A stretch of 64,000 nucleotides of DNA. It comes from a virus. The DNA is taken from the IMG/VR virus record IMGVR_UViG_3300029319_000007, one strand, 5' to 3'. The notes beneath the pieces are model-generated. The model made no database searches and had not been told where the DNA came from. It was given only the letters and a program-made list of their open reading frames with translations. Position numbers and translations under genes: made by a program. This document shows positions 1-64,000 of this stretch, one piece after another (position 1 is the first letter of the stretch; each line of letters opens with the position of its first letter).

Positions 1-152
1 CTAGGTGTTTTGAAACGCCAATGTTTGCATATATCATTTGTATATGGTCTTACAAGTAATACACCTTGTTCACCACGACCAATACGATATCTTTTATCAT
101 TCTTTTTAAATAATGTATTTTTATAATCTAAACTATAATCAAATTCAATCAT
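1..152 (-). CDS. DUF4385-like protein, N-terminal part (runs off window)
   Basis: Hand-translated from ATG at 152: MIEFDYSLDYKNTLFKKNDKRYRIGRGEQGVLLVRPYTNDICKHWRFKTP; the RIGRGEQGVL motif is typical of this family. Confidence 0.7.
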   Translation of the reverse strand, partial: MIEFDYSLDYKNTLFKKNDKRYRIGRGEQGVLLVRPYTNDICKHWRFKTP

Positions 153-292
153 AAACAACCTCCACCTATGTTTCCACTACACTCTAAACCATGTAGAAAT
201 AATCGTCTAGGAAAATCCCACTCAAACATTAAATATGCTACAATAGCAGCACAAATAAATGCTGTGATAATTGACATTACATGTATTCTCAT
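149..292 (-). CDS. small membrane protein (47 aa)
   Basis: Hand-translated MRIHVMSIITAFICAAIVAYLMFEWDFPRR...; ATGA overlap with next gene. Confidence 0.5.
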   Translation of the reverse strand: MRIHVMSIITAFICAAIVAYLMFEWDFPRRLFLHGLECSGNIGGGCL

Positions 293-358
293 TATATACC
301 TATTGAAAATATAAGAACACCAAAAATAAGTGCAAATAAAAGTATAACTTTAATAACC

Positions 359-613
359 TTAATCATCATTTTCATCCACAGGATCTAGATCATCATATAT
401 ATCTTCTATTTCAAAATCATCTTTTGGTTCTGGTTTATTTCTACCTTCTATTTCATCTACTAATTTTTTACCAGGCGATTTATTAAATCTCTCTGCTTTA
501 TTTCTTCTAGATACTTCTAATCCTAATTTAAGAAGTTCTTCTTCTTCTGCCCAAACTTCGTGAAAGTATTTCTTACTCATGTTCACCACCAGGATCATTT
601 TTAGGTAATGCAA
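359..613 (-). CDS. hypothetical protein
   Basis: ORF in tightly packed minus-strand run; true start probably the internal Met (MSKKYF). Confidence 0.6.
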   Translation of the reverse strand: MHYLKMILVVNMSKKYFHEVWAEEEELLKLGLEVSRRNKAERFNKSPGKKLVDEIEGRNKPEPKDDFEIEDIYDDLDPVDENDD

Positions 614-941
614 CTTTATATGGCATACCTTTTTCGTCCCTATACATTACATACTCACGACTTCTTCCATAACTAGTATAACCTTCTTTAAATCTATAAA
701 CATTTTCTGATACTTTAAATGTAGCAACTGTGACAACTATTGCTAATATCAAAATAAAATGTGCTATAAATGTAAAACCAAATACTGTCCATGAAGTAAA
801 ATATAAACTAAATGCGATACACCATAACCATGCTAATATTTGAATCATCATGTGGCGTACTTGTAAATCAGGAATATGTTTTAAAGGATTAAATCTATAA
901 TCCATAACACCATTCCAACAATCAACTACAAAACTTCTCAT
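573..941 (-). CDS. hypothetical membrane protein
   Basis: Two hydrophobic segments; coupled to upstream gene. Confidence 0.7.
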   Translation of the reverse strand: MRSFVVDCWNGVMDYRFNPLKHIPDLQVRHMMIQILAWLWCIAFSLYFTSWTVFGFTFIAHFILILAIVVTVATFKVSENVYRFKEGYTSYGRSREYVMYRDEKGMPYKVALPKNDPGGEHE

Positions 942-1240
942 AATCCCTCTATCTCATATTTTCTTATTACATTTTTTGTAGGTATAACAGTAGTGTTACC
1001 ACCATCGGCCATATTGCCTTTTTCATCATAGTTATAATCAGACATAAGGATATGTACCTTTTTATCTTTTTTAACTAACCAACCTGTCGAAACACAGATT
1101 GCAGGTTTTGATTCTTGTATTTCTTTTAAATCACGCCACCCACTATCACTTTGAATATCTTCCCAATATACTAGATAAAATTTATAGTGAAACGGTATTG
1201 GCGGTTCATCTTTTTTGAAAGTTCTAGTCTTTCTTGTCAT
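938..1240 (-). CDS. conserved phage hypothetical protein
   Basis: YWEDIQSDSGW...STGWLV motif seen in small phage proteins. Confidence 0.7.
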   Translation of the reverse strand: MTRKTRTFKKDEPPIPFHYKFYLVYWEDIQSDSGWRDLKEIQESKPAICVSTGWLVKKDKKVHILMSDYNYDEKGNMADGGNTTVIPTKNVIRKYEIEGL

Positions 1241-1321
1241 TCAACTTTTCCCCTATCGCATATATCATTAATGATATAAAAAGTAATATTAAAATAATAA
1301 TTCCTAATAATATATTCGTAA

Positions 1322-1876
1322 TCATGCAACTCCTTCAGCAAACCACTCAGGTATATCTCTTTTAGTCCATTTGGCAAAATACGCTTTTGCTTCTATATAG
1401 TAATTTCGATATGATTGAATACTATCGCCTGGCACTATACATTGTGGATAGTGTTGCATTGCAGGTGGTGGTTCACGCCAACCTTCACTAATATTATTAG
1501 GTGCATTTTCTAATATTCTATTTAATTTAAAATTTGTACTATGTACTTTACCGTATCTGTATGTATATTCATGACCTAGTGCTTTGAATAAATCATATAA
1601 CCAGAAATATTGTTGTTTTGTTTCTCTACACCATACGGCACTAGGATGATGATAATGTACCGCTTGATATAATTCATTTTGTCTTTTTTCATCTTCCATA
1701 ATATAACGCCATGTCTTACGACCTGTTTTACTTCTTGCCTCTGTTTTGATACCGTCATTCATACGGTGTGCTGTACAAAGCAACTGAGCAGATTCTACAA
1801 TCATTTTTACAACATGTTTATCAACATGCCATTTTGCTGCTGTAGTTGGATCTTTATGTAGATAAAAAATATTCAT
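1322..1876 (-). CDS. pyrimidine-dimer DNA glycosylase (DenV-like) family protein
   Basis: MNIFYL..DP..AA..H.DKHVVKMIVESAQLLCTAH, HPSAVW, EYTYRYGKVH and YRNYY motifs. Confidence 0.8.
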   Translation of the reverse strand: MNIFYLHKDPTTAAKWHVDKHVVKMIVESAQLLCTAHRMNDGIKTEARSKTGRKTWRYIMEDEKRQNELYQAVHYHHPSAVWCRETKQQYFWLYDLFKALGHEYTYRYGKVHSTNFKLNRILENAPNNISEGWREPPPAMQHYPQCIVPGDSIQSYRNYYIEAKAYFAKWTKRDIPEWFAEGVA

Positions 1877-1949
1877 TACAGACCTGCCATTTCAGAAAGA
1901 CCCCATAATAAAACAAAAGTCAGTACACTTATAAAAATTATGTATTTAA

Positions 1950-2156
1950 TCATTCTACTTCTCCTGATAGTTTATCAATAATACGATCTAAACCACCTTC
2001 AATCTCTGTTAATGCACGGTCTATTTCGTTTATATCCATTTCAATTTTTATCACTTTCGTATCAACTGTTTGTTTATTATTACCACACCAAAATGCAACT
2101 AATAGTGCTGCAATAATAGATATCAGTATTATATCATAATATTTTCTCATAGTCAA
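1950..2156 (-). CDS. small membrane-anchored hypothetical protein
   Basis: N-terminal TM segment plus coiled coil. Confidence 0.55.
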   Translation of the reverse strand: MTMRKYYDIILISIIAALLVAFWCGNNKQTVDTKVIKIEMDINEIDRALTEIEGGLDRIIDKLSGEVE

Positions 2157-2159
2157 TCC

Positions 2160-2288
2160 TTAATATTGTTCAATTAATAACATCATAGCATATAAATGAT
2201 GAAACCAAATATACTTCATATCTTTTGGTGCTGTATTATATGCCTTTTCTAAAGCGTTTACTCTTTTCCAATATGTTTTATAACTCAT
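2160..2288 (-). CDS. small hypothetical protein (42 aa)
   Basis: Hand-translated MSYKTYWKRVNALEKAY...; fills the gap between genes. Confidence 0.45.
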   Translation of the reverse strand: MSYKTYWKRVNALEKAYNTAPKDMKYIWFHHLYAMMLLIEQY

Positions 2289-2913
2289 ATACACCTTCTA
2301 TATTATACATTATAACTTTTTTAACTAACTCTGTGTAGGTTTGTTTAGTGGCATACTTATCTAATGTATCAACTAATTCATAAACATCGCCACCGTTTTC
2401 TCTTACTTCTCTAAAATTTTCATATGCAAATACTGTGTTTATAATTCTAATATAATCTTTTACACTATCGCATTTATTATCATAAACTTTTACACCCCAA
2501 CCAATCCATTTGTTTTGATCCCAACCTATAGGCAATAACCATTTACTATCTTTATCAAATGTACGAATGCCAAATAAATTATTACCTTCGTTTGCAAATC
2601 TACTTGTACCCCAACCAGTTTCTAATGCTGCTTGAGCGATAATTATTTTTTTAGGTATGTGTAGTTCTTTTGGTAATGTTGAATAATGATAATCTATACA
2701 TTGAGATAAAGTCATTACAAAATCATCTTTACCATTAGTTGTGTTGATTGTATAATTTGCAGGTTCAATCTTTACGATTGGTGCAGGTGTTGTGTCCTCT
2801 TTGCCGTCATAGAAATCAGCACAACCATCATCCGTGCAATTATTCATTTGTTCGTTTGCAATTGCAAATGCAAGTAAACCTGCAATAATAAATGTAATTG
2901 AAAATAGTTTCAT
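2278..2913 (-). CDS. GH73 glucosaminidase (Bax/FlgJ-like) peptidoglycan hydrolase with signal peptide
   Basis: AQAALETGWGTSRFANEGNNLFGI and YAT motifs; start moved to MKLFSITF (2913), which has a GAGG RBS. Confidence 0.85.
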   Translation of the reverse strand: MKLFSITFIIAGLLAFAIANEQMNNCTDDGCADFYDGKEDTTPAPIVKIEPANYTINTTNGKDDFVMTLSQCIDYHYSTLPKELHIPKKIIIAQAALETGWGTSRFANEGNNLFGIRTFDKDSKWLLPIGWDQNKWIGWGVKVYDNKCDSVKDYIRIINTVFAYENFREVRENGGDVYELVDTLDKYATKQTYTELVKKVIMYNIEGVYEL

Positions 2914-2926
2914 ATTGACCTCGTTA

Positions 2927-3139
2927 TTATTTATTTGACCACAAAAATTGTTCGATCTCTGCCCAACATTCGTGTTCATTATCATAGTCAGCAGTAAAAC
3001 CAACAAATGACCAATCAATATTTAAAGTCTTAGCATATTCTAAAACTTTTTCAACTGATTCGCCAGATTTAACTTTTGTGATTAGTTCTTCAACGGCATT
3101 TTCTGCCTCGTCATGTAACCATGCTTTTACTTTACCCAT
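2927..3139 (-). CDS. early hypothetical protein
   Basis: GAAAGGA RBS; first gene after promoter cassette 1. Confidence 0.7.
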   Translation of the reverse strand: MGKVKAWLHDEAENAVEELITKVKSGESVEKVLEYAKTLNIDWSFVGFTADYDNEHECWAEIEQFLWSNK

Positions 3140-3173
3140 AATGTATCCTTTCGTTTAATCATAATATTGTTAT

Positions 3174-3270
3174 ATAATACACTAAAATACTGATAAAGTC
3201 AAGCATTATTAAATAAAAAAACCCCTGGTTTCCCAAGGGTTTTGAAAATAGAGGTGCGACATAATGTCGC
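3174..3270 (-). promoter_or_regulatory. promoter cassette copy 1 (sigma70 TTGACT-17-TATTAT with upstream GCGAC-N5-GTCGC palindrome)
   Basis: -10 at 3174-3179, -35 at 3197-3202, palindrome at 3256-3270. Confidence 0.7.
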
Positions 3271-3272
3271 TA

Positions 3273-3728
3273 TTATGCGTTTTTTCGCATGAAATCGTCA
3301 TTCCAACCAAATGCTTCTTTGATTAGATTCGCTGTTAACCCCTTGTAGTGTTTGTTTAATTCTTTGTCTTTTGCCTGGATTAGAAGGTTTGCCTCTTCTT
3401 CACATAATCCTTCTAACATTTGTATGAACATATTATCTCTTTTTATTTGAGATAATTGTGGATTACCACCTTCTAAAAAATGAAACATTCTTTTAACTTC
3501 TTGTTTCAACCATGTATGTTCAGTACCTATCGGCGCTTCATTCTTTTTGAATGGTGGTTTACCTTCTGGTAATAACCAGACTAACTTAGGACTAAATGCA
3601 CCTTTCAAAAACATTCTTAATTCATTTGTATCATATCTTCTTAATACTTCAATCTTCTTAGGTTTATCTTTTGCATTATTAACCTTTGTTAATATTTCGT
3701 GAAAAGATAAATTATAATTATCTGCCAT
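3273..3728 (-). CDS. conserved T4-like phage protein (DUF6433-like)
   Basis: WLLPEGKPPF...KRDNMFIQMLEGL motif; usual neighbour of rnh. Confidence 0.7.
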   Translation of the reverse strand: MADNYNLSFHEILTKVNNAKDKPKKIEVLRRYDTNELRMFLKGAFSPKLVWLLPEGKPPFKKNEAPIGTEHTWLKQEVKRMFHFLEGGNPQLSQIKRDNMFIQMLEGLCEEEANLLIQAKDKELNKHYKGLTANLIKEAFGWNDDFMRKNA

Positions 3729-3729
3729 T

Positions 3730-4614
3730 TTAAAACTCCTCTATTTTTCCTATCAGTTCTTTCAAATCATTGTTAATTAAATAAGGTAATATCTTACTGC
3801 GATTTGCAACAGTAATTTCTGCCTCTTGATACTCATTATATATATCATTTTCTAATTCGTCTGGAATGAAATCAAAATCTATAAGTCTTTGATTACGCTG
3901 ATAATTACGATAATGATATTCATTACAAAAATCTTGTGGGTCATTACCTCTCATTAAACTATCAATCCAACCTGCTAACTTTTTCTTCATTACAGGTTTT
4001 TGTTTTATATTATTAATAAATGTATCATCTGGTGATAAAAAATTAGGTATACCATCTGATGTGTCACCTCTTAAAATATGTTCATAAACATATTCTTGAG
4101 GACTATCAGATTCAATAAACTTTTTTTGTATAGGTGCATATTGTATAACATTAGGATATTTTTGTAATTGTTGAAAGTCTTTGTCACCTGATATAATTAA
4201 ATACTTTTCATTAAACCATTTGTTTACTGTCTTCTTTATTATTACTGCAATAATATCATCTGCTTCAACACGATCTAATTGTACAACTTTGTAAGGAAAG
4301 TTTTCTTTTATTTCTTCTTTTAATGTATGTATTAAACCAAATACTTCTTCCCAATCTGTAGTTGATTCACTTCTACCTTCTCTGCGTTTTGCTTTGTAGT
4401 GTTCAAAAATATCTCTACGCCAAGGATTAGGACCGTCAACGGCGATAACTATATCACCTGGATAATCATTTCTAAATCTATGTACATAACCTCGTATTGA
4501 ATTTAATACCATGTGTCTAACCATAGGTATCGATAAGACATTCTTATCTTTACTCATTGCTAGTTGTACGGCGATGTTAGATATTGCTACTTGGGAATAA
4601 TCAATTAGTATCAT
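3730..4614 (-). CDS. rnh: T4-type RNase H / 5'-3' exonuclease
   Basis: ILID, YKAKR, EADDII, SGDKDFQQL and GDTSDGIPN motifs. Confidence 0.93.
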   Translation of the reverse strand: MILIDYSQVAISNIAVQLAMSKDKNVLSIPMVRHMVLNSIRGYVHRFRNDYPGDIVIAVDGPNPWRRDIFEHYKAKRREGRSESTTDWEEVFGLIHTLKEEIKENFPYKVVQLDRVEADDIIAVIIKKTVNKWFNEKYLIISGDKDFQQLQKYPNVIQYAPIQKKFIESDSPQEYVYEHILRGDTSDGIPNFLSPDDTFINNIKQKPVMKKKLAGWIDSLMRGNDPQDFCNEYHYRNYQRNQRLIDFDFIPDELENDIYNEYQEAEITVANRSKILPYLINNDLKELIGKIEEF

Positions 4615-5023
4615 TAAAATCTATTTCACTTTCAAATTCTATAATGTTTTCGGGTTTACCTTCAGGTACTTTGACAATCTTTGTGCCAGAATAATTAACA
4701 ACTGAATATTTTCTACCTTTTAGTTTTTCAACATACATCATTTTATCTGTTATATTATGAAAAGGATGGTTTAAATCCATTTCTCTATATAACATTGCTC
4801 TAAATGCTTCTAGAAATATACCTACATCTAGAAAAGTTTTAGTACCTTGAGGTTTACCTATATTTAAACCTTCTTGTTGTAATGACGCCACTAACTGAAT
4901 AATCATATCATCTGCTAGTGCGTCTGCATATTTCTTAGTCTGTTGCTCTTCTATAGAATCTAAATTATCTACATCTGAAATAGATAATTCTTCGCCATGA
5001 GGAAAAGATAAAACTTTAGCCAT
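4601..5023 (-). CDS. hypothetical protein
   Basis: ORF coupled to neighbours. Confidence 0.65.
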   Translation of the reverse strand: MAKVLSFPHGEELSISDVDNLDSIEEQQTKKYADALADDMIIQLVASLQQEGLNIGKPQGTKTFLDVGIFLEAFRAMLYREMDLNHPFHNITDKMMYVEKLKGRKYSVVNYSGTKIVKVPEGKPENIIEFESEIDFNDTN

Positions 5024-5306
5024 GTATTATTTCGCCTTTAAAATTCAGTTTACCTTCATTGATAAAATGTTCTCTAAGGTCTGTATACCCACCAATGAGC
5101 GTATCCTCATTCATAATTTGTGGCATAGACCTAACTTGTTTACCTATCATTTCAAACATCTGGTCTATAGTGACGGTATATTTTCCGTCACTTCCAGACA
5201 TACCAGTAGATAGTTTATATTCCTCAAAAGGAATATTCAATTTGTCTAACAATACCTTTGCTTTTGTGCAATATACACAACTAGGTTTTGTAAAGACTTT
5301 ATACAT
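5016..5306 (-). CDS. glutaredoxin (NrdC-like)
   Basis: CVYC active site, MPQI cis-Pro and IGGY motifs. Confidence 0.9.
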   Translation of the reverse strand: MYKVFTKPSCVYCTKAKVLLDKLNIPFEEYKLSTGMSGSDGKYTVTIDQMFEMIGKQVRSMPQIMNEDTLIGGYTDLREHFINEGKLNFKGEIIHG

Positions 5307-5926
5307 TATATTAACTCCTCGCTTACTTGAGGAACAGGAATCGCTGATAACTCATCTTCAAATTCCTCAACAGCATTGTCTATTTTGTCTTTACTATTTA
5401 TACTATGTTGTAAAGCAATCTCTTGTTGTATCATATCATACAATTTATTTGCCTCACCCATAGGTAGTTTAAGACCTACATAAACTCTATACTCGCCCAT
5501 AGGAGTAATAGTGACTTTGATTTTCCAGTTCTCATAACCTTGAACCTTAGTCTCTTTTATTTTATTGATAATAGTAATCTCTGTTTGAGATATAGCAGTT
5601 TTATTACCTGCACCTATTTCAACATTACCTGTTTCAGTTCTATAGAGAGAAGTTTTTTCATTCATTTCTCCGTGCAAAATATCAGCAATCTCTGCTTTTG
5701 CAATCAATTGTGCTTTTTCTTTTGCTAACTGTAAATCAGGACTTGTTGATGTACCTGCACCATAGATAAAGTTTTTATCTTTTTTCTTGTTAGGGTATTC
5801 TAGATACCAAGTGGGTACAACTTCAGTTAAGTTATCGCCATTACTTTCTTCTACATCTATTTTTGTCATACCACTACATGATACAACAAACAATGCAAGT
5901 AATAACATCATTAATATATTCTTCAT
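5306..5926 (-). CDS. LPP20-like lipoprotein
   Basis: Lipobox VVSC; PTWY; G.G.S.DLQLA..KA...AK motif. Confidence 0.75.
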   Translation of the reverse strand: MKNILMMLLLALFVVSCSGMTKIDVEESNGDNLTEVVPTWYLEYPNKKKDKNFIYGAGTSTSPDLQLAKEKAQLIAKAEIADILHGEMNEKTSLYRTETGNVEIGAGNKTAISQTEITIINKIKETKVQGYENWKIKVTITPMGEYRVYVGLKLPMGEANKLYDMIQQEIALQHSINSKDKIDNAVEEFEDELSAIPVPQVSEELI

Positions 5927-6054
5927 TCGCTAGTCACCTCCTTAAATGCTTCTATAGTGTTTACAACACTATCCCAAAAGTCGAATACAACTGTTGGTCC
6001 ATAAACGGTCACAACCATATAACCTATTATAAAACCTATTATTAATTTAATCAT
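5923..6054 (-). CDS. small membrane protein (43 aa)
   Basis: Hand-translated MIKLIIGFIIGYMVVTVYGP...; ATGA-type overlaps on both sides. Confidence 0.55.
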   Translation of the reverse strand: MIKLIIGFIIGYMVVTVYGPTVVFDFWDSVVNTIEAFKEVTSE

Positions 6055-6380
6055 GGGTACCTCCAAGTTCCATCTTCATTTAAACATACTTTCTTAGGTA
6101 GTTTAAATAATCCTTCACCTTTTACATAACGACAGTATTCTTGTTCAGATACGCCGGCATAATAAAATTTTGCAAATAGTTCCCAATAAGTAGGACCTAC
6201 ATTGCCGTCCCTACACACCATTTTAGTTTCTAATAAAACTTCTTTATCTGGTGTATAAATTTTTTGTATAACACAATTACTTTCCATAGTGTGAGCATAT
6301 GAATAATTTACTTTAAATAATAATATTGCTATTACTAAAGAAATAAAAATCATAATTGAAAATTTAAACGGTGTCATCAT
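6051..6380 (-). CDS. secreted/membrane Cys-containing hypothetical protein
   Basis: N-terminal hydrophobic segment; C-terminal CR...CL..DGTW motif echoing the neighbouring lipoprotein. Confidence 0.65.
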   Translation of the reverse strand: MMTPFKFSIMIFISLVIAILLFKVNYSYAHTMESNCVIQKIYTPDKEVLLETKMVCRDGNVGPTYWELFAKFYYAGVSEQEYCRYVKGEGLFKLPKKVCLNEDGTWRYP

Positions 6381-6739
6381 ATCATTCTCTCAATTATTTG
6401 CCATCTACCATCAGGTAGTTGACATGCTTTACCAAACTCTGTACTTCTATCTCTACTTGATATTGAGTATAGAGGGAATGTGTCTTGTATATCAACGGTT
6501 GATGTATAATCAACACATTTAAAACCGTTATCAATATATGATCTAGTTATTTTAATATCACCTTTATTACCTGTTTTAGGGTTGTGCCACATTAAATAAC
6601 TTGATTTGCCTGAAGGCATATTATTTAAATGATCTACAAACATTTCACTATGTACTGTTCTATCATGCATACCTAAGTTTGTGCATGAAAATAGAAAAGG
6701 TAATAATAATAAACTAGATAAGTGCTTCAAGTTCTTCAT
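6377..6739 (-). CDS. 17-kDa surface antigen (RT0821/Lpp0805-like) lipoprotein
   Basis: Lipobox LFSC; WHNPKTGNKG, C..Y and GKACQLPDGRWQI motifs. Confidence 0.75.
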   Translation of the reverse strand: MKNLKHLSSLLLLPFLFSCTNLGMHDRTVHSEMFVDHLNNMPSGKSSYLMWHNPKTGNKGDIKITRSYIDNGFKCVDYTSTVDIQDTFPLYSISSRDRSTEFGKACQLPDGRWQIIERMI

Positions 6740-7022
6740 GTGTCAATGGTTTATCATCGCCTGATGATTGCGAAACTTCAAAAGTATCTTTTAAGATATC
6801 TTCATCTTTTTCATCTTTTGATTTATATACAGGCCATGCTTTTGTGCCTTCGTGACATTGGGCAAGATTTTCCCAATTCACATCATAAGGTAAATTTAGA
6901 GAACCCATTTCTCTAAGAAACTTCGCTTTCTGTTTGCCTGTTTTATAAGAATTAAATTCTGCCATGATAGCAGGCATTGATAAGTCGTTGTCTAGTATAA
7001 TTTGTTTTTTAGTTTTTTTCAT
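6714..7022 (-). CDS. hypothetical protein
   Basis: GGAG RBS; packed ORF. Confidence 0.65.
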   Translation of the reverse strand: MKKTKKQIILDNDLSMPAIMAEFNSYKTGKQKAKFLREMGSLNLPYDVNWENLAQCHEGTKAWPVYKSKDEKDEDILKDTFEVSQSSGDDKPLTHEELEALI

Positions 7023-7026
7023 AATG

Positions 7027-7419
7027 CTATCTCCCTATATCTTTTATGTTGTTTTTAGTAATCACTTGATACGCCCCTTTATTATAAGCAGGTGCAACAG
7101 TAAACTTTTTACTTTCTTCTAATCGCCAGTTATGATGAGGTTTAGTACCACCTGACTTCTGGCGAGGACGAAGGGACTCGAACCCTCGACCTCCTGCGTG
7201 ACAGGCAGGCGTTCTAACCGGCTGAACTACGCCCTCATTTCTAGTTTCATACCAATTAGGTATAACTCTAAAACTCTTTGTATCTATCTTTCTATCAGGA
7301 TCAATGCCTAATGATCTAAGATACTTTCTTTGTTCATCTACTGCCTGACGATAAGACTTATTTTTAATAACTTTTTTAAATCGTCTAGGACTTGAATTGT
7401 GTGTGTAAATTATTGCCAT
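7027..7419 (-). CDS. T4-like phage hypothetical protein (APAYNKGAYQVI motif) with in-frame nested tRNA
   Basis: Uninterrupted 130-codon ORF directly after a consensus promoter; C-terminal TVAPAYNKGAYQVI motif recalled from T4-like phage proteins. Confidence 0.75.
   Translation of the reverse strand: MAIIYTHNSSPRRFKKVIKNKSYRQAVDEQRKYLRSLGIDPDRKIDTKSFRVIPNWYETRNEGVVQPVRTPACHAGGRGFESLRPRQKSGGTKPHHNWRLEESKKFTVAPAYNKGAYQVITKNNIKDIGR
7160..7236 (-). tRNA. tRNA-Asp(GUC), 77 nt, encoded CCA
   Basis: GAGGGCG-TA-GTTC-AGCCGGTTA-GAAC-G-CCTGC-CTGTCAC-GCAGG-AGGTC-GAGGG-TTCGAGT-CCCTT-CGTCCTC-G-CCA; all four stems pair; G73 discriminator. Confidence 0.95.
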
Positions 7420-7427
7420 TCTTGTAT

Positions 7428-7456
7428 ATTATATAGGAAAAAGGGTTAATTGTCAA
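7428..7456 (-). promoter_or_regulatory. consensus sigma70 promoter TTGACA-17-TATAAT
   Basis: -35 at 7451-7456, -10 at 7428-7433; predicted start next to the ATG at 7419. Confidence 0.85.
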
Positions 7457-7625
7457 GCATTAATTTTTGTTGATTTTCTTGATCTTTTTCAAACTCCTCA
7501 ACCATATTCTCATATTTTTCAACAGTTTGATCAATAATACCACTAACTCTTTTCTTTGATTCTATGGTATTTAATGACATTTGAATTGATCTTAACTCGT
7601 CAATAAATGTTAAAATATCTAGCAT
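7446..7625 (-). CDS. small coiled-coil hypothetical protein (59 aa)
   Basis: Hand-translated MLDILTFIDELRSIQMSLNTIESKKRV...; AAGGAG RBS. Confidence 0.6.
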   Translation of the reverse strand: MLDILTFIDELRSIQMSLNTIESKKRVSGIIDQTVEKYENMVEEFEKDQENQQKLMLDN

Positions 7626-8002
7626 TGTGTACTCTCCTTCTTTTCATTAAAATCTTTTAATAACATAAACGGTACTTTCTGACCATAGTCATGATAATAA
7701 CTAGAATCAGCATACGGTGTATCGTGTAAATCATACACATCACTATATGTCTTATAATATTCTTCATCATCTACGATAAAAACCTCAGATGATTGCAACT
7801 GATCAGGATCAATCTTGTAATCCTTCTTGCTCTCATAGTCTGCATAAACTTGATCTGCATTTTCTTTGAGAGATGGAATTGCATCCTTCATTTTGAACAA
7901 TTCAGAATACGGAACATTTCTGTAAATTGTCCATGAATTAGCAAATGTACCAGGATCTTCATGATCCCAATAGTGTCTTGAATAAACAACATGAAACGCC
8001 AT
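7619..8002 (-). CDS. hypothetical protein
   Basis: ORF in early operon. Confidence 0.65.
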   Translation of the reverse strand: MAFHVVYSRHYWDHEDPGTFANSWTIYRNVPYSELFKMKDAIPSLKENADQVYADYESKKDYKIDPDQLQSSEVFIVDDEEYYKTYSDVYDLHDTPYADSSYYHDYGQKVPFMLLKDFNEKKESTQC

Positions 8003-8006
8003 TATA

Positions 8007-8147
8007 TTATTTGCCCCCTAACATGTGAAGAACATACCACCATGTATATTCTTTTGAATTTTCTACACCAAACATCCATAAGATGTCGATAAAACCTAAC
8101 CCTAATATTGCCATAAAACTAAAAGTAAATAATTCTGATTTTGTCAT
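8007..8147 (-). CDS. small membrane protein (46 aa)
   Basis: Hand-translated MTKSELFTFSFMAILGLGFIDILWMFG...; GAAAGGA RBS. Confidence 0.55.
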   Translation of the reverse strand: MTKSELFTFSFMAILGLGFIDILWMFGVENSKEYTWWYVLHMLGGK

Positions 8148-8165
8148 AATATAGTTTCCTTTCGT

Positions 8166-8498
8166 TTATCTTAAATATAATGGACCAGTCCATTGTATTG
8201 GGTAATTACCTTCGAGGACATTACCTCTTGGTGAATTTAAAGCAGGTCTTGCCCAACTTGCAGGTTTAAGAACATCACCTTCTTTAAAATGTCTAAATGC
8301 TTTCTTTACAATGAAAGAATGAACAGAGTGTTTAGCAATAATCTTAATAAACTTTTGTCCTTCTTTTACAGACCATGAGTTAGCAAACTCTTGTTTCATA
8401 TTTTCATTCTGAGTATCTTTATTGTAATCTTCAATAGAAGCATTAATTAAGTTTTGAATGCCTTCTTTGATGTTTTTTGATGGTTTAACTTTAATCAT
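8166..8498 (-). CDS. conserved early phage protein
   Basis: GDVLKPASWARPA...RGN...WTGPLYL motif; start moved to MIKVKP, which has a GAAAGGA RBS. Confidence 0.75.
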   Translation of the reverse strand: MIKVKPSKNIKEGIQNLINASIEDYNKDTQNENMKQEFANSWSVKEGQKFIKIIAKHSVHSFIVKKAFRHFKEGDVLKPASWARPALNSPRGNVLEGNYPIQWTGPLYLR

Positions 8499-8526
8499 AA
8501 TGTATATCCTTTCGAAATATATGTAC

Positions 8527-8649
8527 ACATTACACTAAAACGACATGATTTGCAAGCATTATTTTTAAAAAAATGCAAATAAAAACCCTTATTTTTCAAG
8601 GGTTTAACTAGGTGCGACAATATGCACACCTAATGTTCTTACTTTGTTC
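8527..8649 (-). promoter_or_regulatory. promoter cassette copy 2 with GTTC-N7-GTTC box
   Basis: -10 TAATGT 8527-8532, -35 TTGCAA 8550-8555, GGTGCGACAATATGCACACC 8611-8630, GTTCTTACTTTGTTC 8635-8649. Confidence 0.7.
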
Positions 8650-9273
8650 TTATTTTATTGATAGATTTATCACGATTGTGACCCTTAATTCGTCACTTTC
8701 GAAGGGTGGCACTTCATGAACTAGACAAGATGGCGTAATCAGTAGATCATCTTGTTTGACACTTACCTGAAAATATGGTAATTGATAACTATGTTTCTCG
8801 TTTCGTATATCTAATTTACTATAATAATCAGGTCTTATATACTTAATACTATTTGCCCATTGATGTGAATTGTAAAATGTTGTTGTACTATGTTTCTTAG
8901 GATTAAACTTTGCATAATGAATACAAGTATAATCACTATCACCTATATGATCGTGTGCTCTCATATATTGTTGTGACTTCATTGCTGTATAATTGGCAAT
9001 AGTCCATTTATACTGACAATCTAAATCTAACTCTCTCATGAAAGTGTCGAATACTTTTTTGTATTCGGGCATGATAGGTTTATAATTTACTTCTTTAAAC
9101 TTTGGGTTGTTTCTGTCTCTATTACTGTGGTGTGTTTTACTATGTAAATAAGATTTGTTATCCCAACTATTACGACTTGAATCAATATCGTAGTTATGAT
9201 GAATATCATCTAGTATTGATTTAGGTGTCTTTACATTATATTTGTAAAAGGGTACACCAAAGATATATTTCAT
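8650..9273 (-). CDS. 2OG-Fe(II) oxygenase family protein
   Basis: HDH...CIHY, PS.L.HEV and R.TI..N motifs. Confidence 0.8.
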   Translation of the reverse strand: MKYIFGVPFYKYNVKTPKSILDDIHHNYDIDSSRNSWDNKSYLHSKTHHSNRDRNNPKFKEVNYKPIMPEYKKVFDTFMRELDLDCQYKWTIANYTAMKSQQYMRAHDHIGDSDYTCIHYAKFNPKKHSTTTFYNSHQWANSIKYIRPDYYSKLDIRNEKHSYQLPYFQVSVKQDDLLITPSCLVHEVPPFESDELRVTIVINLSIK

Positions 9274-10424
9274 CTAGTATTGCCGTAGTGTTTAATTACA
9301 CAATGTTTAGTTGCGTCTGAATGTTTCAATGTTCTATACGGATCAATAATACAACTACCTGGGTTAAACTGTGAGGGTATTAATCCTTTGTCATGTATTA
9401 GATAAGTGTATGCACCTTCATCAGGCGCTTCATCATAATATACTTTCATACTATCATCTAGATTCTGTATGTACCAACCTACTAACATAGAAGGACTACC
9501 TATTGTTTGATCAATACCAGGTTTGAATGCCTTACCTAATATTACTACAGGCATTTGATACTGCATAACATATCGTGCCATATTATATGCTTGTTGTTCT
9601 CTTACTTTCATAATACTATCAAACAAATCATAACCTAAATTTAATCTTTTTGCCATATGTCTTAATGCGATATTATCTCTAGGGTGACAAGCACCACCAT
9701 CACCAAAACCTGCCATCATATAACTAGGACCCATTATTCTTTGAGTAGAATATTTTAATGCGTCTGTGACTACATCAACATTTATGTGACCTACTTTCAT
9801 TGCGACATCTTGTATCATGTTTACTAAACATAGTTTTGCGGTGATAAAAGTATTATAGAAAACTTTTAGTGATTCTATCTCTTCCCATGTGCCTATCTCG
9901 TATCTAGCATTTTTTTCTAGTATAGGATCATATACATCTCTTAGTGTTTTAGTTTCTCTACTTTCATGACCAGAAGATGTGCCTATCATAATCATTTCAG
10001 GATTTCTCATATCCCATTTTACTGTGCCTTGTGCAATTAGATATGGGTTGTATATAAACTTACCATTCTTAATTAGAGGAACAATCTCTCGTCTTACTGT
10101 GCCAGGTAATACTGTAGATATAACTGAAATCAATGTGCCTTCGTTCACATGTTCATCTACATCTTTTACTGCTTGAATAAGATATGAATAATCAAAATCT
10201 TTTGGTTCTAAATGTGAGGTAGGTGTTTCGCCACCATACTTAGGATCATGTGGTGTTTGTACTGCAACTAATACAACATCTTTATCTTTACATGCCTCTT
10301 CTAATGTGCCTGATAAACCTTCTACATTTATATTTGGGTCATAACCCACCACATCATGTTTCTCTGATAATACTTCAGCAGCATCTCTGCCTAATTTACC
10401 TAATCCTATAAATCCTATTTTCAT
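9270..10424 (-). CDS. UDP-glucose/GDP-mannose 6-dehydrogenase family protein
   Basis: GLGKLG Rossmann motif, STVLPGT, KVFYNTF, GGACHPRD catalytic Cys, AFKPG. Confidence 0.9.
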   Translation of the reverse strand: MKIGFIGLGKLGRDAAEVLSEKHDVVGYDPNINVEGLSGTLEEACKDKDVVLVAVQTPHDPKYGGETPTSHLEPKDFDYSYLIQAVKDVDEHVNEGTLISVISTVLPGTVRREIVPLIKNGKFIYNPYLIAQGTVKWDMRNPEMIMIGTSSGHESRETKTLRDVYDPILEKNARYEIGTWEEIESLKVFYNTFITAKLCLVNMIQDVAMKVGHINVDVVTDALKYSTQRIMGPSYMMAGFGDGGACHPRDNIALRHMAKRLNLGYDLFDSIMKVREQQAYNMARYVMQYQMPVVILGKAFKPGIDQTIGSPSMLVGWYIQNLDDSMKVYYDEAPDEGAYTYLIHDKGLIPSQFNPGSCIIDPYRTLKHSDATKHCVIKHYGNTR

Positions 10425-10861
10425 ATTAACTCTCCATATTGTTTTGATTTATTATCCATTTCAATCCAACTGTCACCTGGTAATAGACATAATAATTCTT
10501 TCTTAAAATATATATTAAAGTTTGCTTTGTCTTGACTTAAAAACTTTGCACCACTATCATGTGTATCTATCGTACAACGACCATGATGAAAACCACAATA
10601 GACTAAATTTTCAAACCACATTATTCTACTTCTTATATCTTGATGACGAACAAAAGTATAGTCTTCAAATGCTTTGTGTACGCCATAAAATTCTTTTGTA
10701 CTATTAAACATACAAACAAATTTATTAGGTTTATCTTTTAAATATTCTGCTATCTTAATGGCAAAGTAATCATTAACTGTATCAACATATTTACCTTCAT
10801 GTGGTGGTGGTTGTACTCGCCAAGGATCAAATATTAAGTAAGCAGTTTTGTTTTCGTTCAT
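10421..10861 (-). CDS. putative isochorismatase/nicotinamidase-like cysteine hydrolase
   Basis: AYLIFD (Asp) and LVYCGFHHGRC (Cys) resemble the family motifs; short and divergent. Confidence 0.45.
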   Translation of the reverse strand: MNENKTAYLIFDPWRVQPPPHEGKYVDTVNDYFAIKIAEYLKDKPNKFVCMFNSTKEFYGVHKAFEDYTFVRHQDIRSRIMWFENLVYCGFHHGRCTIDTHDSGAKFLSQDKANFNIYFKKELLCLLPGDSWIEMDNKSKQYGELI

Positions 10862-11637
10862 CTAAACTTTTGCATATCACATACAGGTATTGGGTTCATT
10901 TTATGCATATTTTGTTTTCTCATTTTTTTGTATGTTTCTAATTTATGCAAATCTTTTTTTACTGTGACAATGGTACCCATTTCATCTTGTTTCATACACT
11001 TTTCTAAATCATCATAAGTCATACCTATCTGATCTTCGTCTGTTCTACCATCATCCCATAAACCATCTGTAGGTGGTGCGTCTTGTATGTCTTCTAATAT
11101 ATTTAAATAACTTGCCATTTTATATACTTCACTTTTCATACAATCTGCAATAGGTGATATATCAACACCACCATCGCCATACTTAGTGTAAAATCCTACA
11201 CCAAAGTCTTCTACTTTATTACCTGTGCCTACAACTAAACCATTTTCTGATGTTGCAACTTGATATAACATCATCATTCTTAATCTACTACGACTATTAG
11301 CAAAAGCATGTTCACTATCTGCACCTAGATATCTTGACGCATTTTCAAACTCATGAAATATTTTTTCTAGATTGATAATTCTACGACTTACATTTTCAAA
11401 GTTTTCTTCTAACCACCATGCATGTTCTAACGCTAACATGTCTTTATTTTTTATAGTCATAACAATTGGTATTGTTCTTATACCTGTTTTTGCTGATAGT
11501 GTGGAAACAACGCTACTGTCAATACCACCTGACACACCCATAACTAAACATTTTTTATTATGTTGTTCAGCGTAGTCTGTAATCCAATCTACTATATGTT
11601 CAACTTTCTCTTTCATCTTCATACCTTTCTGCAACAA
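10858..11637 (-). CDS. nadE: NH3-dependent NAD+ synthetase
   Basis: GVSGGIDS, RSRLRM, GTGNKVE, GFYTKYGDGGVD, PTDGLW and TDEDQIG motifs. Confidence 0.92.
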   Translation of the reverse strand: MLQKGMKMKEKVEHIVDWITDYAEQHNKKCLVMGVSGGIDSSVVSTLSAKTGIRTIPIVMTIKNKDMLALEHAWWLEENFENVSRRIINLEKIFHEFENASRYLGADSEHAFANSRSRLRMMMLYQVATSENGLVVGTGNKVEDFGVGFYTKYGDGGVDISPIADCMKSEVYKMASYLNILEDIQDAPPTDGLWDDGRTDEDQIGMTYDDLEKCMKQDEMGTIVTVKKDLHKLETYKKMRKQNMHKMNPIPVCDMQKFR

Positions 11638-12274
11638 TTAAACAGTTACCATGATTATCAACTTTTTGCCAGTTCTTTTTAAATGGACCCATATCTCTTG
11701 TAGATATGTTAACATGAAAACCTGCACCTTCAAATCTATCATGCCACCATAAAACATCTTCTCTTATAAAATGAGATTTATCATGTTCATAACTTTCTAT
11801 AATATATTTTTCACCATCACCTAGTGGTATCATTGCCATAATTTTTTTACCACCTTTTCGTAATACTTTTAATTGTTCATCTATTTTATCATAAGGTATA
11901 TGTTCTAAAATATCTTTACATAATATCCAGTCATAACCACCTTTTGCACATACTAAAGGTTCTTGTGGTTTTATAACACCACACCACTTTCTAGTATTTT
12001 CTTCTATTTGACTTACTGCATATTCTGATACATCAACACCGTATGCTTTATATCCTAATAATCTTAAACCTTTTACAGTAAAACCTTTTGCACAACCAAA
12101 GTCTAATACTTTATCATCATCACCTAAATTCATATATCTTGCGATATGATGACACATTGGTATTGTAAGTTCAGGCATCCATCTATAATGTGAATACAAA
12201 GACTTACCTGTCTCTGCACCTCTCTCGTAATAGTCTTCGTTAAAATATTCGTTTTCGTTAAATAAAGTTTTCAT
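11600..12274 (-). CDS. class I SAM-dependent methyltransferase
   Basis: VLDFGCAKG, GVDVS and DILEH motifs. Confidence 0.85.
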   Translation of the reverse strand: MKTLFNENEYFNEDYYERGAETGKSLYSHYRWMPELTIPMCHHIARYMNLGDDDKVLDFGCAKGFTVKGLRLLGYKAYGVDVSEYAVSQIEENTRKWCGVIKPQEPLVCAKGGYDWILCKDILEHIPYDKIDEQLKVLRKGGKKIMAMIPLGDGEKYIIESYEHDKSHFIREDVLWWHDRFEGAGFHVNISTRDMGPFKKNWQKVDNHGNCLIVAERYEDERES

Positions 12275-13619
12275 GTTCTAAAGGTTCCTTAAATTCTTCA
12301 AATCTATTTACTTTGCCTGCTAAAAAATCATCTATCATATTTACATTGTTTGTAAATACACAACCTGCACAATCTTTTTTTGCGTCAAATTTTTGTTTTA
12401 CTTTCTTATCAAGATAATCTAATATATCACTCGCATGACATAACTGATAACTTTCATGAAAGTGTTCATAGTTATCGTTTAATACTACACTATCACAAGG
12501 ATAAACTGTGCCAGGTTTACCTGTTTCTTTATGTATCTCCTCAGATAGATAAGGTCTAAAATAACTTTGATGACAAGTAGAAGTTTGTGGTGCACCATGT
12601 ATTTTATATTGATGAAAAAATCTTTTATCTTTTACTTGTGCTAAAACATTATCTAAACTTCTATGTTGTCGTATTAAATTTTCTTGTTGTAGTAAACAGT
12701 TAGGTAATAATCGTATATATTTACTACCACAAGCGTCTGCCACTTTAGATACTTTTTCTAATAGACCAACTCTGTCTGCCATTACTTCGTCTGACGCTTC
12801 ATGTTCTACTGTATAAACCATAGAATTACCTATTGTAGTTTTAGACATATCAAATTTTTCTAAAGGTAAACCTATTCTGTTTTCCCAATCAAAAAATACA
12901 TTAATAGATATTCTAACCCATGTAAACATTTTACATACATCTTCATCAACTCTTTTCCAATATGCTTTACTACCATTACTAATTAATGCAACTTGTAAAC
13001 CCTCATTATATAACCATCTAACTAATTCATTAAAATGTTTGTAGGCAGTAGGTTCACCGCCACCGGTTAATATTACTGCCTTCAATCCTCTCGTCTTTAA
13101 TTTTGTCACATAATCTTTAATTGTATCCATATCAATACGACTATGTGTATCTCTGTATGTCACACTACAATATGGACATTTTAAATTACATGCACCTTCT
13201 GGACTTATGTGTGTGCTAATAACTGTGTTAGGGTCACCTTTCATATAGTTCATCATTGATTCTTGATGACGCCACCACTTAATACCGGTAGATGTAAATT
13301 TATGTTCTTCTTCGCTAGGTTCGTGTTCTAATTCTGTTTCTCTAGGTGTTTCATCATAGAAAATATAGATATTACTATACTTCATACCTTTTTCTACACG
13401 ATCTAATATTTCATTACCTTTTTCTAATGTGATAGGTTTTAAATGTGAAACATCATTGTTATCAATGTATTCATAGTTCTTAACAAAGTTTTTTACTTTG
13501 CCACGAGCAGCATGTCTATACATGATATATTCATCTTCTTTTTTATAAAGACCTATTTCGAAACCTTCTCCGTGATGTACTCTGATAGGTTCGTAATCTT
13601 TTATTCTTGGGAGACCCAT
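12258..13619 (-). CDS. radical SAM protein with C-terminal SPASM/twitch-like cysteines
   Basis: CNLKCPYC, TGGGEP, then CHQ...YPCD...CAGC. Confidence 0.88.
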   Translation of the reverse strand: MGLPRIKDYEPIRVHHGEGFEIGLYKKEDEYIMYRHAARGKVKNFVKNYEYIDNNDVSHLKPITLEKGNEILDRVEKGMKYSNIYIFYDETPRETELEHEPSEEEHKFTSTGIKWWRHQESMMNYMKGDPNTVISTHISPEGACNLKCPYCSVTYRDTHSRIDMDTIKDYVTKLKTRGLKAVILTGGGEPTAYKHFNELVRWLYNEGLQVALISNGSKAYWKRVDEDVCKMFTWVRISINVFFDWENRIGLPLEKFDMSKTTIGNSMVYTVEHEASDEVMADRVGLLEKVSKVADACGSKYIRLLPNCLLQQENLIRQHRSLDNVLAQVKDKRFFHQYKIHGAPQTSTCHQSYFRPYLSEEIHKETGKPGTVYPCDSVVLNDNYEHFHESYQLCHASDILDYLDKKVKQKFDAKKDCAGCVFTNNVNMIDDFLAGKVNRFEEFKEPLEHENFI

Positions 13620-14335
13620 GGTAATGCTTTCTTTATAAGATGTCTATGCTTTTCTGATATTTCTAAATCAGTAGTTTCTGGTGTCCAGTTTAACCACTTT
13701 TCTTCGTACCAGTCTTTGGCAGGTAAACTATCTTTGTAATATTTAGACGACTGAATTGCCACTTCATGTTTGTACTTCATTACTTCAGGTGACAAACAAA
13801 AACCATAATTATAACATTTTAGTTTAGGATGTATATTTCTTCTTTCAAAACAACCTTTACCTGTTTTTTCAGGTGACTTATTCCATAATGTGGGTCCTGG
13901 TCTTGGTTGTTCTCTAGGTACATAATACTTATCACTTTTCCAAAACTCTATCTGATCAAAACAAATCTCATCATCTTTTAGTTTCCACACTTCATTCAAA
14001 GTCCCATGGTCCCAAACCATATCAGGTTCCATCATTAATACTTGATCAGGTTTAGGATAGTATTGGCATACCTCATCATACATTTTTTTAAATTGATTTT
14101 CAGGTAAATCATATTCTCTTTCAAATACTGAAACTTTATTATTACCCCAATCATCATACTTTTTACAAAACTCTTTTACATTTTCATTTAGTGGTGGTAA
14201 GTTTTTACATTCTTTGTACCATGGTTCTTTAGACCAAAAGACAAATATTTTATCTACATGTAAATATAAACTTTCAATTGACTTACCTAAAAAATCTAAA
14301 CCGTAATGTATTCTATAAAGCGCTATTCTTCTCAT
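13601..14335 (-). CDS. putative glycosyltransferase (GT-A fold)
   Basis: N-terminus resembles GT2; EPD at the DxD position; cluster context. Confidence 0.5.
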   Translation of the reverse strand: MRRIALYRIHYGLDFLGKSIESLYLHVDKIFVFWSKEPWYKECKNLPPLNENVKEFCKKYDDWGNNKVSVFEREYDLPENQFKKMYDEVCQYYPKPDQVLMMEPDMVWDHGTLNEVWKLKDDEICFDQIEFWKSDKYYVPREQPRPGPTLWNKSPEKTGKGCFERRNIHPKLKCYNYGFCLSPEVMKYKHEVAIQSSKYYKDSLPAKDWYEEKWLNWTPETTDLEISEKHRHLIKKALPWVSQE

Positions 14336-15411
14336 AAAGGATAATCTTTTTTGTTAATGTAAGTTTTTTGTATAAACATATCTAAATCATCATCTTTGAT
14401 AGCATATGCACCTATCATATCAATATTATTATCAATACAATACCACACTCTTTGATTACCTCTTAATACTCTATAATCTGAAGCACAAACAATAATAGGA
14501 TATTTCATACCATGTTTATCTATTGATTCACAAAGTTTTTTATATTGTTCAACTTGCCATGGGTGTGGGTCTTCTTTTAATTTGTGTGCTGCTGGTGCCC
14601 ACTCTTTTTCTAATATTTTTACATCATAGAAAGTAAAATTTTCTTTTAATTCTTCATCAATGATTTGTGGGTATAATTTTGTTGCTTTACCTATATCAAT
14701 CAATCGTCTTAATTTATCTCGATCATCTTGTCTTGTTGCTCTAGTCTTATTAAATATAACTTGATCCATTTGATACAGATTACCTTTTTCTTGTGTTCTA
14801 TTACGAGCATATGTATCGTCCATTTCTGATTTACCTGTACTAAAATGTAAATGTTCTGCTTTGATGAAAGGTATATAATGACATCTATCTAACATCTTAC
14901 CAACTTCAAATATCCAAGTATCATTATAACCAAAATTAAAACACCCTGGCGTAAATCTTCTTAGACATTCATACCATTGTCTACTTACAATAGGAAAAGC
15001 ACAATGTTTTTCGAAATTAATATTGTCATTCATCCATGCAACATAAATGTTATCATCTTTGTATATGTTCAGTTCTTGGTCAAGTTTTTCATCCCAACCA
15101 TCTGTTTGATAAACTAAATCATCATTACCCATAATCAACACATCACCTATACATTCTGCCGCTAAATCATTCCATGATATAGAAACACTTTTAGGTTCAC
15201 CATATATAAATTTTATATTTTTAAAACCTTCGTATTCTTTTTGAGCGTGCCAATCTAATGATTTATAAGTTGTTATTGCTGGGTCATCATTGTCAACATA
15301 GAATAACATTTCTACATTTTTTCTCGTTCTGGTACTATTATAAACTGACTTAATAAATCTTTCACAATTGTTAGGTCTATTTCTTGTTGGTGTTAATATT
15401 GATTTTATCAT
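14332..15411 (-). CDS. GT2 glycosyltransferase fused to C-terminal ParB/Srx-like domain
   Basis: SILTPTRNRP, VDNDD, GNDD and EHLH motifs; C-terminal LCESIDKHGMKYPIIV...VLRGNQR. Confidence 0.75.
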   Translation of the reverse strand: MIKSILTPTRNRPNNCERFIKSVYNSTRTRKNVEMLFYVDNDDPAITTYKSLDWHAQKEYEGFKNIKFIYGEPKSVSISWNDLAAECIGDVLIMGNDDLVYQTDGWDEKLDQELNIYKDDNIYVAWMNDNINFEKHCAFPIVSRQWYECLRRFTPGCFNFGYNDTWIFEVGKMLDRCHYIPFIKAEHLHFSTGKSEMDDTYARNRTQEKGNLYQMDQVIFNKTRATRQDDRDKLRRLIDIGKATKLYPQIIDEELKENFTFYDVKILEKEWAPAAHKLKEDPHPWQVEQYKKLCESIDKHGMKYPIIVCASDYRVLRGNQRVWYCIDNNIDMIGAYAIKDDDLDMFIQKTYINKKDYPL

Positions 15412-16031
15412 TTCATTAAGTTCTTTCTTATATGTTCTCTGCCCACAGGTCCTGTCCAATGTATGACTTTTTTTGTAGGACTATCTTTACCTTGATTTAG
15501 TGATATTCTTAACCATTGATATTCTTGTGGTAATTCTTGTATTTCTTCGTGTGTGTTATTACCTATTAATGATTCTAATGCTTCTTGATCGCCTCTGATA
15601 CCATCATTTGCATTTAGTCTAACATTCCAATCATATAATAATTTAGGTCTGTCATTAACAACTATTACACCTGTTGCCCACCAATTACCTCTAACCCAAT
15701 CTCTCGTTAAACCTATCATATCAGGTGGTACTAAATTAAATATATCAGATATATCTGTTAATATTTCACAATCAACATCTAACCATGCAACTCTTTTTTC
15801 AGGTGCTTCTATAACTGCATGTAATTTATAGAACCAACCAGATGATGTATTTTTAGGTAAAGGTAATGATAACCACACATTAGGATAATGTATTTTTATA
15901 AACTCTCTTTTTGCTGTTGACATACCAAAGTCCCAAACACCTATAGTTTCGTTTTTAATATGTGTTGTTGCATTTCTTAACCACCAACTAATTAAGTCTT
16001 CGTGATTACTGTCAACTCCCGTTAGTATCAT
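15408..16031 (-). CDS. GT8-like nucleotide-diphospho-sugar transferase
   Basis: WLDVD (DxD), TGVIV, GDQEAL, LPQEYQ and IHWTG motifs. Confidence 0.8.
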   Translation of the reverse strand: MILTGVDSNHEDLISWWLRNATTHIKNETIGVWDFGMSTAKREFIKIHYPNVWLSLPLPKNTSSGWFYKLHAVIEAPEKRVAWLDVDCEILTDISDIFNLVPPDMIGLTRDWVRGNWWATGVIVVNDRPKLLYDWNVRLNANDGIRGDQEALESLIGNNTHEEIQELPQEYQWLRISLNQGKDSPTKKVIHWTGPVGREHIRKNLMK

Positions 16032-16371
16032 TCGTCCAATCCTTATATATTTGTACAAAGTGTTCAGCGTCAACAACTATTAATGGTTTATGATTATTTT
16101 TTTTCATGACTACAATGGGTTCATGATCTTTTGAATTTTCTTTTGCTTGTTTGTACGCTTCCCATACATTTAATTTTTCAACATTTTTACACTCTATACT
16201 GTATGGAAAATTTAGTCTTGCTGCTCTGGCCATGATTAAGTCTTCACCACCAGCACCCATTGATCTGGATTCAATATCTTCAGGATGAACCCCTAATTTT
16301 TCAATTAGTAGATCCCGAAACCATTGTTGTAGTCTTCTACCCTTCGCTTTCGCTGATTGTGTCTTCATCAT
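16012..16371 (-). CDS. PD-(D/E)xK nuclease / Holliday-junction-resolvase-like protein
   Basis: SAKAKGRRLQ, GEDL and SIECKN motifs. Confidence 0.75.
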   Translation of the reverse strand: MMKTQSAKAKGRRLQQWFRDLLIEKLGVHPEDIESRSMGAGGEDLIMARAARLNFPYSIECKNVEKLNVWEAYKQAKENSKDHEPIVVMKKNNHKPLIVVDAEHFVQIYKDWTNDTNGS

Positions 16372-16489
16372 CTATTTCCCACTCGCCATCATTATGTAAT
16401 GCTTCACCACAACATGGGCAAAATTTTACAGGCAATTCATTTAGTATTTTTATTTTAAACTCTGCTTCGCATTGTTCACAAATTATCAT
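16337..16489 (-). CDS. small zinc-ribbon protein (50 aa)
   Basis: Hand-translated MIICEQCEAEF...FCPCCGE; follows nrdB. Confidence 0.65.
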   Translation of the reverse strand: MIICEQCEAEFKIKILNELPVKFCPCCGEALHNDGEWEIDDEDTISESEG

Positions 16490-17592
16490 AAAGCAAATCC
16501 TTTGAAACTATCTTTATCGACATCTTGTTTTATTCCTCCTACCACATAACTTTCTATTTCAGTTTCTTGTGGTGCGTTTTGAAGTCCTCTACTATTTAAC
16601 CAATGTTCAGTCCATGGTAAAGGATTCTGATTAGCAGGTTGGTCATACAAAGGTTCTAATCCTATTGCTTTCATTCTTTTGTTTGCAATAAATTCAACAT
16701 AGTTATGTAGTAGTTTATCATTAAGACCAATCATAGAACCGTCTTTAAACAAATACTCTGCCCATCTTTTTTCTTGATGTACTGCGTCTTTATACATTTG
16801 AATTACATTGCCTTCTTCCTCTTTAATTACTTCTAACATTTCTTTATCGTTTTCTTTATTCTTATAATTTTTAATTATATGTTGCGATACTGCTAAATGT
16901 TGACTTTCGTCACGAGCAATAAGAGATATAATTTTTGCACTACCTTCCATTAATTTTAATTCACCAAACGCAAACGAACAAGCGAATGATACATAAAAGC
17001 GAACACCTTCTAATATGTTCACATTTACTAAAGCACGCCACAGTTTTCTTTTTAGTTCTTTTGTAGAACCTTTATTATCTAATAACCATTTTTGACCTGA
17101 ATTAATTAAGTCATCATAAGTTTTAGTCACCGCTTCTGCTCTTTCTGTAATATACTCATCTGTTAATATTTTATCAAAAACATCAGCAGGATTAGAATAT
17201 ACATTTTTAATTATATATGTATATGATCTAGAATGAATACTTTCCATAAAATCCCAAGTTAAGATACAACCTTCAAGTTCTGGTAATGAGCAAAATGGCA
17301 AAAATGCTAAACACGGACCACGACCTTGAACGCTGTCTAATAATGTTTGATATCTAAGATTACTTGTAAAAATATGTTTCTGTTCTGGTCTTAATTCTTG
17401 CCAGTCATTTCTATCTTTTTGTAATGAGACTTCTTGTGGTCTCCAGAATAATCCTAATTGATGATCATTTAATTTATCAAAGATAGGATACTTAAATGTA
17501 TCAAACCTTTGTACTGCATTATCTTCACCAAAAAACATTGGTTGTTTTGTGAAATCTACACTTGCGTCTTTATTGTAAACACTCTTTGCCAT
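16486..17592 (-). CDS. nrdB: class Ia ribonucleotide reductase beta subunit
   Basis: FWRPQEV, ESIHSRSY, LEGVRFYVSF, RDESQH and APQETEIESY motifs. Confidence 0.96.
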   Translation of the reverse strand: MAKSVYNKDASVDFTKQPMFFGEDNAVQRFDTFKYPIFDKLNDHQLGLFWRPQEVSLQKDRNDWQELRPEQKHIFTSNLRYQTLLDSVQGRGPCLAFLPFCSLPELEGCILTWDFMESIHSRSYTYIIKNVYSNPADVFDKILTDEYITERAEAVTKTYDDLINSGQKWLLDNKGSTKELKRKLWRALVNVNILEGVRFYVSFACSFAFGELKLMEGSAKIISLIARDESQHLAVSQHIIKNYKNKENDKEMLEVIKEEEGNVIQMYKDAVHQEKRWAEYLFKDGSMIGLNDKLLHNYVEFIANKRMKAIGLEPLYDQPANQNPLPWTEHWLNSRGLQNAPQETEIESYVVGGIKQDVDKDSFKGFAL

Positions 17593-17597
17593 TTTTT

Positions 17598-18335
17598 CTA
17601 TTTCTCCTTGTAATAATCTTTATGTCTGTAATATAAGTCTTTCAAACTTTCTACTTTACTGTCTTTGTCTAGTAAACTTCTAAACAACTCTTTATTCTTA
17701 CTCCATTCTCTGCCAGTCCACCATTCAAATCCGTTATAGTGAGACTTATATTCACATACATTTTCATATGCATATGAAGAATAATAGTATTTAAATCCTA
17801 GTTGTTGATACAATGTACACTCAAAATTTTGTGCAACTGTACCTAAACTTAATTCAGGATTTTCATAATCCCAAGCAAACTCACCTGCGACTATTGAATT
17901 TTTAAATCTAGTTAACTGTGTGTAAGCGACTATTTTGTCGTTATGCATATAAACAAAATAATCTTTATTACCATACTCTCTATCAACTAATTCACTACCA
18001 TGATCATCATATTTTTTGTACTCACAATACTTTTTAAATATGACATCACACTCTTTCTGATAAGGGTTATTATCAGGATAATACCCACCAGTAATCTCTC
18101 TTTTATTATACTGTCTATGTTTCTTTTTTAAAGTATAATCTTCTAAATCAATTCTTGTTGTTCTCGCTTGTATCCATAACTGTTTATCTGTTCGATAAAA
18201 AAAGGCATCCATAGGTGTCCAACCTAATGATAATGCCTGATCTTCTTCTCCTTTGTCAACTTCTGCTAATGCAAGTCCGTATATTATGTCATACTTCGTT
18301 GTATTACCATAGATATGGTCATAAAATATTTTCAC
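17598..18335 (-). CDS. ATE1/Bpt-like aminoacyl-tRNA-dependent transferase (GNAT fold)
   Basis: L.LGW, RID, FKKY, AWDY..P.LSLG and G.KYYY..Y.....YK motifs resemble the ATE domains. Confidence 0.65.
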   Translation of the reverse strand: MKIFYDHIYGNTTKYDIIYGLALAEVDKGEEDQALSLGWTPMDAFFYRTDKQLWIQARTTRIDLEDYTLKKKHRQYNKREITGGYYPDNNPYQKECDVIFKKYCEYKKYDDHGSELVDREYGNKDYFVYMHNDKIVAYTQLTRFKNSIVAGEFAWDYENPELSLGTVAQNFECTLYQQLGFKYYYSSYAYENVCEYKSHYNGFEWWTGREWSKNKELFRSLLDKDSKVESLKDLYYRHKDYYKEK

Positions 18336-19045
18336 TATTCTTCGTTCTTATGTTTCTGATGTATTGGTCCTATTGGTGTTTGTTCTTTATCTTCTACATT
18401 AAATTGTTCTGCGTCTTCTCTTTCCCATTGTGTGAAATAAGAATCGTCAGTAATACTATCTTCTCTAGTATTCTCAACTGTGTAAAAGTTTTGATCAATA
18501 AGATAACCTGGATTACCTGTTAATCTTTCTTCCATAAATGCGTCATCATACCATATTGTTCTATTATTAGGATATGCAAAAAAGTTTCCGTCATCCATTC
18601 TAAACATGTGAGCACATTTATGTTCAGGATCTTCAGAAAAGTTAGTGTCTAACATTGCTGCCTTATCTTCCCAACCAAAGTCAATTGTAAACATGTAAGT
18701 ACCTTTTCTTTTTGTACCATGCCAGTCAACTAATTCTGCTCTACAGTTTGCTAGTCTATTTCTTCTATTGACATTTACATAAGAACTAAAACAATCCCAA
18801 TACATATGAATATTTAATGGATATTGCGGTGCGTCTTTTTTCCAAACAAACGCATTGATTGGTCTTCTAGTCCAGTTTACACCATTAGGTAATAAACACT
18901 CAAACAATATTGATCTTCTTTCCATACAGTTAACAGTATGTACATCAGCAAAAGTAAAATCACCATGACCTTTTGTATGATTATAAAGATACTCGTTTCT
19001 TATATAAGCACTAAATGGTGGTATGTTATGATTTAGATAAGGCAT
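18335..19045 (-). CDS. conserved phage hypothetical protein
   Basis: YLNHNIPP...EYLY...GHG, GTYMFTID, EHKCAH and AYPNNR motifs; start at 19045 coupled to the nrdA stop. Confidence 0.75.
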   Translation of the reverse strand: MPYLNHNIPPFSAYIRNEYLYNHTKGHGDFTFADVHTVNCMERRSILFECLLPNGVNWTRRPINAFVWKKDAPQYPLNIHMYWDCFSSYVNVNRRNRLANCRAELVDWHGTKRKGTYMFTIDFGWEDKAAMLDTNFSEDPEHKCAHMFRMDDGNFFAYPNNRTIWYDDAFMEERLTGNPGYLIDQNFYTVENTREDSITDDSYFTQWEREDAEQFNVEDKEQTPIGPIHQKHKNEE

Positions 19046-21366
19046 TATATCGCACAACTTTCACAATACTCATCATACTGTTCCTGAGTATCAAATTCTG
19101 ATCTTGTTTTCATTTCGTTTTCTGGTCCCCCTATACTATGTTGTGGTTCATCATTATCATTTTTACCATCATATGTGTTTTGATAGTATGATGTTTTCCA
19201 ACCTAATTTGTAAGTAGTTAGTAAATCTTTTGCCATTGTTGATAGTGGCACTTCATTACCATCATATTGTTCAGGATTATATGACCAGTTGCCTGATATT
19301 GCCTGATCAAAATATTTTTGCATTACTGCAACGATATTTATATAACCCTCATTACTAGGCATATCCCATAGTAAAGTATAATAATTTTTAATGTTAGGAT
19401 AACCAGGTACTATTTGTTTGAGCGGTCCTTTCTTACTCTTTTTAATAGAAAGATAGTCTCTAGGCGGTTCAATGCCATTCGTCTCATTCGAAACAACACT
19501 CGAGCTCTCAGACGGCATTTGTGCTGATAGTGTGGAATGTCGTAACCCTTTTTCCTTGATATTCTTTCTAAGAGTAGACCAATCATAACTTAACTTTCTC
19601 TTTACTATGCTATCAACATCTTTCTTATAAGTGTCAATAGGCAATATTCCGTCAGAATATTTAGTTTTATCAAAATATTCGCATTGACCTTTTTCTACTG
19701 CTAATTGATTACTTGCTTTTAGTAGATAGTATTGAAATGCTTCAGTATATTCATCTACTAGTTTCCATGCGTCTGGACTTTCATATTTCAATTTATTCTT
19801 TGCTAGAAAATGTGCAAGACCAATATAACCAATGCCAAGACTTCTTCTTGCTTTTGTAGATATTTCTGCTGCCTTAACAGGATATTTTTGTAAGTCAATT
19901 AATTCTTCTAAACCTCTAACAGATAAATCACAAAGATTTTCTAGTTCTTCTTTATTCTTTAATGCACCTAAGTTGATTGCACTTAAAATACATAATGCGA
20001 TTTCACCTGCACCGTCTATATGTTGTAAAGGATCAGTAGGCAAAGTAATTTCTTGACAAAGATTAGACATTCTCACAACATCTTTAAAACTAGAATGAGT
20101 ATTACAATGATCTATATTCATGATATAGATACGACCTGTTTCTGCTCTTTCTTTTAATATAGATAAGAATAATTCTTGAGCACCAATCTTTTTCTTTTTT
20201 ACACTTGTTGCTCTTTCATACTTCTCATACAATTCATCAAACTCTGGTGTACCAAATGCTTCATATAAACCAGGCACATCATGAGGTGAAAATAAAGTTA
20301 TTTCTTTATTCTCAATAAATCTTTTATAAAATAATTCTGATAATTGTATAGAGTAATCTAATTTTCTAACTCTATTATCCTCTGTACCTTTATTGTTTTT
20401 TAAAACAATGATGTCTTCTATTTCTTGGTGCCAAATAGGAAAGTGTACAGTTGCACTACCGCCTCGTACACCGTTTTGTGTACAGCACTTAACTGTTGCT
20501 TCAAATTTTTTGAGGAAAGGAATGACGCCAGTATGTTGAACTTCTCCGCCACGAATACGACTATTGATTCCACGGATTCTTCCAGCGTTGATACCAATGC
20601 CTGCCCTTTGGGCGACATAACGCCCAATAGCCATATCACTAGAGAAAATACTAGGTAAAGTATCATCACTATCAACGAGGACACAACTAGAAAACTGACG
20701 AAGAGGAGTACGAACACCTGCCATAACAGGTGTGGGAATATTGATACTGTGTTGCGAAATAGCATTATAATATTTTTTAACATAACTTAATCTCTTTTCT
20801 TTATCATAATTTCTAAACAATGTTGCCGCTATCATCAAATACATAAACTGCGGCGTTTCAAAGACTTGTCCTGACGACCTATCTTGCACAAGATATTTAT
20901 CAATCACTTGTCTAAGACCAGCATAAGAAAAAATATAATCTCTATCGTGTTTGATCATATCATTCATGGTATTGATTTCTTCTTCATCATACCAGTTTAA
21001 AAATTCATCATCATATACACCTAACTTGATACAACTACTTACATGATCTTTCAAGTGTGGGTGTTCCCAAAGTCTATGATGTAATGATTTTCTTAAACTA
21101 AACAATAATAATCTTGCCGCCACATATTGATAGTTAGGATTTTCTAGTGATATTAAATCACTTGCACTTTTGATTAATATTTGTTGTATTTCGTCTGATG
21201 TAATATTGTCAAAAAATTGTAAACCACTACTCATCTCCACTTGTGATTCTGATACACCTGATAGTCCTTCACATGCGTGACTAACCATTTCATGTATCTT
21301 GTCTAAATTAAGAGGTTCTGTCCCCCTACCGTTTCGTTTAATAACATTAATATTGTCTGGCGACAT
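19045..21366 (-). CDS. nrdA: class Ia ribonucleotide reductase alpha subunit with ATP cone
   Basis: VIKRNG cone, PTPVM, SSCVL, SNLCQEI, SNETNGIEP and C-terminal CESC. Confidence 0.97.
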   Translation of the reverse strand: MSPDNINVIKRNGRGTEPLNLDKIHEMVSHACEGLSGVSESQVEMSSGLQFFDNITSDEIQQILIKSASDLISLENPNYQYVAARLLLFSLRKSLHHRLWEHPHLKDHVSSCIKLGVYDDEFLNWYDEEEINTMNDMIKHDRDYIFSYAGLRQVIDKYLVQDRSSGQVFETPQFMYLMIAATLFRNYDKEKRLSYVKKYYNAISQHSINIPTPVMAGVRTPLRQFSSCVLVDSDDTLPSIFSSDMAIGRYVAQRAGIGINAGRIRGINSRIRGGEVQHTGVIPFLKKFEATVKCCTQNGVRGGSATVHFPIWHQEIEDIIVLKNNKGTEDNRVRKLDYSIQLSELFYKRFIENKEITLFSPHDVPGLYEAFGTPEFDELYEKYERATSVKKKKIGAQELFLSILKERAETGRIYIMNIDHCNTHSSFKDVVRMSNLCQEITLPTDPLQHIDGAGEIALCILSAINLGALKNKEELENLCDLSVRGLEELIDLQKYPVKAAEISTKARRSLGIGYIGLAHFLAKNKLKYESPDAWKLVDEYTEAFQYYLLKASNQLAVEKGQCEYFDKTKYSDGILPIDTYKKDVDSIVKRKLSYDWSTLRKNIKEKGLRHSTLSAQMPSESSSVVSNETNGIEPPRDYLSIKKSKKGPLKQIVPGYPNIKNYYTLLWDMPSNEGYINIVAVMQKYFDQAISGNWSYNPEQYDGNEVPLSTMAKDLLTTYKLGWKTSYYQNTYDGKNDNDEPQHSIGGPENEMKTRSEFDTQEQYDEYCESCAI

Positions 21367-22355
21367 TAAACCTCCTTATAATTGTTTAATTGTTGTTGTG
21401 CTGATAATTTTGAAAATGTGTTATTATCTATAATAGTTTGAATTTCTACAGGCGTCATACCTGCAATTATCATGTCATTAATATCTTTATATTTCAACGA
21501 TTTTGGCCAGATACAAACTTTATAATTTTTTAATATAATTTTTTCTAACTTATTCACAATCTCTTTGTTTCTAGGTTCGTTGTCAAATACATAAACAGAA
21601 TTTCTTTTTAGACTAGGCATTTCTAAATCTGAACCTGCAACTGCGATAGAATTAGGTAGAAATAAACTATCAATAGGACCTTCTGTTATATAAATCTTTT
21701 TACTTACATCTAATCGTTCAAGACCAAATATTCTTCTTTTGTTCTCATCTAACTTTATAGTTATATATCTTGGTTCTTCATCACCAAATGAACGACCTTG
21801 AAATGCAAATACTTTATTGTTTACATCATAGAAAGGTATGATTACTCTAGGGTGATCAGATTTAATTGTAGGAAATTTATTAGGTATAATTTTATTTACC
21901 CAATCATAGAAATGCCAAGTGACATAAAACTTATCAGCATAATCTTCTAGTTTTCTTTGTTTGACAAAAAGTTCATATGCCGGATGATCAGATAGTTTAT
22001 CTAATCGTTTTAAGTCTTTTAAAATTTTATCATCAAACTTTACAGGTTCAAATTTAAAATCAGGTTCAGTTGAATTGCGACTACCACTTTTATACTTTTC
22101 TAATACATAAGATTTATATAATTGTGGGTCAACATATTCAACTAATTTACCTAAAGTTGTTCCTTTGCCACAGTTGTGACATTTATAGAACAGATCATTT
22201 TTAGAGCGATAAACATATGCTCTTGCTTTTGTTTTATTTTTTTGAGAATCGCCACAATAGACACATCTAAAGTTATATAGATTCTGACTTTTCTTTTTAA
22301 ATCTATCTAACTTAGGCGATATATTGTATAGGTATTGAATATCAATCTGAGACAT
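21366..22355 (-). CDS. gp61: DNA primase (T4 gp61-like)
   Basis: CVYCGDS...CHNC zinc finger; EGPIDSLF and FDNEPRN TOPRIM motifs. Confidence 0.93.
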   Translation of the reverse strand: MSQIDIQYLYNISPKLDRFKKKSQNLYNFRCVYCGDSQKNKTKARAYVYRSKNDLFYKCHNCGKGTTLGKLVEYVDPQLYKSYVLEKYKSGSRNSTEPDFKFEPVKFDDKILKDLKRLDKLSDHPAYELFVKQRKLEDYADKFYVTWHFYDWVNKIIPNKFPTIKSDHPRVIIPFYDVNNKVFAFQGRSFGDEEPRYITIKLDENKRRIFGLERLDVSKKIYITEGPIDSLFLPNSIAVAGSDLEMPSLKRNSVYVFDNEPRNKEIVNKLEKIILKNYKVCIWPKSLKYKDINDMIIAGMTPVEIQTIIDNNTFSKLSAQQQLNNYKEV

Positions 22356-22367
22356 AATAAGATACTT

Positions 22368-22396
22368 ATTATATCAGAATGCTACGAAAAAGTCAA
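22368..22396 (-). promoter_or_regulatory. sigma70 promoter TTGACT-17-TATAAT for primase/nrd operon
   Basis: -35 at 22391-22396, -10 at 22368-22373. Confidence 0.75.
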
Positions 22397-22417
22397 GCCC
22401 TAAAATTGTTGATTTTA

Positions 22418-22600
22418 CTAATATAAGTGTCTATATAGAAATGAGTGGTTTTTACCATTGAAATTACCACTATCCAACTGTCTCATTCTGTACTCTAAAT
22501 CAGCATGATCTGCTGACTTAGACAAATAGTTTTCTATTATTTGCTCTTTTGACTGGTAAATGTTGAAGTTTGCCAACCATGATAGTATTGATTTTATCAT
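22418..22600 (-). CDS. DUF3563-like small protein
   Basis: ENYLSKSADHADLEYRMRQLD motif. Confidence 0.65.
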   Translation of the reverse strand: MIKSILSWLANFNIYQSKEQIIENYLSKSADHADLEYRMRQLDSGNFNGKNHSFLYRHLY

Positions 22601-22604
22601 TTAA

Positions 22605-22808
22605 CTAGTTTCTTTCTTTTTTAGTTTTGTTATATAAATGGTGTTGTAGTTCTTCTTCCCACCGTGTGCCATATTCAGTTCTGTAATAGCGAACAAGATT
22701 TGGATCCACAGTACCAAGATCATACCCACCAAATACTTTACCCAAAGATGTGAAGAAATGTAATATTGATTGCATGTTTTGTTTCCTTTCATCATTAATA
22801 TATAACAT
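22605..22808 (-). CDS. small hypothetical protein
   Basis: RYYRTEYG motif; likely start at internal MQSILH with GAAAGGA RBS. Confidence 0.55.
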   Translation of the reverse strand: MLYINDERKQNMQSILHFFTSLGKVFGGYDLGTVDPNLVRYYRTEYGTRWEEELQHHLYNKTKKERN

Positions 22809-22900
22809 ACTTTTTACTAAAATTCAATTGTTATTTTGATAAACCCGCCATGCGTTTTTGATATATCAAATGAAGAATGTCTATAACAAAATAAGATACT

Positions 22901-22908
22901 TATAAATA
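22901..22908 (+). promoter_or_regulatory. T4 late promoter TATAAATA, plus strand
   Basis: Exact consensus in intergenic DNA, 8 nt before a plus-strand ATG. Confidence 0.5.
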
Positions 22909-22916
22909 AGTCTGTT

Positions 22917-23099
22917 ATGAATGATGATAAAGAAAAATATAATTGGTCAGGTGTTTATATGGACTGGAATGAAAGATACGGTTGGCACTTAACTAAAGTA
23001 CCAACTTTACATAGTACCTTGCAAAATGAATCCCAAGAGAATAGCACCGCCGATAATCAACCAACGCCATCTCTCAAGGATCCCAACTCTACTATCTAG
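22917..23099 (+). CDS. possible small plus-strand protein
   Basis: ATG just after TATAAATA; 3' half overlaps the opposite-strand gene. Confidence 0.35.
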   Translation: MNDDKEKYNWSGVYMDWNERYGWHLTKVPTLHSTLQNESQENSTADNQPTPSLKDPNSTI

Positions 23100-23414
23100 T
23101 TTATTTTGTACTTGATCTATTGCCTCTCGTAATTCTCTTGATTGTGTACTTATTCTAGAATGTAATTTTTCTAAGTCTTGTTCCCATTCTCGTCTTCTTT
23201 CTTCAAGTATGGAAAATAAATCGTCTTGTGAAGTATCAACTCGTCTTATCTTTTCTTCATGAACGGCAAGCATAGACTTAATGCCAGCAGAAATATCTGT
23301 TAATCTGGTGATTGCGTCATCTAAACGCTCATGTACTTGATTAGATGTTTTTCTATCTGCTTTTAAAACAGCGATATCTTTAATCAGTTCCTTGATCTGA
23401 TTCCCGTTCTCCAC
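23007..23414 (-). CDS. coiled-coil protein with C-terminal TM (holin/XhlA-like candidate)
   Basis: LAVHEEKI...LERWRWLIIGGAILLGF; follows the spanins. Confidence 0.6.
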   Translation of the reverse strand: MENGNQIKELIKDIAVLKADRKTSNQVHERLDDAITRLTDISAGIKSMLAVHEEKIRRVDTSQDDLFSILEERRREWEQDLEKLHSRISTQSRELREAIDQVQNKLDSRVGILERWRWLIIGGAILLGFILQGTM

Positions 23415-23757
23415 CTTCGTAATACTCCTTATAACTTAATATGATTTGATTTTGTTCGTAAAGTTTATTTCGAATATCAGCAAAGTTTGTAGATAGTTTT
23501 TTATATCCTTCGTCTGTCACAGCAAACAAGGCATAATCACCACCTTCTGCTTTCACTCTTTCCATTACTTCATCAACATTATCTTTCGTCACTATAATCC
23601 ATTCTACATCTATTAACTCTAGAGGTTTAGGATTAGGAAGATTAAGAGGTTCTCTTTTCTTCTCTATACTATATGTTTGTAATTCTTTAACTGCTAGTCC
23701 AGCACACCCGTTAAGGAGTAGGCCAAAAACTAGGGCACTCACGATTAGGCGTACCAT
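23380..23757 (-). CDS. o-spanin-like lipoprotein
   Basis: Lipobox LNGC, Pro-rich segment; overlaps the i-spanin 3' end. Confidence 0.7.
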   Translation of the reverse strand: MVRLIVSALVFGLLLNGCAGLAVKELQTYSIEKKREPLNLPNPKPLELIDVEWIIVTKDNVDEVMERVKAEGGDYALFAVTDEGYKKLSTNFADIRNKLYEQNQIILSYKEYYEGGERESDQGTD

Positions 23758-24151
23758 TCAATTCCTCCTCAGTTAAAGGCGACCCACTAGCAATCTCTAC
23801 ACATCTAGCGGCACTTTTACTCGCCCCATTTATAATTTTTTCAACAAGTTTAGGTTTGTTTTCTGCAAGATTACCAATATCATGCTTACCTAATCTTTTA
23901 CTTAAATCTGCTTTATCTTGTTCTAGTTTCTTATTTACTTCTTCTAATTTATTTAAAGTATTTCTTATCTTTCTAAAATCTTCTGCTTGTTGCTCAATAA
24001 CTTGTTTTTGATCTTCAACTGCATTTTCTAACTTTAATTGATTTTCTTTTAGTATTGCATTATCTTTTTGTAGTTTTTGCACATACAGATAACCGCCACC
24101 GGCACCTGCCATCATTACTAATACTAAACCTATTTTAAGACTACTGAACAT
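23711..24151 (-). CDS. i-spanin-like protein
   Basis: N-terminal TM, long coiled coil, C-terminal Cys pair. Confidence 0.7.
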   Translation of the reverse strand: MFSSLKIGLVLVMMAGAGGGYLYVQKLQKDNAILKENQLKLENAVEDQKQVIEQQAEDFRKIRNTLNKLEEVNKKLEQDKADLSKRLGKHDIGNLAENKPKLVEKIINGASKSAARCVEIASGSPLTEEELNGTPNRECPSFWPTP

Positions 24152-24902
24152 CTTCTACCATCTGTTCTCGACATAGACGATAGTAAACACCCATATTATG
24201 ATCTTGGAAAGCATCCCAAGTTTTATTCTGCATTAGACCTCTGTAAGTTCCTTTTAACCATTGCATAAACATAAAACCACGATTGAATCCTTCTCTAGGT
24301 AAACCATCAACATCAAAATAGATAAAATGACCGCCATCACCAGAAACATGATTATAACCCAACCATTCAGGTGGTACTCTTGTCACAATATCATTATTGT
24401 TGCGATATCTATATCTCTCTTTTGATTTAAAAGATTGTATAAACTTTTTGCCACCAACTCTTGGCGAACCGTATGTATATAAGTGAGTAGTTTCTGTATT
24501 CCATCTTGAAGCAGCAAGTGTTGCTAATGCGCCACCTAAACTATGACCAGTAAAGAATACTTCTTCTTTCTTTTGTTTTCTTAACCAGTCTGCAACATCA
24601 GACCATACTTCATTGATGGCATCTCTAAAACCTCTATGCACAAAACCAGTAGGGCACTTAACTTTTCTTATTTTTAAATCTGCTTTAATATCTGCCCATT
24701 GTGTAGGTTCTGTACCTCTAAATGCAACACAAGAACTCTTGCCATCATTCCAACAAAAGACTTGTGTACCGTCTTTATCAAACATTATTGCTTCAGGATC
24801 AAATGCTTTTTGAAATGCTCCTAAATTTTGATAGGCATAAAAACTTGCCTTTGCCATTATAGTTGCATTTTTCCAACTATGTTCTTTACTTACTCCTTGC
24901 AT
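24141..24902 (-). CDS. class 3 lipase (alpha/beta hydrolase)
   Basis: VAFRGT, VHRGF, TGHSLGGALA, YGSPRVG, DIVTRVP and DH motifs. Confidence 0.92.
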   Translation of the reverse strand: MQGVSKEHSWKNATIMAKASFYAYQNLGAFQKAFDPEAIMFDKDGTQVFCWNDGKSSCVAFRGTEPTQWADIKADLKIRKVKCPTGFVHRGFRDAINEVWSDVADWLRKQKKEEVFFTGHSLGGALATLAASRWNTETTHLYTYGSPRVGGKKFIQSFKSKERYRYRNNNDIVTRVPPEWLGYNHVSGDGGHFIYFDVDGLPREGFNRGFMFMQWLKGTYRGLMQNKTWDAFQDHNMGVYYRLCREQMVEDVQ

Positions 24903-25935
24903 TTTTCTTCCTCGCTGTTATGTTCATCATTGGTTTATAAGTACCTAACCCTGGTCCTTTTGCTGTCGCATTAATACCATATGCTTTTGTTGGGTAAGGT
25001 GATTTCATATTACCAATACTTGCGATAGGTCTATGTTGATCGACAGGCATAAATGAACCTATTGCGTTTTTTAATGTTTTAAAACCTTGTACATTACCAT
25101 TCATCATCTTTCGCATTTTAACTTGTTGTTCAGTTTTCAACTTGTTATAAAAATGCAACATGCCCTCTGCTGTCGCAACATCAACTTTCATTTTACCACC
25201 TTTATCAAAGGTAATTTTTTGTGTTCTTTTTTCACTTATAATACTTTCTAAGACTTTTATATTATTATAATTGTCTGAGAAAGGACTATCATATAGAAAC
25301 TCATTTGCTTTTTCTTCTATTGTTTTATGTGTACCAATATTATCAATACTATCTTTAATTTGACTTATGATACTGCCAAACTTCTTTTCATCTTTGATAC
25401 CATGTTTTCTTTTTGCCATATTCATAGCAGTTGCATACATGACACTAGTTGCGTCTTTACCATATCTTTTGACAAACTCTGCTTTTTTAGGTTTTAATTC
25501 TTTTACAAATTTTTCTGCGTCTTTTTCTACACTAGGTGGTACTTTATCTTCTTTGATACCTCTACTAATTTTGTGCCATTGACCGCCACCCATACGATTA
25601 TGTCTTATCGCTCTGACTTCACCAGATTGTGAGTTTTGTAAAATTAATATGCCTTGTGGATTTTTTATTGCCCAAGAATATATCGCACGGTGACCTTCAT
25701 CTTCCATGTTTAGATACTTTGACCATTTTTCAAATTTCTTTTTACCTCGTCTGAATATATCAAACAATGCAGGACTAACATTAAATTGTTTAGTTTTTCT
25801 TTTTACTCTTTTTGCTGTAGGTGGCATAGAAACTGCACCATCACCAGCAACATTTGCTATTTCTTCTTTTTTAGGTTTGAGAGTTTCTTTTAGTGCTAAT
25901 AACTCACTACTAAAATCTGAAAAACTTTTTGACAT
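24886..25935 (-). CDS. putative virion/internal head protein
   Basis: MSKSFSDFSSE leader; EEIANV and RYGKDA..VMYATA modules. Confidence 0.55.
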   Translation of the reverse strand: MSKSFSDFSSELLALKETLKPKKEEIANVAGDGAVSMPPTAKRVKRKTKQFNVSPALFDIFRRGKKKFEKWSKYLNMEDEGHRAIYSWAIKNPQGILILQNSQSGEVRAIRHNRMGGGQWHKISRGIKEDKVPPSVEKDAEKFVKELKPKKAEFVKRYGKDATSVMYATAMNMAKRKHGIKDEKKFGSIISQIKDSIDNIGTHKTIEEKANEFLYDSPFSDNYNNIKVLESIISEKRTQKITFDKGGKMKVDVATAEGMLHFYNKLKTEQQVKMRKMMNGNVQGFKTLKNAIGSFMPVDQHRPIASIGNMKSPYPTKAYGINATAKGPGLGTYKPMMNITARKKNARSK

Positions 25936-26540
25936 TATGCTTCTTCTATATCCTCTATGGTTACTAATAATTCGTCTTTTGTTTTATCATGTATGACTTT
26001 ATATACATCTTGTCCCATTACACTATCTGTAGGAACTGTGTCTGCATATACTATCACCGTATCACCTCTTTTACCAACGACTTTATCATCTTCATCAACA
26101 CCTACATCTTGTGCTAGTTTGTAAGTGCCTTTCAACAGTTTATCAGCAAAAGTAATTTCTTCTCTGATCTCACCGTCTTCTTCTTCAATTAAATCATTGT
26201 CTTTTAAGTATTTATAAAACTCTTTTTCAAGTAATATACCATCACTATCTTGATATTCTTTTACATGTTCTTTAATTAAGAACAGAGCAGCAGCATAACT
26301 CGCTAATCTTGATTTACCACCAGGTAGTTTTTCAATTAGTTTCTTTATATTGAAAACTAACCTGTGTAAAATAGTATATGAGTTTCTTTCTTCAATTTTC
26401 GCAAGTGTCTTATACTTTCTTAAAACTTTGCCTCGTTCATCAATAATACCTAACTTGAATGCTTCAGTCTTATTGAATGGTGTGACTAATAGTTTTAAAA
26501 AACGAAAAGTAATGAAAGCGTCTATTGCTGGACTTGCCAT
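25935..26540 (-). CDS. conserved T4-like phage protein
   Basis: FRFLKLLVTPF...AFKLGIIDERG...SYAAALFLIKE motif. Confidence 0.7.
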   Translation of the reverse strand: MASPAIDAFITFRFLKLLVTPFNKTEAFKLGIIDERGKVLRKYKTLAKIEERNSYTILHRLVFNIKKLIEKLPGGKSRLASYAAALFLIKEHVKEYQDSDGILLEKEFYKYLKDNDLIEEEDGEIREEITFADKLLKGTYKLAQDVGVDEDDKVVGKRGDTVIVYADTVPTDSVMGQDVYKVIHDKTKDELLVTIEDIEEA

Positions 26541-26906
26541 TTAAATACCTTTTAATTTCTCCATCAACTTTTTATCTATTGTTATTTGTGGTATCTCTGT
26601 GTCATTCATATAACTTAGAAATACCAAAAATGTTTTTAGTAGAGACCAGTATTCTTGGTTTATTTTATAGAACAGTAAAACTTTTACTGGTTCTGGACCA
26701 AAAACATTTTGCAATACTATGATATGATTCATGATAAGTCTTTCTTTTAAAATACCTGTTTTTGAATATTTTTTAAATAATCGTTTCAGATATTTAAATC
26801 GCTTCATATCATCATAAAATTCCTTTTCGCCTACGGCTTGAGGATTGTCATAATGTTTTATTGCAAACATAAGGACATTGTCCTTAGTTAGTCTCTCAAA
26901 TAACAT
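26541..26906 (-). CDS. conserved T4-like phage protein
   Basis: FAIKHYDNP...EFYDDMKRFKY...RLIMNHII...NVFG motif. Confidence 0.75.
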   Translation of the reverse strand: MLFERLTKDNVLMFAIKHYDNPQAVGEKEFYDDMKRFKYLKRLFKKYSKTGILKERLIMNHIIVLQNVFGPEPVKVLLFYKINQEYWSLLKTFLVFLSYMNDTEIPQITIDKKLMEKLKGI

Positions 26907-26910
26907 TGAC

Positions 26911-27345
26911 TTACGCTAATTCTGCGTAAACCTTACATGCTCCGTTTTCTAATGTTTCGTACTTTAACTTTAAATTACGCTTTACACCATCATCATTATA
27001 AACTTCACCTGCAGGTTCATCGCCTGTTTTCCCGAAAACACCACCAAACTGTGAAAGAGGAATCGAAACTGATCCACTCTTATCAGACATCTCTGGCAAA
27101 TCGCCAACCATCTCTACTCCTAATCCGTGCAACCTTGATCTTAAAGTATTTACTGCTGCCATAGGGTTGATATGTTCCATGTCTGCGATAGAACCAACAA
27201 ATCGATTTACTCTTGCAACAATCTCGTCACTTCTTAAATCGTTTAAGTTTAGATCACTATCACTTGGTGCATTTACAGGAGTTGTTCTAGCGCCAACCGC
27301 TGTTCTTTTTTCACTTATGTTTTGAAAATCTTTAAATGATTTCAT
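26911..27345 (-). CDS. putative virion protein with capsid-targeting-like leader
   Basis: MKSFKDFQNISE N-terminus; AAGGAG RBS. Confidence 0.6.
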   Translation of the reverse strand: MKSFKDFQNISEKRTAVGARTTPVNAPSDSDLNLNDLRSDEIVARVNRFVGSIADMEHINPMAAVNTLRSRLHGLGVEMVGDLPEMSDKSGSVSIPLSQFGGVFGKTGDEPAGEVYNDDGVKRNLKLKYETLENGACKVYAELA

Positions 27346-27514
27346 CTAACATCTCCTTACTCTCTTTCAAGTCATCACCCATGATTTCTTGAATTATTTT
27401 TTTCTTTTTCTTTTTCTTTGGTTCTACCTTAACATCTTGTTTAGGTTCTACCTTCACTTTTTCTTTATATGCCACCCCACCGGCGCCATATCTAATTATT
27501 TCTTCACTACTCAT
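27332..27514 (-). CDS. small basic hypothetical protein
   Basis: Coupled ORF with KVEPK repeat. Confidence 0.5.
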   Translation of the reverse strand: MSSEEIIRYGAGGVAYKEKVKVEPKQDVKVEPKKKKKKKIIQEIMGDDLKESKEMLDEII

Positions 27515-27720
27515 TACTTAGGTTCCTCAACCTTCATAGTTTCAGTAGCGTCTTCTTTTTTCAATTGTTCACACACTTGAATTGCACCTTCAAGAGCATT
27601 TAAATCAGCGTTTGCTTGTTTAATTGTTTCTTGTGCGGTTCTAATTCTTTCTGCAACTGTCAATTTATTTGCGTTTAATTCTTCAAGTTTTCTATCAATT
27701 TGTTCTTTTGTTATAGTCAT
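27514..27720 (-). CDS. small coiled-coil protein
   Basis: LNALEGAIQVC motif; start at MTITKE with GGAG RBS. Confidence 0.6.
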   Translation of the reverse strand: MTITKEQIDRKLEELNANKLTVAERIRTAQETIKQANADLNALEGAIQVCEQLKKEDATETMKVEEPK

Positions 27721-27737
27721 TATATCTCCAATATGTA

Positions 27738-27755
27738 GGGTGCCCGAAGGCACCC
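27738..27755 (-). terminator. T4-style C(UUCG)G intergenic hairpin
   Basis: GGGTGCC-TTCG-GGCACCC on the minus strand; no U-tract, so it may be a stability or processing hairpin. Confidence 0.6.
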
Positions 27756-27763
27756 CTTAATCA

Positions 27764-28435
27764 TTATGCTAGTGTTGCACCTTCTTTAGCGACAACATAC
27801 CATTTACTGTTTGTAAATAAACAGATAACAGAATCACCTACATTTGTAAGTGTAATTGTTGAATCGTTAAAGTTAGTTGGTGTAATAACTGACGAACCTC
27901 CGTCAGTCACATGAATAATAAACTTCAATTGTCCTTCGACACCATCTGCAAGAGTTAATGCCTGAGAAGCACCTGTTGAAGTCACCTCTGTGATTGCTGA
28001 TACAACATCAACTGCACCTGCACCTGAAAGTGCTTGTGTTAAACCAAATACTGGCGTTGCGTTAATTTGTACATTGTCAGCAGAAGCGTCTACCAAGAAA
28101 GCAGTAGAGTAAGAATTTGTTTCTGCTCTAAAGTCTGTTTGACCACTTGCTTCGTTGATTACAACTTCTCTGTTTGCACCATCAACTCTTAATGCTTCTT
28201 CATTATCGTTTGATACGATAAAGTCTGAATTAGTTGCGTCACTATTAAAAGTGATATTCGAACCTGCACCTGGATTGATTGTGACTGCTGTAGGGATGTT
28301 TGCCATGAAACTCGCTACAGATATTTTTTTGTTTATTGGTGTTCCTGATGGATCATCAATAACATGTAGTAAATCAGCACTTGCAATATTACCTGATCCT
28401 AGATCAGTAAGTGCTGTGATTTTTTTATCTGCCAT
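27764..28435 (-). CDS. virion structural protein (fiber/decoration-like)
   Basis: [11 protein letters not shown]-terminus; Ala/Thr/Ser/Gly-rich beta composition. Confidence 0.65.
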
Positions 28436-28503
28436 TTTTATCTCCTATAAACCCTCTCGGGAATGCTACTGAGAGTATGCATATGCTTTTCTCTCATCAT
28501 TAA

Positions 28504-28524
28504 GAGGGCGAATAACTCGCCCTC
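28504..28524 (-). terminator. GC-rich intergenic hairpin
   Basis: GAGGGCGA-GTTAT-TCGCCCTC just after the stop of the upstream structural gene. Confidence 0.55.
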
Positions 28525-28538
28525 GATTAATTTATTTA

Positions 28539-29135
28539 TTATGCTGCTACTGTAATACTTCCTGCCGCTGTACCAATCGCCGCTGAGTGCGTGATTGTTG
28601 CGTTAGTAGTAGATGTTGCAACATCTTTAATTGTACCTGAGTTTAGTGCGACTGCGTTAGCACCAATAACTAGAATATCACCTGCATTTGTAGCAGCGTT
28701 TGCCGCACCAATCGCTAGTGAGAATACTAATTCGTTAGTACCAGTTCCTGAAGCATATGCTAATGCATGTGGTCCTCTTCCTGATCCTGAACCTTGGTTT
28801 CCGTTAGTCACTGCTAGAGTAGGTGTACCGCCTGATGTAGATACTACAACTGGTTCGTTAAATCTTACTCTTGCGCTTAGTGTACCACCTTCTGATTTAT
28901 CAAAAGATGTTGAAATAAACTCGATTTCTGTTATGTCCGCAGCACCTAGTGAAGCAGATAGACCGCCTATTGCGACTAAAACTTCTTCGTCTGCTGAGGT
29001 GTTGTCATTTCCTGATAATGCTGAACCCGCTTCTCTTACCCAACCTTTTGTATTAGCAAAGACTTCTTTTTTCTCTGCTGTAGTAAGGTTCTTAGGTTTG
29101 GATTCGTCACTATCACTTGCTCCCCATAGTCCCAT
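28539..29135 (-). CDS. virion structural protein (Ig-like/decoration)
   Basis: MGLWG...KP...GWV...EVLVAIGGL and YASGTGTNELVF; late promoter and AAGGAG RBS. Confidence 0.7.
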   Translation of the reverse strand: MGLWGASDSDESKPKNLTTAEKKEVFANTKGWVREAGSALSGNDNTSADEEVLVAIGGLSASLGAADITEIEFISTSFDKSEGGTLSARVRFNEPVVVSTSGGTPTLAVTNGNQGSGSGRGPHALAYASGTGTNELVFSLAIGAANAATNAGDILVIGANAVALNSGTIKDVATSTTNATITHSAAIGTAAGSITVAA

Positions 29136-29177
29136 TTTGTTTCTCCTTAATTAAGTGTTTAGTTATATAACTAAAGA

Positions 29178-29768
29178 CTATTTATAACCTATCTTCTTTA
29201 GGTCTGCAATTGCTTGACTTGCTGACTTATATTTCACAGGTATTCCTTTGTTTTTCTTCCACTCTTTTACATTACGACCATAATCATCTATTAATACATT
29301 ACCATTTGCATAGATTTTTTTCTCTGCTCTACGCACTAAATGTATTTTACTTGCATCCGTGAGTTTTAAATTTCTCTGCAACCACAACTGTTTACCTTTG
29401 ATACTGTTTTTATCATAGGGTGTATATGCTGATAGAATATGAGGATTAAACTTACGAATAAAAAACCACAGTTTTTGACCATCTTTAGTCCACGGTAAAG
29501 TTGGCCAGAACATTTTATAATTTGTTATTGGTTCCCACTTTTGTGCTGAAAGTGGTGCATTGATCCAATCGTCTGTATCTTTGTATCCTGCCATTTGCAT
29601 GGGACCAGGCATACTCGGATCTTTTGACTTTAGTTTAAACATATTATCTATGCCTTTTCTAAAGTCACAAAGAACACCGTCCATGTCACAGTATATAGTA
29701 GGGAGACTATCTGCTTCTTGGACTAATGTTATTCCTTTAATAGTCTCCGCCAAAGCGGAGTATTTCAT
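29178..29768 (-). CDS. HAD-family 5'(3')-nucleotidase/phosphatase
   Basis: YCDMDGVLCDF, ILSA, GK..W and LIDD motifs. Confidence 0.85.
   Translation of the reverse strand: MKYSALAETIKGITLVQEADSLPTIYCDMDGVLCDFRKGIDNMFKLKSKDPSMPGPMQMAGYKDTDDWINAPLSAQKWEPITNYKMFWPTLPWTKDGQKLWFFIRKFNPHILSAYTPYDKNSIKGKQLWLQRNLKLTDASKIHLVRRAEKKIYANGNVLIDDYGRNVKEWKKNKGIPVKYKSASQAIADLKKIGYK
29179..29186 (-). promoter_or_regulatory. T4 late promoter TATAAATA
   Basis: Exact consensus upstream of a structural gene. Confidence 0.65.
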
Positions 29769-30355
29769 TACTTTTTACTTTTTCTCAACATTGCGAAATC
29801 TTTTCCGTCAATATCTCCATCTTTGTCTTTATCTAATTTCTTTTGACCACCTACTAATTTTTCATCAACTTCTTTATCTTCTTCTTTTTCTTTTGCTTTG
29901 ATTGCTTTCTGTAAAGCAGGAGGTAATTTCTTTTGTTTATCAGTTAACTCTTTTTGTGTTGCTTCAGGTGTATAAAACATATCTTTGATTGTGTCAACTA
30001 GAGATTTTACTTTCTGCATTTTAGCGTCTTCAATCTTTTTGTTTAAATCTTCACCATGCACTTTTACAGGTTTGTCTTCACCTTTAGCGTCATCTTGATT
30101 TTTCTTTCTCATATCTTTAGCAGTATTTTCGTCATCTTTCTGCCCAGGTTTATGAGTTGCTTTCATCATCTTACCTTCTTTAGCAAGTTGTTCTTTTGCT
30201 TTTTCTGCTTGAACAACAGCACTATCCATAACTTCTGGTTTACCACCTTGCTGTTCGTTTTGTTTATTTGTGATATCTGCAATCACGGATGCTAGAGACC
30301 CTTTCTTTGGTTCACCAAAGTATGTTGGGTTCCAACCTTGTATTTTTTTACTCAT
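29768..30355 (-). CDS. putative internal head protein with EF-hand-like tail
   Basis: Highly charged; QKKLPPALQKAI and LDKDKDGDIDGKDF modules. Confidence 0.55.
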   Translation of the reverse strand: MSKKIQGWNPTYFGEPKKGSLASVIADITNKQNEQQGGKPEVMDSAVVQAEKAKEQLAKEGKMMKATHKPGQKDDENTAKDMRKKNQDDAKGEDKPVKVHGEDLNKKIEDAKMQKVKSLVDTIKDMFYTPEATQKELTDKQKKLPPALQKAIKAKEKEEDKEVDEKLVGGQKKLDKDKDGDIDGKDFAMLRKSKK

Positions 30356-30365
30356 TTTATTCTCC

Positions 30366-32150
30366 CTATAAGTCTGTGAATTTTATTTTACCACGAGGCA
30401 TTTTAATGCCAAACTTATCTCTGACCATATCTACTACCTCTGGTGGCATAAAATAGTTTAACATATTTGCTAAACTTTGTTTTTCGTCTTTTCGACCCCT
30501 CATCATTTTTGCTATTCTTGCATAAACTTTAGGATCAACTTCTTTAAATTTACCTTTTTGTTCATCTACTTCTTCAGCAAATAATTCTAGATACGGAACA
30601 AATTCTTCTGGTAATTGTTCCCATTTCATTCCGTGATACATGATTAATGCTGCTTTTGCACCTGATGATAAAAGAGGTATATCTTCTTTCGCAAGTTTTA
30701 ATAGATTTGCTTTTGGAAATCTTTTCATCATTCCTCTTAACTGTTTAAATCTTTCAGGATTAATATTTCTTGTTTTACCCCTTAAAGATTCATACTCTTT
30801 TTTCAATCTTGCTATTTGTTTGTCAGTAAATTCAATTATAAATTCATTTTCTTCAGTCATGAAACTTCCATCAATTTGATCAATGTTTGCCATGAACTTA
30901 GACAATTGTTTACCATTGCCTGTGACTTTATATACATTATTACCTGCTTTTTTTACTTTAGCACCTGCTCTTTGTGCTACTGCGTTCATTTGTTTTTCAG
31001 ATTGACGATCAAGACCAGTTTTAGTATCGTATGATTTAATTGTCACAGTTGCTTCATTGACATCTTTTGAAGGATCAAATTCAGAAACACGAAAAGTTGA
31101 TGGTGCTTGTACTCTGTCAGATGTTCTTTGAATAAATTCTATTTCAATATCATCAAGATTACCACCGCCACCTGGACCTATTTTTCTTTTATCTCTTGCC
31201 TTTTCTAATTCTTTTTCTGCTTTTTGTTCAGCAGACTTTTCATTAGGTGCGTCAATGACCATTTCAAAACCATCATAACCTCTTATACCTTTATATGATA
31301 CTTGACCCTCTATTTGCCATCTTGCTTCTTCTATTGATTCTGCTTTTATTTCAGCACCATAAAAGTTTTTCATATCTGTAGCAAATTTATTAAGGTCTGC
31401 ACCTTTACCATCTATTTTAAAACTTTTTCCATCTCTCATTTTATCAATTCTAAAACCTGTTTTCTTACCAAACCTTTTTATATCGTCCATTGCCTTGCGT
31501 CTTTTTAAAGGATCTTTAATGGTAACAACCATTTTCTTAAATTCTTCTAAATCATTTTTTTCAACTGCAAGTATTTGAGGTCTAAACTTTTTCATAATCA
31601 TTTTATGAACTCTTGTAAAGTCTTCTTTACCAGCGTCAAACACTATGATACCTCTATTTTCACCATCTGAATTGATATCTAGATTTCTAGGTACACCTGT
31701 ATTCATTGCTTGAACAAATCTTACAGCGTCAACTGCTTGTTTAGAGTTTCTAAATTTGTATTCTATATACTCAACTTTTTCTTCTAAATCTGTATCCTCA
31801 TCAGACTTTTGAATATCTTGCATTTGTTTTTTCAATACTGCAAGTTTCTTTATCTTGTCTATTTTCTTTTTTGCCTGATCGATAGGATCTTCTTGTTCAC
31901 CCTCTTGTTCTTTAACTAATTTTTGAATTTCTTTACCAGCAATATAATCAGGCAATACTTTTTCTAAAGACTTTTCTATGTCCATAGACCTCATTACATC
32001 TCTTTTGAACTTGTCAGCAAACCCCTTCATCTGCCTGTCTTTTTTCATCTTTGCAATGACTTTATTAACTTTCATTGAAAGGTCTTTCATTCTGCCTTCT
32101 TGCGCTTGCATTTCAGACAATATCTGTGCCATTGATTGATTATATCTCAT
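30366..32150 (-). CDS. large modular putative internal head protein
   Basis: Repeated small domains separated by L/I/V-x-E sites; late promoter and GGAG RBS. Confidence 0.55.
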   Translation of the reverse strand: MRYNQSMAQILSEMQAQEGRMKDLSMKVNKVIAKMKKDRQMKGFADKFKRDVMRSMDIEKSLEKVLPDYIAGKEIQKLVKEQEGEQEDPIDQAKKKIDKIKKLAVLKKQMQDIQKSDEDTDLEEKVEYIEYKFRNSKQAVDAVRFVQAMNTGVPRNLDINSDGENRGIIVFDAGKEDFTRVHKMIMKKFRPQILAVEKNDLEEFKKMVVTIKDPLKRRKAMDDIKRFGKKTGFRIDKMRDGKSFKIDGKGADLNKFATDMKNFYGAEIKAESIEEARWQIEGQVSYKGIRGYDGFEMVIDAPNEKSAEQKAEKELEKARDKRKIGPGGGGNLDDIEIEFIQRTSDRVQAPSTFRVSEFDPSKDVNEATVTIKSYDTKTGLDRQSEKQMNAVAQRAGAKVKKAGNNVYKVTGNGKQLSKFMANIDQIDGSFMTEENEFIIEFTDKQIARLKKEYESLRGKTRNINPERFKQLRGMMKRFPKANLLKLAKEDIPLLSSGAKAALIMYHGMKWEQLPEEFVPYLELFAEEVDEQKGKFKEVDPKVYARIAKMMRGRKDEKQSLANMLNYFMPPEVVDMVRDKFGIKMPRGKIKFTDL

Positions 32151-32167
32151 TTTTCTCTCCATTGTAC

Positions 32168-32175
32168 TATTTATA
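32168..32175 (-). promoter_or_regulatory. T4 late promoter TATAAATA
   Basis: Exact consensus between genes. Confidence 0.7.
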
Positions 32176-32532
32176 CTAATTGTCTACTTTAGCGCCTGCA
32201 CGCCATTGATAACATGACCAATATCTTGCTTTGTATTTGGGTCCTGGGTTATCACAGTTATGTCTGGCACGAAAGTTTGCTCGTCTACCAGGATCATCTC
32301 TTTTGATTTCCATGTTTGGATCACCAAATCCTAACTTGATTACATTACCTTTTTCATTCTTTACATAAACATAAAACTTCTTTTTACCATCACTAGAACG
32401 AGTTGGGTTATTTAATTCTACTTTTTTGCCTTGATACTCTGCTTCTGTGATTTCTAAGTCTTCATATAAATCACAGGACTCACAATAGTCATCTATGCGT
32501 TGTACCTCTTGTAATGATTTTATTCTACTCAT
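32176..32532 (-). CDS. conserved phage protein (DUF6321-like)
   Basis: KKFYVYV...GFGDP...RRANFRARHNC...ARYWSC motif. Confidence 0.7.
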   Translation of the reverse strand: MSRIKSLQEVQRIDDYCESCDLYEDLEITEAEYQGKKVELNNPTRSSDGKKKFYVYVKNEKGNVIKLGFGDPNMEIKRDDPGRRANFRARHNCDNPGPKYKARYWSCYQWRAGAKVDN

Positions 32533-34058
32533 TAGTCTTTACCTGCTGCCCTAACTTTTGCTGCTAAGTCTGAATCTGCTTTACCCCAAGTACCGCTTGA
32601 CTTAGTGACAAAACTATTAACTCTTGCCATTGCCCATTGTTGTTGAGAAGCACCAGGTCTGTGACCACCACGCCATGCTGCCATACCTCTGTTATATACT
32701 TTCATTAATATACCATAAGGCATACCTGTTTTCTTCGCTTTGTTTCTAACACCTGTGTTCTCACTTACAACATCATCTATCATTTCAGAAACAACTTTGT
32801 CTAAATGTTCTCTCCACTCTGTGCCGTATTCATCTCTATATTTGTCTATTGTTTCTTGACTTTCTGACCATGATTTAATATCTTGTATTTCTTTTACTTC
32901 TTCTTCACCATACATTTTATCAAACTTCTTTGTAAATGTAGATGGTTTTGTTTTTGCACCTTTATCACCAGGATGTTGTCCTGATTTAGGATATGCGTCT
33001 GGATCATCATGATGTTTGCCGCCAAATCTTTTAAATGATCTGTCTCTTGTTTTTTTATCTTTCTTAGATAATGTCTTATAATATTTTTTAGGTTGTGTGC
33101 CTTTTCTTTTCTTTATATCAGGATCTTGTGCGACTGCTCTCTCATTTATTTCATCTTCGAATGATGAAAAAGATTTTAGTTGATCACTATTTTTTTGTAA
33201 TACTAGTTTCTTTTTGTCAACACTTTCTGATTGTAATTCACTATTGATTTGAGGTGCAGGATTTACTTCATCTAACCATGCTTTTTCTACACCACCATCT
33301 TCCATTTCATACTGAATATAATTAGGTCCTCTTTTAATCACTTTACCCACATTACCATTTTTTGTATTTTCAACAATATCACCCATATTAAATAAATCAT
33401 TATTGTGATAATGTTCTCTTATGTTTCGTAAATTCTCATCATCTGGTGCCATCGCCTCATTCACTCCCATACCTTTTTTTAAGTCTTTAAATAATTTCAT
33501 AGCATCTTTCTCCTTAGTGCCTGTTATTAAACCTTGTTTGAAACTTGTAAAGTCATTAGCAGAAGCATATGCTCTCATCTTACTAGCACTCATACCTTTT
33601 GCACCAGCAGCGTCAGCGTCTCTTTCGCCTGCACTCACAACATTTACTGAATCAAAGTTATAATCTTTCTTATTATATTTGTTGATTAGTGTTTTAAATT
33701 CACTAACTCTATCACTACCTGCAACCATATATACATCTGTGTATCTACTATCAAATCTATTTTTCAATATTTCCATAAATGTTCTTTCACGACCTGTTGC
33801 AGTTCTAATGTCAATACCTCGTGGATATACTTTTTTTAAGTAATCTACTTTTTGTTTAGCAGTCAGAGGATTTTTATTTTTATCTTGACTTGCACTTACA
33901 TATAGCACAGGTAAACCTTTTACCCTTTTTGCCATAGTAATAATTCTGTCTATGAGTTTTTGATGACCAATAGTAGGTGGGTTCAAACGACCAAATGCAA
34001 AAACAACTGGTTGTTTTCTACCTACTACTTTCTTCGTTAACTCACTAAACTTTTTCAT
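32532..34058 (-). CDS. cytidylyltransferase-like (HIGH superfamily) nucleotidyltransferase with C-terminal accessory modules
   Basis: FGRLNPPTIGH, KNPL, VAGSDR and MSASKMR motifs; C-terminal VYNRGMAAW...WAMARVNSF module. Confidence 0.8.
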   Translation of the reverse strand: MKKFSELTKKVVGRKQPVVFAFGRLNPPTIGHQKLIDRIITMAKRVKGLPVLYVSASQDKNKNPLTAKQKVDYLKKVYPRGIDIRTATGRERTFMEILKNRFDSRYTDVYMVAGSDRVSEFKTLINKYNKKDYNFDSVNVVSAGERDADAAGAKGMSASKMRAYASANDFTSFKQGLITGTKEKDAMKLFKDLKKGMGVNEAMAPDDENLRNIREHYHNNDLFNMGDIVENTKNGNVGKVIKRGPNYIQYEMEDGGVEKAWLDEVNPAPQINSELQSESVDKKKLVLQKNSDQLKSFSSFEDEINERAVAQDPDIKKRKGTQPKKYYKTLSKKDKKTRDRSFKRFGGKHHDDPDAYPKSGQHPGDKGAKTKPSTFTKKFDKMYGEEEVKEIQDIKSWSESQETIDKYRDEYGTEWREHLDKVVSEMIDDVVSENTGVRNKAKKTGMPYGILMKVYNRGMAAWRGGHRPGASQQQWAMARVNSFVTKSSGTWGKADSDLAAKVRAAGKD

Positions 34059-34345
34059 TTGTATTTGTCACTTTTCTTTTTTGTTCCGTCTGCTCTAGGA
34101 ATTAATCCTTTTGCTTTTAGATGTGCTTTGTCTGTAAAACCTGCCTTACCTGCTTTGTATCTTTTCATTGCGTCAGCAGTATTAGGTGCGTTTTCAGCAA
34201 ACTCTCTAAAACTTTCTTTTATCTTTGCGTCTTTAATAGGTACACAATTAGGCACCATTCTATCGCCTTTCTTTTTCATACCTACTTGTTTATAACCCGA
34301 CCAACATGCCTCGGTGATAGGATCATAAAAATCTTCATCACTCAT
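34055..34345 (-). CDS. small putative internal virion protein
   Basis: EACWSGYKQVGMKKKG..VPNCVP module; start MSDEDF with AAGGAG RBS. Confidence 0.6.
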   Translation of the reverse strand: MSDEDFYDPITEACWSGYKQVGMKKKGDRMVPNCVPIKDAKIKESFREFAENAPNTADAMKRYKAGKAGFTDKAHLKAKGLIPRADGTKKKSDKYK

Positions 34346-35013
34346 TTTGCTCTCCTTTTTTCTAACTCTTTTGTCATCCATGTTTTCGCTGTATAGTTCG
34401 TTATAGGTTGTTTAACTAGTTTACGAACCATCTTATAAGATTTTTCTAAGATATCTTCATCTGCTTTATTGTTGTCAATTACAATAAAGTTTTTTTGACC
34501 AAACAATCTCTGTAATTTACCCATGTTAGATTGTATTTGTGAATGACTTTTTTTCACAATATCCACTGGTACTGTTCTACTTCTAGCAGCATTTCTTGCT
34601 AATGCAACATCTAAACTTGTATTGACAAATATCATATAGGTATCATAACCTAATCTTTTCAATGCTGCAAGCCCTTTTTCTATCTTTTGTACATCTCTAG
34701 CGGTACTGTCAATAATTAAACCTAGTCTACCCATAATATATAAATCTAGTCTTTTTGCTGTCAAACTTTTTGATCTTGCTCTTATCTCATCTCTTTCTTT
34801 TTCCTCATCAGGTGGCATATCTAAAGATAGTCCTGCTTTCTTTAATGCTTTTTCAAATGCTGTATCTGAATTAACATTCTTCAATCCTAGACCGCCTGTT
34901 ATTTTTGAAGTGACATAAGTCTTACCTGAACCAGGACCACCGGCAAGAAAGAATGCCTTGAAGATACCTGGGTCATATAAACCTTCTTTTATAATAAATC
35001 TTTCTAGTTTCAT
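34342..35013 (-). CDS. P-loop kinase (zeta toxin/AAA_33/PNK-like)
   Basis: AGGPGSGKT, NSD, IIDST and ARNAARSR lid motifs. Confidence 0.85.
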   Translation of the reverse strand: MKLERFIIKEGLYDPGIFKAFFLAGGPGSGKTYVTSKITGGLGLKNVNSDTAFEKALKKAGLSLDMPPDEEKERDEIRARSKSLTAKRLDLYIMGRLGLIIDSTARDVQKIEKGLAALKRLGYDTYMIFVNTSLDVALARNAARSRTVPVDIVKKSHSQIQSNMGKLQRLFGQKNFIVIDNNKADEDILEKSYKMVRKLVKQPITNYTAKTWMTKELEKRRAK

Positions 35014-36239
35014 TAACCTTTATCCCAATTCTTTGCAACAGTAAAGTTTTGAAGACTAAACTCCATTCTATCTACAAGTTTTACTGCCTTACCTTTTTTA
35101 TCTACCGCAACATAACCTTCAGGATTTGTTGCCTGTAAACCATCAGAGGTTGTTTTAAATGTACCTATAGATTTTGCTTTATTTAACTTATCAATTAATA
35201 CTTTTTTTGCTGTCTGTAATGTTTTATAAGTTGCAACAGCAAAGTAAATACTTTCAGTATGATTATCAATAAATTTTAAACCTGTATCTTGTATTGTTTT
35301 ATATTTGTCTTTTGCTTTATCTGTCTTAACACCATCTATTTCTTTTTGCGTTCTCTCTTTATAAAACTCTCTAAATTTATTTGCAGTTTCTTTTGTACTT
35401 GGTAAATCAGTTGCTGCTCGTATGAAAGAGTTAAGATATGTTTTTAGTTGCACACCTACAGACAAAGTGTTTTTTTGTGTTGACATTATATTTAACATTT
35501 CTTTTGCTTTCTTTAATGAACCTGACGCCATGTTGATAGTCTTTTGTAGTGATTGACTTTCACCTATTGTCATCAACGCATTACCTGATACATCTTTATA
35601 ACTTGCGTCATCAAACCATACCTTTGATGTTTTTCTTAATTTAGATACATCAGCACCAAAACTTGTTTTTAGTTTTTCAAAACTTGCACCTTTATATGTT
35701 GTATGAAAAACAATACCTAGTTTACTAGTGTCTATCTTTTTACCAAAAGGTGTATTTTCTGGCACCATATAAACTATTGTGTTAGGTTGAAAAGAAATCA
35801 TTTGTTCAGATTTACCTGTTGGGTCTTTGTATGTTGTTTTCTTTTTTGTAGAACTAGTGTACATTAAATCACCTTGTAGTATCTGTTTCATACCTATACC
35901 AGAAAGATATTGTAAACACTCTCTTAATATATTTGCAACAGCACCATCATGATTTTTTCTTATATCTGCAATATTATAATTTACTTTAGGTGTTTTGTTA
36001 AATACAGATTTAGTACCTACAAAAAATTTACCATTTTCAGGACTAGGTCCACAAACTATCGCAGGTGCACCATCCCACTTTACAGAAACATTTACTTTTT
36101 TTTCAGAATGACCTGATAACATTTCGTTTAGTGATTCTAAAAAGGCAATTGCATTTTTACCACCCTCATGACCATTATTAATAATGTCATCTTCTAAATG
36201 TTCTAGATGTGTATTCTTATCTTCGTTTAATAGTTCCAT
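35013..36239 (-). CDS. DUF6267-like protein with covalent nucleotidyltransferase (ligase-like) motifs
   Basis: KNTHLEHLED N-terminus; KWDG, QGDLM, EGYVA and VKLVDR. Confidence 0.65.
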   Translation of the reverse strand: MELLNEDKNTHLEHLEDDIINNGHEGGKNAIAFLESLNEMLSGHSEKKVNVSVKWDGAPAIVCGPSPENGKFFVGTKSVFNKTPKVNYNIADIRKNHDGAVANILRECLQYLSGIGMKQILQGDLMYTSSTKKKTTYKDPTGKSEQMISFQPNTIVYMVPENTPFGKKIDTSKLGIVFHTTYKGASFEKLKTSFGADVSKLRKTSKVWFDDASYKDVSGNALMTIGESQSLQKTINMASGSLKKAKEMLNIMSTQKNTLSVGVQLKTYLNSFIRAATDLPSTKETANKFREFYKERTQKEIDGVKTDKAKDKYKTIQDTGLKFIDNHTESIYFAVATYKTLQTAKKVLIDKLNKAKSIGTFKTTSDGLQATNPEGYVAVDKKGKAVKLVDRMEFSLQNFTVAKNWDKG

Positions 36240-37606
36240 TATTTTACTTTTATTCCTGGTGTGTTAATGTATAGTGATTTACCTGCCCAACCACCTGCTG
36301 TTCTTGTTCTTGCTGTGATTGGTATTGAAACATCTATATCTAATAATTTGTATTTAAAAGATAAAGTGAATTGTTGTGACTTACCATCATAGGTATATTT
36401 TATTGAACCATAATTTCTTGCTTTTTTGTTTAATAGAAATTCTTTGTATTCTTCATTACTTGCAACATCTTTTATTGTAGCACTTGTTTCTGTACCAACT
36501 AAAAGTTTATAAGGACATGGTGTACTATCAGCACTATCAGGATACATGTATAATCCTATTGTGTTTAAAAAGTACATTAAATTTTTTGATGATTTTAAAT
36601 AAGAACCAAAACTATCAATTAAACTATTTCTATAACCATAATAGAAATCATCTTTATAAAAGTTTAATTTATCTTTTTTAAATTCTTTTGCCAATGTAGC
36701 GAATGATCTTTTACTAATACTCTCACTAGGTTTTTCTTTTTCGATTTTAAATTTACTTAATGCCTTCTTTGCGTTTTTACCTTTTACAGTTTTTGCTGTA
36801 TCATTCCATGCTTTATCCATTAGAGAAACAACAGCATTATATTGTTTTTTGTCTTCTAACTTTTTATAGAAACTATGAATTGCAGTATTGAATTTAGGTG
36901 TGACATCTTTACCTACTGTCGCTTTATTAGAATAACCAATATAGTCTGTCTTGCCTATTTGTAAAATAATATCACTAGGATTATTTTTATGAATACCACC
37001 AGGTTTACCACGAGCAGTCCAGAAATACTTTGTTGGTTTTTTAGGCAAATCTTTTCTAACTGCTTTTGCCATTTGATAACCTATGTTGATATCTGCCTCA
37101 GGTGTTTCATCTTTGTCTATCATTTGTTTTAAAAAATCAAAAGTTATTTCTTCCTCTGTACCTTTGACTACCATATGAATACCTGTGCCACCAGTCTTAC
37201 CACCTATGTCATTTAAAAATGTTTCAACATCAGTAAATTTAGGATACTTTGCAAAATACAAAGAACAAAATTCATTTACATTTGAGGATGCTGTAGAGTT
37301 TTTTCTAGTCTTCATGCCATAGTGACCTATGACATCTTTCATTCTGAGATTTACTGAATATGGTGTTTGTTTTTCACCATCAAATATTTGAAACGAAAAC
37401 TTACCTTTATCACTTAGAGATGTGCCTTTAGTTTTATCGACACTCTTAAACTTTAATTCTTTTTTAGGTTTGACTTCTTTTTTAACAGATTTCTCTACTT
37501 CAGGCGTGACAGTATAGAAAGGATTAAACTGCCCCTTTTGTTGATAATCTGGCGATATAGTTAATTCTCGTATGTAGTCTTTAAACTTTAACATCATTAC
37601 TCCCAT
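36239..37606 (-). CDS. hypothetical protein with capsid-targeting-like leader
   Basis: MLKFKDYIRE leader; PSDII...GYSNK suggests a PD-(D/E)xK-like nuclease. Confidence 0.55.
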   Translation of the reverse strand: MGVMMLKFKDYIRELTISPDYQQKGQFNPFYTVTPEVEKSVKKEVKPKKELKFKSVDKTKGTSLSDKGKFSFQIFDGEKQTPYSVNLRMKDVIGHYGMKTRKNSTASSNVNEFCSLYFAKYPKFTDVETFLNDIGGKTGGTGIHMVVKGTEEEITFDFLKQMIDKDETPEADINIGYQMAKAVRKDLPKKPTKYFWTARGKPGGIHKNNPSDIILQIGKTDYIGYSNKATVGKDVTPKFNTAIHSFYKKLEDKKQYNAVVSLMDKAWNDTAKTVKGKNAKKALSKFKIEKEKPSESISKRSFATLAKEFKKDKLNFYKDDFYYGYRNSLIDSFGSYLKSSKNLMYFLNTIGLYMYPDSADSTPCPYKLLVGTETSATIKDVASNEEYKEFLLNKKARNYGSIKYTYDGKSQQFTLSFKYKLLDIDVSIPITARTRTAGGWAGKSLYINTPGIKVK

Positions 37607-37642
37607 TTATATACTAAAATAACTATTTAGTCAAGGAGAAAC

Positions 37643-37915
37643 TTAGGTTATACAAAGAAAATTAGGTATACCCCCATTTACTAACCAGACTTGTTTTTTA
37701 TTGTGAAAATCTGCAAATTCTTTTGCTTGACCTTTAACATCAAATGTGCTAATAACCTTAGTATTATCTTTAAAATGTTCTAATACTTGAAATCTGTACT
37801 TGCGTCCTTTCTTGACTGTTTCGACTTCGTAAACTAATTTACTCCTCGAACTTGAAGTCTTGGAACTTTTTGTACTTTTCTTCTGGCGTTTCTTTTTCAA
37901 GGTTGTGTTCGACAT
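37643..37915 (-). CDS. hypothetical protein
   Basis: GGAG RBS; C-terminal NGGIPNFL; overlaps the gp41 3' end. Confidence 0.55.
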   Translation of the reverse strand: MSNTTLKKKRQKKSTKSSKTSSSRSKLVYEVETVKKGRKYRFQVLEHFKDNTKVISTFDVKGQAKEFADFHNKKQVWLVNGGIPNFLCIT

Positions 37916-39242
37916 ATTTCTCCTCTTCTGGTTGTATTAGATTCTGTGCTGCTTGTTCAATATCAAACAGTTTCATTCTTGCACGATCAACACCAATAAT
38001 AAACTTACGATTAAGTGTTGGGTCATTATATCTGTTCTTCAATTGTTTGACAAGCATTTGCCCGGCACGCTCTAATTCTTCACTTGATATTAAGGCAAAC
38101 ATAAAATCTGCTGTCGCAGGTAAACCAAAACTTTCTGATGTATCTTCAAGACCAATGTCACTTGACACGAAACCTGTTCTTGTAGTTTGTGTTGCAGTCA
38201 CAATAGGTAAATCTAATTCAACAGCAAGACCTCTCATTTCTTCGGCAATCGCCTTGATGTAAGTATAACTATTGACATTACTACCTGGTCTAAATCTTGC
38301 ACTTGCACATATATTAATATAATCAACAAAGATAATATCAGGTTTAAATGTTCGTTTAAGTGCTAGTTCGTTTACTAATGTTCTTATATGTCCTGTGTGA
38401 GCAGAAGCAGTAGGATATTCTTTTATGATCAAAGTACCTGTTGTTTTACTTTGTAAGTTTGTAATCTTATCATTGAATAGTTTTCTATTCAACATGTGTA
38501 AATCTTCCATAGAAATATTAAGTAAGTTTGCGTCTATTCTTTCGGCAATTCTTTCTTCTGCCATTTCTAAAGTGATATACAAAACATTTTTATTTTGAGA
38601 TAATGCCGCTGCCGCTTGATGACACATGAATAAAGTTTTACCTACACCGGTACCTGCAAGGGCAACATTCAAAGTTTTTGTAGGCAAACCACCTTTTGTG
38701 ACTTTGTTGAAAAAGTCTAGATCAAAAGGTATTCTTGTTTCTCTTTTATGATAGAAATCAAATCGTTTTTCTATATCAAGTAAATAATCATGACCTACAG
38801 CACGATCAAAACTAACAGATAATGCGTCACGCAATATCTCAGGTATCGCTTCAGGTGAATGTTGTTTATCTTTACCATCTAATATTTGAATGCCGTTCAT
38901 GACAGCATTATGAATGGCACGATCTTTACAAAACTTTTCTGTAGTGTTAACTAACCAGTCTAAGTCTATTTCTTCTTTATTAAGAGTAGAAACTAAATCT
39001 ACAATCTTTTTAAATTCATCTTCATTTAGGTCTTTGCGTTTGCCTAAATCTATTTGTAGAGTTTCTTTTGTAGGGCGTTTATTATATTGTTGAATAAACT
39101 TTTGTATTTCAGAAAATACGATACGCTCAGTACGATCATCAAAATACTCAGGTTTAAGAAAGGGTAAAACCTTTCGTGTGTAATCTTCGTTATGTAGAAG
39201 ATTCTTTAGTGTCGTCTTCTCTATTCTTTCCGCTGTCGCCAT
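37839..39242 (-). CDS. gp41: replicative DNA helicase (T4 gp41-like)
   Basis: AGTGVGKT, LEMAEE, VDYINI, SESFGLPATADF and KQLKNRY motifs. Confidence 0.95.
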   Translation of the reverse strand: MATAERIEKTTLKNLLHNEDYTRKVLPFLKPEYFDDRTERIVFSEIQKFIQQYNKRPTKETLQIDLGKRKDLNEDEFKKIVDLVSTLNKEEIDLDWLVNTTEKFCKDRAIHNAVMNGIQILDGKDKQHSPEAIPEILRDALSVSFDRAVGHDYLLDIEKRFDFYHKRETRIPFDLDFFNKVTKGGLPTKTLNVALAGTGVGKTLFMCHQAAAALSQNKNVLYITLEMAEERIAERIDANLLNISMEDLHMLNRKLFNDKITNLQSKTTGTLIIKEYPTASAHTGHIRTLVNELALKRTFKPDIIFVDYINICASARFRPGSNVNSYTYIKAIAEEMRGLAVELDLPIVTATQTTRTGFVSSDIGLEDTSESFGLPATADFMFALISSEELERAGQMLVKQLKNRYNDPTLNRKFIIGVDRARMKLFDIEQAAQNLIQPEEEKYVEHNLEKETPEEKYKKFQDFKFEE

Positions 39243-39492
39243 TGTTCTCCTTCTCTACTTCGATTGCTAAAATATCACCCATTACATTTATAAAGTCACT
39301 AGAATCTGTATCACACTCGTTAGGATTCTCATGCACATTATATTCAAATTTAAGTCTTAACTTTTCATCTTCTTCAATAGGCGAAACTTTTCCATATGTG
39401 TATATGACATCTTTATATGTACCTTCTTCTATCTTAAATCCTGTTAATTGATTTTTAGGATTTTCTTGATAACTATACTTCGGGATTGCCAT
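39190..39492 (-). CDS. hypothetical protein at the T4 gp40 position
   Basis: Lies between uvsX and gp41; [11 protein letters not shown]. Confidence 0.55.
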
Positions 39493-40504
39493 AACTATAT
39501 TCTTTTGTTGCTGCTTCGTCTATTTGTTTTAGTATATCGTCAGTAAAGTATTTCTCTGGATCAGCGTAAATACTTTTTGCATATTGTTTTGTACCATCTG
39601 GTAGTTCTATTCTTGTTGAAACTTGTTTGAAGATACCATACTTAGTTGCTAAGTCTAGTAAACCATAATATTTATCTAAACCAGTATCGTATCGTAATCT
39701 AACATCTACCATCATATTCTCTTTTGATAATCTACTCTTTTGAGTTTTACAATGTATAATATTACCTACAACTTCTGTGCCTTCTTTATCTTTTTTCTTA
39801 GATAGATAAATGATTGTTGAAGCAGCATATTTCAAACCAGAACCGCCACCCATTTCTTTTGTAGGCATATATGCACCCACAACATCATAAGTATGATTTG
39901 TTATAACCATTGGCACTTTTGCACGACCTAGTTTTAAAGTTAACACTCTAAACGCTGCCTTCAATACTTGTGCTCTAGTCATATCTCTAGTTTCTTTACC
40001 GTCTGCTGTATCTTCAACTTCTTTAGTTGTTGATAACATACCTAAACTATCTAAGACTAATAATAATGGTTTTCTATCTGCTTCATTTTGTTCCATATAT
40101 TTGTCTAGTACAGTTAAGGATTGTGTTCTAAATTCTTGTACTGTTGTCACAGGCATGATAATCATTCTTTCACTATCAATACCTCTGTCTTCAATTAATT
40201 TTTTTGTTAATGCACTTTCACTCTCAAAATAGATAACACCTGCGTCAGGATTATTATCTAGAAAATGTTTTACCATACCTAATACAAAGAAAGTTTTACC
40301 TGTCGCACTTTCACCTGCAAGAGCAGTTATTTTATTTGAAGGTATGCCGCCATGAATACTTCCTGATAACAAAGCATTAAACATGTATGAACCTGTATTA
40401 ATAAATGTATCGACATCACCTGCCTCGACACCTTCACTCACTAGTGAAGCATATTCATTTCCTGTTTCTTTAATTATCTGTTTTAGAAAGTCCGGCATTA
40501 TCAT
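39473..40504 (-). CDS. uvsX: RecA-like recombinase UvsX
   Basis: [25 protein letters not shown] and GGGSGLKY motifs. Confidence 0.95.
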
Positions 40505-40682
40505 TCTCCTTTTGTTGTTTCTGTATCATGTATTGTAATTTTTCATACAGTTTACCTACAGTTGTACATTCGTCAGCACGAATACTACCTCTTTGTAAAG
40601 ACGCTTGTATTATTTTTATCATTGTGCCATAGTCTGCAACTGTCATGTTTTGTTGATCTAGTTTTTCTAATAGTTCTTTCAT
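40470..40682 (-). CDS. hypothetical protein
   Basis: GAGGAG RBS. Confidence 0.6.
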
Positions 40683-40705
40683 TATATCACACTCCTCTCA
40701 TAAAA

Positions 40706-41989
40706 TCAAGCAAAAAATTCATCTATTGTTGTTTTCTTAAATAAATCAATATCTTCGTTAGAAAAATACCATATATTTTCTATGAATATATTATTCATAA
40801 AGTCTTTTTTCTCTTGTTCGTCTTTGAACAATTTATCACTTTTAGGTCGTTGCATAATTCTCATGCCTATCTGACCTTTGAATCTAGTATCGTATTTACT
40901 ACTATACTTATCACATATTTCATCACCAGTTCTATATCTTTTACCTTTTATTTGTGGATCCATAATATTAATAAGTGTGTGTTTTGATCTTTTAATACAT
41001 TGATCACTTACAGGTAAAAAGAAATTATCACGCCATTTATCATACTCATTAAACTTATGCCATGATTGATCTTCTTCATGTTCGCCACCTTTATTATATT
41101 CTTCAGTAGAAAAATAAGGAGGACTTGTAAATGAACAATCTACATTATTAATATCGTCCCAAGGCAAATCTTCTGCACCACATCTATATATCGTGACTTT
41201 CTTAGACGCATTAATAGTAAATACATTTCTGTCTTCTTTAATTATAGGATTATTATTACCTAATATTCTTTCATACTCATCAACTTGTTTCATATACATT
41301 GCAAAAGTATTAGGATTAGGATCACAACCAATATATTCTTTTGCATTTGATGTATAAAAACCTGCAAGTCTATCGCCCCAACCACAACTTGTATCTAAAA
41401 CTTTATTTGCGTTTGTTAAGTCATATATTGCCTTTGCAACAACTGGTTTAAATTGTGTTGCAATATATGTGCCTAATCTAAATGCACTCATGTAAACTTT
41501 CTCATCTAATATTTTCTTTTCATTAATGCCTCGCCAGATAGGACCAAAACAACGCCATATATCTTTTGCATTGCCATTTTGCCATACATCTACAGGTGAT
41601 CGAAAACCATAACTACTACAATTTAATCTTAACTCTTGCATAAAGTAATTTGAAACTGTACTATATGCACTTGTGCCTTCTATTAAACCTAAACCATATT
41701 CATCAAAAGAATATTTGTAATCATCATATTTTTCAAATACAGTTTTTTCTATTTGTTCTTTTGATTTTATATTCTTACTTGTGTCAAAAGATTTTAAATC
41801 AAGAAAGTTAGTAATCATATCTTGTTTAGATATAAACTTAAATGGAAAAGGTGGGCGATTAACAGAGATATATTCTGCTAAGTCTTCTCTAAATTTTTCT
41901 TTGCCATATTTTTCTGTGACATATTGAAACTGTTCTTTATTCATAACAGGCAACTTAACATCATTTAAATAAGGTGTAAAATCTATCAT
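40706..41989 (-). CDS. putative amino-(N6A/N4C) DNA methyltransferase
   Basis: QFKP..A, VLDTSCGWGDRLAG, YIGCDPN and FTSPPYF motifs. Confidence 0.8.
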   Translation of the reverse strand: MIDFTPYLNDVKLPVMNKEQFQYVTEKYGKEKFREDLAEYISVNRPPFPFKFISKQDMITNFLDLKSFDTSKNIKSKEQIEKTVFEKYDDYKYSFDEYGLGLIEGTSAYSTVSNYFMQELRLNCSSYGFRSPVDVWQNGNAKDIWRCFGPIWRGINEKKILDEKVYMSAFRLGTYIATQFKPVVAKAIYDLTNANKVLDTSCGWGDRLAGFYTSNAKEYIGCDPNPNTFAMYMKQVDEYERILGNNNPIIKEDRNVFTINASKKVTIYRCGAEDLPWDDINNVDCSFTSPPYFSTEEYNKGGEHEEDQSWHKFNEYDKWRDNFFLPVSDQCIKRSKHTLINIMDPQIKGKRYRTGDEICDKYSSKYDTRFKGQIGMRIMQRPKSDKLFKDEQEKKDFMNNIFIENIWYFSNEDIDLFKKTTIDEFFA

Positions 41990-44463
41990 GCAAAAAAGTC
42001 CTCTACAGTATTACTATCAGAAGCGTCAATCTTCCATCTTATTGCGTCAAGAATAAATCTGAAAGGTTCCATGAATGCCTTGTTAAATTGTTGTTCATAA
42101 TCTATAAGACCATGCATATCAAATTCTTTAGGTAGTTTAGAAACAAAAGTAATAACATTTGCATTCCATTTGTTTTTTCTTAAATGAACAAATCGTATTT
42201 TATCACCATTCATTATCTTAGGATATTTGTGTTCTAGTTTATGTTGTTTAAGTAAATGATTATAAATCAATGCACCTTTAACATGCATGGGTGTGCCCTT
42301 TTTGTAAATAGATGTTTCATCTTTATATTTACCTGTGCCGTTAACACTTCTAGGAAAACCAATATCTTCAGGTTGTAATAATTCAAAATCTCTACGAAAG
42401 TTTACAATAAACTCTTTCATTTCTTTTTGATCGCCGCCCATGATAACTTTAAAACCTTCTTTCATTTTTTCTCGACAAGGTAAAGGTGTTGATGTTTTTA
42501 CTGCCTCGATACCCATAATCTTTAATTTAGGTTCTTTATATTGTACACCCTCTGAGTTATGCACATTGAGAATATATCTTTTCTTAGCAGTCCAGATACC
42601 TTTGTCTGCGATAACTTCTCGTTTCATAACCATTTTGTTTTGAAACACATTCATATATTTACCAAGTTCAGCATAACAATCTGCAATATAAGGTTCTAGT
42701 TTATCTGAACAAAACTTATCTAACGCTTTTACAATTTTTACTTTGTCAGTTGCACCCGACATGTTAACAAGTGGCGCCATGTTAATATAAACTGAATCTG
42801 TATCAGAAGCAATAATATAATCTTTTCTATCTGTTTGATATAGTTTATTAAAGTATGCGTTTAGTTTCATTTCAATCCATTTAATATTCAACTGACCTGA
42901 TAGTGTGACTGCTTCTGCTTGTCTGTGATCGTAAAATCTAAAGTATCTATTACCTATCGCACCGTAGGCACTATTCAATGCAATCTTTTTAGAATGTTGA
43001 ATGATATAATATTTTCTAGCAAGTTTTTCATATTTTTTATCTTTAGTGTTAGCATATTGTTGTTCTGCTTCTAACATCTTCTTTTTAAATGTCACTCTAT
43101 CATCATATTCTTTTTGTATAATTCTAGGCAACATGCCTTGTTTATCTCTTTTAAACATTGCACCGTTTGCCGCTAAACAATTACCATCGCTTGTATCTAT
43201 TCTTTTATTCAGTAAATCATCTTGATTAACAGGTCTCTTTTCAGGAAACATTGTCTCAGGTGAAATATTATATTGCATAATTAAGTGAGGATATAGTGAG
43301 TTCAAATCAAATGATACAACCCAATCATGAAAACCTGTTTGAGGTTCTTTTACAAAAGCACCTACAAGTTCTTCTTTATGTTCTTTAGGTTTCATATCAC
43401 GCATAGGTATGATGATATTATATTTTAATAAGTCATTGTAAATAATAGTATCCCAAATACGAACAGGTGAGAATATATCTTCATAGTTTGCTTTTGCGTT
43501 GTAAGTTGTACCTAAAGTCAAATCAATAAGTTGTAATCTATCTTCTAGTTTATCGACTAACTCAACATCAACAATATTATATTCTATGAATGATTGTATG
43601 TCTTGTTGATACCATTCTTTGAAAGTATCATAAGGGTTTTCATCTTTGCGTTCACCTAGTTCTACAAATGCAATATGATCAAGAGTATATCTCTCTTGCA
43701 TTTTAATTGTAAATTTTGTATAGAGTTGTAGATAGTCAAGTTGTGCGATACCTAACAATCTAAAAAATGTTTGTGATTTACCTCTTACATATGCAGTATC
43801 TTCATCAATAATATTCCAAGGTGATAATCTCTTAGTTGCACTTTCACCTATTATCTTTTTCATTCTATTAACAAGATAAGGTAAGTCAAAGTATTTACTA
43901 TTCCAACCTGTGATAATATCAGGAGGATACTTAGACCAGAATTTTAAAAATTTTATAAGTAAATCTTTTTCACCTGTACATTTTACATAGTGAACATTTT
44001 TTTGTTTTACTTGAAAATCAACAAGACCCCAAACTAAAATGTTTTTTGTATTGTGATCTTTTACAGTAATACATATCATTTCTTCTACTGCTTGATTTAC
44101 ATTAGGAAAACCTTGTTCAGCAGTCACCTCAATATCTATTGTATAGATACGAAGTTTTTCTCTTTCGTAATCTACAATGCCAGGATATGCGTCTGAAATA
44201 TATTGATATTGAAATCTATCTGTGCCATGAATAAATTCAGAATGATCCTCGTATCGTTTGATTGCTGATCTTGCTTCTTTGATTGATTGATATGTTTTAG
44301 GTGCTAGTTTTTTACCACTTAATGATTGATATTTTGAATCGCCTCTGGTAGGTAGATATAGTCTAGGTGTCCAGGTAATACGATCTTCAAATCGTTCACC
44401 ATTCTCAAAACCTCTAACTAATAATTGATCACCATAAGGCGAAACATTGGTATAAAAACGCAT
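41986..44463 (-). CDS. gp43: family B DNA polymerase (T4 gp43-like)
   Basis: DIEV exonuclease, SFDLNSLYPH, KIALNSAYG, ASDTDS and KKRY motifs. Confidence 0.97.
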   Translation of the reverse strand: MRFYTNVSPYGDQLLVRGFENGERFEDRITWTPRLYLPTRGDSKYQSLSGKKLAPKTYQSIKEARSAIKRYEDHSEFIHGTDRFQYQYISDAYPGIVDYEREKLRIYTIDIEVTAEQGFPNVNQAVEEMICITVKDHNTKNILVWGLVDFQVKQKNVHYVKCTGEKDLLIKFLKFWSKYPPDIITGWNSKYFDLPYLVNRMKKIIGESATKRLSPWNIIDEDTAYVRGKSQTFFRLLGIAQLDYLQLYTKFTIKMQERYTLDHIAFVELGERKDENPYDTFKEWYQQDIQSFIEYNIVDVELVDKLEDRLQLIDLTLGTTYNAKANYEDIFSPVRIWDTIIYNDLLKYNIIIPMRDMKPKEHKEELVGAFVKEPQTGFHDWVVSFDLNSLYPHLIMQYNISPETMFPEKRPVNQDDLLNKRIDTSDGNCLAANGAMFKRDKQGMLPRIIQKEYDDRVTFKKKMLEAEQQYANTKDKKYEKLARKYYIIQHSKKIALNSAYGAIGNRYFRFYDHRQAEAVTLSGQLNIKWIEMKLNAYFNKLYQTDRKDYIIASDTDSVYINMAPLVNMSGATDKVKIVKALDKFCSDKLEPYIADCYAELGKYMNVFQNKMVMKREVIADKGIWTAKKRYILNVHNSEGVQYKEPKLKIMGIEAVKTSTPLPCREKMKEGFKVIMGGDQKEMKEFIVNFRRDFELLQPEDIGFPRSVNGTGKYKDETSIYKKGTPMHVKGALIYNHLLKQHKLEHKYPKIMNGDKIRFVHLRKNKWNANVITFVSKLPKEFDMHGLIDYEQQFNKAFMEPFRFILDAIRWKIDASDSNTVEDFFA

Positions 44464-44468
44464 AATAT

Positions 44469-44497
44469 ATTATATCACTATTGACTTAAAAAGTCAA
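44469..44497 (-). promoter_or_regulatory. sigma70 promoter TTGACT-17-TATAAT for gp43
   Basis: -35 at 44492-44497, -10 at 44469-44474; ATG at 44463. Confidence 0.75.
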
Positions 44498-44499
44498 GC

Positions 44500-44727
44500 C
44501 TAGTTTTCACGAATAAAGTGTTTTTTGATTACATCTAATTGATCTTCATATTGAGCAATCTTATCTAATTCTTTTTCTATTGTTTCTACAATATCAGAAT
44601 GCTCGCCAATACCTATAGCAGTTCTAAGATAGATTTCCACATTTGCTTTGTGTTTCTCTATTTGCCCTTCAGCATGCTTTCGTAAAGCGTCTAGTAAGAT
44701 ATGTCTGTTATGTGGGTCAGGTGTCAT
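44500..44727 (-). CDS. conserved marine phage protein
   Basis: HKANVEIYL...GIGEHSDI motif. Confidence 0.75.
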   Translation of the reverse strand: MTPDPHNRHILLDALRKHAEGQIEKHKANVEIYLRTAIGIGEHSDIVETIEKELDKIAQYEDQLDVIKKHFIREN

Positions 44728-46125
44728 TTATTTCCTCTCATCTAGACTATACTTAGTTGTTGCAACATATTTTCTTGAAGGATTTACTGCAACATTAAGT
44801 AGTCTTAATATATTTCTGTTTAATAGAACAGGAGTTCTATCCTCTCTGTCGTCTATCATGAAATTACTAGTGTAATTAGTACCTTCAAACTCAAAATTTA
44901 ATTTTACTGTATATCTCTTTTCAGAATAATTATTTAATCCTCCTACATCTACATTAGATATTTTTACGATACTACTTGTAATTGTTTTATCATTTAATGT
45001 CCATGTTATAGATTTACCTTTTACATCAATTTTATCTGCATGTATTGTTGGCGCTGACGCACCATTACCAGTATCAAATTTTGCAATCAGTTCGCCAAAA
45101 GGTTTTATGTTTATGACTTCTAAAAATCCACATTGTGTTGAAACAGGATATCTATTATCAGGATTTGCAAAATGATCGATTACTGTTTTAACAATATTCT
45201 TACCTGACGCTTCTTCAATACCTTCTGTGCCTGGTGAATGATTAACTTCTAATATATATGGTGGTTCTGTTTTAGGATTTTTACTAGGTATAAAATCAAC
45301 TGCTGTCCATGAACCGTCAATTGCTTTTGACGCTTTTAAACTTTCTTCTATTTCTAGTTCAGTCATTTTATATTCTTTTACTTTTGCACCTTGCGAAACA
45401 TTTGATCTAAAGTCGCCTTCAATTACATCTCTTTTCATAGACGCAATAATTTTACCACCTAAGATTATTACTCTTATGTCGCCGTCTGTTTTAATATATT
45501 CTTGTAATAGTAAATCTATATCAGGATTTTCATTGTATAATAATTGCACTATAGATTCCATTTGTCTTTCAGATTCAATAAACAAAACACCTATGCCTTT
45601 AGAACCTTCTATTGTTTTCATGATACAAGGATATTTTAAATCAATACTTTCAAACGCTTGTTTCCAACCATCTTTGTTAGGTATTAATGCAGTTCTAGGT
45701 TGGGTTAAACCAAAGTCTTGTAGTTTTACATAAGTTCTATATTTGTCAGAAGATATCTCAACAACTTCTCTACTGTTTACCATAGTAATACCAGTTTTTT
45801 CAAGTCTAGATACTAAATTTAAATAACTTTTTTTTAATCTAACTGTGCCACGAACAAAGGCAACTGTATTGTCTCTGTTTAACTCAAAACCTTTTTTATC
45901 ATCTAGATTGTATATCTTATATACACCATCATGAAAACCAATATATGCACCTTCTATTTCTGCAATATATAATTCATGACCTGCTTTTTCTGCTTCTTCT
46001 TTAAATCTTCGTGCTGTACGAAATAGTTTTTGACCTTTAGGTTTTGGATCACCAGAAACTACAAGTATTCTGTATTTTGTATTTCCTGTTTGTTCTAGAA
46101 AAGATTTAATCTTGTTGACTTTCAT
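44728..46125 (-). CDS. RimK-like ATP-grasp ligase fused to C-terminal RimK-associated aspartic protease-like domain
   Basis: DKY, PRT, KTIEGSKGIGV, QEYI, DIRV, FRSN and LEVNHSPG motifs; C-terminal AKFDTGN...LLNR. Confidence 0.85.
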   Translation of the reverse strand: MKVNKIKSFLEQTGNTKYRILVVSGDPKPKGQKLFRTARRFKEEAEKAGHELYIAEIEGAYIGFHDGVYKIYNLDDKKGFELNRDNTVAFVRGTVRLKKSYLNLVSRLEKTGITMVNSREVVEISSDKYRTYVKLQDFGLTQPRTALIPNKDGWKQAFESIDLKYPCIMKTIEGSKGIGVLFIESERQMESIVQLLYNENPDIDLLLQEYIKTDGDIRVIILGGKIIASMKRDVIEGDFRSNVSQGAKVKEYKMTELEIEESLKASKAIDGSWTAVDFIPSKNPKTEPPYILEVNHSPGTEGIEEASGKNIVKTVIDHFANPDNRYPVSTQCGFLEVINIKPFGELIAKFDTGNGASAPTIHADKIDVKGKSITWTLNDKTITSSIVKISNVDVGGLNNYSEKRYTVKLNFEFEGTNYTSNFMIDDREDRTPVLLNRNILRLLNVAVNPSRKYVATTKYSLDERK

Positions 46126-46537
46126 TTGGGTCTTCTTCTTTTTTCTTGCCTATGTTATATTTAGGTTCAAGTACCCATTCGTTCTTTTCTTTAAATGGTA
46201 ATACTTTTATCTGTGATAACGGTGCCTTAGTTGTCACTTCACCTACTAATTCAATTAAACCCCAATCACTTAAAAGTTGTGCAATTGTGTTTCTTCTTTC
46301 TATATCGTTAATAAAAATATTTGCTGTCTTGCCGTCTAGGGCAAACAGTTCTTTAAAATGTACAATAAAATATCTACCTTGTTTATGTAGAATATGACAC
46401 GACTGGTATATCTTGCGTTCTTTTCTACTTGCAACCCCTATTCGTGTAAGTGTCTCTCTTATTTTTAGGAAATCATCTGGCTCTTTGATCTTCACCTCGA
46501 GCATACTGTCTGGTTTCCATTCTATAACCTCACTCAT
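46106..46537 (-). CDS. regA: T4 translational repressor RegA
   Basis: DDFLKIRETLTRIGVAS...QSCHILHKQGRYFIVHFKELF. Confidence 0.95.
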   Translation of the reverse strand: MSEVIEWKPDSMLEVKIKEPDDFLKIRETLTRIGVASRKERKIYQSCHILHKQGRYFIVHFKELFALDGKTANIFINDIERRNTIAQLLSDWGLIELVGEVTTKAPLSQIKVLPFKEKNEWVLEPKYNIGKKKEEDPNESQQD

Positions 46538-46932
46538 TTCTTTTTCCCACCTTTACTTATTTTTTCTTTAATATAATCAATCTGTTCTTTAGTCAGTAAA
46601 GATAAAACTTCTTTCGCCCTATTATTACTATATTTGTAATACTCTTTGATTGCCTCTAAATCTTTGATTTTAGACGCTTTCAACCATTTGCTAAATCTTT
46701 TTTGACTTCTTATAGTATTTAGTAGAAACGAAAATTGCATATGTTTTGTTGCATGATGTAATCTATTCATTTCGTTTGCCATCATAACAGTATCAGAAAA
46801 GTATGATAGACCCTTATTGATTATATAAGGTGGGTATTTCTTTTCCCATGCTTCATCATCTGTGTCCATCAATTTCTTTTTAGACCAGTTGATTGCTGTG
46901 AGATAACTTGTTAAACTATAATCTTCACTCAT
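46534..46932 (-). CDS. gp62: clamp loader small subunit (gp62)
   Basis: YPPYIINKGLS..DT..ANEMN, KRFSKW and YYKYSN..A motifs. Confidence 0.9.
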   Translation of the reverse strand: MSEDYSLTSYLTAINWSKKKLMDTDDEAWEKKYPPYIINKGLSYFSDTVMMANEMNRLHHATKHMQFSFLLNTIRSQKRFSKWLKASKIKDLEAIKEYYKYSNNRAKEVLSLLTKEQIDYIKEKISKGGKKK

Positions 46933-47545
46933 TAATATACCTATCTAATGTTGCTTCTTTAGGTTTATGTAAAGCAGTTTTTGTAGCACATTGCCAAACA
47001 TCCCAAGCAGGTTTAGATATTGGCTTTTTAGTGGGTTGATCTAACTCTATTAGACCTTGTCCGTCTGTAATAAATTTTGTGTACACATGTCTTTGTTTTT
47101 CGTTAGGACCTGCTTTAGTGGTTATCATCGCTAATTGACCAGGCATAAAAGTACATTTATCTCTATTATCTCTAATGTCTTTTACTTCACCATATACATC
47201 AATATATTTGTAATCAACATGTTTACTATCACCTTTAGTTTCTAATTTGTTCATGTGTTCTAATAAAAAATTTGTTGCTACATCTCTCTCACCATCACCA
47301 CCTATAATGAATTGTTCTAATGAATTTCTATGTACATCATATCGTTTTTTTAGAAGTCTTATAAGTTCTTGTTCTTTTCTATGTAATAATGATTTAGGTA
47401 TTTCTTGAAAGAAATTAAATTCTATACTGGCAAGAGTAGTTCTATAATCTGATAATCTAGATTCTTTATTTTCACATTTACCTACAGTTAAAATCCATCT
47501 CAAAGTGTAAGGACAAATATTGAAAAATGCATATATACCACTCAT
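46925..47545 (-). CDS. hypothetical protein, GIY-YIG-like N-terminus
   Basis: SGIY...VGK.....RL..Y...E; inserted between gp44 and gp62. Confidence 0.5.
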   Translation of the reverse strand: MSGIYAFFNICPYTLRWILTVGKCENKESRLSDYRTTLASIEFNFFQEIPKSLLHRKEQELIRLLKKRYDVHRNSLEQFIIGGDGERDVATNFLLEHMNKLETKGDSKHVDYKYIDVYGEVKDIRDNRDKCTFMPGQLAMITTKAGPNEKQRHVYTKFITDGQGLIELDQPTKKPISKPAWDVWQCATKTALHKPKEATLDRYINE

Positions 47546-48486
47546 TTGAATTTACACTCGCCCATAATCTCAGTTAAACAGGCGACCATATTCAATTCAG
47601 GATCAGCAACAAAAGCATTTTTATATTGATATTCTGCAAGTAGAATAACCATAGGTGGGATTGATTGTGGTTGTAATGTACCATAAAAGTTTTGATACAA
47701 CTCTTTATAAAGACCTGCAGGATCTTGATCAATATTATCAACAACCCATTTTCTCATATCATTAAACTTTTTGTTTTTTAATGCCTGATTAAGTGATTGT
47801 ATATTTGCTTCAGATACGGTGACTAGAATACCTGTGTCTATTTTACCAGATACAGAATATCTTTGTAGTTCGTTTATCGTTCTTCTAAAGTCAGGATAAT
47901 ATTTTACAATAAGTTCTGCCAATACTTTTGGGTCAAACTCAATATTCTCTTGTTCTAAGATTGTAGATAATCGTTTATGAAATAAACCTGCTAGGTTTTG
48001 TTTATCTTTATTCTGAATACTAAAATTAATAACAGTACACCTACTATGAATTGCAGGTATAATTTTATTCTTATAATTACATGTAAAGATAAATCTACAG
48101 TTATTACTAAATGTTTCGATAAAGTTTCTTAGAGCAGGTTGAACACTTTCAGCATTCATATAATCTGCTTCGTCAACTATAACAACTTTAGGTTTATTTG
48201 ATTCTGATAAACTTACTGTAGAAGCAAATGACTTGATTTGATTTCTTACTGTGTCAATAGAACGACCTTCGTCAGAACCATTGATCATCATAACATCTAA
48301 ATCAAGTTCATTACATAATGCTTTTGCAACAGTAGTTTTGCCTGTGCCGGCAGTACCTGATAATAAGAGATTAGGTATCTCACCTTGTTTAAGTATAGAT
48401 TTAAATGTATTTTTTATTTCAGCGGGTAAAATACATTCGTCAATTGTAGAGGGTCTATACGCCTCTACCCATAATAAATTATCCAT
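47542..48486 (-). CDS. gp44: clamp loader large subunit (gp44)
   Basis: LWVEAYRP, GTAGTGKTT, DEAD, SRC and PDFRR motifs. Confidence 0.95.
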   Translation of the reverse strand: MDNLLWVEAYRPSTIDECILPAEIKNTFKSILKQGEIPNLLLSGTAGTGKTTVAKALCNELDLDVMMINGSDEGRSIDTVRNQIKSFASTVSLSESNKPKVVIVDEADYMNAESVQPALRNFIETFSNNCRFIFTCNYKNKIIPAIHSRCTVINFSIQNKDKQNLAGLFHKRLSTILEQENIEFDPKVLAELIVKYYPDFRRTINELQRYSVSGKIDTGILVTVSEANIQSLNQALKNKKFNDMRKWVVDNIDQDPAGLYKELYQNFYGTLQPQSIPPMVILLAEYQYKNAFVADPELNMVACLTEIMGECKFK

Positions 48487-48489
48487 GAA

Positions 48490-49158
48490 TTACCCCTCAT
48501 ACTTAGAAGTATTTTCTAGGGCAATCCAATATTGTACTGTTTTATTTTTATGTCTAAAATTAGAAATAAGTTTAGAAGATATAAAGACATTATAATCACC
48601 AGGCAACATTTTGAAATGTTCTGTTTTAAAGTGAAAGTCAAATTTCTTATTTGTAGAACCAACCTTAACACCGTAAGTATTTGCTGTATCGTTTTTCTTA
48701 TCAACAGCAGACATGATGATATCACCATCAACAGACTTAACAGATATGTCAGGTAGTTGCAACATTGCCGCCGCCTTTTTAACTTTAGATAAGTCAGTTT
48801 CAGTAAGTGTAAACTCTACCTCTGTTTCAGGCATTTTTACATCTTTTTGAGGTGTTGTTAAAATAGAAGGGTCTGCAAAATAATATTTAGATTTTGTAGA
48901 TGTACCTTCTTCATTGATTGTCATTGATTTATCATCAAACGCAAATGTTGGTTTGTTGAATAAAGATAACATGCCTAAAAATTCAGACAAGTCATAGATA
49001 GCGATGTCTTGTGGAAAGTCTTCTTCAACACCAGCAGTCGCTAATATATTCTTCATTGTTGATATTGTCTTAACAACCTTACCTGGTTGTATTAACAAGT
49101 TAGGATTTATTTCACTAAAGTTTTTTAGTATCTCTTTAGTATTATCACTTAGTTTCAT
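48490..49158 (-). CDS. gp45: sliding clamp (gp45)
   Basis: LKNFSEIN, IYDLSEFL and YWIALE motifs; synteny. Confidence 0.93.
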   Translation of the reverse strand: MKLSDNTKEILKNFSEINPNLLIQPGKVVKTISTMKNILATAGVEEDFPQDIAIYDLSEFLGMLSLFNKPTFAFDDKSMTINEEGTSTKSKYYFADPSILTTPQKDVKMPETEVEFTLTETDLSKVKKAAAMLQLPDISVKSVDGDIIMSAVDKKNDTANTYGVKVGSTNKKFDFHFKTEHFKMLPGDYNVFISSKLISNFRHKNKTVQYWIALENTSKYEG

Positions 49159-49170
49159 TATATAATCTCC

Positions 49171-49482
49171 TTAATCATTAGGGTTAGTTAATTTTTCAGA
49201 TAGTACAGAGGCAAGTGGTTTGTCTTCGTAATGATCCTGGGACAATTGTATTATGGCATAATGAATAACTTTCATAAGGTCTTTCTTATTCTTGCCTTCT
49301 TTTTTACCATATCGTTGGGCATACTTTAAAATATTGCCCATACAAAAACCTTCACCGTGTCCTTGATCGATAATGATTTCTGTTGCTTGTTTTTGTGTTG
49401 TAGAATAGTGGGATGAATAAGTTTCATCAATATATCTTTTCACATCATCAAGTATAATCTTTTCTTTAAATTTATACATCAT
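49171..49482 (-). CDS. DUF3310 / T7 gp1.7-like protein
   Basis: HY...GFCMGNILKYAQRYGKK.G....DLMK motif. Confidence 0.8.
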   Translation of the reverse strand: MMYKFKEKIILDDVKRYIDETYSSHYSTTQKQATEIIIDQGHGEGFCMGNILKYAQRYGKKEGKNKKDLMKVIHYAIIQLSQDHYEDKPLASVLSEKLTNPND

Positions 49483-49485
49483 ATA

Positions 49486-49522
49486 ATTATATCATAAAAG
49501 GGGGCCGTTGTCAACCCCCTTA
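49486..49522 (-). promoter_or_regulatory. intrinsic terminator of hsp20 overlapping a consensus sigma70 promoter
   Basis: AAGGGGGTTGACAACGGCCCCCTTTT hairpin contains TTGACA (49509-49514); 17 nt to TATAAT (49486-49491). Confidence 0.75.
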
Positions 49523-49531
49523 TCTATTTTT

Positions 49532-49951
49532 TTATGCAATCTCAATTGTTCTAGGTTTTTTACCCTCAGGTACAATTTTTTCTAGTGCAATTGATAACAT
49601 ACCATCTTTCATTTCGGCGCCTCTAACTTCTACATCATCAGCAGTTGTGAATGATCTTGTAAAATGTCTTTTGGCAATACCTCTATGAATTGTATCTTTA
49701 TCGTCCTCATCTTTATGAGTTGATTTGATTGTGATAGTATTGTCGGCATATTTTACCTCAATATCATTTTTATTATAACCAGCAAGTGCCATTTCAATTT
49801 TCCAATTGAGATCGTCTTTACCTTTCACGATATTGTATGGTGGGAATGAATTTGATCTATTATCTACATAATGATCAAACTGTGAGAACAAATCATCAAA
49901 CCCGATTGTGTATGGTCTTAGATCGTTCCATATAGATAAGTTTCTTGTCAT
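49532..49951 (-). CDS. small heat-shock protein Hsp20/IbpA
   Basis: IGFD, FPPYNI, EMALAG, HRGIAKR.F.R.F and GML.I.L motifs. Confidence 0.95.
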   Translation of the reverse strand: MTRNLSIWNDLRPYTIGFDDLFSQFDHYVDNRSNSFPPYNIVKGKDDLNWKIEMALAGYNKNDIEVKYADNTITIKSTHKDEDDKDTIHRGIAKRHFTRSFTTADDVEVRGAEMKDGMLSIALEKIVPEGKKPRTIEIA

Positions 49952-50001
49952 ATTTTCTCCTTTATAAGCAAGTTAAAACTGATACCCTTAATGGCGTATC
50001 A
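49952..50001 (-). ncRNA. ROSE-like RNA thermometer in hsp20 5' UTR
   Basis: 5' hairpin TGATACGCC-ATTAA-GGGTATCA, then CTTGCTT-ATA-AAGGAG with UUGCU and a bulged G pairing the SD. Confidence 0.6.
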
Positions 50002-50005
50002 ATAA

Positions 50006-50038
50006 TATTTATATAGTTATTATATTTCATTTTTCAAG
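50006..50038 (-). promoter_or_regulatory. RpoH-type promoter (CTTG-17-ACTATAT) overlapping late promoter TATAAATA
   Basis: CTTG 50035-50038, ACTATAT 50011-50017, TATAAATA 50006-50013. Confidence 0.55.
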
Positions 50039-50039
50039 T

Positions 50040-50145
50040 GGTAGTTTTTTCTAGGATTCATTATCCAGAGGGAAACTACCAAACCTAAAATGTGTTGTCT
50101 TTACGAGAGGCAACACTCATGAGGACTTACGGATTGCCTCATGAC
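50040..50145. ncRNA. three tandem hairpins, candidate small RNA
   Basis: GGTAGTTT/AAACTACC, GTGTTG/CAACAC and TCATGAGG/CCTCATGA stems. Confidence 0.45.
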
Positions 50146-50154
50146 TATTTATGC

Positions 50155-50409
50155 TTATGCATAAACTGATGGTTCTAAAGCGGCAAAACCAGCGGCAATT
50201 AACGCTTTAGATGGAGTACCTATTCTGTAATAAGTACCTGATTTGTTTTTGTTGATATAGACACAATGTCCTTCCTCACGGATTTTATCAACAACCGCTC
50301 TAGGTCTAGAGAGGTTAAACTTGGATTGTGCTTCTTTCCAAGTCACACTTTCGCCTCTTAATAAAGCATTAAGAAACTTCGTGCTATTTGCAAGTGTTTT
50401 TCTACCCAT
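50155..50409 (-). CDS. small winged-HTH-like protein
   Basis: LLRGESVT..EA...F....PRA.V..IR.EGH...YRIG.PS motif. Confidence 0.65.
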   Translation of the reverse strand: MGRKTLANSTKFLNALLRGESVTWKEAQSKFNLSRPRAVVDKIREEGHCVYINKNKSGTYYRIGTPSKALIAAGFAALEPSVYA

Positions 50410-50430
50410 AATATAAGGTCCTTTCTTATG

Positions 50431-50640
50431 TTAGTTGTTATCAAGTCGCTCTTGCAAGCGTCTTAATTTGTTTACACGCTTAATAGATTCCTTCTTTAAG
50501 CGTTGTCTCTTTAACGAAGGTTTTTCGTAAAACTGTCTTCGTTTTAATTCTTTTAATAAACCATCTTTCATAACTTTCTTTTTAAGTTGTCTCATGGCTT
50601 TTTCTACATTGTTATTTCTAACTCTTACCTCAAGTGTCAT
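50431..50640 (-). CDS. rpsU: ribosomal protein bS21
   Basis: V.VRNNNVEKAMRQLKKK...G...ELK.R.FYEKPS.KR. Confidence 0.93.
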   Translation of the reverse strand: MTLEVRVRNNNVEKAMRQLKKKVMKDGLLKELKRRQFYEKPSLKRQRLKKESIKRVNKLRRLQERLDNN

Positions 50641-50709
50641 TATATCACCTCCTCAATGTGAGGGACAGATTTCTCTGCCCCTCTGAGGTCTACATTATGA
50701 ACGATAGAT

Positions 50710-51879
50710 TTAAGCATTATCACTAATACTTTCCTCACTATCATTGGAAGGTCCTTGATTTAGTTCTTCTATACTAACGCCGGAATCGACTTTAGTATAT
50801 AAATCAAGGAAACTGTTTTTAGTATCTGTATCAAATCTGTTGATACAAACCTCAACTGCTTTCAACTTGTTTTTAAAGATTGCAAAAGCATTGATGATAT
50901 GTACAAGTCTTCTTGTAGCGATTATCTCATCAATACCGCCGTCATAGAAAGTTCTTCTAATGACATCTGCCCATTTAACAAGGTTGCCAGTAAACTCATT
51001 ATCTTTTAAACTGTAATGCGACATTACATTATCTAAGATTTTTTGTTCGATCTTAGCACTAGGATATTCTTGTTCGAATGTCACAGGAAATCTTTCAAGA
51101 AACGCTTCGTTAAGAATGTTAGTACCAATAAATCTACCATCATCACTACCTTTACCTTTAGTATTGGCAGTTGCGATAATATTAAAACCGTCTTTAGGTT
51201 CGATAAACTGACCTATCTTTTTAAGAAAGATACCGTTGCCTTCAAGAACAGGTTGTAAACACATTATCTTATTTGAGGCAAGGTCAATCTCATCTAAGAG
51301 AAGAACAGCACCTCTTTTCATTGCGTCAACAACAGGACCGTCATGCCAGACAGTTTCGCCGTCTTGCAATCTGAAACCACCAAGTAAATCGTCTTCGTCA
51401 GTTTCAATGGTAATATTAACTCTAATAAGTTCTCTTTTAAGTTCGGCACAACTCTGAATAATATTTAAAGTTTTACCGTTACCAGATAAACCAGTAATAA
51501 AAGTAGGATAAAAGATACCTGATTTAATAATATTTTTGATATCTTTAAAATTACCAAAAGGTACGAATGTGTCTTCTTTTGAAGGCACAAGATTGTCGGC
51601 ACTAGATTGTGATACGGCAATCTTTTTACTTACAGTTTCAGTTTGTTTTGAAACTTTTTGTTTTACATGTTTAGAAGGATTTACAATACCTTCAACAGGT
51701 AATTTGTAAACGCCTCTAGTTAATCTGAATGTATCAGATTTTAACCATTCAGGATATTTAAGACCATTGTCTTTTGCGAATGAGTTAATCTCAACTCTAG
51801 ACAATTGATCTTTCCCAAAGTGTTTGTACGCTAAATCGACAAACTCTTTTTGTTCAATGTTTAGTTCTTTATAGTTCAT
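50710..51879 (-). CDS. CobS/MoxR-like AAA+ ATPase
   Basis: GLSGNGKT, DEDDLLGG, LLLDEID, TANTKG and NEAFLERF motifs. Confidence 0.9.
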   Translation of the reverse strand: MNYKELNIEQKEFVDLAYKHFGKDQLSRVEINSFAKDNGLKYPEWLKSDTFRLTRGVYKLPVEGIVNPSKHVKQKVSKQTETVSKKIAVSQSSADNLVPSKEDTFVPFGNFKDIKNIIKSGIFYPTFITGLSGNGKTLNIIQSCAELKRELIRVNITIETDEDDLLGGFRLQDGETVWHDGPVVDAMKRGAVLLLDEIDLASNKIMCLQPVLEGNGIFLKKIGQFIEPKDGFNIIATANTKGKGSDDGRFIGTNILNEAFLERFPVTFEQEYPSAKIEQKILDNVMSHYSLKDNEFTGNLVKWADVIRRTFYDGGIDEIIATRRLVHIINAFAIFKNKLKAVEVCINRFDTDTKNSFLDLYTKVDSGVSIEELNQGPSNDSEESISDNA

Positions 51880-51906
51880 AATATATTCCTTTCAAAATAC
51901 TGGTAT

Positions 51907-52007
51907 ATGCTATCACAGTTCGACATTAAAGTCAAGCACAATCGTAAAATTAAAATCGTTATTTATCAATGATTTAGTCATTTTTTTAGGTGCGACATCC
52001 TGTCTCA
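51907..52007 (-). promoter_or_regulatory. promoter cassette copy 3
   Basis: -10 TAGCAT 51907-51912, -35 TTGACT 51930-51935, TATCAATGATTTA 51964-51976, GGTGCGACATCCTGTCTCA 51989-52007. Confidence 0.7.
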
Positions 52008-54299
52008 TGCAATTCTTTCAATAAATTTGTTCAATAAAACTCTAGAAACCTTCTTAGTTTTAAAGTTTTTAAGAAATTGTTGTTTCATTTTAGCAGTAGT
52101 CATATCAGAATTAATATCGACATTTTCATCAGATACTTTTAGTTGACTTCTTGGTATGATAAAAAACTCATCATAACCAATATCTGTAATTGAATGACAT
52201 TTATGTTTTCTGATATTCGCTTTTGCGATCTCATATTGTTCATAACCTTCTACTTTATTAAAGTTAGCAACATCCCAATACTTAACTGATTTGCCTGCAA
52301 TGTAATAACCAATAACAGTTGAATTAGTTTTATATTTAAAATACTTTAATGAAGAATAATGATAATTAAAGTGATTAGTGTTAGGTAAACTTTTACTATG
52401 TTTAGAACCAAACACACTAGAAAATGTACCGTCTTTCATAACTATTCTAGTTTCGTATTGACCGTAAGCGTGACTTAATTTACCTTCTTTATCATAATCT
52501 GTATAATTATGATTAGTATGACCACAACCGTCAGTTAAGAATATTGTTGACATTTTTTGTACTTTGTTTTTTTCTCTAAACTTATTTACAACAGGAATAG
52601 TACATAAGATAGCACTATCAAAAGGTGTACCACCAAATCTTAAAGTGTATGGTAATTCAATTGTTTTTTCATATTCATCTTCTTGATCAGTCCATCTATA
52701 CATGCGTTTTTTTCTAGTATTTTCTAGATTGTAATACATTGCAATTTGATATAAATTTGCCATTGCTTCATTAAACTTAGCAATTCTCATATCAGAAGAA
52801 ACAAATTGTAATAGTGAAACTTCTTCCATGATTTTTAGATTTCTTTCACCATAGTCAAATACTGATGAATTTAATCCATCATATCTCTGATAACCAGAAT
52901 TTTCTGATTTCATAAAATTACTTTTTCTCATATCAGTAAATGCATAAACTTCAAAAGGTATGTTAACTGATTTACAGAATAAAACTAAGTTTATTGTCTG
53001 ACAAATAGTATCATAAGTTTTATCTGACATAGAACCTGACCAGTCAATGATCATAACCATACCGTGGTTTTTTGCACCGGGTTCAATTTGTATTCTTTTA
53101 AAGATATCATCATTGTATTTGTATGAATGTAAAGCATTAGTATTAATCATACCAGTTCTAGAAGTTCTAGTTCTAGAATAAGAATCTGCTCTTTTCTTCA
53201 TTTCAAATTCTTTAGTCATATAACTAACTGATCGCATACATTGATTTTTATATTTTTTCCATACAAGTAATCTTTTAGACATTGGAAAATCTGCATTACT
53301 ATCATTAATTTTTTGAGCAATAATATCATAAGGCACAACAGCGTCTTTTACTTTAGGATATTTCAAGTAAAGATTATCCCAAGTCTTACTATCAAGTTGA
53401 GCAAGTTTTGAAGATTGTTTTTGATAATTATTATCAGTAGCAGATTCATTGATATCACCTGATCTTTCATCAGGACTATAACCGGCACCTGATGGTGCAG
53501 TACCTACATCTGATTTTTGTTCTTCTTTTTCTTTTTCTTCTTCTTTTTCTTCTTTACTAGATTGACTAGATTGTTGTTCTTCTTCTGATTTATCATTATC
53601 AGATTCAGATGAGGTAGTATCTTTCTGATCTTGCTCTTGTTGCTCATCAGTATCTCCTTGTTGAGGTTGCATGTCTTGTTCTTCGTCACCTTCTTCAAAG
53701 TTTACATCATCAGATACACTAGATAATTGTTCTTGTTCTTGTTCATCAAATTGTTCTTCTTGCGAATAAGCATAAATGTCTTTTGTAAGTTTTACAACAT
53801 CTTCCCAAGTTTCTAGATTATCTGATCTAGTAATAAATTCTTTTTCAATATCATTAAACTCAATTATTTCTCTTTGACCTGATTTAGCAAACATATTAAG
53901 TCTATCAATAAATCTAATTTTGTTTACATCAATTTCACTAGTACCAAAGAAATCTTTCTCAATCAGTTCATTATAACCATTATAATATGATTTTCTTAAA
54001 CCAGGATATTTCTTTTTCATTTTCTTGTCGATACGAATATCTTCGACAACATTAAAATAAGAATGGGGAATATCGTATTTTTTAAATTCGTTTTCATCAG
54101 TAGGTGTATATAAAGCATGACCTACTTCATGCCCAACTAATAAGTCATATAAATCATTAGTCATATCTTCCCAAATAGGAAGACATAAAACTCTAGTCTT
54201 AGGAATGAAATATGCAGTTTTTACTTTTTTGTGTTCTACTGTGATATTTTCAGTAGCAAGTAATTTTGCAAGATTTGATTTTTGTTCTTGTGTAATCAT
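52005..54299 (-). CDS. CobT-like metallopeptidase-VWA protein
   Basis: HEVGH, NVVED.RI, acidic linker, DWSGSM MIDAS, GGTP and LTDG motifs. Confidence 0.88.
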   Translation of the reverse strand: MITQEQKSNLAKLLATENITVEHKKVKTAYFIPKTRVLCLPIWEDMTNDLYDLLVGHEVGHALYTPTDENEFKKYDIPHSYFNVVEDIRIDKKMKKKYPGLRKSYYNGYNELIEKDFFGTSEIDVNKIRFIDRLNMFAKSGQREIIEFNDIEKEFITRSDNLETWEDVVKLTKDIYAYSQEEQFDEQEQEQLSSVSDDVNFEEGDEEQDMQPQQGDTDEQQEQDQKDTTSSESDNDKSEEEQQSSQSSKEEKEEEKEKEEQKSDVGTAPSGAGYSPDERSGDINESATDNNYQKQSSKLAQLDSKTWDNLYLKYPKVKDAVVPYDIIAQKINDSNADFPMSKRLLVWKKYKNQCMRSVSYMTKEFEMKKRADSYSRTRTSRTGMINTNALHSYKYNDDIFKRIQIEPGAKNHGMVMIIDWSGSMSDKTYDTICQTINLVLFCKSVNIPFEVYAFTDMRKSNFMKSENSGYQRYDGLNSSVFDYGERNLKIMEEVSLLQFVSSDMRIAKFNEAMANLYQIAMYYNLENTRKKRMYRWTDQEDEYEKTIELPYTLRFGGTPFDSAILCTIPVVNKFREKNKVQKMSTIFLTDGCGHTNHNYTDYDKEGKLSHAYGQYETRIVMKDGTFSSVFGSKHSKSLPNTNHFNYHYSSLKYFKYKTNSTVIGYYIAGKSVKYWDVANFNKVEGYEQYEIAKANIRKHKCHSITDIGYDEFFIIPRSQLKVSDENVDINSDMTTAKMKQQFLKNFKTKKVSRVLLNKFIERIA

Positions 54300-54320
54300 A
54301 ATAACCTCAATTATGTTGCT

Positions 54321-54443
54321 ATGCTAACATGATTTTTAAAAATTTGCAAGCATTATCGTAAAAAAAGTTAAAGAAAAAACCCTTGTTTTTCAACGATTTA
54401 TTTAGGTGCGACAAAATGCACACCCTATGTTCGTGTTTTGTTC
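54321..54443 (-). promoter_or_regulatory. promoter cassette copy 4 with GTTC-N7-GTTC box
   Basis: -10 TAGCAT 54321-54326, -35 TTGCAA 54344-54349, GGTGCGACAAAATGCACACC 54405-54424, GTTCGTGTTTTGTTC 54429-54443. Confidence 0.7.
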
Positions 54444-55510
54444 TACTTTTCGAAGATAAAAGTAGGTTCAAATTTGCGACCGGATATGTCTGGTCTTTCA
54501 AATTCACCCATATATCGTTGTTTTTGTTTTTTCTCTGTGACCTCGCCGTCTAATGTTCTCACACTAGAACCGCCTTGTTGAGTAGATAAAGATAACCACC
54601 AGGTATCGACATGTTTAAATCCTACCTCTTTTGCTAGTCTTACTGTATCTTCTTCAAACTCTTTATATTGTTTTGTATTTGCAACATTTAATGCTAGATA
54701 TTTACCTGTCTTCAAACCTATATGTGCATTTGCAATTGTCTTTTTTAAGAAGTGTTCTTTCCACATATAACTTGTATCAAACTTAATACTAGATTGTTCA
54801 GGTTCATCACCATATGCTTCCCAACCAAAGTATGGCGGACTAGTAAATACAAAATCTAAACTTTCTTCTTCAGGTATATAAGTCTCACTACCTTGTCTTA
54901 ATAATTCATATTTCTTATCTTTGTGACCAAATGTATCTCTGATTTGTTCTAAACCTTTGTATGTAGGTATACAAGGATCAGTACCTATATAATTAACACC
55001 GGCAATAATCGCCCCTAATAGTCTACCGCCATAACCCATACTAGGATCCCAAACTGTTCCTGCTTCTGTGCCTTCTATAATACTATCTTTATCAACAAAG
55101 ATATCATACATTGCAGCGGCAGCAGTAGGTCTAAAATTAGAAACCATTTGTGTGCCTGTATATCTTCTTAACATAGAACGCAAATCACTATCAGTTATTT
55201 TGTGTAAAGGTTTTTGTACAAAGAATACACCATTAAGTATTTTGTTAATACCTTTTTCAAGTTGTTCTTCATCTTCCCATATTTCCATAGGTGTTTTCAT
55301 TTTACCACATTTAATGCCCCAAGCATGCTTCATATAAGACCATGCAAGATTAAGACCATGTGGCGATTGACCTATGACTTTGTTTTTTCTATCTACTAAA
55401 TTTGTTCTATCAAAACTTAACATAGTTTCAAATGTTTTATTACGCCATTTACTGTCTTCAGGATAATAAGGAAAACCTTTATCTTTTATTTGTTTTACTA
55501 TTTCACTCAT
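54443..55510 (-). CDS. putative amino DNA methyltransferase (same family as 40706-41989)
   Basis: NFRPTAA, VWDPSMGYGGRLLG, YIGTDP and FTSPPYF motifs; start MSEIVK. Confidence 0.8.
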   Translation of the reverse strand: MSEIVKQIKDKGFPYYPEDSKWRNKTFETMLSFDRTNLVDRKNKVIGQSPHGLNLAWSYMKHAWGIKCGKMKTPMEIWEDEEQLEKGINKILNGVFFVQKPLHKITDSDLRSMLRRYTGTQMVSNFRPTAAAAMYDIFVDKDSIIEGTEAGTVWDPSMGYGGRLLGAIIAGVNYIGTDPCIPTYKGLEQIRDTFGHKDKKYELLRQGSETYIPEEESLDFVFTSPPYFGWEAYGDEPEQSSIKFDTSYMWKEHFLKKTIANAHIGLKTGKYLALNVANTKQYKEFEEDTVRLAKEVGFKHVDTWWLSLSTQQGGSSVRTLDGEVTEKKQKQRYMGEFERPDISGRKFEPTFIFEK

Positions 55511-56115
55511 TGTGTTCTCTCTTTTGTCAAGTCTGCATATTCTTGATTTATTTCTGAACCTATCCATTGTCTCTTAGTATTCATAGCAGCAACTGCTGTT
55601 GTACCAGAACCCATAAAAGGATCATAAACAATATTATCTTTATCTGTATAGTTTTGTATTAATAGTTCTATTACTCTTACAGGCATACCATAACCATAGT
55701 TTTTATATTTACTAGAATTAATAATAAACACATCTGGTTTAAAATCTGCAATAGGTTTTCTCTTTGCATTTTTTCTACTAAATGTCATTACATGTTGATA
55801 GTTCATTCTATAATCATTTACACCTGTACCTTTTACCCAAATCTTATGTGAATGTAAAATATAACCTAGTGTTTTAAATACATCAATAACTATACTATGT
55901 TTAGACACTATTTGACCACCACTCTTTCTATCACTTATGCATATAGAAACAAAGTTGCTAGCAGGTTCTAATTTTACTGCCCATGATTTAATAAAGTCTG
56001 CATATGAAAAATCTATTGCCTTATCTAACTCATCAAAGTCAGGTGGCGAACAAACAACATAATCATAATATAATTTACGATCTAATGTTTTTAAACAATC
56101 TTCAACATATATCAT
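55507..56115 (-). CDS. beta-class N4/N6 DNA methyltransferase
   Basis: SPPD (atypical motif IV), then VYDPFMGSGTTAVAA and IGSEIN. Confidence 0.8.
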   Translation of the reverse strand: MIYVEDCLKTLDRKLYYDYVVCSPPDFDELDKAIDFSYADFIKSWAVKLEPASNFVSICISDRKSGGQIVSKHSIVIDVFKTLGYILHSHKIWVKGTGVNDYRMNYQHVMTFSRKNAKRKPIADFKPDVFIINSSKYKNYGYGMPVRVIELLIQNYTDKDNIVYDPFMGSGTTAVAAMNTKRQWIGSEINQEYADLTKERTQ

Positions 56116-56145
56116 TATAAAACCTTTTTACAGTATATCAAATTT

Positions 56146-56415
56146 TTATAGATTTGTCAAGGTTGAAAAAGTCTTTAGTTTTTCTCGTTTTTCAACTATT
56201 CTCTTATTCAATTCTGCTTGATTTACTAAACCTTTCTCTATTAACAATTGTATCATACACAGGACATCACCTGCTTCTTTTGTAATATTTTCATTCTCTT
56301 TACCAAATCTAACAATCTTCATGGTTTCTTGTGTTAGTTCACCACATTCTTCAGCAGTTATTGCTAACAGTTCTATTGTTTCTTGTGATAAAGCGTATTT
56401 CAAACCTTTTGTCAT
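56146..56415 (-). CDS. MazG-like nucleotide pyrophosphohydrolase
   Basis: AEECGEL...EAGDVL motif. Confidence 0.75.
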   Translation of the reverse strand: MTKGLKYALSQETIELLAITAEECGELTQETMKIVRFGKENENITKEAGDVLCMIQLLIEKGLVNQAELNKRIVEKREKLKTFSTLTNL

Positions 56416-58118
56416 TCTACTACCTTTGTAAAGTTTCCTACTTTCTCATACTTAATAACATTTTTAAATTTATCAGCAATCATATCTGTTTTGTGTGATA
56501 TAATAAAAACATTCTCATTATCTAATGTATTTAGGATTTTAAGAAAATCATCTGTGCCTTGTCCGTCAAGACTGCCATCAAATATTTCATCTAATAATAA
56601 TAAATTTGTTGATATACTATTTTTCATTTTTGCAATAGCACGCCATGTAAATAATAATGCAAGATTTATTCTCATCTTTTCACCTTCACTAAATGATGTA
56701 TATGAAAACTCATCTCGATATCTAGATTTAATTATTTCTTTAAACTCACCATCTAATCTAAAGTTTACAAAGAAGTCCATACTTGCAAGATACTTGTTTA
56801 TTAATTGATTGATAACAGGTAAGTATTGTTTTATAATTTTTGTTTTAATACCTGTGTCTAATAACATTTGTTTTGCGGCATGTAAATAATCGTGTTCTTC
56901 TAACTTAGATAATTTTGTTTTTTGAAACTCATCTTGACTTTCTTCTAAAACTTTTAGTTTGCCTTTTGCCTCGCCTGTGTCACTAGATTGTTCAGTTAGT
57001 TTTGTAATGTTATGTGTTAATTTTGTGTTAATGTTTTTTAGTTCAGTTTTTGATTGATCAAATTTTGCAATATCAATTTCTGTTGATCTTATATCTGTTT
57101 CTATATTTCTTATCTTATCTATTCTGTTTGATAATGATTTTAATTCTTTTTGTGCGTCTTCTATCGCCTGATTCCATTTCATTATCTCTTTATTATTATC
57201 TGCAATCATAACTTGTTTATTAGATAATACTTGTTTACATGTAGGACAATTATCATTATCTTCATAAAACTTTTTATGTTTATTACATGATGTTAGTTTA
57301 CTTTGAAACTGTGCCTGAAAGTTTTGCATTTTATCAAACTTATTATTTGTGTTATCTTTGTCAGTTATTGTATGTTTTAGTTTTTGTATTTCGTTTTGTA
57401 ATCCTAGTATGTGTGAATTATATTTTTCAACAGCAACTTTGTTTTGTTCTATCTTTTCTTTTTCACTCTTTATTGTTTCTTCAAGTTGACTATCTAACTT
57501 AGCAACATATTCTTTTTGAGTATTAATATTATTTTCTACTATTGTTAAATCTCTATCAATATCTTTTACTTGTTCGTCTATTTCTTTTAGTCTTACTTTT
57601 GTTAACATATTCATTACAGAAAATATCTTAATATCAAGTATGTCTTCTATAACTTCTCGTCTATGAGGTGCTTTTAGTTCCATGAAAGGCACAAATGTAC
57701 TACTACCTAAAATAACAACTTGTGTAAATGTTCTATAATTAAATTTAAGTATTTGATGTTCTAGTTGTTTTTGATAATCTGCAACTGTAGATGTTTGATT
57801 AAGTAATTCGTCATTTTGATATACTTCAAATATATTAGGTTTGATACCTCGTTTTATTTTATAACGATTTGAAGATATACGAAACTCTAACTCAACTTCT
57901 GTGCCGCCTAGATTAATACTATTGACTAATTGTTCTTTCTTTATTTCTCTAAAAGGTTTACTAAACAAAGCAAAACACAATGCGTCTAGTATTGTTGACT
58001 TACCTGCACCGTTATGACCTACAACTAAGGTTGTAGAATTATTATTTAAATCAACTTCAATAAATGAATTACCTGATGATAGAAAGTTTTTCCATCTTAT
58101 CTTTTCAAATATTATCAT
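56412..58118 (-). CDS. gp46: recombination endonuclease SMC subunit (gp46)
   Basis: GHNGAGKS, CPTC hook, FSEGEK and LLDEIFD motifs. Confidence 0.95.
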   Translation of the reverse strand: MIIFEKIRWKNFLSSGNSFIEVDLNNNSTTLVVGHNGAGKSTILDALCFALFSKPFREIKKEQLVNSINLGGTEVELEFRISSNRYKIKRGIKPNIFEVYQNDELLNQTSTVADYQKQLEHQILKFNYRTFTQVVILGSSTFVPFMELKAPHRREVIEDILDIKIFSVMNMLTKVRLKEIDEQVKDIDRDLTIVENNINTQKEYVAKLDSQLEETIKSEKEKIEQNKVAVEKYNSHILGLQNEIQKLKHTITDKDNTNNKFDKMQNFQAQFQSKLTSCNKHKKFYEDNDNCPTCKQVLSNKQVMIADNNKEIMKWNQAIEDAQKELKSLSNRIDKIRNIETDIRSTEIDIAKFDQSKTELKNINTKLTHNITKLTEQSSDTGEAKGKLKVLEESQDEFQKTKLSKLEEHDYLHAAKQMLLDTGIKTKIIKQYLPVINQLINKYLASMDFFVNFRLDGEFKEIIKSRYRDEFSYTSFSEGEKMRINLALLFTWRAIAKMKNSISTNLLLLDEIFDGSLDGQGTDDFLKILNTLDNENVFIISHKTDMIADKFKNVIKYEKVGNFTKVVE

Positions 58119-59185
58119 ATCTCTAAATCTCCTGCCTCAACATATAAACTTCTCATTAAAGTTTTTAGTTTTTCTTTATTTAAATCAGTTTCAAGTTCGT
58201 TAACATAGTTATCTAATAAAGTAGGTGTATCTTCACTTCTTTCTGCAATATCATCTGCCACAGTAGAAGCGTCTAAGTCTGTGTAATCTTCTATTACTTT
58301 TAAATCATGTATATTTGTTTTCTTATAAAAACCGTCTATGAATTTATCAAATAAGTAATAATCTTTTTTCTTTTCTACTATTAGTTTGATAAACTTATCT
58401 TTATATGGTTTATAATCAAAGTCTTTGTAATCATTAGTCTCATCATTATAAAATATCTTTTCATGTATAGTATATGGATTAGGTATTCTTTCTATTTCTC
58501 TTGTTTCTGTATCAAATATATGAAAACCTTTAGGACATTTATAATCATTCCACATAAATTCATAAGGGCAACCAAGATAATATATTTGACCATCATCACT
58601 CTTTTTATGAAAGTGACCTGAATATACTTTTTCAAATCTACGAAATAAACTTTTATTTAAACCTGTAGCAGATTTTATGCCGTTATGCATTTCAAATCCT
58701 TCTATCTCTAGATGACCCATAATAACATCTGCTCTTTCTTGTTCAAGTGCTTGTATTGTTTGATCTTTATTATCAGCACATACCCAAGGCAACATTAACA
58801 TTTTTGTGCCACCTAACTCTACTACTTTAGGATTAGTATAAATGTAAGGTTCATGTATACCGTCATAAGTTGTTAATAACTCATCAACAGCATTTACTTC
58901 GTTTGTATTTTTATAATAAGTGTCATGATTACCTATTATAATATGTGTATCTATTTTTTCTTCCCACAATCTTTTCATAAAGTTAAGACGAAAATCATGA
59001 GATGTTTTAAAGTTAATAAACTTACGCCTATCAACAATATCACCTAAATGAATTAGTGTATTAATATTATGTTGTTTTAAATATGGGAAAAACACATCAT
59101 CATAAAACTTGAAAAAATAATTTGCATATGCAGGATTATCATTTCTCGCCCCAAAATGTGTGTCAGTAATTAGAGCAATCTTCAT
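58115..59185 (-). CDS. gp47: recombination endonuclease nuclease subunit (gp47)
   Basis: DTHFG, LGD, GNHD, GHLE and SGHFH motifs. Confidence 0.95.
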   Translation of the reverse strand: MKIALITDTHFGARNDNPAYANYFFKFYDDVFFPYLKQHNINTLIHLGDIVDRRKFINFKTSHDFRLNFMKRLWEEKIDTHIIIGNHDTYYKNTNEVNAVDELLTTYDGIHEPYIYTNPKVVELGGTKMLMLPWVCADNKDQTIQALEQERADVIMGHLEIEGFEMHNGIKSATGLNKSLFRRFEKVYSGHFHKKSDDGQIYYLGCPYEFMWNDYKCPKGFHIFDTETREIERIPNPYTIHEKIFYNDETNDYKDFDYKPYKDKFIKLIVEKKKDYYLFDKFIDGFYKKTNIHDLKVIEDYTDLDASTVADDIAERSEDTPTLLDNYVNELETDLNKEKLKTLMRSLYVEAGDLEI

Positions 59186-59742
59186 AACATAAAGTATTCT
59201 AGTTTTTTAACTTTTGTAATCTTTCTTTTTAGTTTAGGTTTATCTTCTTTCTTTTCTGGTTCAGAATCAATAATCATGTTCTTTCTTAAAAAATCAGCAT
59301 ATTGATTTTGATAATCTGTGTTATCACCTTCTTGTCTTACTATTTCATCTAATCCACTTTTTAGAATTAACTTTTGTTTAATTGTTGTTTGTTTTTTTTC
59401 TTTCTGTATTCTTCTAATAAAGGCGTAATAAATTATTTGTGTAAAGTAAGCAAAAGGATTACTAGATTTTTCAGGATCAAAGTTTGCTACATATTGTAAA
59501 CAATTTTCAATACCATCACTTATCATATCTTCTTTATATGTGTAATTAATAAAGTTAGGTCTATATGATAAATGATTTGCAATCTTTAAAAAACATTCGC
59601 CAATATAATCATTTATAGGAGGATCTTTTCTTTTTCTCTTTCGAGCAGATACCACTTTCTTGTGATACTTTTTCATTTCCTCTAAAAACTTCTTATTATC
59701 AACATAATGTTCTGTTTTTTTCTTCTTTAATTGTACAGTCAT
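59182..59742 (-). CDS. gp55: late-transcription sigma factor (gp55)
   Basis: HYVDNK.F, RPNFINY, MISDGIENC and NPFAYFTQI motifs. Confidence 0.95.
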   Translation of the reverse strand: MTVQLKKKKTEHYVDNKKFLEEMKKYHKKVVSARKRKRKDPPINDYIGECFLKIANHLSYRPNFINYTYKEDMISDGIENCLQYVANFDPEKSSNPFAYFTQIIYYAFIRRIQKEKKQTTIKQKLILKSGLDEIVRQEGDNTDYQNQYADFLRKNMIIDSEPEKKEDKPKLKRKITKVKKLEYFML

Positions 59743-59752
59743 AATGTTTCAC

Positions 59753-59781
59753 ATTCTATCACGAAATAGTATAAAAGTCAA
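59753..59781 (-). promoter_or_regulatory. sigma70 promoter TTGACT-17-TAGAAT for gp55-47-46
   Basis: -35 at 59776-59781, -10 at 59753-59758. Confidence 0.7.
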
Positions 59782-59828
59782 GCGTTATATACTACATTTT
59801 GTGATTATTTTTTTTTTGATAAAAGTGC

Positions 59829-59857
59829 TTGACTAAACTCGATTTTTGAAGTATAAT
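59829..59857 (+). promoter_or_regulatory. divergent plus-strand sigma70 promoter TTGACT-17-TATAAT
   Basis: -35 at 59829-59834, -10 at 59852-59857; no plus-strand gene follows. Confidence 0.65.
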
Positions 59858-59886
59858 ACGGATGTCCCGTTTTGATGAGACCTGCT

Positions 59887-60351
59887 TTAATGCTTAGTTG
59901 TTTTACCTTTTAGATATTCAATCATTTCAAAATAATCTTCATCATTCATTTTATCCATCATATCATCAAATTTTTGATCCATTTCAATTTTAGATTGTAT
60001 AGGTTCTAATTCTTTTTTTATAGAAGGAAACAATCCCATTCTAACATTATTATAATATTCTGTCAAGTTATTATTTGGCGAACCTATTGTAATTACATGT
60101 TCTCTCAATACAGAATATACTTTATCAGTTGTTTGAAACACTAAAGGTGTCAAAGACATTTTTTCTTCGACAAATCCTATATTATTACCTACAAGGTTTT
60201 CATGTATTCTCACTTTGTAAGGATCATGTAATCTTATAAAATTAGAACCTTCTTGTACTGTGACACCTGCGATAACTTGTTGCCCATTTGATAACATAAT
60301 TACTTTAGGGGTAGGTATATTTACTTTTGTTTCTTTTACTGTTTCGTTCAT
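59887..60351 (-). CDS. conserved hypothetical protein (Sm-like fold candidate)
   Basis: I.LSNGQQVIA...L..P motif; usual position between uvsW and gp55. Confidence 0.65.
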   Translation of the reverse strand: MNETVKETKVNIPTPKVIMLSNGQQVIAGVTVQEGSNFIRLHDPYKVRIHENLVGNNIGFVEEKMSLTPLVFQTTDKVYSVLREHVITIGSPNNNLTEYYNNVRMGLFPSIKKELEPIQSKIEMDQKFDDMMDKMNDEDYFEMIEYLKGKTTKH

Positions 60352-60359
60352 ATAATTAT

Positions 60360-61829
60360 TTATGTTATGTCAACATGATGTAATTCATAGTCAAACTCTT
60401 GTTCAGAATAGATGTTTATTCTTTCCATAAAATGATTGAGGGTAAAGTTCTTTCTTTCTTTATATGAAAAGTCATCAGCAATATCATATAAAGTTGCTTT
60501 AGTTTTATCATCACCAAGACGCAACCCACGACCAAGAGACTGTAAAACACGAATTTTAGATTTTGTAGGACTTGCAAATATAACATTATGTAAGTTTCTA
60601 ATATTAATACCAGTAGAAAAAGTTCCATAACTTGCGACAATAATTGCGTTGTTTTCATTTTCTGTAATACTTCTAACTGTTTCTCTATCTTTAGTATCAG
60701 TACCACCATATACAAAAAATAATTTTCTTGTTTGATGATCTAATGTGTCACCTATGAGATCATGTAAAAATCTACCATGTTTCTCTACATATTGAAATAA
60801 AACTAAAGTATTACCTATTTGTGTTTTGGCAAGATTCTTTATAAAGTTATTTCTTTTTTGATGTGTGACTATGTAGTCCATTTCTTCTTGATAGTTTAAA
60901 CGCTTTACATTCATACATTCTTCTTTAGAATATTTTAAAATAAGACATTGTATCTTTAAATCTGCAAGTTGTTCTTTATCTATGAGTTCTCTTGTTGTTG
61001 TGACATTATGAACAGGACCAAATAATCCTTCTAATACTAATTTATGTACTTTACTGTCATCTAAAGTACCAGTCGTGCCAACTCTATATTTTGCATTTAC
61101 ACATGCACTCATAATTTTCTGCAATTCTTTAGATTTGTATAAATGTGCCTCATCACCTATAACACAATCAAATTGTTCAAAGTATTTCTTATCAAAAGTT
61201 GCAAGTGATTGCCATGTTGATATGACAACAGGTTTCTTTTCATCTATTTCATAACCATAATATTTTCTTTGTACATGTTTATCTGGCACCCAACCATAAT
61301 CTTCAAAGTCTTTATACATTTGTTCTACAAGTGAAGTTGTCGGCACAATCAATAAACTTCTTTTTTGTAATGTAGTCATCATTCGAATGATACAATATAT
61401 GATTAAAGACTTACCTGAAGCAGTAGGTGATAGTAAAATACTACGCTCATTTGTAAATGCATGTATAAACGCATTTAATTGATAATCTCGTATTTCTATT
61501 GATTTTGTTAAAATTTTGTTAATAAACTTGGAAAAATCCTCCCTAGCAAGGGCACCAGGGGTTTTTTCCAGACCCTCTAGTGTGATTGTATGTCGTGAAT
61601 TTTCGCAAAAATACTTAACATAGGGTAGCAACCCATGATACAACTTACCTGTTGCTTTTGAAAATAATCTTATTTTGCCGTCCCATCTCTTTGCACGAAC
61701 ACTCGGCATAAAAGAAGAACCAGGTACTTGAAAAGTAAAAAACTCTGATATATCTTGTAAGAGTCCTAAATCTTCACTAGTACACTTAATATAAGATTCA
61801 TTATACTTTGTTATTTTTAATTCGCTCAT
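60360..61829 (-). CDS. uvsW: UvsW helicase
   Basis: PTASGKS, DEAH, GTTGT, STGINI and QSLGRGLR motifs. Confidence 0.95.
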   Translation of the reverse strand: MSELKITKYNESYIKCTSEDLGLLQDISEFFTFQVPGSSFMPSVRAKRWDGKIRLFSKATGKLYHGLLPYVKYFCENSRHTITLEGLEKTPGALAREDFSKFINKILTKSIEIRDYQLNAFIHAFTNERSILLSPTASGKSLIIYCIIRMMTTLQKRSLLIVPTTSLVEQMYKDFEDYGWVPDKHVQRKYYGYEIDEKKPVVISTWQSLATFDKKYFEQFDCVIGDEAHLYKSKELQKIMSACVNAKYRVGTTGTLDDSKVHKLVLEGLFGPVHNVTTTRELIDKEQLADLKIQCLILKYSKEECMNVKRLNYQEEMDYIVTHQKRNNFIKNLAKTQIGNTLVLFQYVEKHGRFLHDLIGDTLDHQTRKLFFVYGGTDTKDRETVRSITENENNAIIVASYGTFSTGINIRNLHNVIFASPTKSKIRVLQSLGRGLRLGDDKTKATLYDIADDFSYKERKNFTLNHFMERINIYSEQEFDYELHHVDIT

Positions 61830-62625
61830 CTAATTCTTCGTATGATATGTTTGTCCAGTATTTTCTTTCTAGTTCTTCTATTTCAGGTATAGGTTCACCT
61901 ACATGTATAAATTCATGTTCAGTATCGTATTTGTTTAAAAGTCTTTTTGTATGATTAATCCATTTATTAGGGTCAATCGCTTTCGCTTGAGGTCCTAGAT
62001 AACCTGTTGAACCTTTGTAAATGTTGTTTACTTGTTTTGATTTCGAATGATAATCGTATCCTATCAGATATATCTTTTTGTCTACATCTGCTGCCATTAA
62101 TGCAATCAAAACACCTGCGTTTGTCTTCTCGTCTTGATACTTGCCCAAACCCATTACCTTGTCTTTCTTCTTTGTCCATGTTATTTTATATCCTTCTTGA
62201 TCTTTACCAAAGTGTAATTTAAAATCATCTTCATGCCAGTCTTTATTCTTATCTCTAAACTCTTTCATTAAGTCAACATTGTTTGCCCAACACACAAAAA
62301 ATCTTTTCTTTTCACCCGGCCATTCATGTTCGTCTGTGTATTCATTTGGGTCTACATCACCTATAAATTTTTTGACTGTTTCAGGATAAAATAATTTATC
62401 ATATAAAGTATGAGGGTTTTTTGACCATTGTTTTAAGTAAACAGGATTTTCAAAAGCATAACCACTACGATATATTTCATGACATATATTGTAATCCATG
62501 GCAACTAATACATCAGGTGTAAAATCTCGATACAAACCATTACAACCATATATTTTACCAAACTGTCTTAATCTTTCTAAATTAAAGTCTTTTCTACTTT
62601 CACCATTGCCTATACAAAAAATCAT
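61801..62625 (-). CDS. DUF115/Maf-like Rossmann-fold protein
   Basis: IGNGESR, GCN and IYLIGYD motifs. Confidence 0.6.
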   Translation of the reverse strand: MIFCIGNGESRKDFNLERLRQFGKIYGCNGLYRDFTPDVLVAMDYNICHEIYRSGYAFENPVYLKQWSKNPHTLYDKLFYPETVKKFIGDVDPNEYTDEHEWPGEKKRFFVCWANNVDLMKEFRDKNKDWHEDDFKLHFGKDQEGYKITWTKKKDKVMGLGKYQDEKTNAGVLIALMAADVDKKIYLIGYDYHSKSKQVNNIYKGSTGYLGPQAKAIDPNKWINHTKRLLNKYDTEHEFIHVGEPIPEIEELERKYWTNISYEELDERIKNNKV

Positions 62626-63131
62626 CTATACACCTCGTAGTTTATGTTTATGTTTATCTTTGCTGAATGATCAGTTTGACTAACTGATCTGTGTGGTAGG
62701 TCACCATCAAATATTATCGCATTATTCTCAACTGCATTAAATATAGTGCCATTTTCAAATTCTGTATAACCATTGTTTGTATTGATTGATAATAATAATA
62801 CTTTGTGTTTTGCGTTTTGATCTATATGAAATGCACTTTTGAAAGGTTCATTTTGATAAGGATATAAATTAACTTTTGATCTAATTACTCTTATTATTCT
62901 ATGTTCTTCACCTAATCTATTAATAATAGGTTGCATAATCATATGATGTAATTTAGGGTCTGATACTTTTTCATATTTAACAATTAACATGTGTGTAAGT
63001 AAACTACCTAGTGTTATATCTTCTGCTGTTCCTACATGCTCTTGTCTATAAAACGGAAAATTAGAAGACATTAATAAGTCTTGTATTTCTTTGAAATAAT
63101 TTTCAGATAAAAAATTTTCTATTTGTTTCAT
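62622..63131 (-). CDS. 2OG-Fe(II) oxygenase family protein
   Basis: FHID, NNGYTEF, FDG..PH and ININY motifs. Confidence 0.75.
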   Translation of the reverse strand: MKQIENFLSENYFKEIQDLLMSSNFPFYRQEHVGTAEDITLGSLLTHMLIVKYEKVSDPKLHHMIMQPIINRLGEEHRIIRVIRSKVNLYPYQNEPFKSAFHIDQNAKHKVLLLSINTNNGYTEFENGTIFNAVENNAIIFDGDLPHRSVSQTDHSAKINININYEVYR

Positions 63132-63271
63132 TTTTTAAACATCTTCGAAACTACCTTAATAGGATTTCTCAATGCCTCATATACTTTCCATATCTTATCA
63201 ATATGAATATCTAATTTTTTATTAAGATCATCTATCTTTTTTTCTATGCGTTTTAAATCTTCTTTACTCAT
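63128..63271 (-). CDS. small coiled-coil protein (47 aa)
   Basis: Hand-translated MSKEDLKRIEKKIDDLNKKLDIHI...; TAATG and ATGA coupling. Confidence 0.55.
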   Translation of the reverse strand: MSKEDLKRIEKKIDDLNKKLDIHIDKIWKVYEALRNPIKVVSKMFKK

Positions 63272-63699
63272 TACATACTGCCCATAGTAAACTTTTTCCA
63301 TTCTATTGCATTTTTAATTTGAAATGTGCGATTGTTTATTTGTTTTAGTGTGCTTTCACAATAGTGACATATCTGTTTAAGATATTCTATCTTTTGTCTT
63401 AGTTTAATTATCTCATCATCACTATCAATAAACTTATCTACATCTTGTCGTAATACTTTTAGATCAAAGTTTTTTTCTTTGTATTCTTCAGGTTCTGCTT
63501 TACCTGTAAAAAACAACCATTTTTTTATGTGTAGTTTAGAATAGTCACCCTCTGCCTTTTTTAACATGAGAGCATATGTTGAATATGTTTTTAGATATTG
63601 AGAATGTAGTTGTGGTGTCTTTAGACTTTCTAAGTCTAATTCAGTATCGTCTATCTTCAAATCTTTTTCGGCCTGCGCCTGTAGTTCATCAAGTGTCAT
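63271..63699 (-). CDS. uvsY: recombination mediator UvsY
   Basis: DLKID..L..ES...P.LHS.Y and R.FQIKNAIEW.KF motifs. Confidence 0.92.
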   Translation of the reverse strand: MTLDELQAQAEKDLKIDDTELDLESLKTPQLHSQYLKTYSTYALMLKKAEGDYSKLHIKKWLFFTGKAEPEEYKEKNFDLKVLRQDVDKFIDSDDEIIKLRQKIEYLKQICHYCESTLKQINNRTFQIKNAIEWKKFTMGSM

Positions 63700-63728
63700 A
63701 ATTTAATCCTTATATAATATATAGTAGT

Positions 63729-64000
63729 CTAAAACGGAGTAGTATATTCGTGTAGTTTATATCCGAATGAGACTGTGGCAAGTAAATACTCTATATCAGT
63801 TGCATTTTGATTGTATTCTAACGCTGACAATGTTTTAGGATAACAATCTCTAAATGTCACTTCTACTAGAGGTGTATTACGAGCAGATAATATAATTAAC
63901 TTACTATCAGAAAATATCGCACCATCAGGTGTTGCTGATGTAGTTCTACCTGCGTCTTGTAAATTGTTTTGTTGTGACAATGGCATTCTATCATTGCCAC
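63729..64000 (-). CDS. gp3: tail tube terminator/tail completion protein (gp3-like), C-terminal part
   Basis: SD..L.IL....P...V.F.D.YP..LS...A.V.F.Y motif; upstream of uvsY. Confidence 0.75.
   Translation of the reverse strand, partial: GNDRMPLSQQNNLQDAGRTTSATPDGAIFSDSKLIILSARNTPLVEVTFRDCYPKTLSALEYNQNATDIEYLLATVSFGYKLHEYTTPF

What the first reader, a model, noticed from the sequence alone, without database searches (positions are those of the whole stretch)
7027..7456. Complete tRNA-Asp nested in frame inside a protein-coding gene: one transcript as both mRNA and pre-tRNA
Seen: a canonical 77-nt tRNA-Asp(GUC) at 7160-7236, with four intact stems, G73 and encoded CCA, lies on the same strand inside an uninterrupted 130-codon ORF. 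It begins on a codon boundary and reads EGVVQPVRTPACHAGGRGFESLRPRQ without a stop. It is a GC-rich island in AT-rich DNA. The downstream flank carries TVAPAYNKGAYQVI, a motif I recall from T4-like phage proteins, so the ORF does not look like a chance overlap. A perfect TTGACA-17-TATAAT promoter starts transcription next to the ATG. Inference: RNase P and 3' processing would release the tRNA and destroy the mRNA, so translation and tRNA maturation compete. This could be a switch, a processing site for the downstream lipoprotein operon, or a way to replace or decoy host tRNA-Asp against anticodon nucleases. It is the only tRNA I found in the window.
Basis: partly seen in the sequence, partly recalled or inferred. 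Interest (0 to 1): 0.9.

Follow-up and report, generated by a model that had tools for sequence, protein, structure and literature searches.

The report
tRNA genes nested inside phage gene
A working-looking aspartate tRNA gene sits in frame inside the flexible middle of a small conserved gene of a SAR11-type marine phage, and a third of that gene's relatives carry Asp, Thr, Ala, Glu or Pro tRNAs (one or two) there with the reading frame always open, so the same DNA is kept by selection both as tRNA and as protein code.

Summary
ARAGORN and Rfam (70 bits) find one tRNA in the window, tRNA-Asp(GUC) at 7160-7236 (-). It starts on a codon boundary inside the open 130-codon ORF 7027-7419 (-), behind a perfect TTGACA-17-TATAAT promoter.

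The ORF is a real gene. It is the homologue of HTVC008M AGE60505.1 and Mosig_00174, which have no tRNA, and about 1,350 metagenomic relatives exist.

I fetched IMG/VR loci by the C-terminal motif alone, which gave 149 distinct family ORFs:
- 49 hold one or two same-strand tRNAs (Thr, Asp, Ala, Glu, Pro) wholly inside an open frame.
- One has the tRNA just upstream.
- None is broken.

Three lines point to double selection:
- The tRNAs show compensatory stem changes.
- The domain downstream of the tRNA has dN/dS of about 0.15 and no start codon of its own.
- Each tRNA is open in only one or two frames, and the frame used is always open.

AlphaFold places the tRNA-coded residues in a disordered linker.

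Most likely, one early transcript serves as both mRNA and pre-tRNA. Processing and translation of that transcript were not shown.

The nearest published case is selC inside selB (Mukai 2021). I found no paper on phages. This scan noted the same layout earlier on other DNA (e1-5337812 and e1-5379051, probably this family).

The parts
7428..7456 (-). Sigma-70-type promoter TTGACA-17-TATAAT. The -10 box ends 8 nt before the ATG, so the mRNA is leaderless or nearly so.
   Evidence: 12 of 12 matches, the best site in 6000-8200. A similar promoter at the same distance is conserved in HTVC008M and in L003, L005, L006, L010 and L011.
7027..7419 (-). 130-codon host gene (stop at 7027-7029). It is the homologue of HTVC008M AGE60505.1 and Mosig_00174; its function is unknown.
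   Evidence: tblastn 47% and 45% identity over 100% of the length, E 4e-22 and 5e-19; 1,352 database relatives.
7237..7419 (-). N-terminal coding part (residues 1-61): a basic stretch followed by a confident helix at residues 21-36.
   Evidence: pLDDT 88-89 for residues 21-40. Within subclades pN is far below pS.
7160..7236 (-). tRNA-Asp(GUC), 77 nt, CCA encoded, anticodon at 7202-7200. It is read in frame as residues 62-87 of the protein.
   Evidence: The residues it encodes fall in the model's only segment with pLDDT below 50 (63-91).
7030..7159 (-). C-terminal coding part (residues 88-130), with the conserved block GGTKP..NWRLEESKKFTVAPAYNKGAYQVITKNNIKDIGR.
   Evidence: The median dN/dS is 0.15 among genes that carry a tRNA. 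No in-frame start codon lies between the tRNA and this block.
6714..7022 (-). Next gene (102 aa). Its ATG lies 4 nt after the host gene's stop, so it is probably on the same transcript.
   Evidence: No terminator-like site lies between them. One RNA-library contig spans 6975-7127 at 100% identity, which is weak evidence.

Best explanation
The window is part of a pelagimyophage (a T4-like phage of SAR11). Gene 7027-7419 (-) is a conserved small early gene whose product has two conserved ends joined by a disordered linker.

A complete tRNA-Asp(GUC) gene lies in that linker, on the same strand and in frame. It has no promoter of its own. The consensus promoter at 7456-7428 therefore makes one transcript that is both the mRNA of the 130-aa protein and the precursor of the tRNA.

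Ribosomes read straight through the tRNA sequence and turn it into 26 linker residues. This is inferred from selection. On other copies of the transcript, host RNase P and 3' trimming (CCA is encoded) are expected to cut the tRNA out, which ends that copy's coding capacity. This is inferred and not shown.

Across the family this linker acts as a tRNA slot. Cassettes of Asp, Thr, Ala, Glu or Pro tRNAs, one or two per gene, have been gained, swapped and lost many times. Only arrangements that keep the frame open survive.

In these very compact genomes the slot appears to be the only place where tRNA genes sit.
For: The tRNA is real and under RNA-level selection:
- It scores 70.1 bits. Nested tRNAs of relatives score 64-72 bits.
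- Pairs kept through changes on both sides number 8 of 21 among 10 nested tRNA-Thr and 11 of 16 among 10 nested tRNA-Asp.
- All 35 distinct nested tRNAs end in CCA, read from the sequences.

The gene is real and is translated through the tRNA:
- Homologues without a tRNA exist in HTVC008M and Mosig.
- The census covers 149 distinct ORFs, found only by the C-terminal motif and so not dependent on an intact frame. Of these, 49 have tRNAs wholly nested in an open frame, one has the tRNA 15 nt upstream of the gene, and none is interrupted.
- Every nested tRNA is open in only 1 or 2 of its 3 frames, and the frame used is always an open one.
- One Asp tRNA lineage is read in different phases in L035/L037 and L040/L043, yet their C-terminal domains differ by pN 0.01-0.04 against pS of about 0.6.
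- The median dN/dS of the domain downstream of the tRNA is 0.15.
- 42 of 49 genes have no in-frame start codon between the tRNA and that domain. None has an ATG preceded by a Shine-Dalgarno-like motif.

The slot is permissive and modular:
- pLDDT is below 50 exactly over residues 63-91.
- On a tree built from the flanks alone, tRNA presence changes at least 13 times and tRNA type at least 17 times.
- Four genes carry Glu plus Ala together.

Single transcript:
- There is a perfect promoter and no other promoter-like site on this strand between the ATG and the tRNA.

Only tRNA locus:
- It is the one tRNA in this 64-kb window.
- It is the sole tRNA in four relatives' contigs of 20-32 kb.
- A 139-kb relative judged 86% complete, whose copy of the gene has no tRNA, has no tRNA at all.
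- Published pelagimyophage genomes have 0-2 tRNAs and mean intergenic spacers of 15-25 bp (PMC7029224).
Against: - There is no direct evidence that the tRNA is matured or charged, or that the full-length protein is made. Only assembled contigs of RNA libraries could be laid, and those libraries may contain DNA.
- Frame 0 of ordinary free-standing tRNA-Asp genes is also free of stops (tblastn hits H6-H15). The open frame across the tRNA is therefore not evidence on its own. The argument rests on phase choice, on frame restoration and on conservation downstream.
- The flank tree is short (89 columns) and poorly resolved, so the counts of gains and losses are rough.
- One ENA contig (L084) ends the ORF 7 nt after the tRNA and continues into unrelated DNA.
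- The function of the protein is unknown, so why tRNAs gather in this gene is not explained.
Confidence: 0.8

Rival explanations
1. The protein is made, but the tRNA-shaped insert is not a working tRNA. It would be a structured RNA element, or merely linker code: for example an RNase P-dependent decay or processing site for the mRNA, or a relic on its way to decay.
For: No maturation or charging data exist. A linker without a tRNA in L013 aligns weakly with tRNA-Thr, as if decayed, but 122 of 2,000 shuffles reach the same score.
Against: - Full cloverleaves score 64-72 bits.
- Many stem pairs are kept by compensatory change.
- The anticodons are conserved, CCA is encoded, and the Asp identity bases G73, G10 and C38 are present.
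- Five isoacceptor types are each canonical.
- These are the only tRNAs on the contigs examined.
Confidence: 0.1
2. The tRNA is real, but the ORF across it is not translated as one protein. The C-terminal domain would be made separately or not at all, and the continuous frame would be incidental.
For: Frame 0 of many tRNA-Asp genes has no stop by nature (H6-H15).
Against: - All 49 nested cases are in frame and open, across at least nine combinations of tRNA type and phase. A random insertion would pass with a probability of about 1/9 to 2/9 each.
- The downstream domain has dN/dS 0.15, with no conserved internal start codon or Shine-Dalgarno motif.
- In the tRNA-bearing relatives read, the stretch between the tRNA and the conserved C-terminal block differs in length by whole codons and the frame stays open.
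Confidence: 0.04
3. The tRNA behaves like an intron. It is cut out at its exact ends, the two mRNA halves are rejoined (T4-like phages carry RNA ligases), and the protein lacks the tRNA-coded residues.
For: Nothing beyond the general presence of RNA repair enzymes in T4-like phages, which is my own background knowledge and was not tested here.
Against: The nested tRNAs are 76, 77 or 78 nt long, none a multiple of three. Exact excision would therefore put the conserved C-terminal domain out of frame. In the DNA the two ends are in frame only when the tRNA is counted.
Confidence: 0.01
4. It is an assembly chimera that joins phage DNA to a host tRNA-Asp.
For: Metagenome graphs break at the tRNA in run X6. 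One ENA contig (L084) has a hybrid acceptor stem and foreign DNA after the tRNA.
Against: - The same nested layout occurs in dozens of independent assemblies whose flanks and tRNAs differ in sequence.
- Both junctions of the window sequence are matched at 100% identity by separate contigs of an independent 2025 estuary run (X6, records 19 and 24).
Confidence: 0.01

Closest known systems
selC (tRNA-Sec) nested in the selB ORF of Alphaproteobacteria (Mukai 2021, Int J Mol Sci 22:4605, PMC8124441; bioinformatic)
   Same: A complete tRNA lies on the same strand inside a bacterial-type ORF that continues in frame beyond it. That paper makes the same proposal, that folding and processing of the tRNA would shut off the full-length protein.
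   Different: - There, one fixed tRNA sits near the C-terminal extension of the very factor that binds it, in cellular genomes.
- Here, a phage gene of unknown function carries five interchangeable isoacceptor types, one or two per gene, in a central linker, with repeated gain, swap and loss.
- The essential conserved domain lies downstream of the tRNA.
tRNA genes nested in mitochondrial protein genes (for example tRNA-Lys in cox1 of Armadillidium vulgare, cited in PMC8124441; tRNA-Pro-like in octocoral mutS, PMC11353228)
   Same: A tRNA lies inside a coding region in a genome under pressure to stay compact.
   Different: Those are organelle genomes with reduced tRNAs and different processing (the punctuation model). 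They are isolated cases, not a gene family with exchangeable cassettes.
Phage tRNA clusters, as in T4, with the SegB homing endonuclease (PMC2330249)
   Same: A T4-like phage supplies its own tRNAs from an early-transcribed region, and the tRNA regions are exchanged between related phages.
   Different: The T4 tRNAs lie between genes in a dedicated cluster. Here they are inside a translated frame, and no endonuclease gene accompanies them in the window.
HTVC008M AGE60505.1 / Mosig_00174 hypothetical protein family (the C-terminus matches PHROG 4593)
   Same: The window ORF is a member by sequence, with 47% and 45% identity over its full length. UDP-glucose dehydrogenase lies a few kb upstream in both HTVC008M and the window.
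   Different: The cultured members have no tRNA in the linker.

Membership tests
tRNA (Rfam RF00005), tRNA-Asp | Cloverleaf that scores above the family's gathering threshold | tested here: met
   70.1 bits against 29, covering model positions 1-71. ARAGORN calls tRNA-Asp(GTC).
tRNA (Rfam RF00005), tRNA-Asp | Stems kept by compensatory change among homologues | tested here: met
   11 of 16 predicted pairs have changes on both sides among 10 nested or adjacent tRNA-Asp. The figure is 8 of 21 for nested tRNA-Thr.
tRNA (Rfam RF00005), tRNA-Asp | Asp identity elements (G73, G34-U35-C36, C38, G10, as known for E. coli AspRS) and a 3' CCA | tested here: met
   Read directly from the sequence. The list of identity elements comes from my own knowledge.
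tRNA (Rfam RF00005), tRNA-Asp | Matured by RNase P and 3' processing, and aminoacylated | not testable with these tools
   Only assembled contigs of RNA libraries were available.
HTVC008M AGE60505.1 / Mosig_00174 protein family | Conserved N-terminal block and C-terminal block (GGTKP..W.LEESK.FT.APAYNKG.YQVI) | tested here: met
   T107, A109-G115, V119, K126 and G129 are invariant across 73 sequences.
HTVC008M AGE60505.1 / Mosig_00174 protein family | Purifying selection on the coding flanks | tested here: met
   The median C-terminal dN/dS is 0.15. Within subclades the N-terminal pN is about 0.1 against pS of about 0.5.
PHROG 4593 | Match to the whole profile | tested here: inconclusive
   Only the last 30 of 92 profile positions match (E 2e-6, residues 102-130).
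tRNA nested in an ORF (selC-in-selB type, Mukai 2021) | An entire tRNA on the same strand inside an ORF that stays open through it | tested here: met
   It holds for 49 of 49 nested relatives.
tRNA nested in an ORF (selC-in-selB type, Mukai 2021) | A functional link between the host protein and the nested tRNA (SelB binds tRNA-Sec) | not tested
   The protein's function is unknown: no Pfam family, no PDB relative and no Atlas lead. Five different isoacceptors argue against a link to one specific tRNA.
tRNA nested in an ORF (selC-in-selB type, Mukai 2021) | Remnant tRNA in relatives that lost it | tested here: inconclusive
   The L013 linker aligns in register with tRNA-Thr, but 122 of 2,000 shuffles score as well. 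A local search of all linkers without a tRNA did not exceed the null.

The most novel reading that the evidence does not exclude
This gene family would be a dedicated, modular tRNA expression slot, and the only tRNA locus of these streamlined SAR11 phages. Ribosome transit and RNase P cleavage would compete for the same, nearly leaderless, early transcript, so tRNA supply and the dose of the early protein would be set reciprocally. Whole tRNA cassettes would be exchanged between co-infecting phages by recombination in the conserved flanks.
Probability: 0.35. Interest if true: 0.85.

Novelty: new variant of a known kind. Interest (0 to 1): 0.8.

Why it matters
Coding DNA and tRNA genes are normally treated as separate features, and annotation pipelines usually drop one of two overlapping calls. 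Here a whole family in one of the most abundant groups of marine phages keeps functional-looking tRNAs inside a translated frame.

This gives:
- a natural system for studying how translation and tRNA processing share one RNA;
- an example of how very compact genomes acquire and exchange tRNAs without intergenic space, promoters or terminators;
- a warning for phage annotation and for tRNA-based host prediction. The pelagimyophage survey counts 0-2 tRNAs per genome and does not mention that they lie inside a gene (PMC7029224).

It also shows that a disordered protein linker can absorb 26 to more than 50 residues dictated wholly by RNA structure.

Tried and rejected
- Attenuation-like feedback, with codons cognate to the nested tRNA enriched upstream of it: not supported. 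Asp is 0.052 against 0.031, but Thr, Ala and Glu are equal or lower.
- Decayed tRNA remnants in linkers without a tRNA: a local alignment of all 99 did not exceed the shuffled controls. The best case, L013, has p of about 0.06.
- Function of the protein: no Pfam family, only a C-terminal PHROG of unknown function, no PDB relative (best E 0.39), and no Atlas lead. I did not run a fold search because the model's pTM is 0.29.
- The window's own genome is not held, so the phage's full tRNA set could not be counted.
- Megablast of 6000-9000 against cultured phages found nothing.
- RNA evidence: only Logan contigs could be laid.
  - RNA-library contigs match 6975-7127 and 7224-7383 at 100% identity. 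A relative's contig spans 7042-7205.
  - None bridges a tRNA end by 31 nt at full identity. No ends or expression levels can be read, and DNA carry-over cannot be excluded.
  - Depth over the tRNA itself comes mostly from other organisms' tRNA-Asp.
- Literature: four searches found no report of tRNAs nested in phage ORFs. The library lacks most subscription journals.
- The nested tRNA was not compared with SAR11 host tRNAs.

Full report
**Observation**

ARAGORN finds a single tRNA in the 64-kb window, tRNA-Asp(GTC) at 7160-7236 on the minus strand. Rfam's tRNA model scores it 70.1 bits against a threshold of 29, and it is the only Rfam hit.

The six-frame ORF list shows a 130-codon ATG ORF at 7027-7419 on the same strand. 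The tRNA begins on the first base of codon 62 and is read as EGVVQPVRTPACHAGGRGFESLRPRQ.

G73, the encoded CCA, G10 and the anticodon loop CUGUCAC can be read directly. The tRNA is 64% G+C, in flanks of 25-35%.

A 12-of-12 TTGACA-17-TATAAT promoter lies at 7456-7428, with 8 nt between the -10 box and the ATG. The transcript therefore starts at or next to the start codon. No other promoter-like site on this strand lies between the ATG and the tRNA, and no terminator-like site lies inside the gene.

**Context**

The window encodes T4-type DNA polymerase, NrdA, an SbcC-like nuclease and UDP-glucose dehydrogenase.

The ORF's only relatives among cultured phages are hypothetical proteins of Pelagibacter phages HTVC008M (47% identity, full length, E 4e-22) and Mosig (45%). 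Both have conserved N- and C-terminal blocks, a variable centre of similar length, and no tRNA. The window is thus a pelagimyophage, and the ORF is a real family member whose variable centre is occupied by a tRNA.

**The family**

A database search returned 1,352 relatives. Reading the best 120 showed several different tRNA-shaped peptides at the same central position, as well as versions without a tRNA.

To avoid selecting for intact ORFs, I fetched DNA loci from IMG/VR. The tool finds these by back-translated patterns of the C-terminal motif (APAYNKG and its neighbours). I used five query alignments headed by different subfamilies. On every locus I ran ARAGORN and a stop-to-stop frame scan. 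Loci that matched only the last 34-60 residues still made the lists, so a gene broken at the tRNA would have been seen.

Result for 149 distinct ORFs:

| Class | Count |
|---|---|
| No tRNA | 99 |
| One or two same-strand tRNAs wholly inside an uninterrupted ORF | 49 |
| tRNA-Asp 15 nt upstream of the start codon (L080) | 1 |
| ORF interrupted | 0 |

The 49 nested cases divide as follows:

| Nested tRNA(s) | ORFs |
|---|---|
| Thr(UGU) | 18 |
| Asp(GUC) | 17 |
| Ala(UGC) | 7 |
| Glu(UUC) + Ala | 4 |
| Glu | 2 |
| Pro(UGG) | 1 |

An ENA contig adds an Ala tRNA read in another phase (L083). In the short form of the gene, with Glu plus Ala, about 53 of 116 codons are tRNA sequence.

**Is the tRNA under RNA-level selection?**

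Among ten distinct nested tRNA-Thr, 8 of 21 predicted pairs are kept through changes on both sides. Among ten tRNA-Asp the figure is 11 of 16.

Nested tRNAs on four relatives' contigs score 64-72 bits. All 35 distinct sequences end in CCA. The peptide they encode changes freely with the stems (GGSIPSGG, VGSNPARG, ASSIPAHG, VCSNRTRG), so in this segment the RNA dictates the protein.

**Is the frame through the tRNA under selection?**

- Each of the 35 tRNAs is open in only one or two of its three frames. The frame used is always an open one, and the conserved C-terminal block is always back in frame. A random insertion would manage both with a probability of about 1/9 to 2/9. There are at least nine combinations of tRNA type and phase.
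- One Asp tRNA lineage is read in phase 1 in L035/L037 and in phase 0 in L040/L043. Yet the C-terminal domains of L037 and L040 differ by pN 0.010 against pS 0.60.
- Over all pairs of tRNA-bearing genes, the domain downstream of the tRNA has a median dN/dS of 0.15 at dS of about 1.1.
- In 42 of 49 genes there is no in-frame ATG, GTG or TTG between the tRNA and that domain. No ATG there has a Shine-Dalgarno-like motif, and the window gene has none.
- The tRNAs are 76-78 nt long. Exact excision and rejoining would therefore put the C-terminal domain out of frame, which excludes an intron-like reading.

A caveat is that frame 0 of ordinary tRNA-Asp genes of unrelated phages and bacteria is also free of stops (hits H6-H15). 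The bare absence of stops is not the evidence.

**Why is it tolerated?**

An AlphaFold model built with 73 family sequences has a confident helix at residues 21-36 and a moderately confident C-terminal element. Its one segment with pLDDT below 50 is residues 63-91, which is the tRNA-coded stretch plus four residues. The tRNA sits in a disordered linker that also varies in length and sequence in members without a tRNA.

**Dynamics**

On a tree built from the flanks alone (89 columns, weakly resolved), tRNA presence changes at least 13 times and tRNA type at least 17 times.

The window's Asp cassette is shared with L003-L006, whose N-terminal block is of a different type. The window's own flanks are closest to members with no tRNA and to the Ala-bearing member. 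The gene is therefore mosaic, and the tRNA moves as a module.

**Only tRNA locus?**

The nested tRNA is the sole tRNA in the window and on four relatives' contigs of 20-32 kb. A 139-kb relative judged 86% complete, with a tRNA-less copy of the gene, has no tRNA at all.

The published pelagimyophage survey lists 0-2 tRNAs per genome and mean intergenic spacers of 15-25 bp. It says nothing about their position (PMC7029224).

**Artefact checks**

Runs from at least six studies other than the possible source samples hold half or more of the stretch's sampled words. An independent 2025 estuary run has 100%-identical contigs on both sides that reach into the tRNA.

One ENA contig (L084) is identical to the window up to the T arm. 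It then has an acceptor strand that mispairs (A2·C71) and unrelated DNA after it, which ends the ORF early. I read it as a chimera or a recombinant between two tRNA-Asp loci. It is the single exception.

**RNA evidence is weak**

Contigs from metatranscriptome libraries match 7224-7383 and 6975-7127 at 100% identity, and a relative's contig spans 7042-7205. Contigs cannot show ends or levels, and DNA carry-over is possible.

**Mechanism**

Shown or strongly inferred:
- There is one promoter, so one primary transcript holds both products.
- Ribosomes must traverse the tRNA to make the conserved C-terminal domain.
- The tRNA is kept as a tRNA.

Inferred only:
- RNase P and 3' trimming release it.
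- Release destroys that mRNA copy, leaving a 5' fragment with no stop codon and a 3' fragment with no start codon.
- The near-leaderless start may set the share of transcripts that fold before a ribosome arrives.

I tested an attenuation-like model in which cognate codons lie upstream of the tRNA, and found no support. About half of the family has a strong promoter within 60 nt of the ATG; the rest have a Shine-Dalgarno-like AAGGA motif instead. The leaderless layout is therefore clade-specific.

**Comparison with what is known**

The nearest published case is selC nested in selB of Alphaproteobacteria. It was presented as the first full tRNA inside a bacterial ORF, with the same proposal of alternative expression (PMC8124441). 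Mitochondrial cases are cited there and in PMC11353228.

Four literature searches found nothing on phages. The library searched lacks most subscription journals.

This scan's earlier notes describe the same layout on other DNA:
- e1-5337812 and e1-5379051 concern a small marine or aquatic phage gene with Trp, Thr, Asp or Pro tRNAs, probably this family, though I could not match sequences.
- e1-3294985 concerns a PrimPol-helicase.
- e1-5349390 concerns HldE.

Those notes gave me the Mukai reference. All counts reported here are my own.

**Verdict**

The dual coding is real and selected. The shared-transcript mechanism is likely but unproven. The kind of feature, a tRNA nested in an ORF, has one published bacterial precedent. 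A phage gene family acting as an exchangeable tRNA slot for several isoacceptors is a new variant of it.

Noticed in passing
L088:1180-1557, L094:1183-1569, L095:241-612, L096:1167-1538: In the short form of the gene, two tRNAs (Glu-UUC, then Ala-UGC after 5-8 nt) lie inside one open ORF of about 116 aa. Nearly half of the codons are tRNA sequence.
   Followed up: partly
L080:1338-1412 and 1427-1765: In one divergent member the tRNA-Asp lies 15 nt upstream of the complete gene rather than inside it. The association with this gene therefore holds even where the tRNA is not nested.
   Followed up: partly
L084:1115-1336 (ENA contig holding P0011): The contig is identical to the window up to the T arm of the tRNA. 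It then has a mispaired acceptor strand (CGCTCCCGCCA) and unrelated downstream DNA, and the ORF stops 7 nt after the tRNA. This is either an assembly chimera or a natural recombinant at a tRNA-Asp.
   Followed up: partly
L013:3001-3363 (also proteins P0067, P0074): A linker without a tRNA (PLVTQTIRHSISTDRV...) lines up in register with tRNA-Thr of its nearest relative L012, minus 24-27 nt of the T arm. It looks like a decayed tRNA, but the similarity is not significant (122 of 2,000 shuffles score as well).
   Followed up: yes
window 7428-7456 and L003, L005-L008, L010, L011, L022, L024 upstream regions: The -10 box ends 5-12 nt before the ATG in about 30 family members, which implies leaderless or nearly leaderless mRNAs. 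Other members have an AAGGA Shine-Dalgarno-like motif and no nearby promoter.
   Followed up: partly
window 8001-8029 (-): A second near-consensus promoter (TTCACA-17-TATAAT, 11 of 12) lies just upstream of the 127-aa ORF 7619-8002. It suggests a series of small early transcription units.
   Followed up: no
window 6377-6739 (-) and 6051-6380 (-): Two small overlapping ORFs lie downstream. The first has a lipoprotein-like signal (LLLPFLFSC). Neither has a PHROG match.
   Followed up: partly
record G005 (139 kb, holds L135): A relative judged 86% complete, whose copy of the gene has no nested tRNA, has no tRNA anywhere. This fits the idea that the slot is the lineage's only tRNA site.
   Followed up: partly
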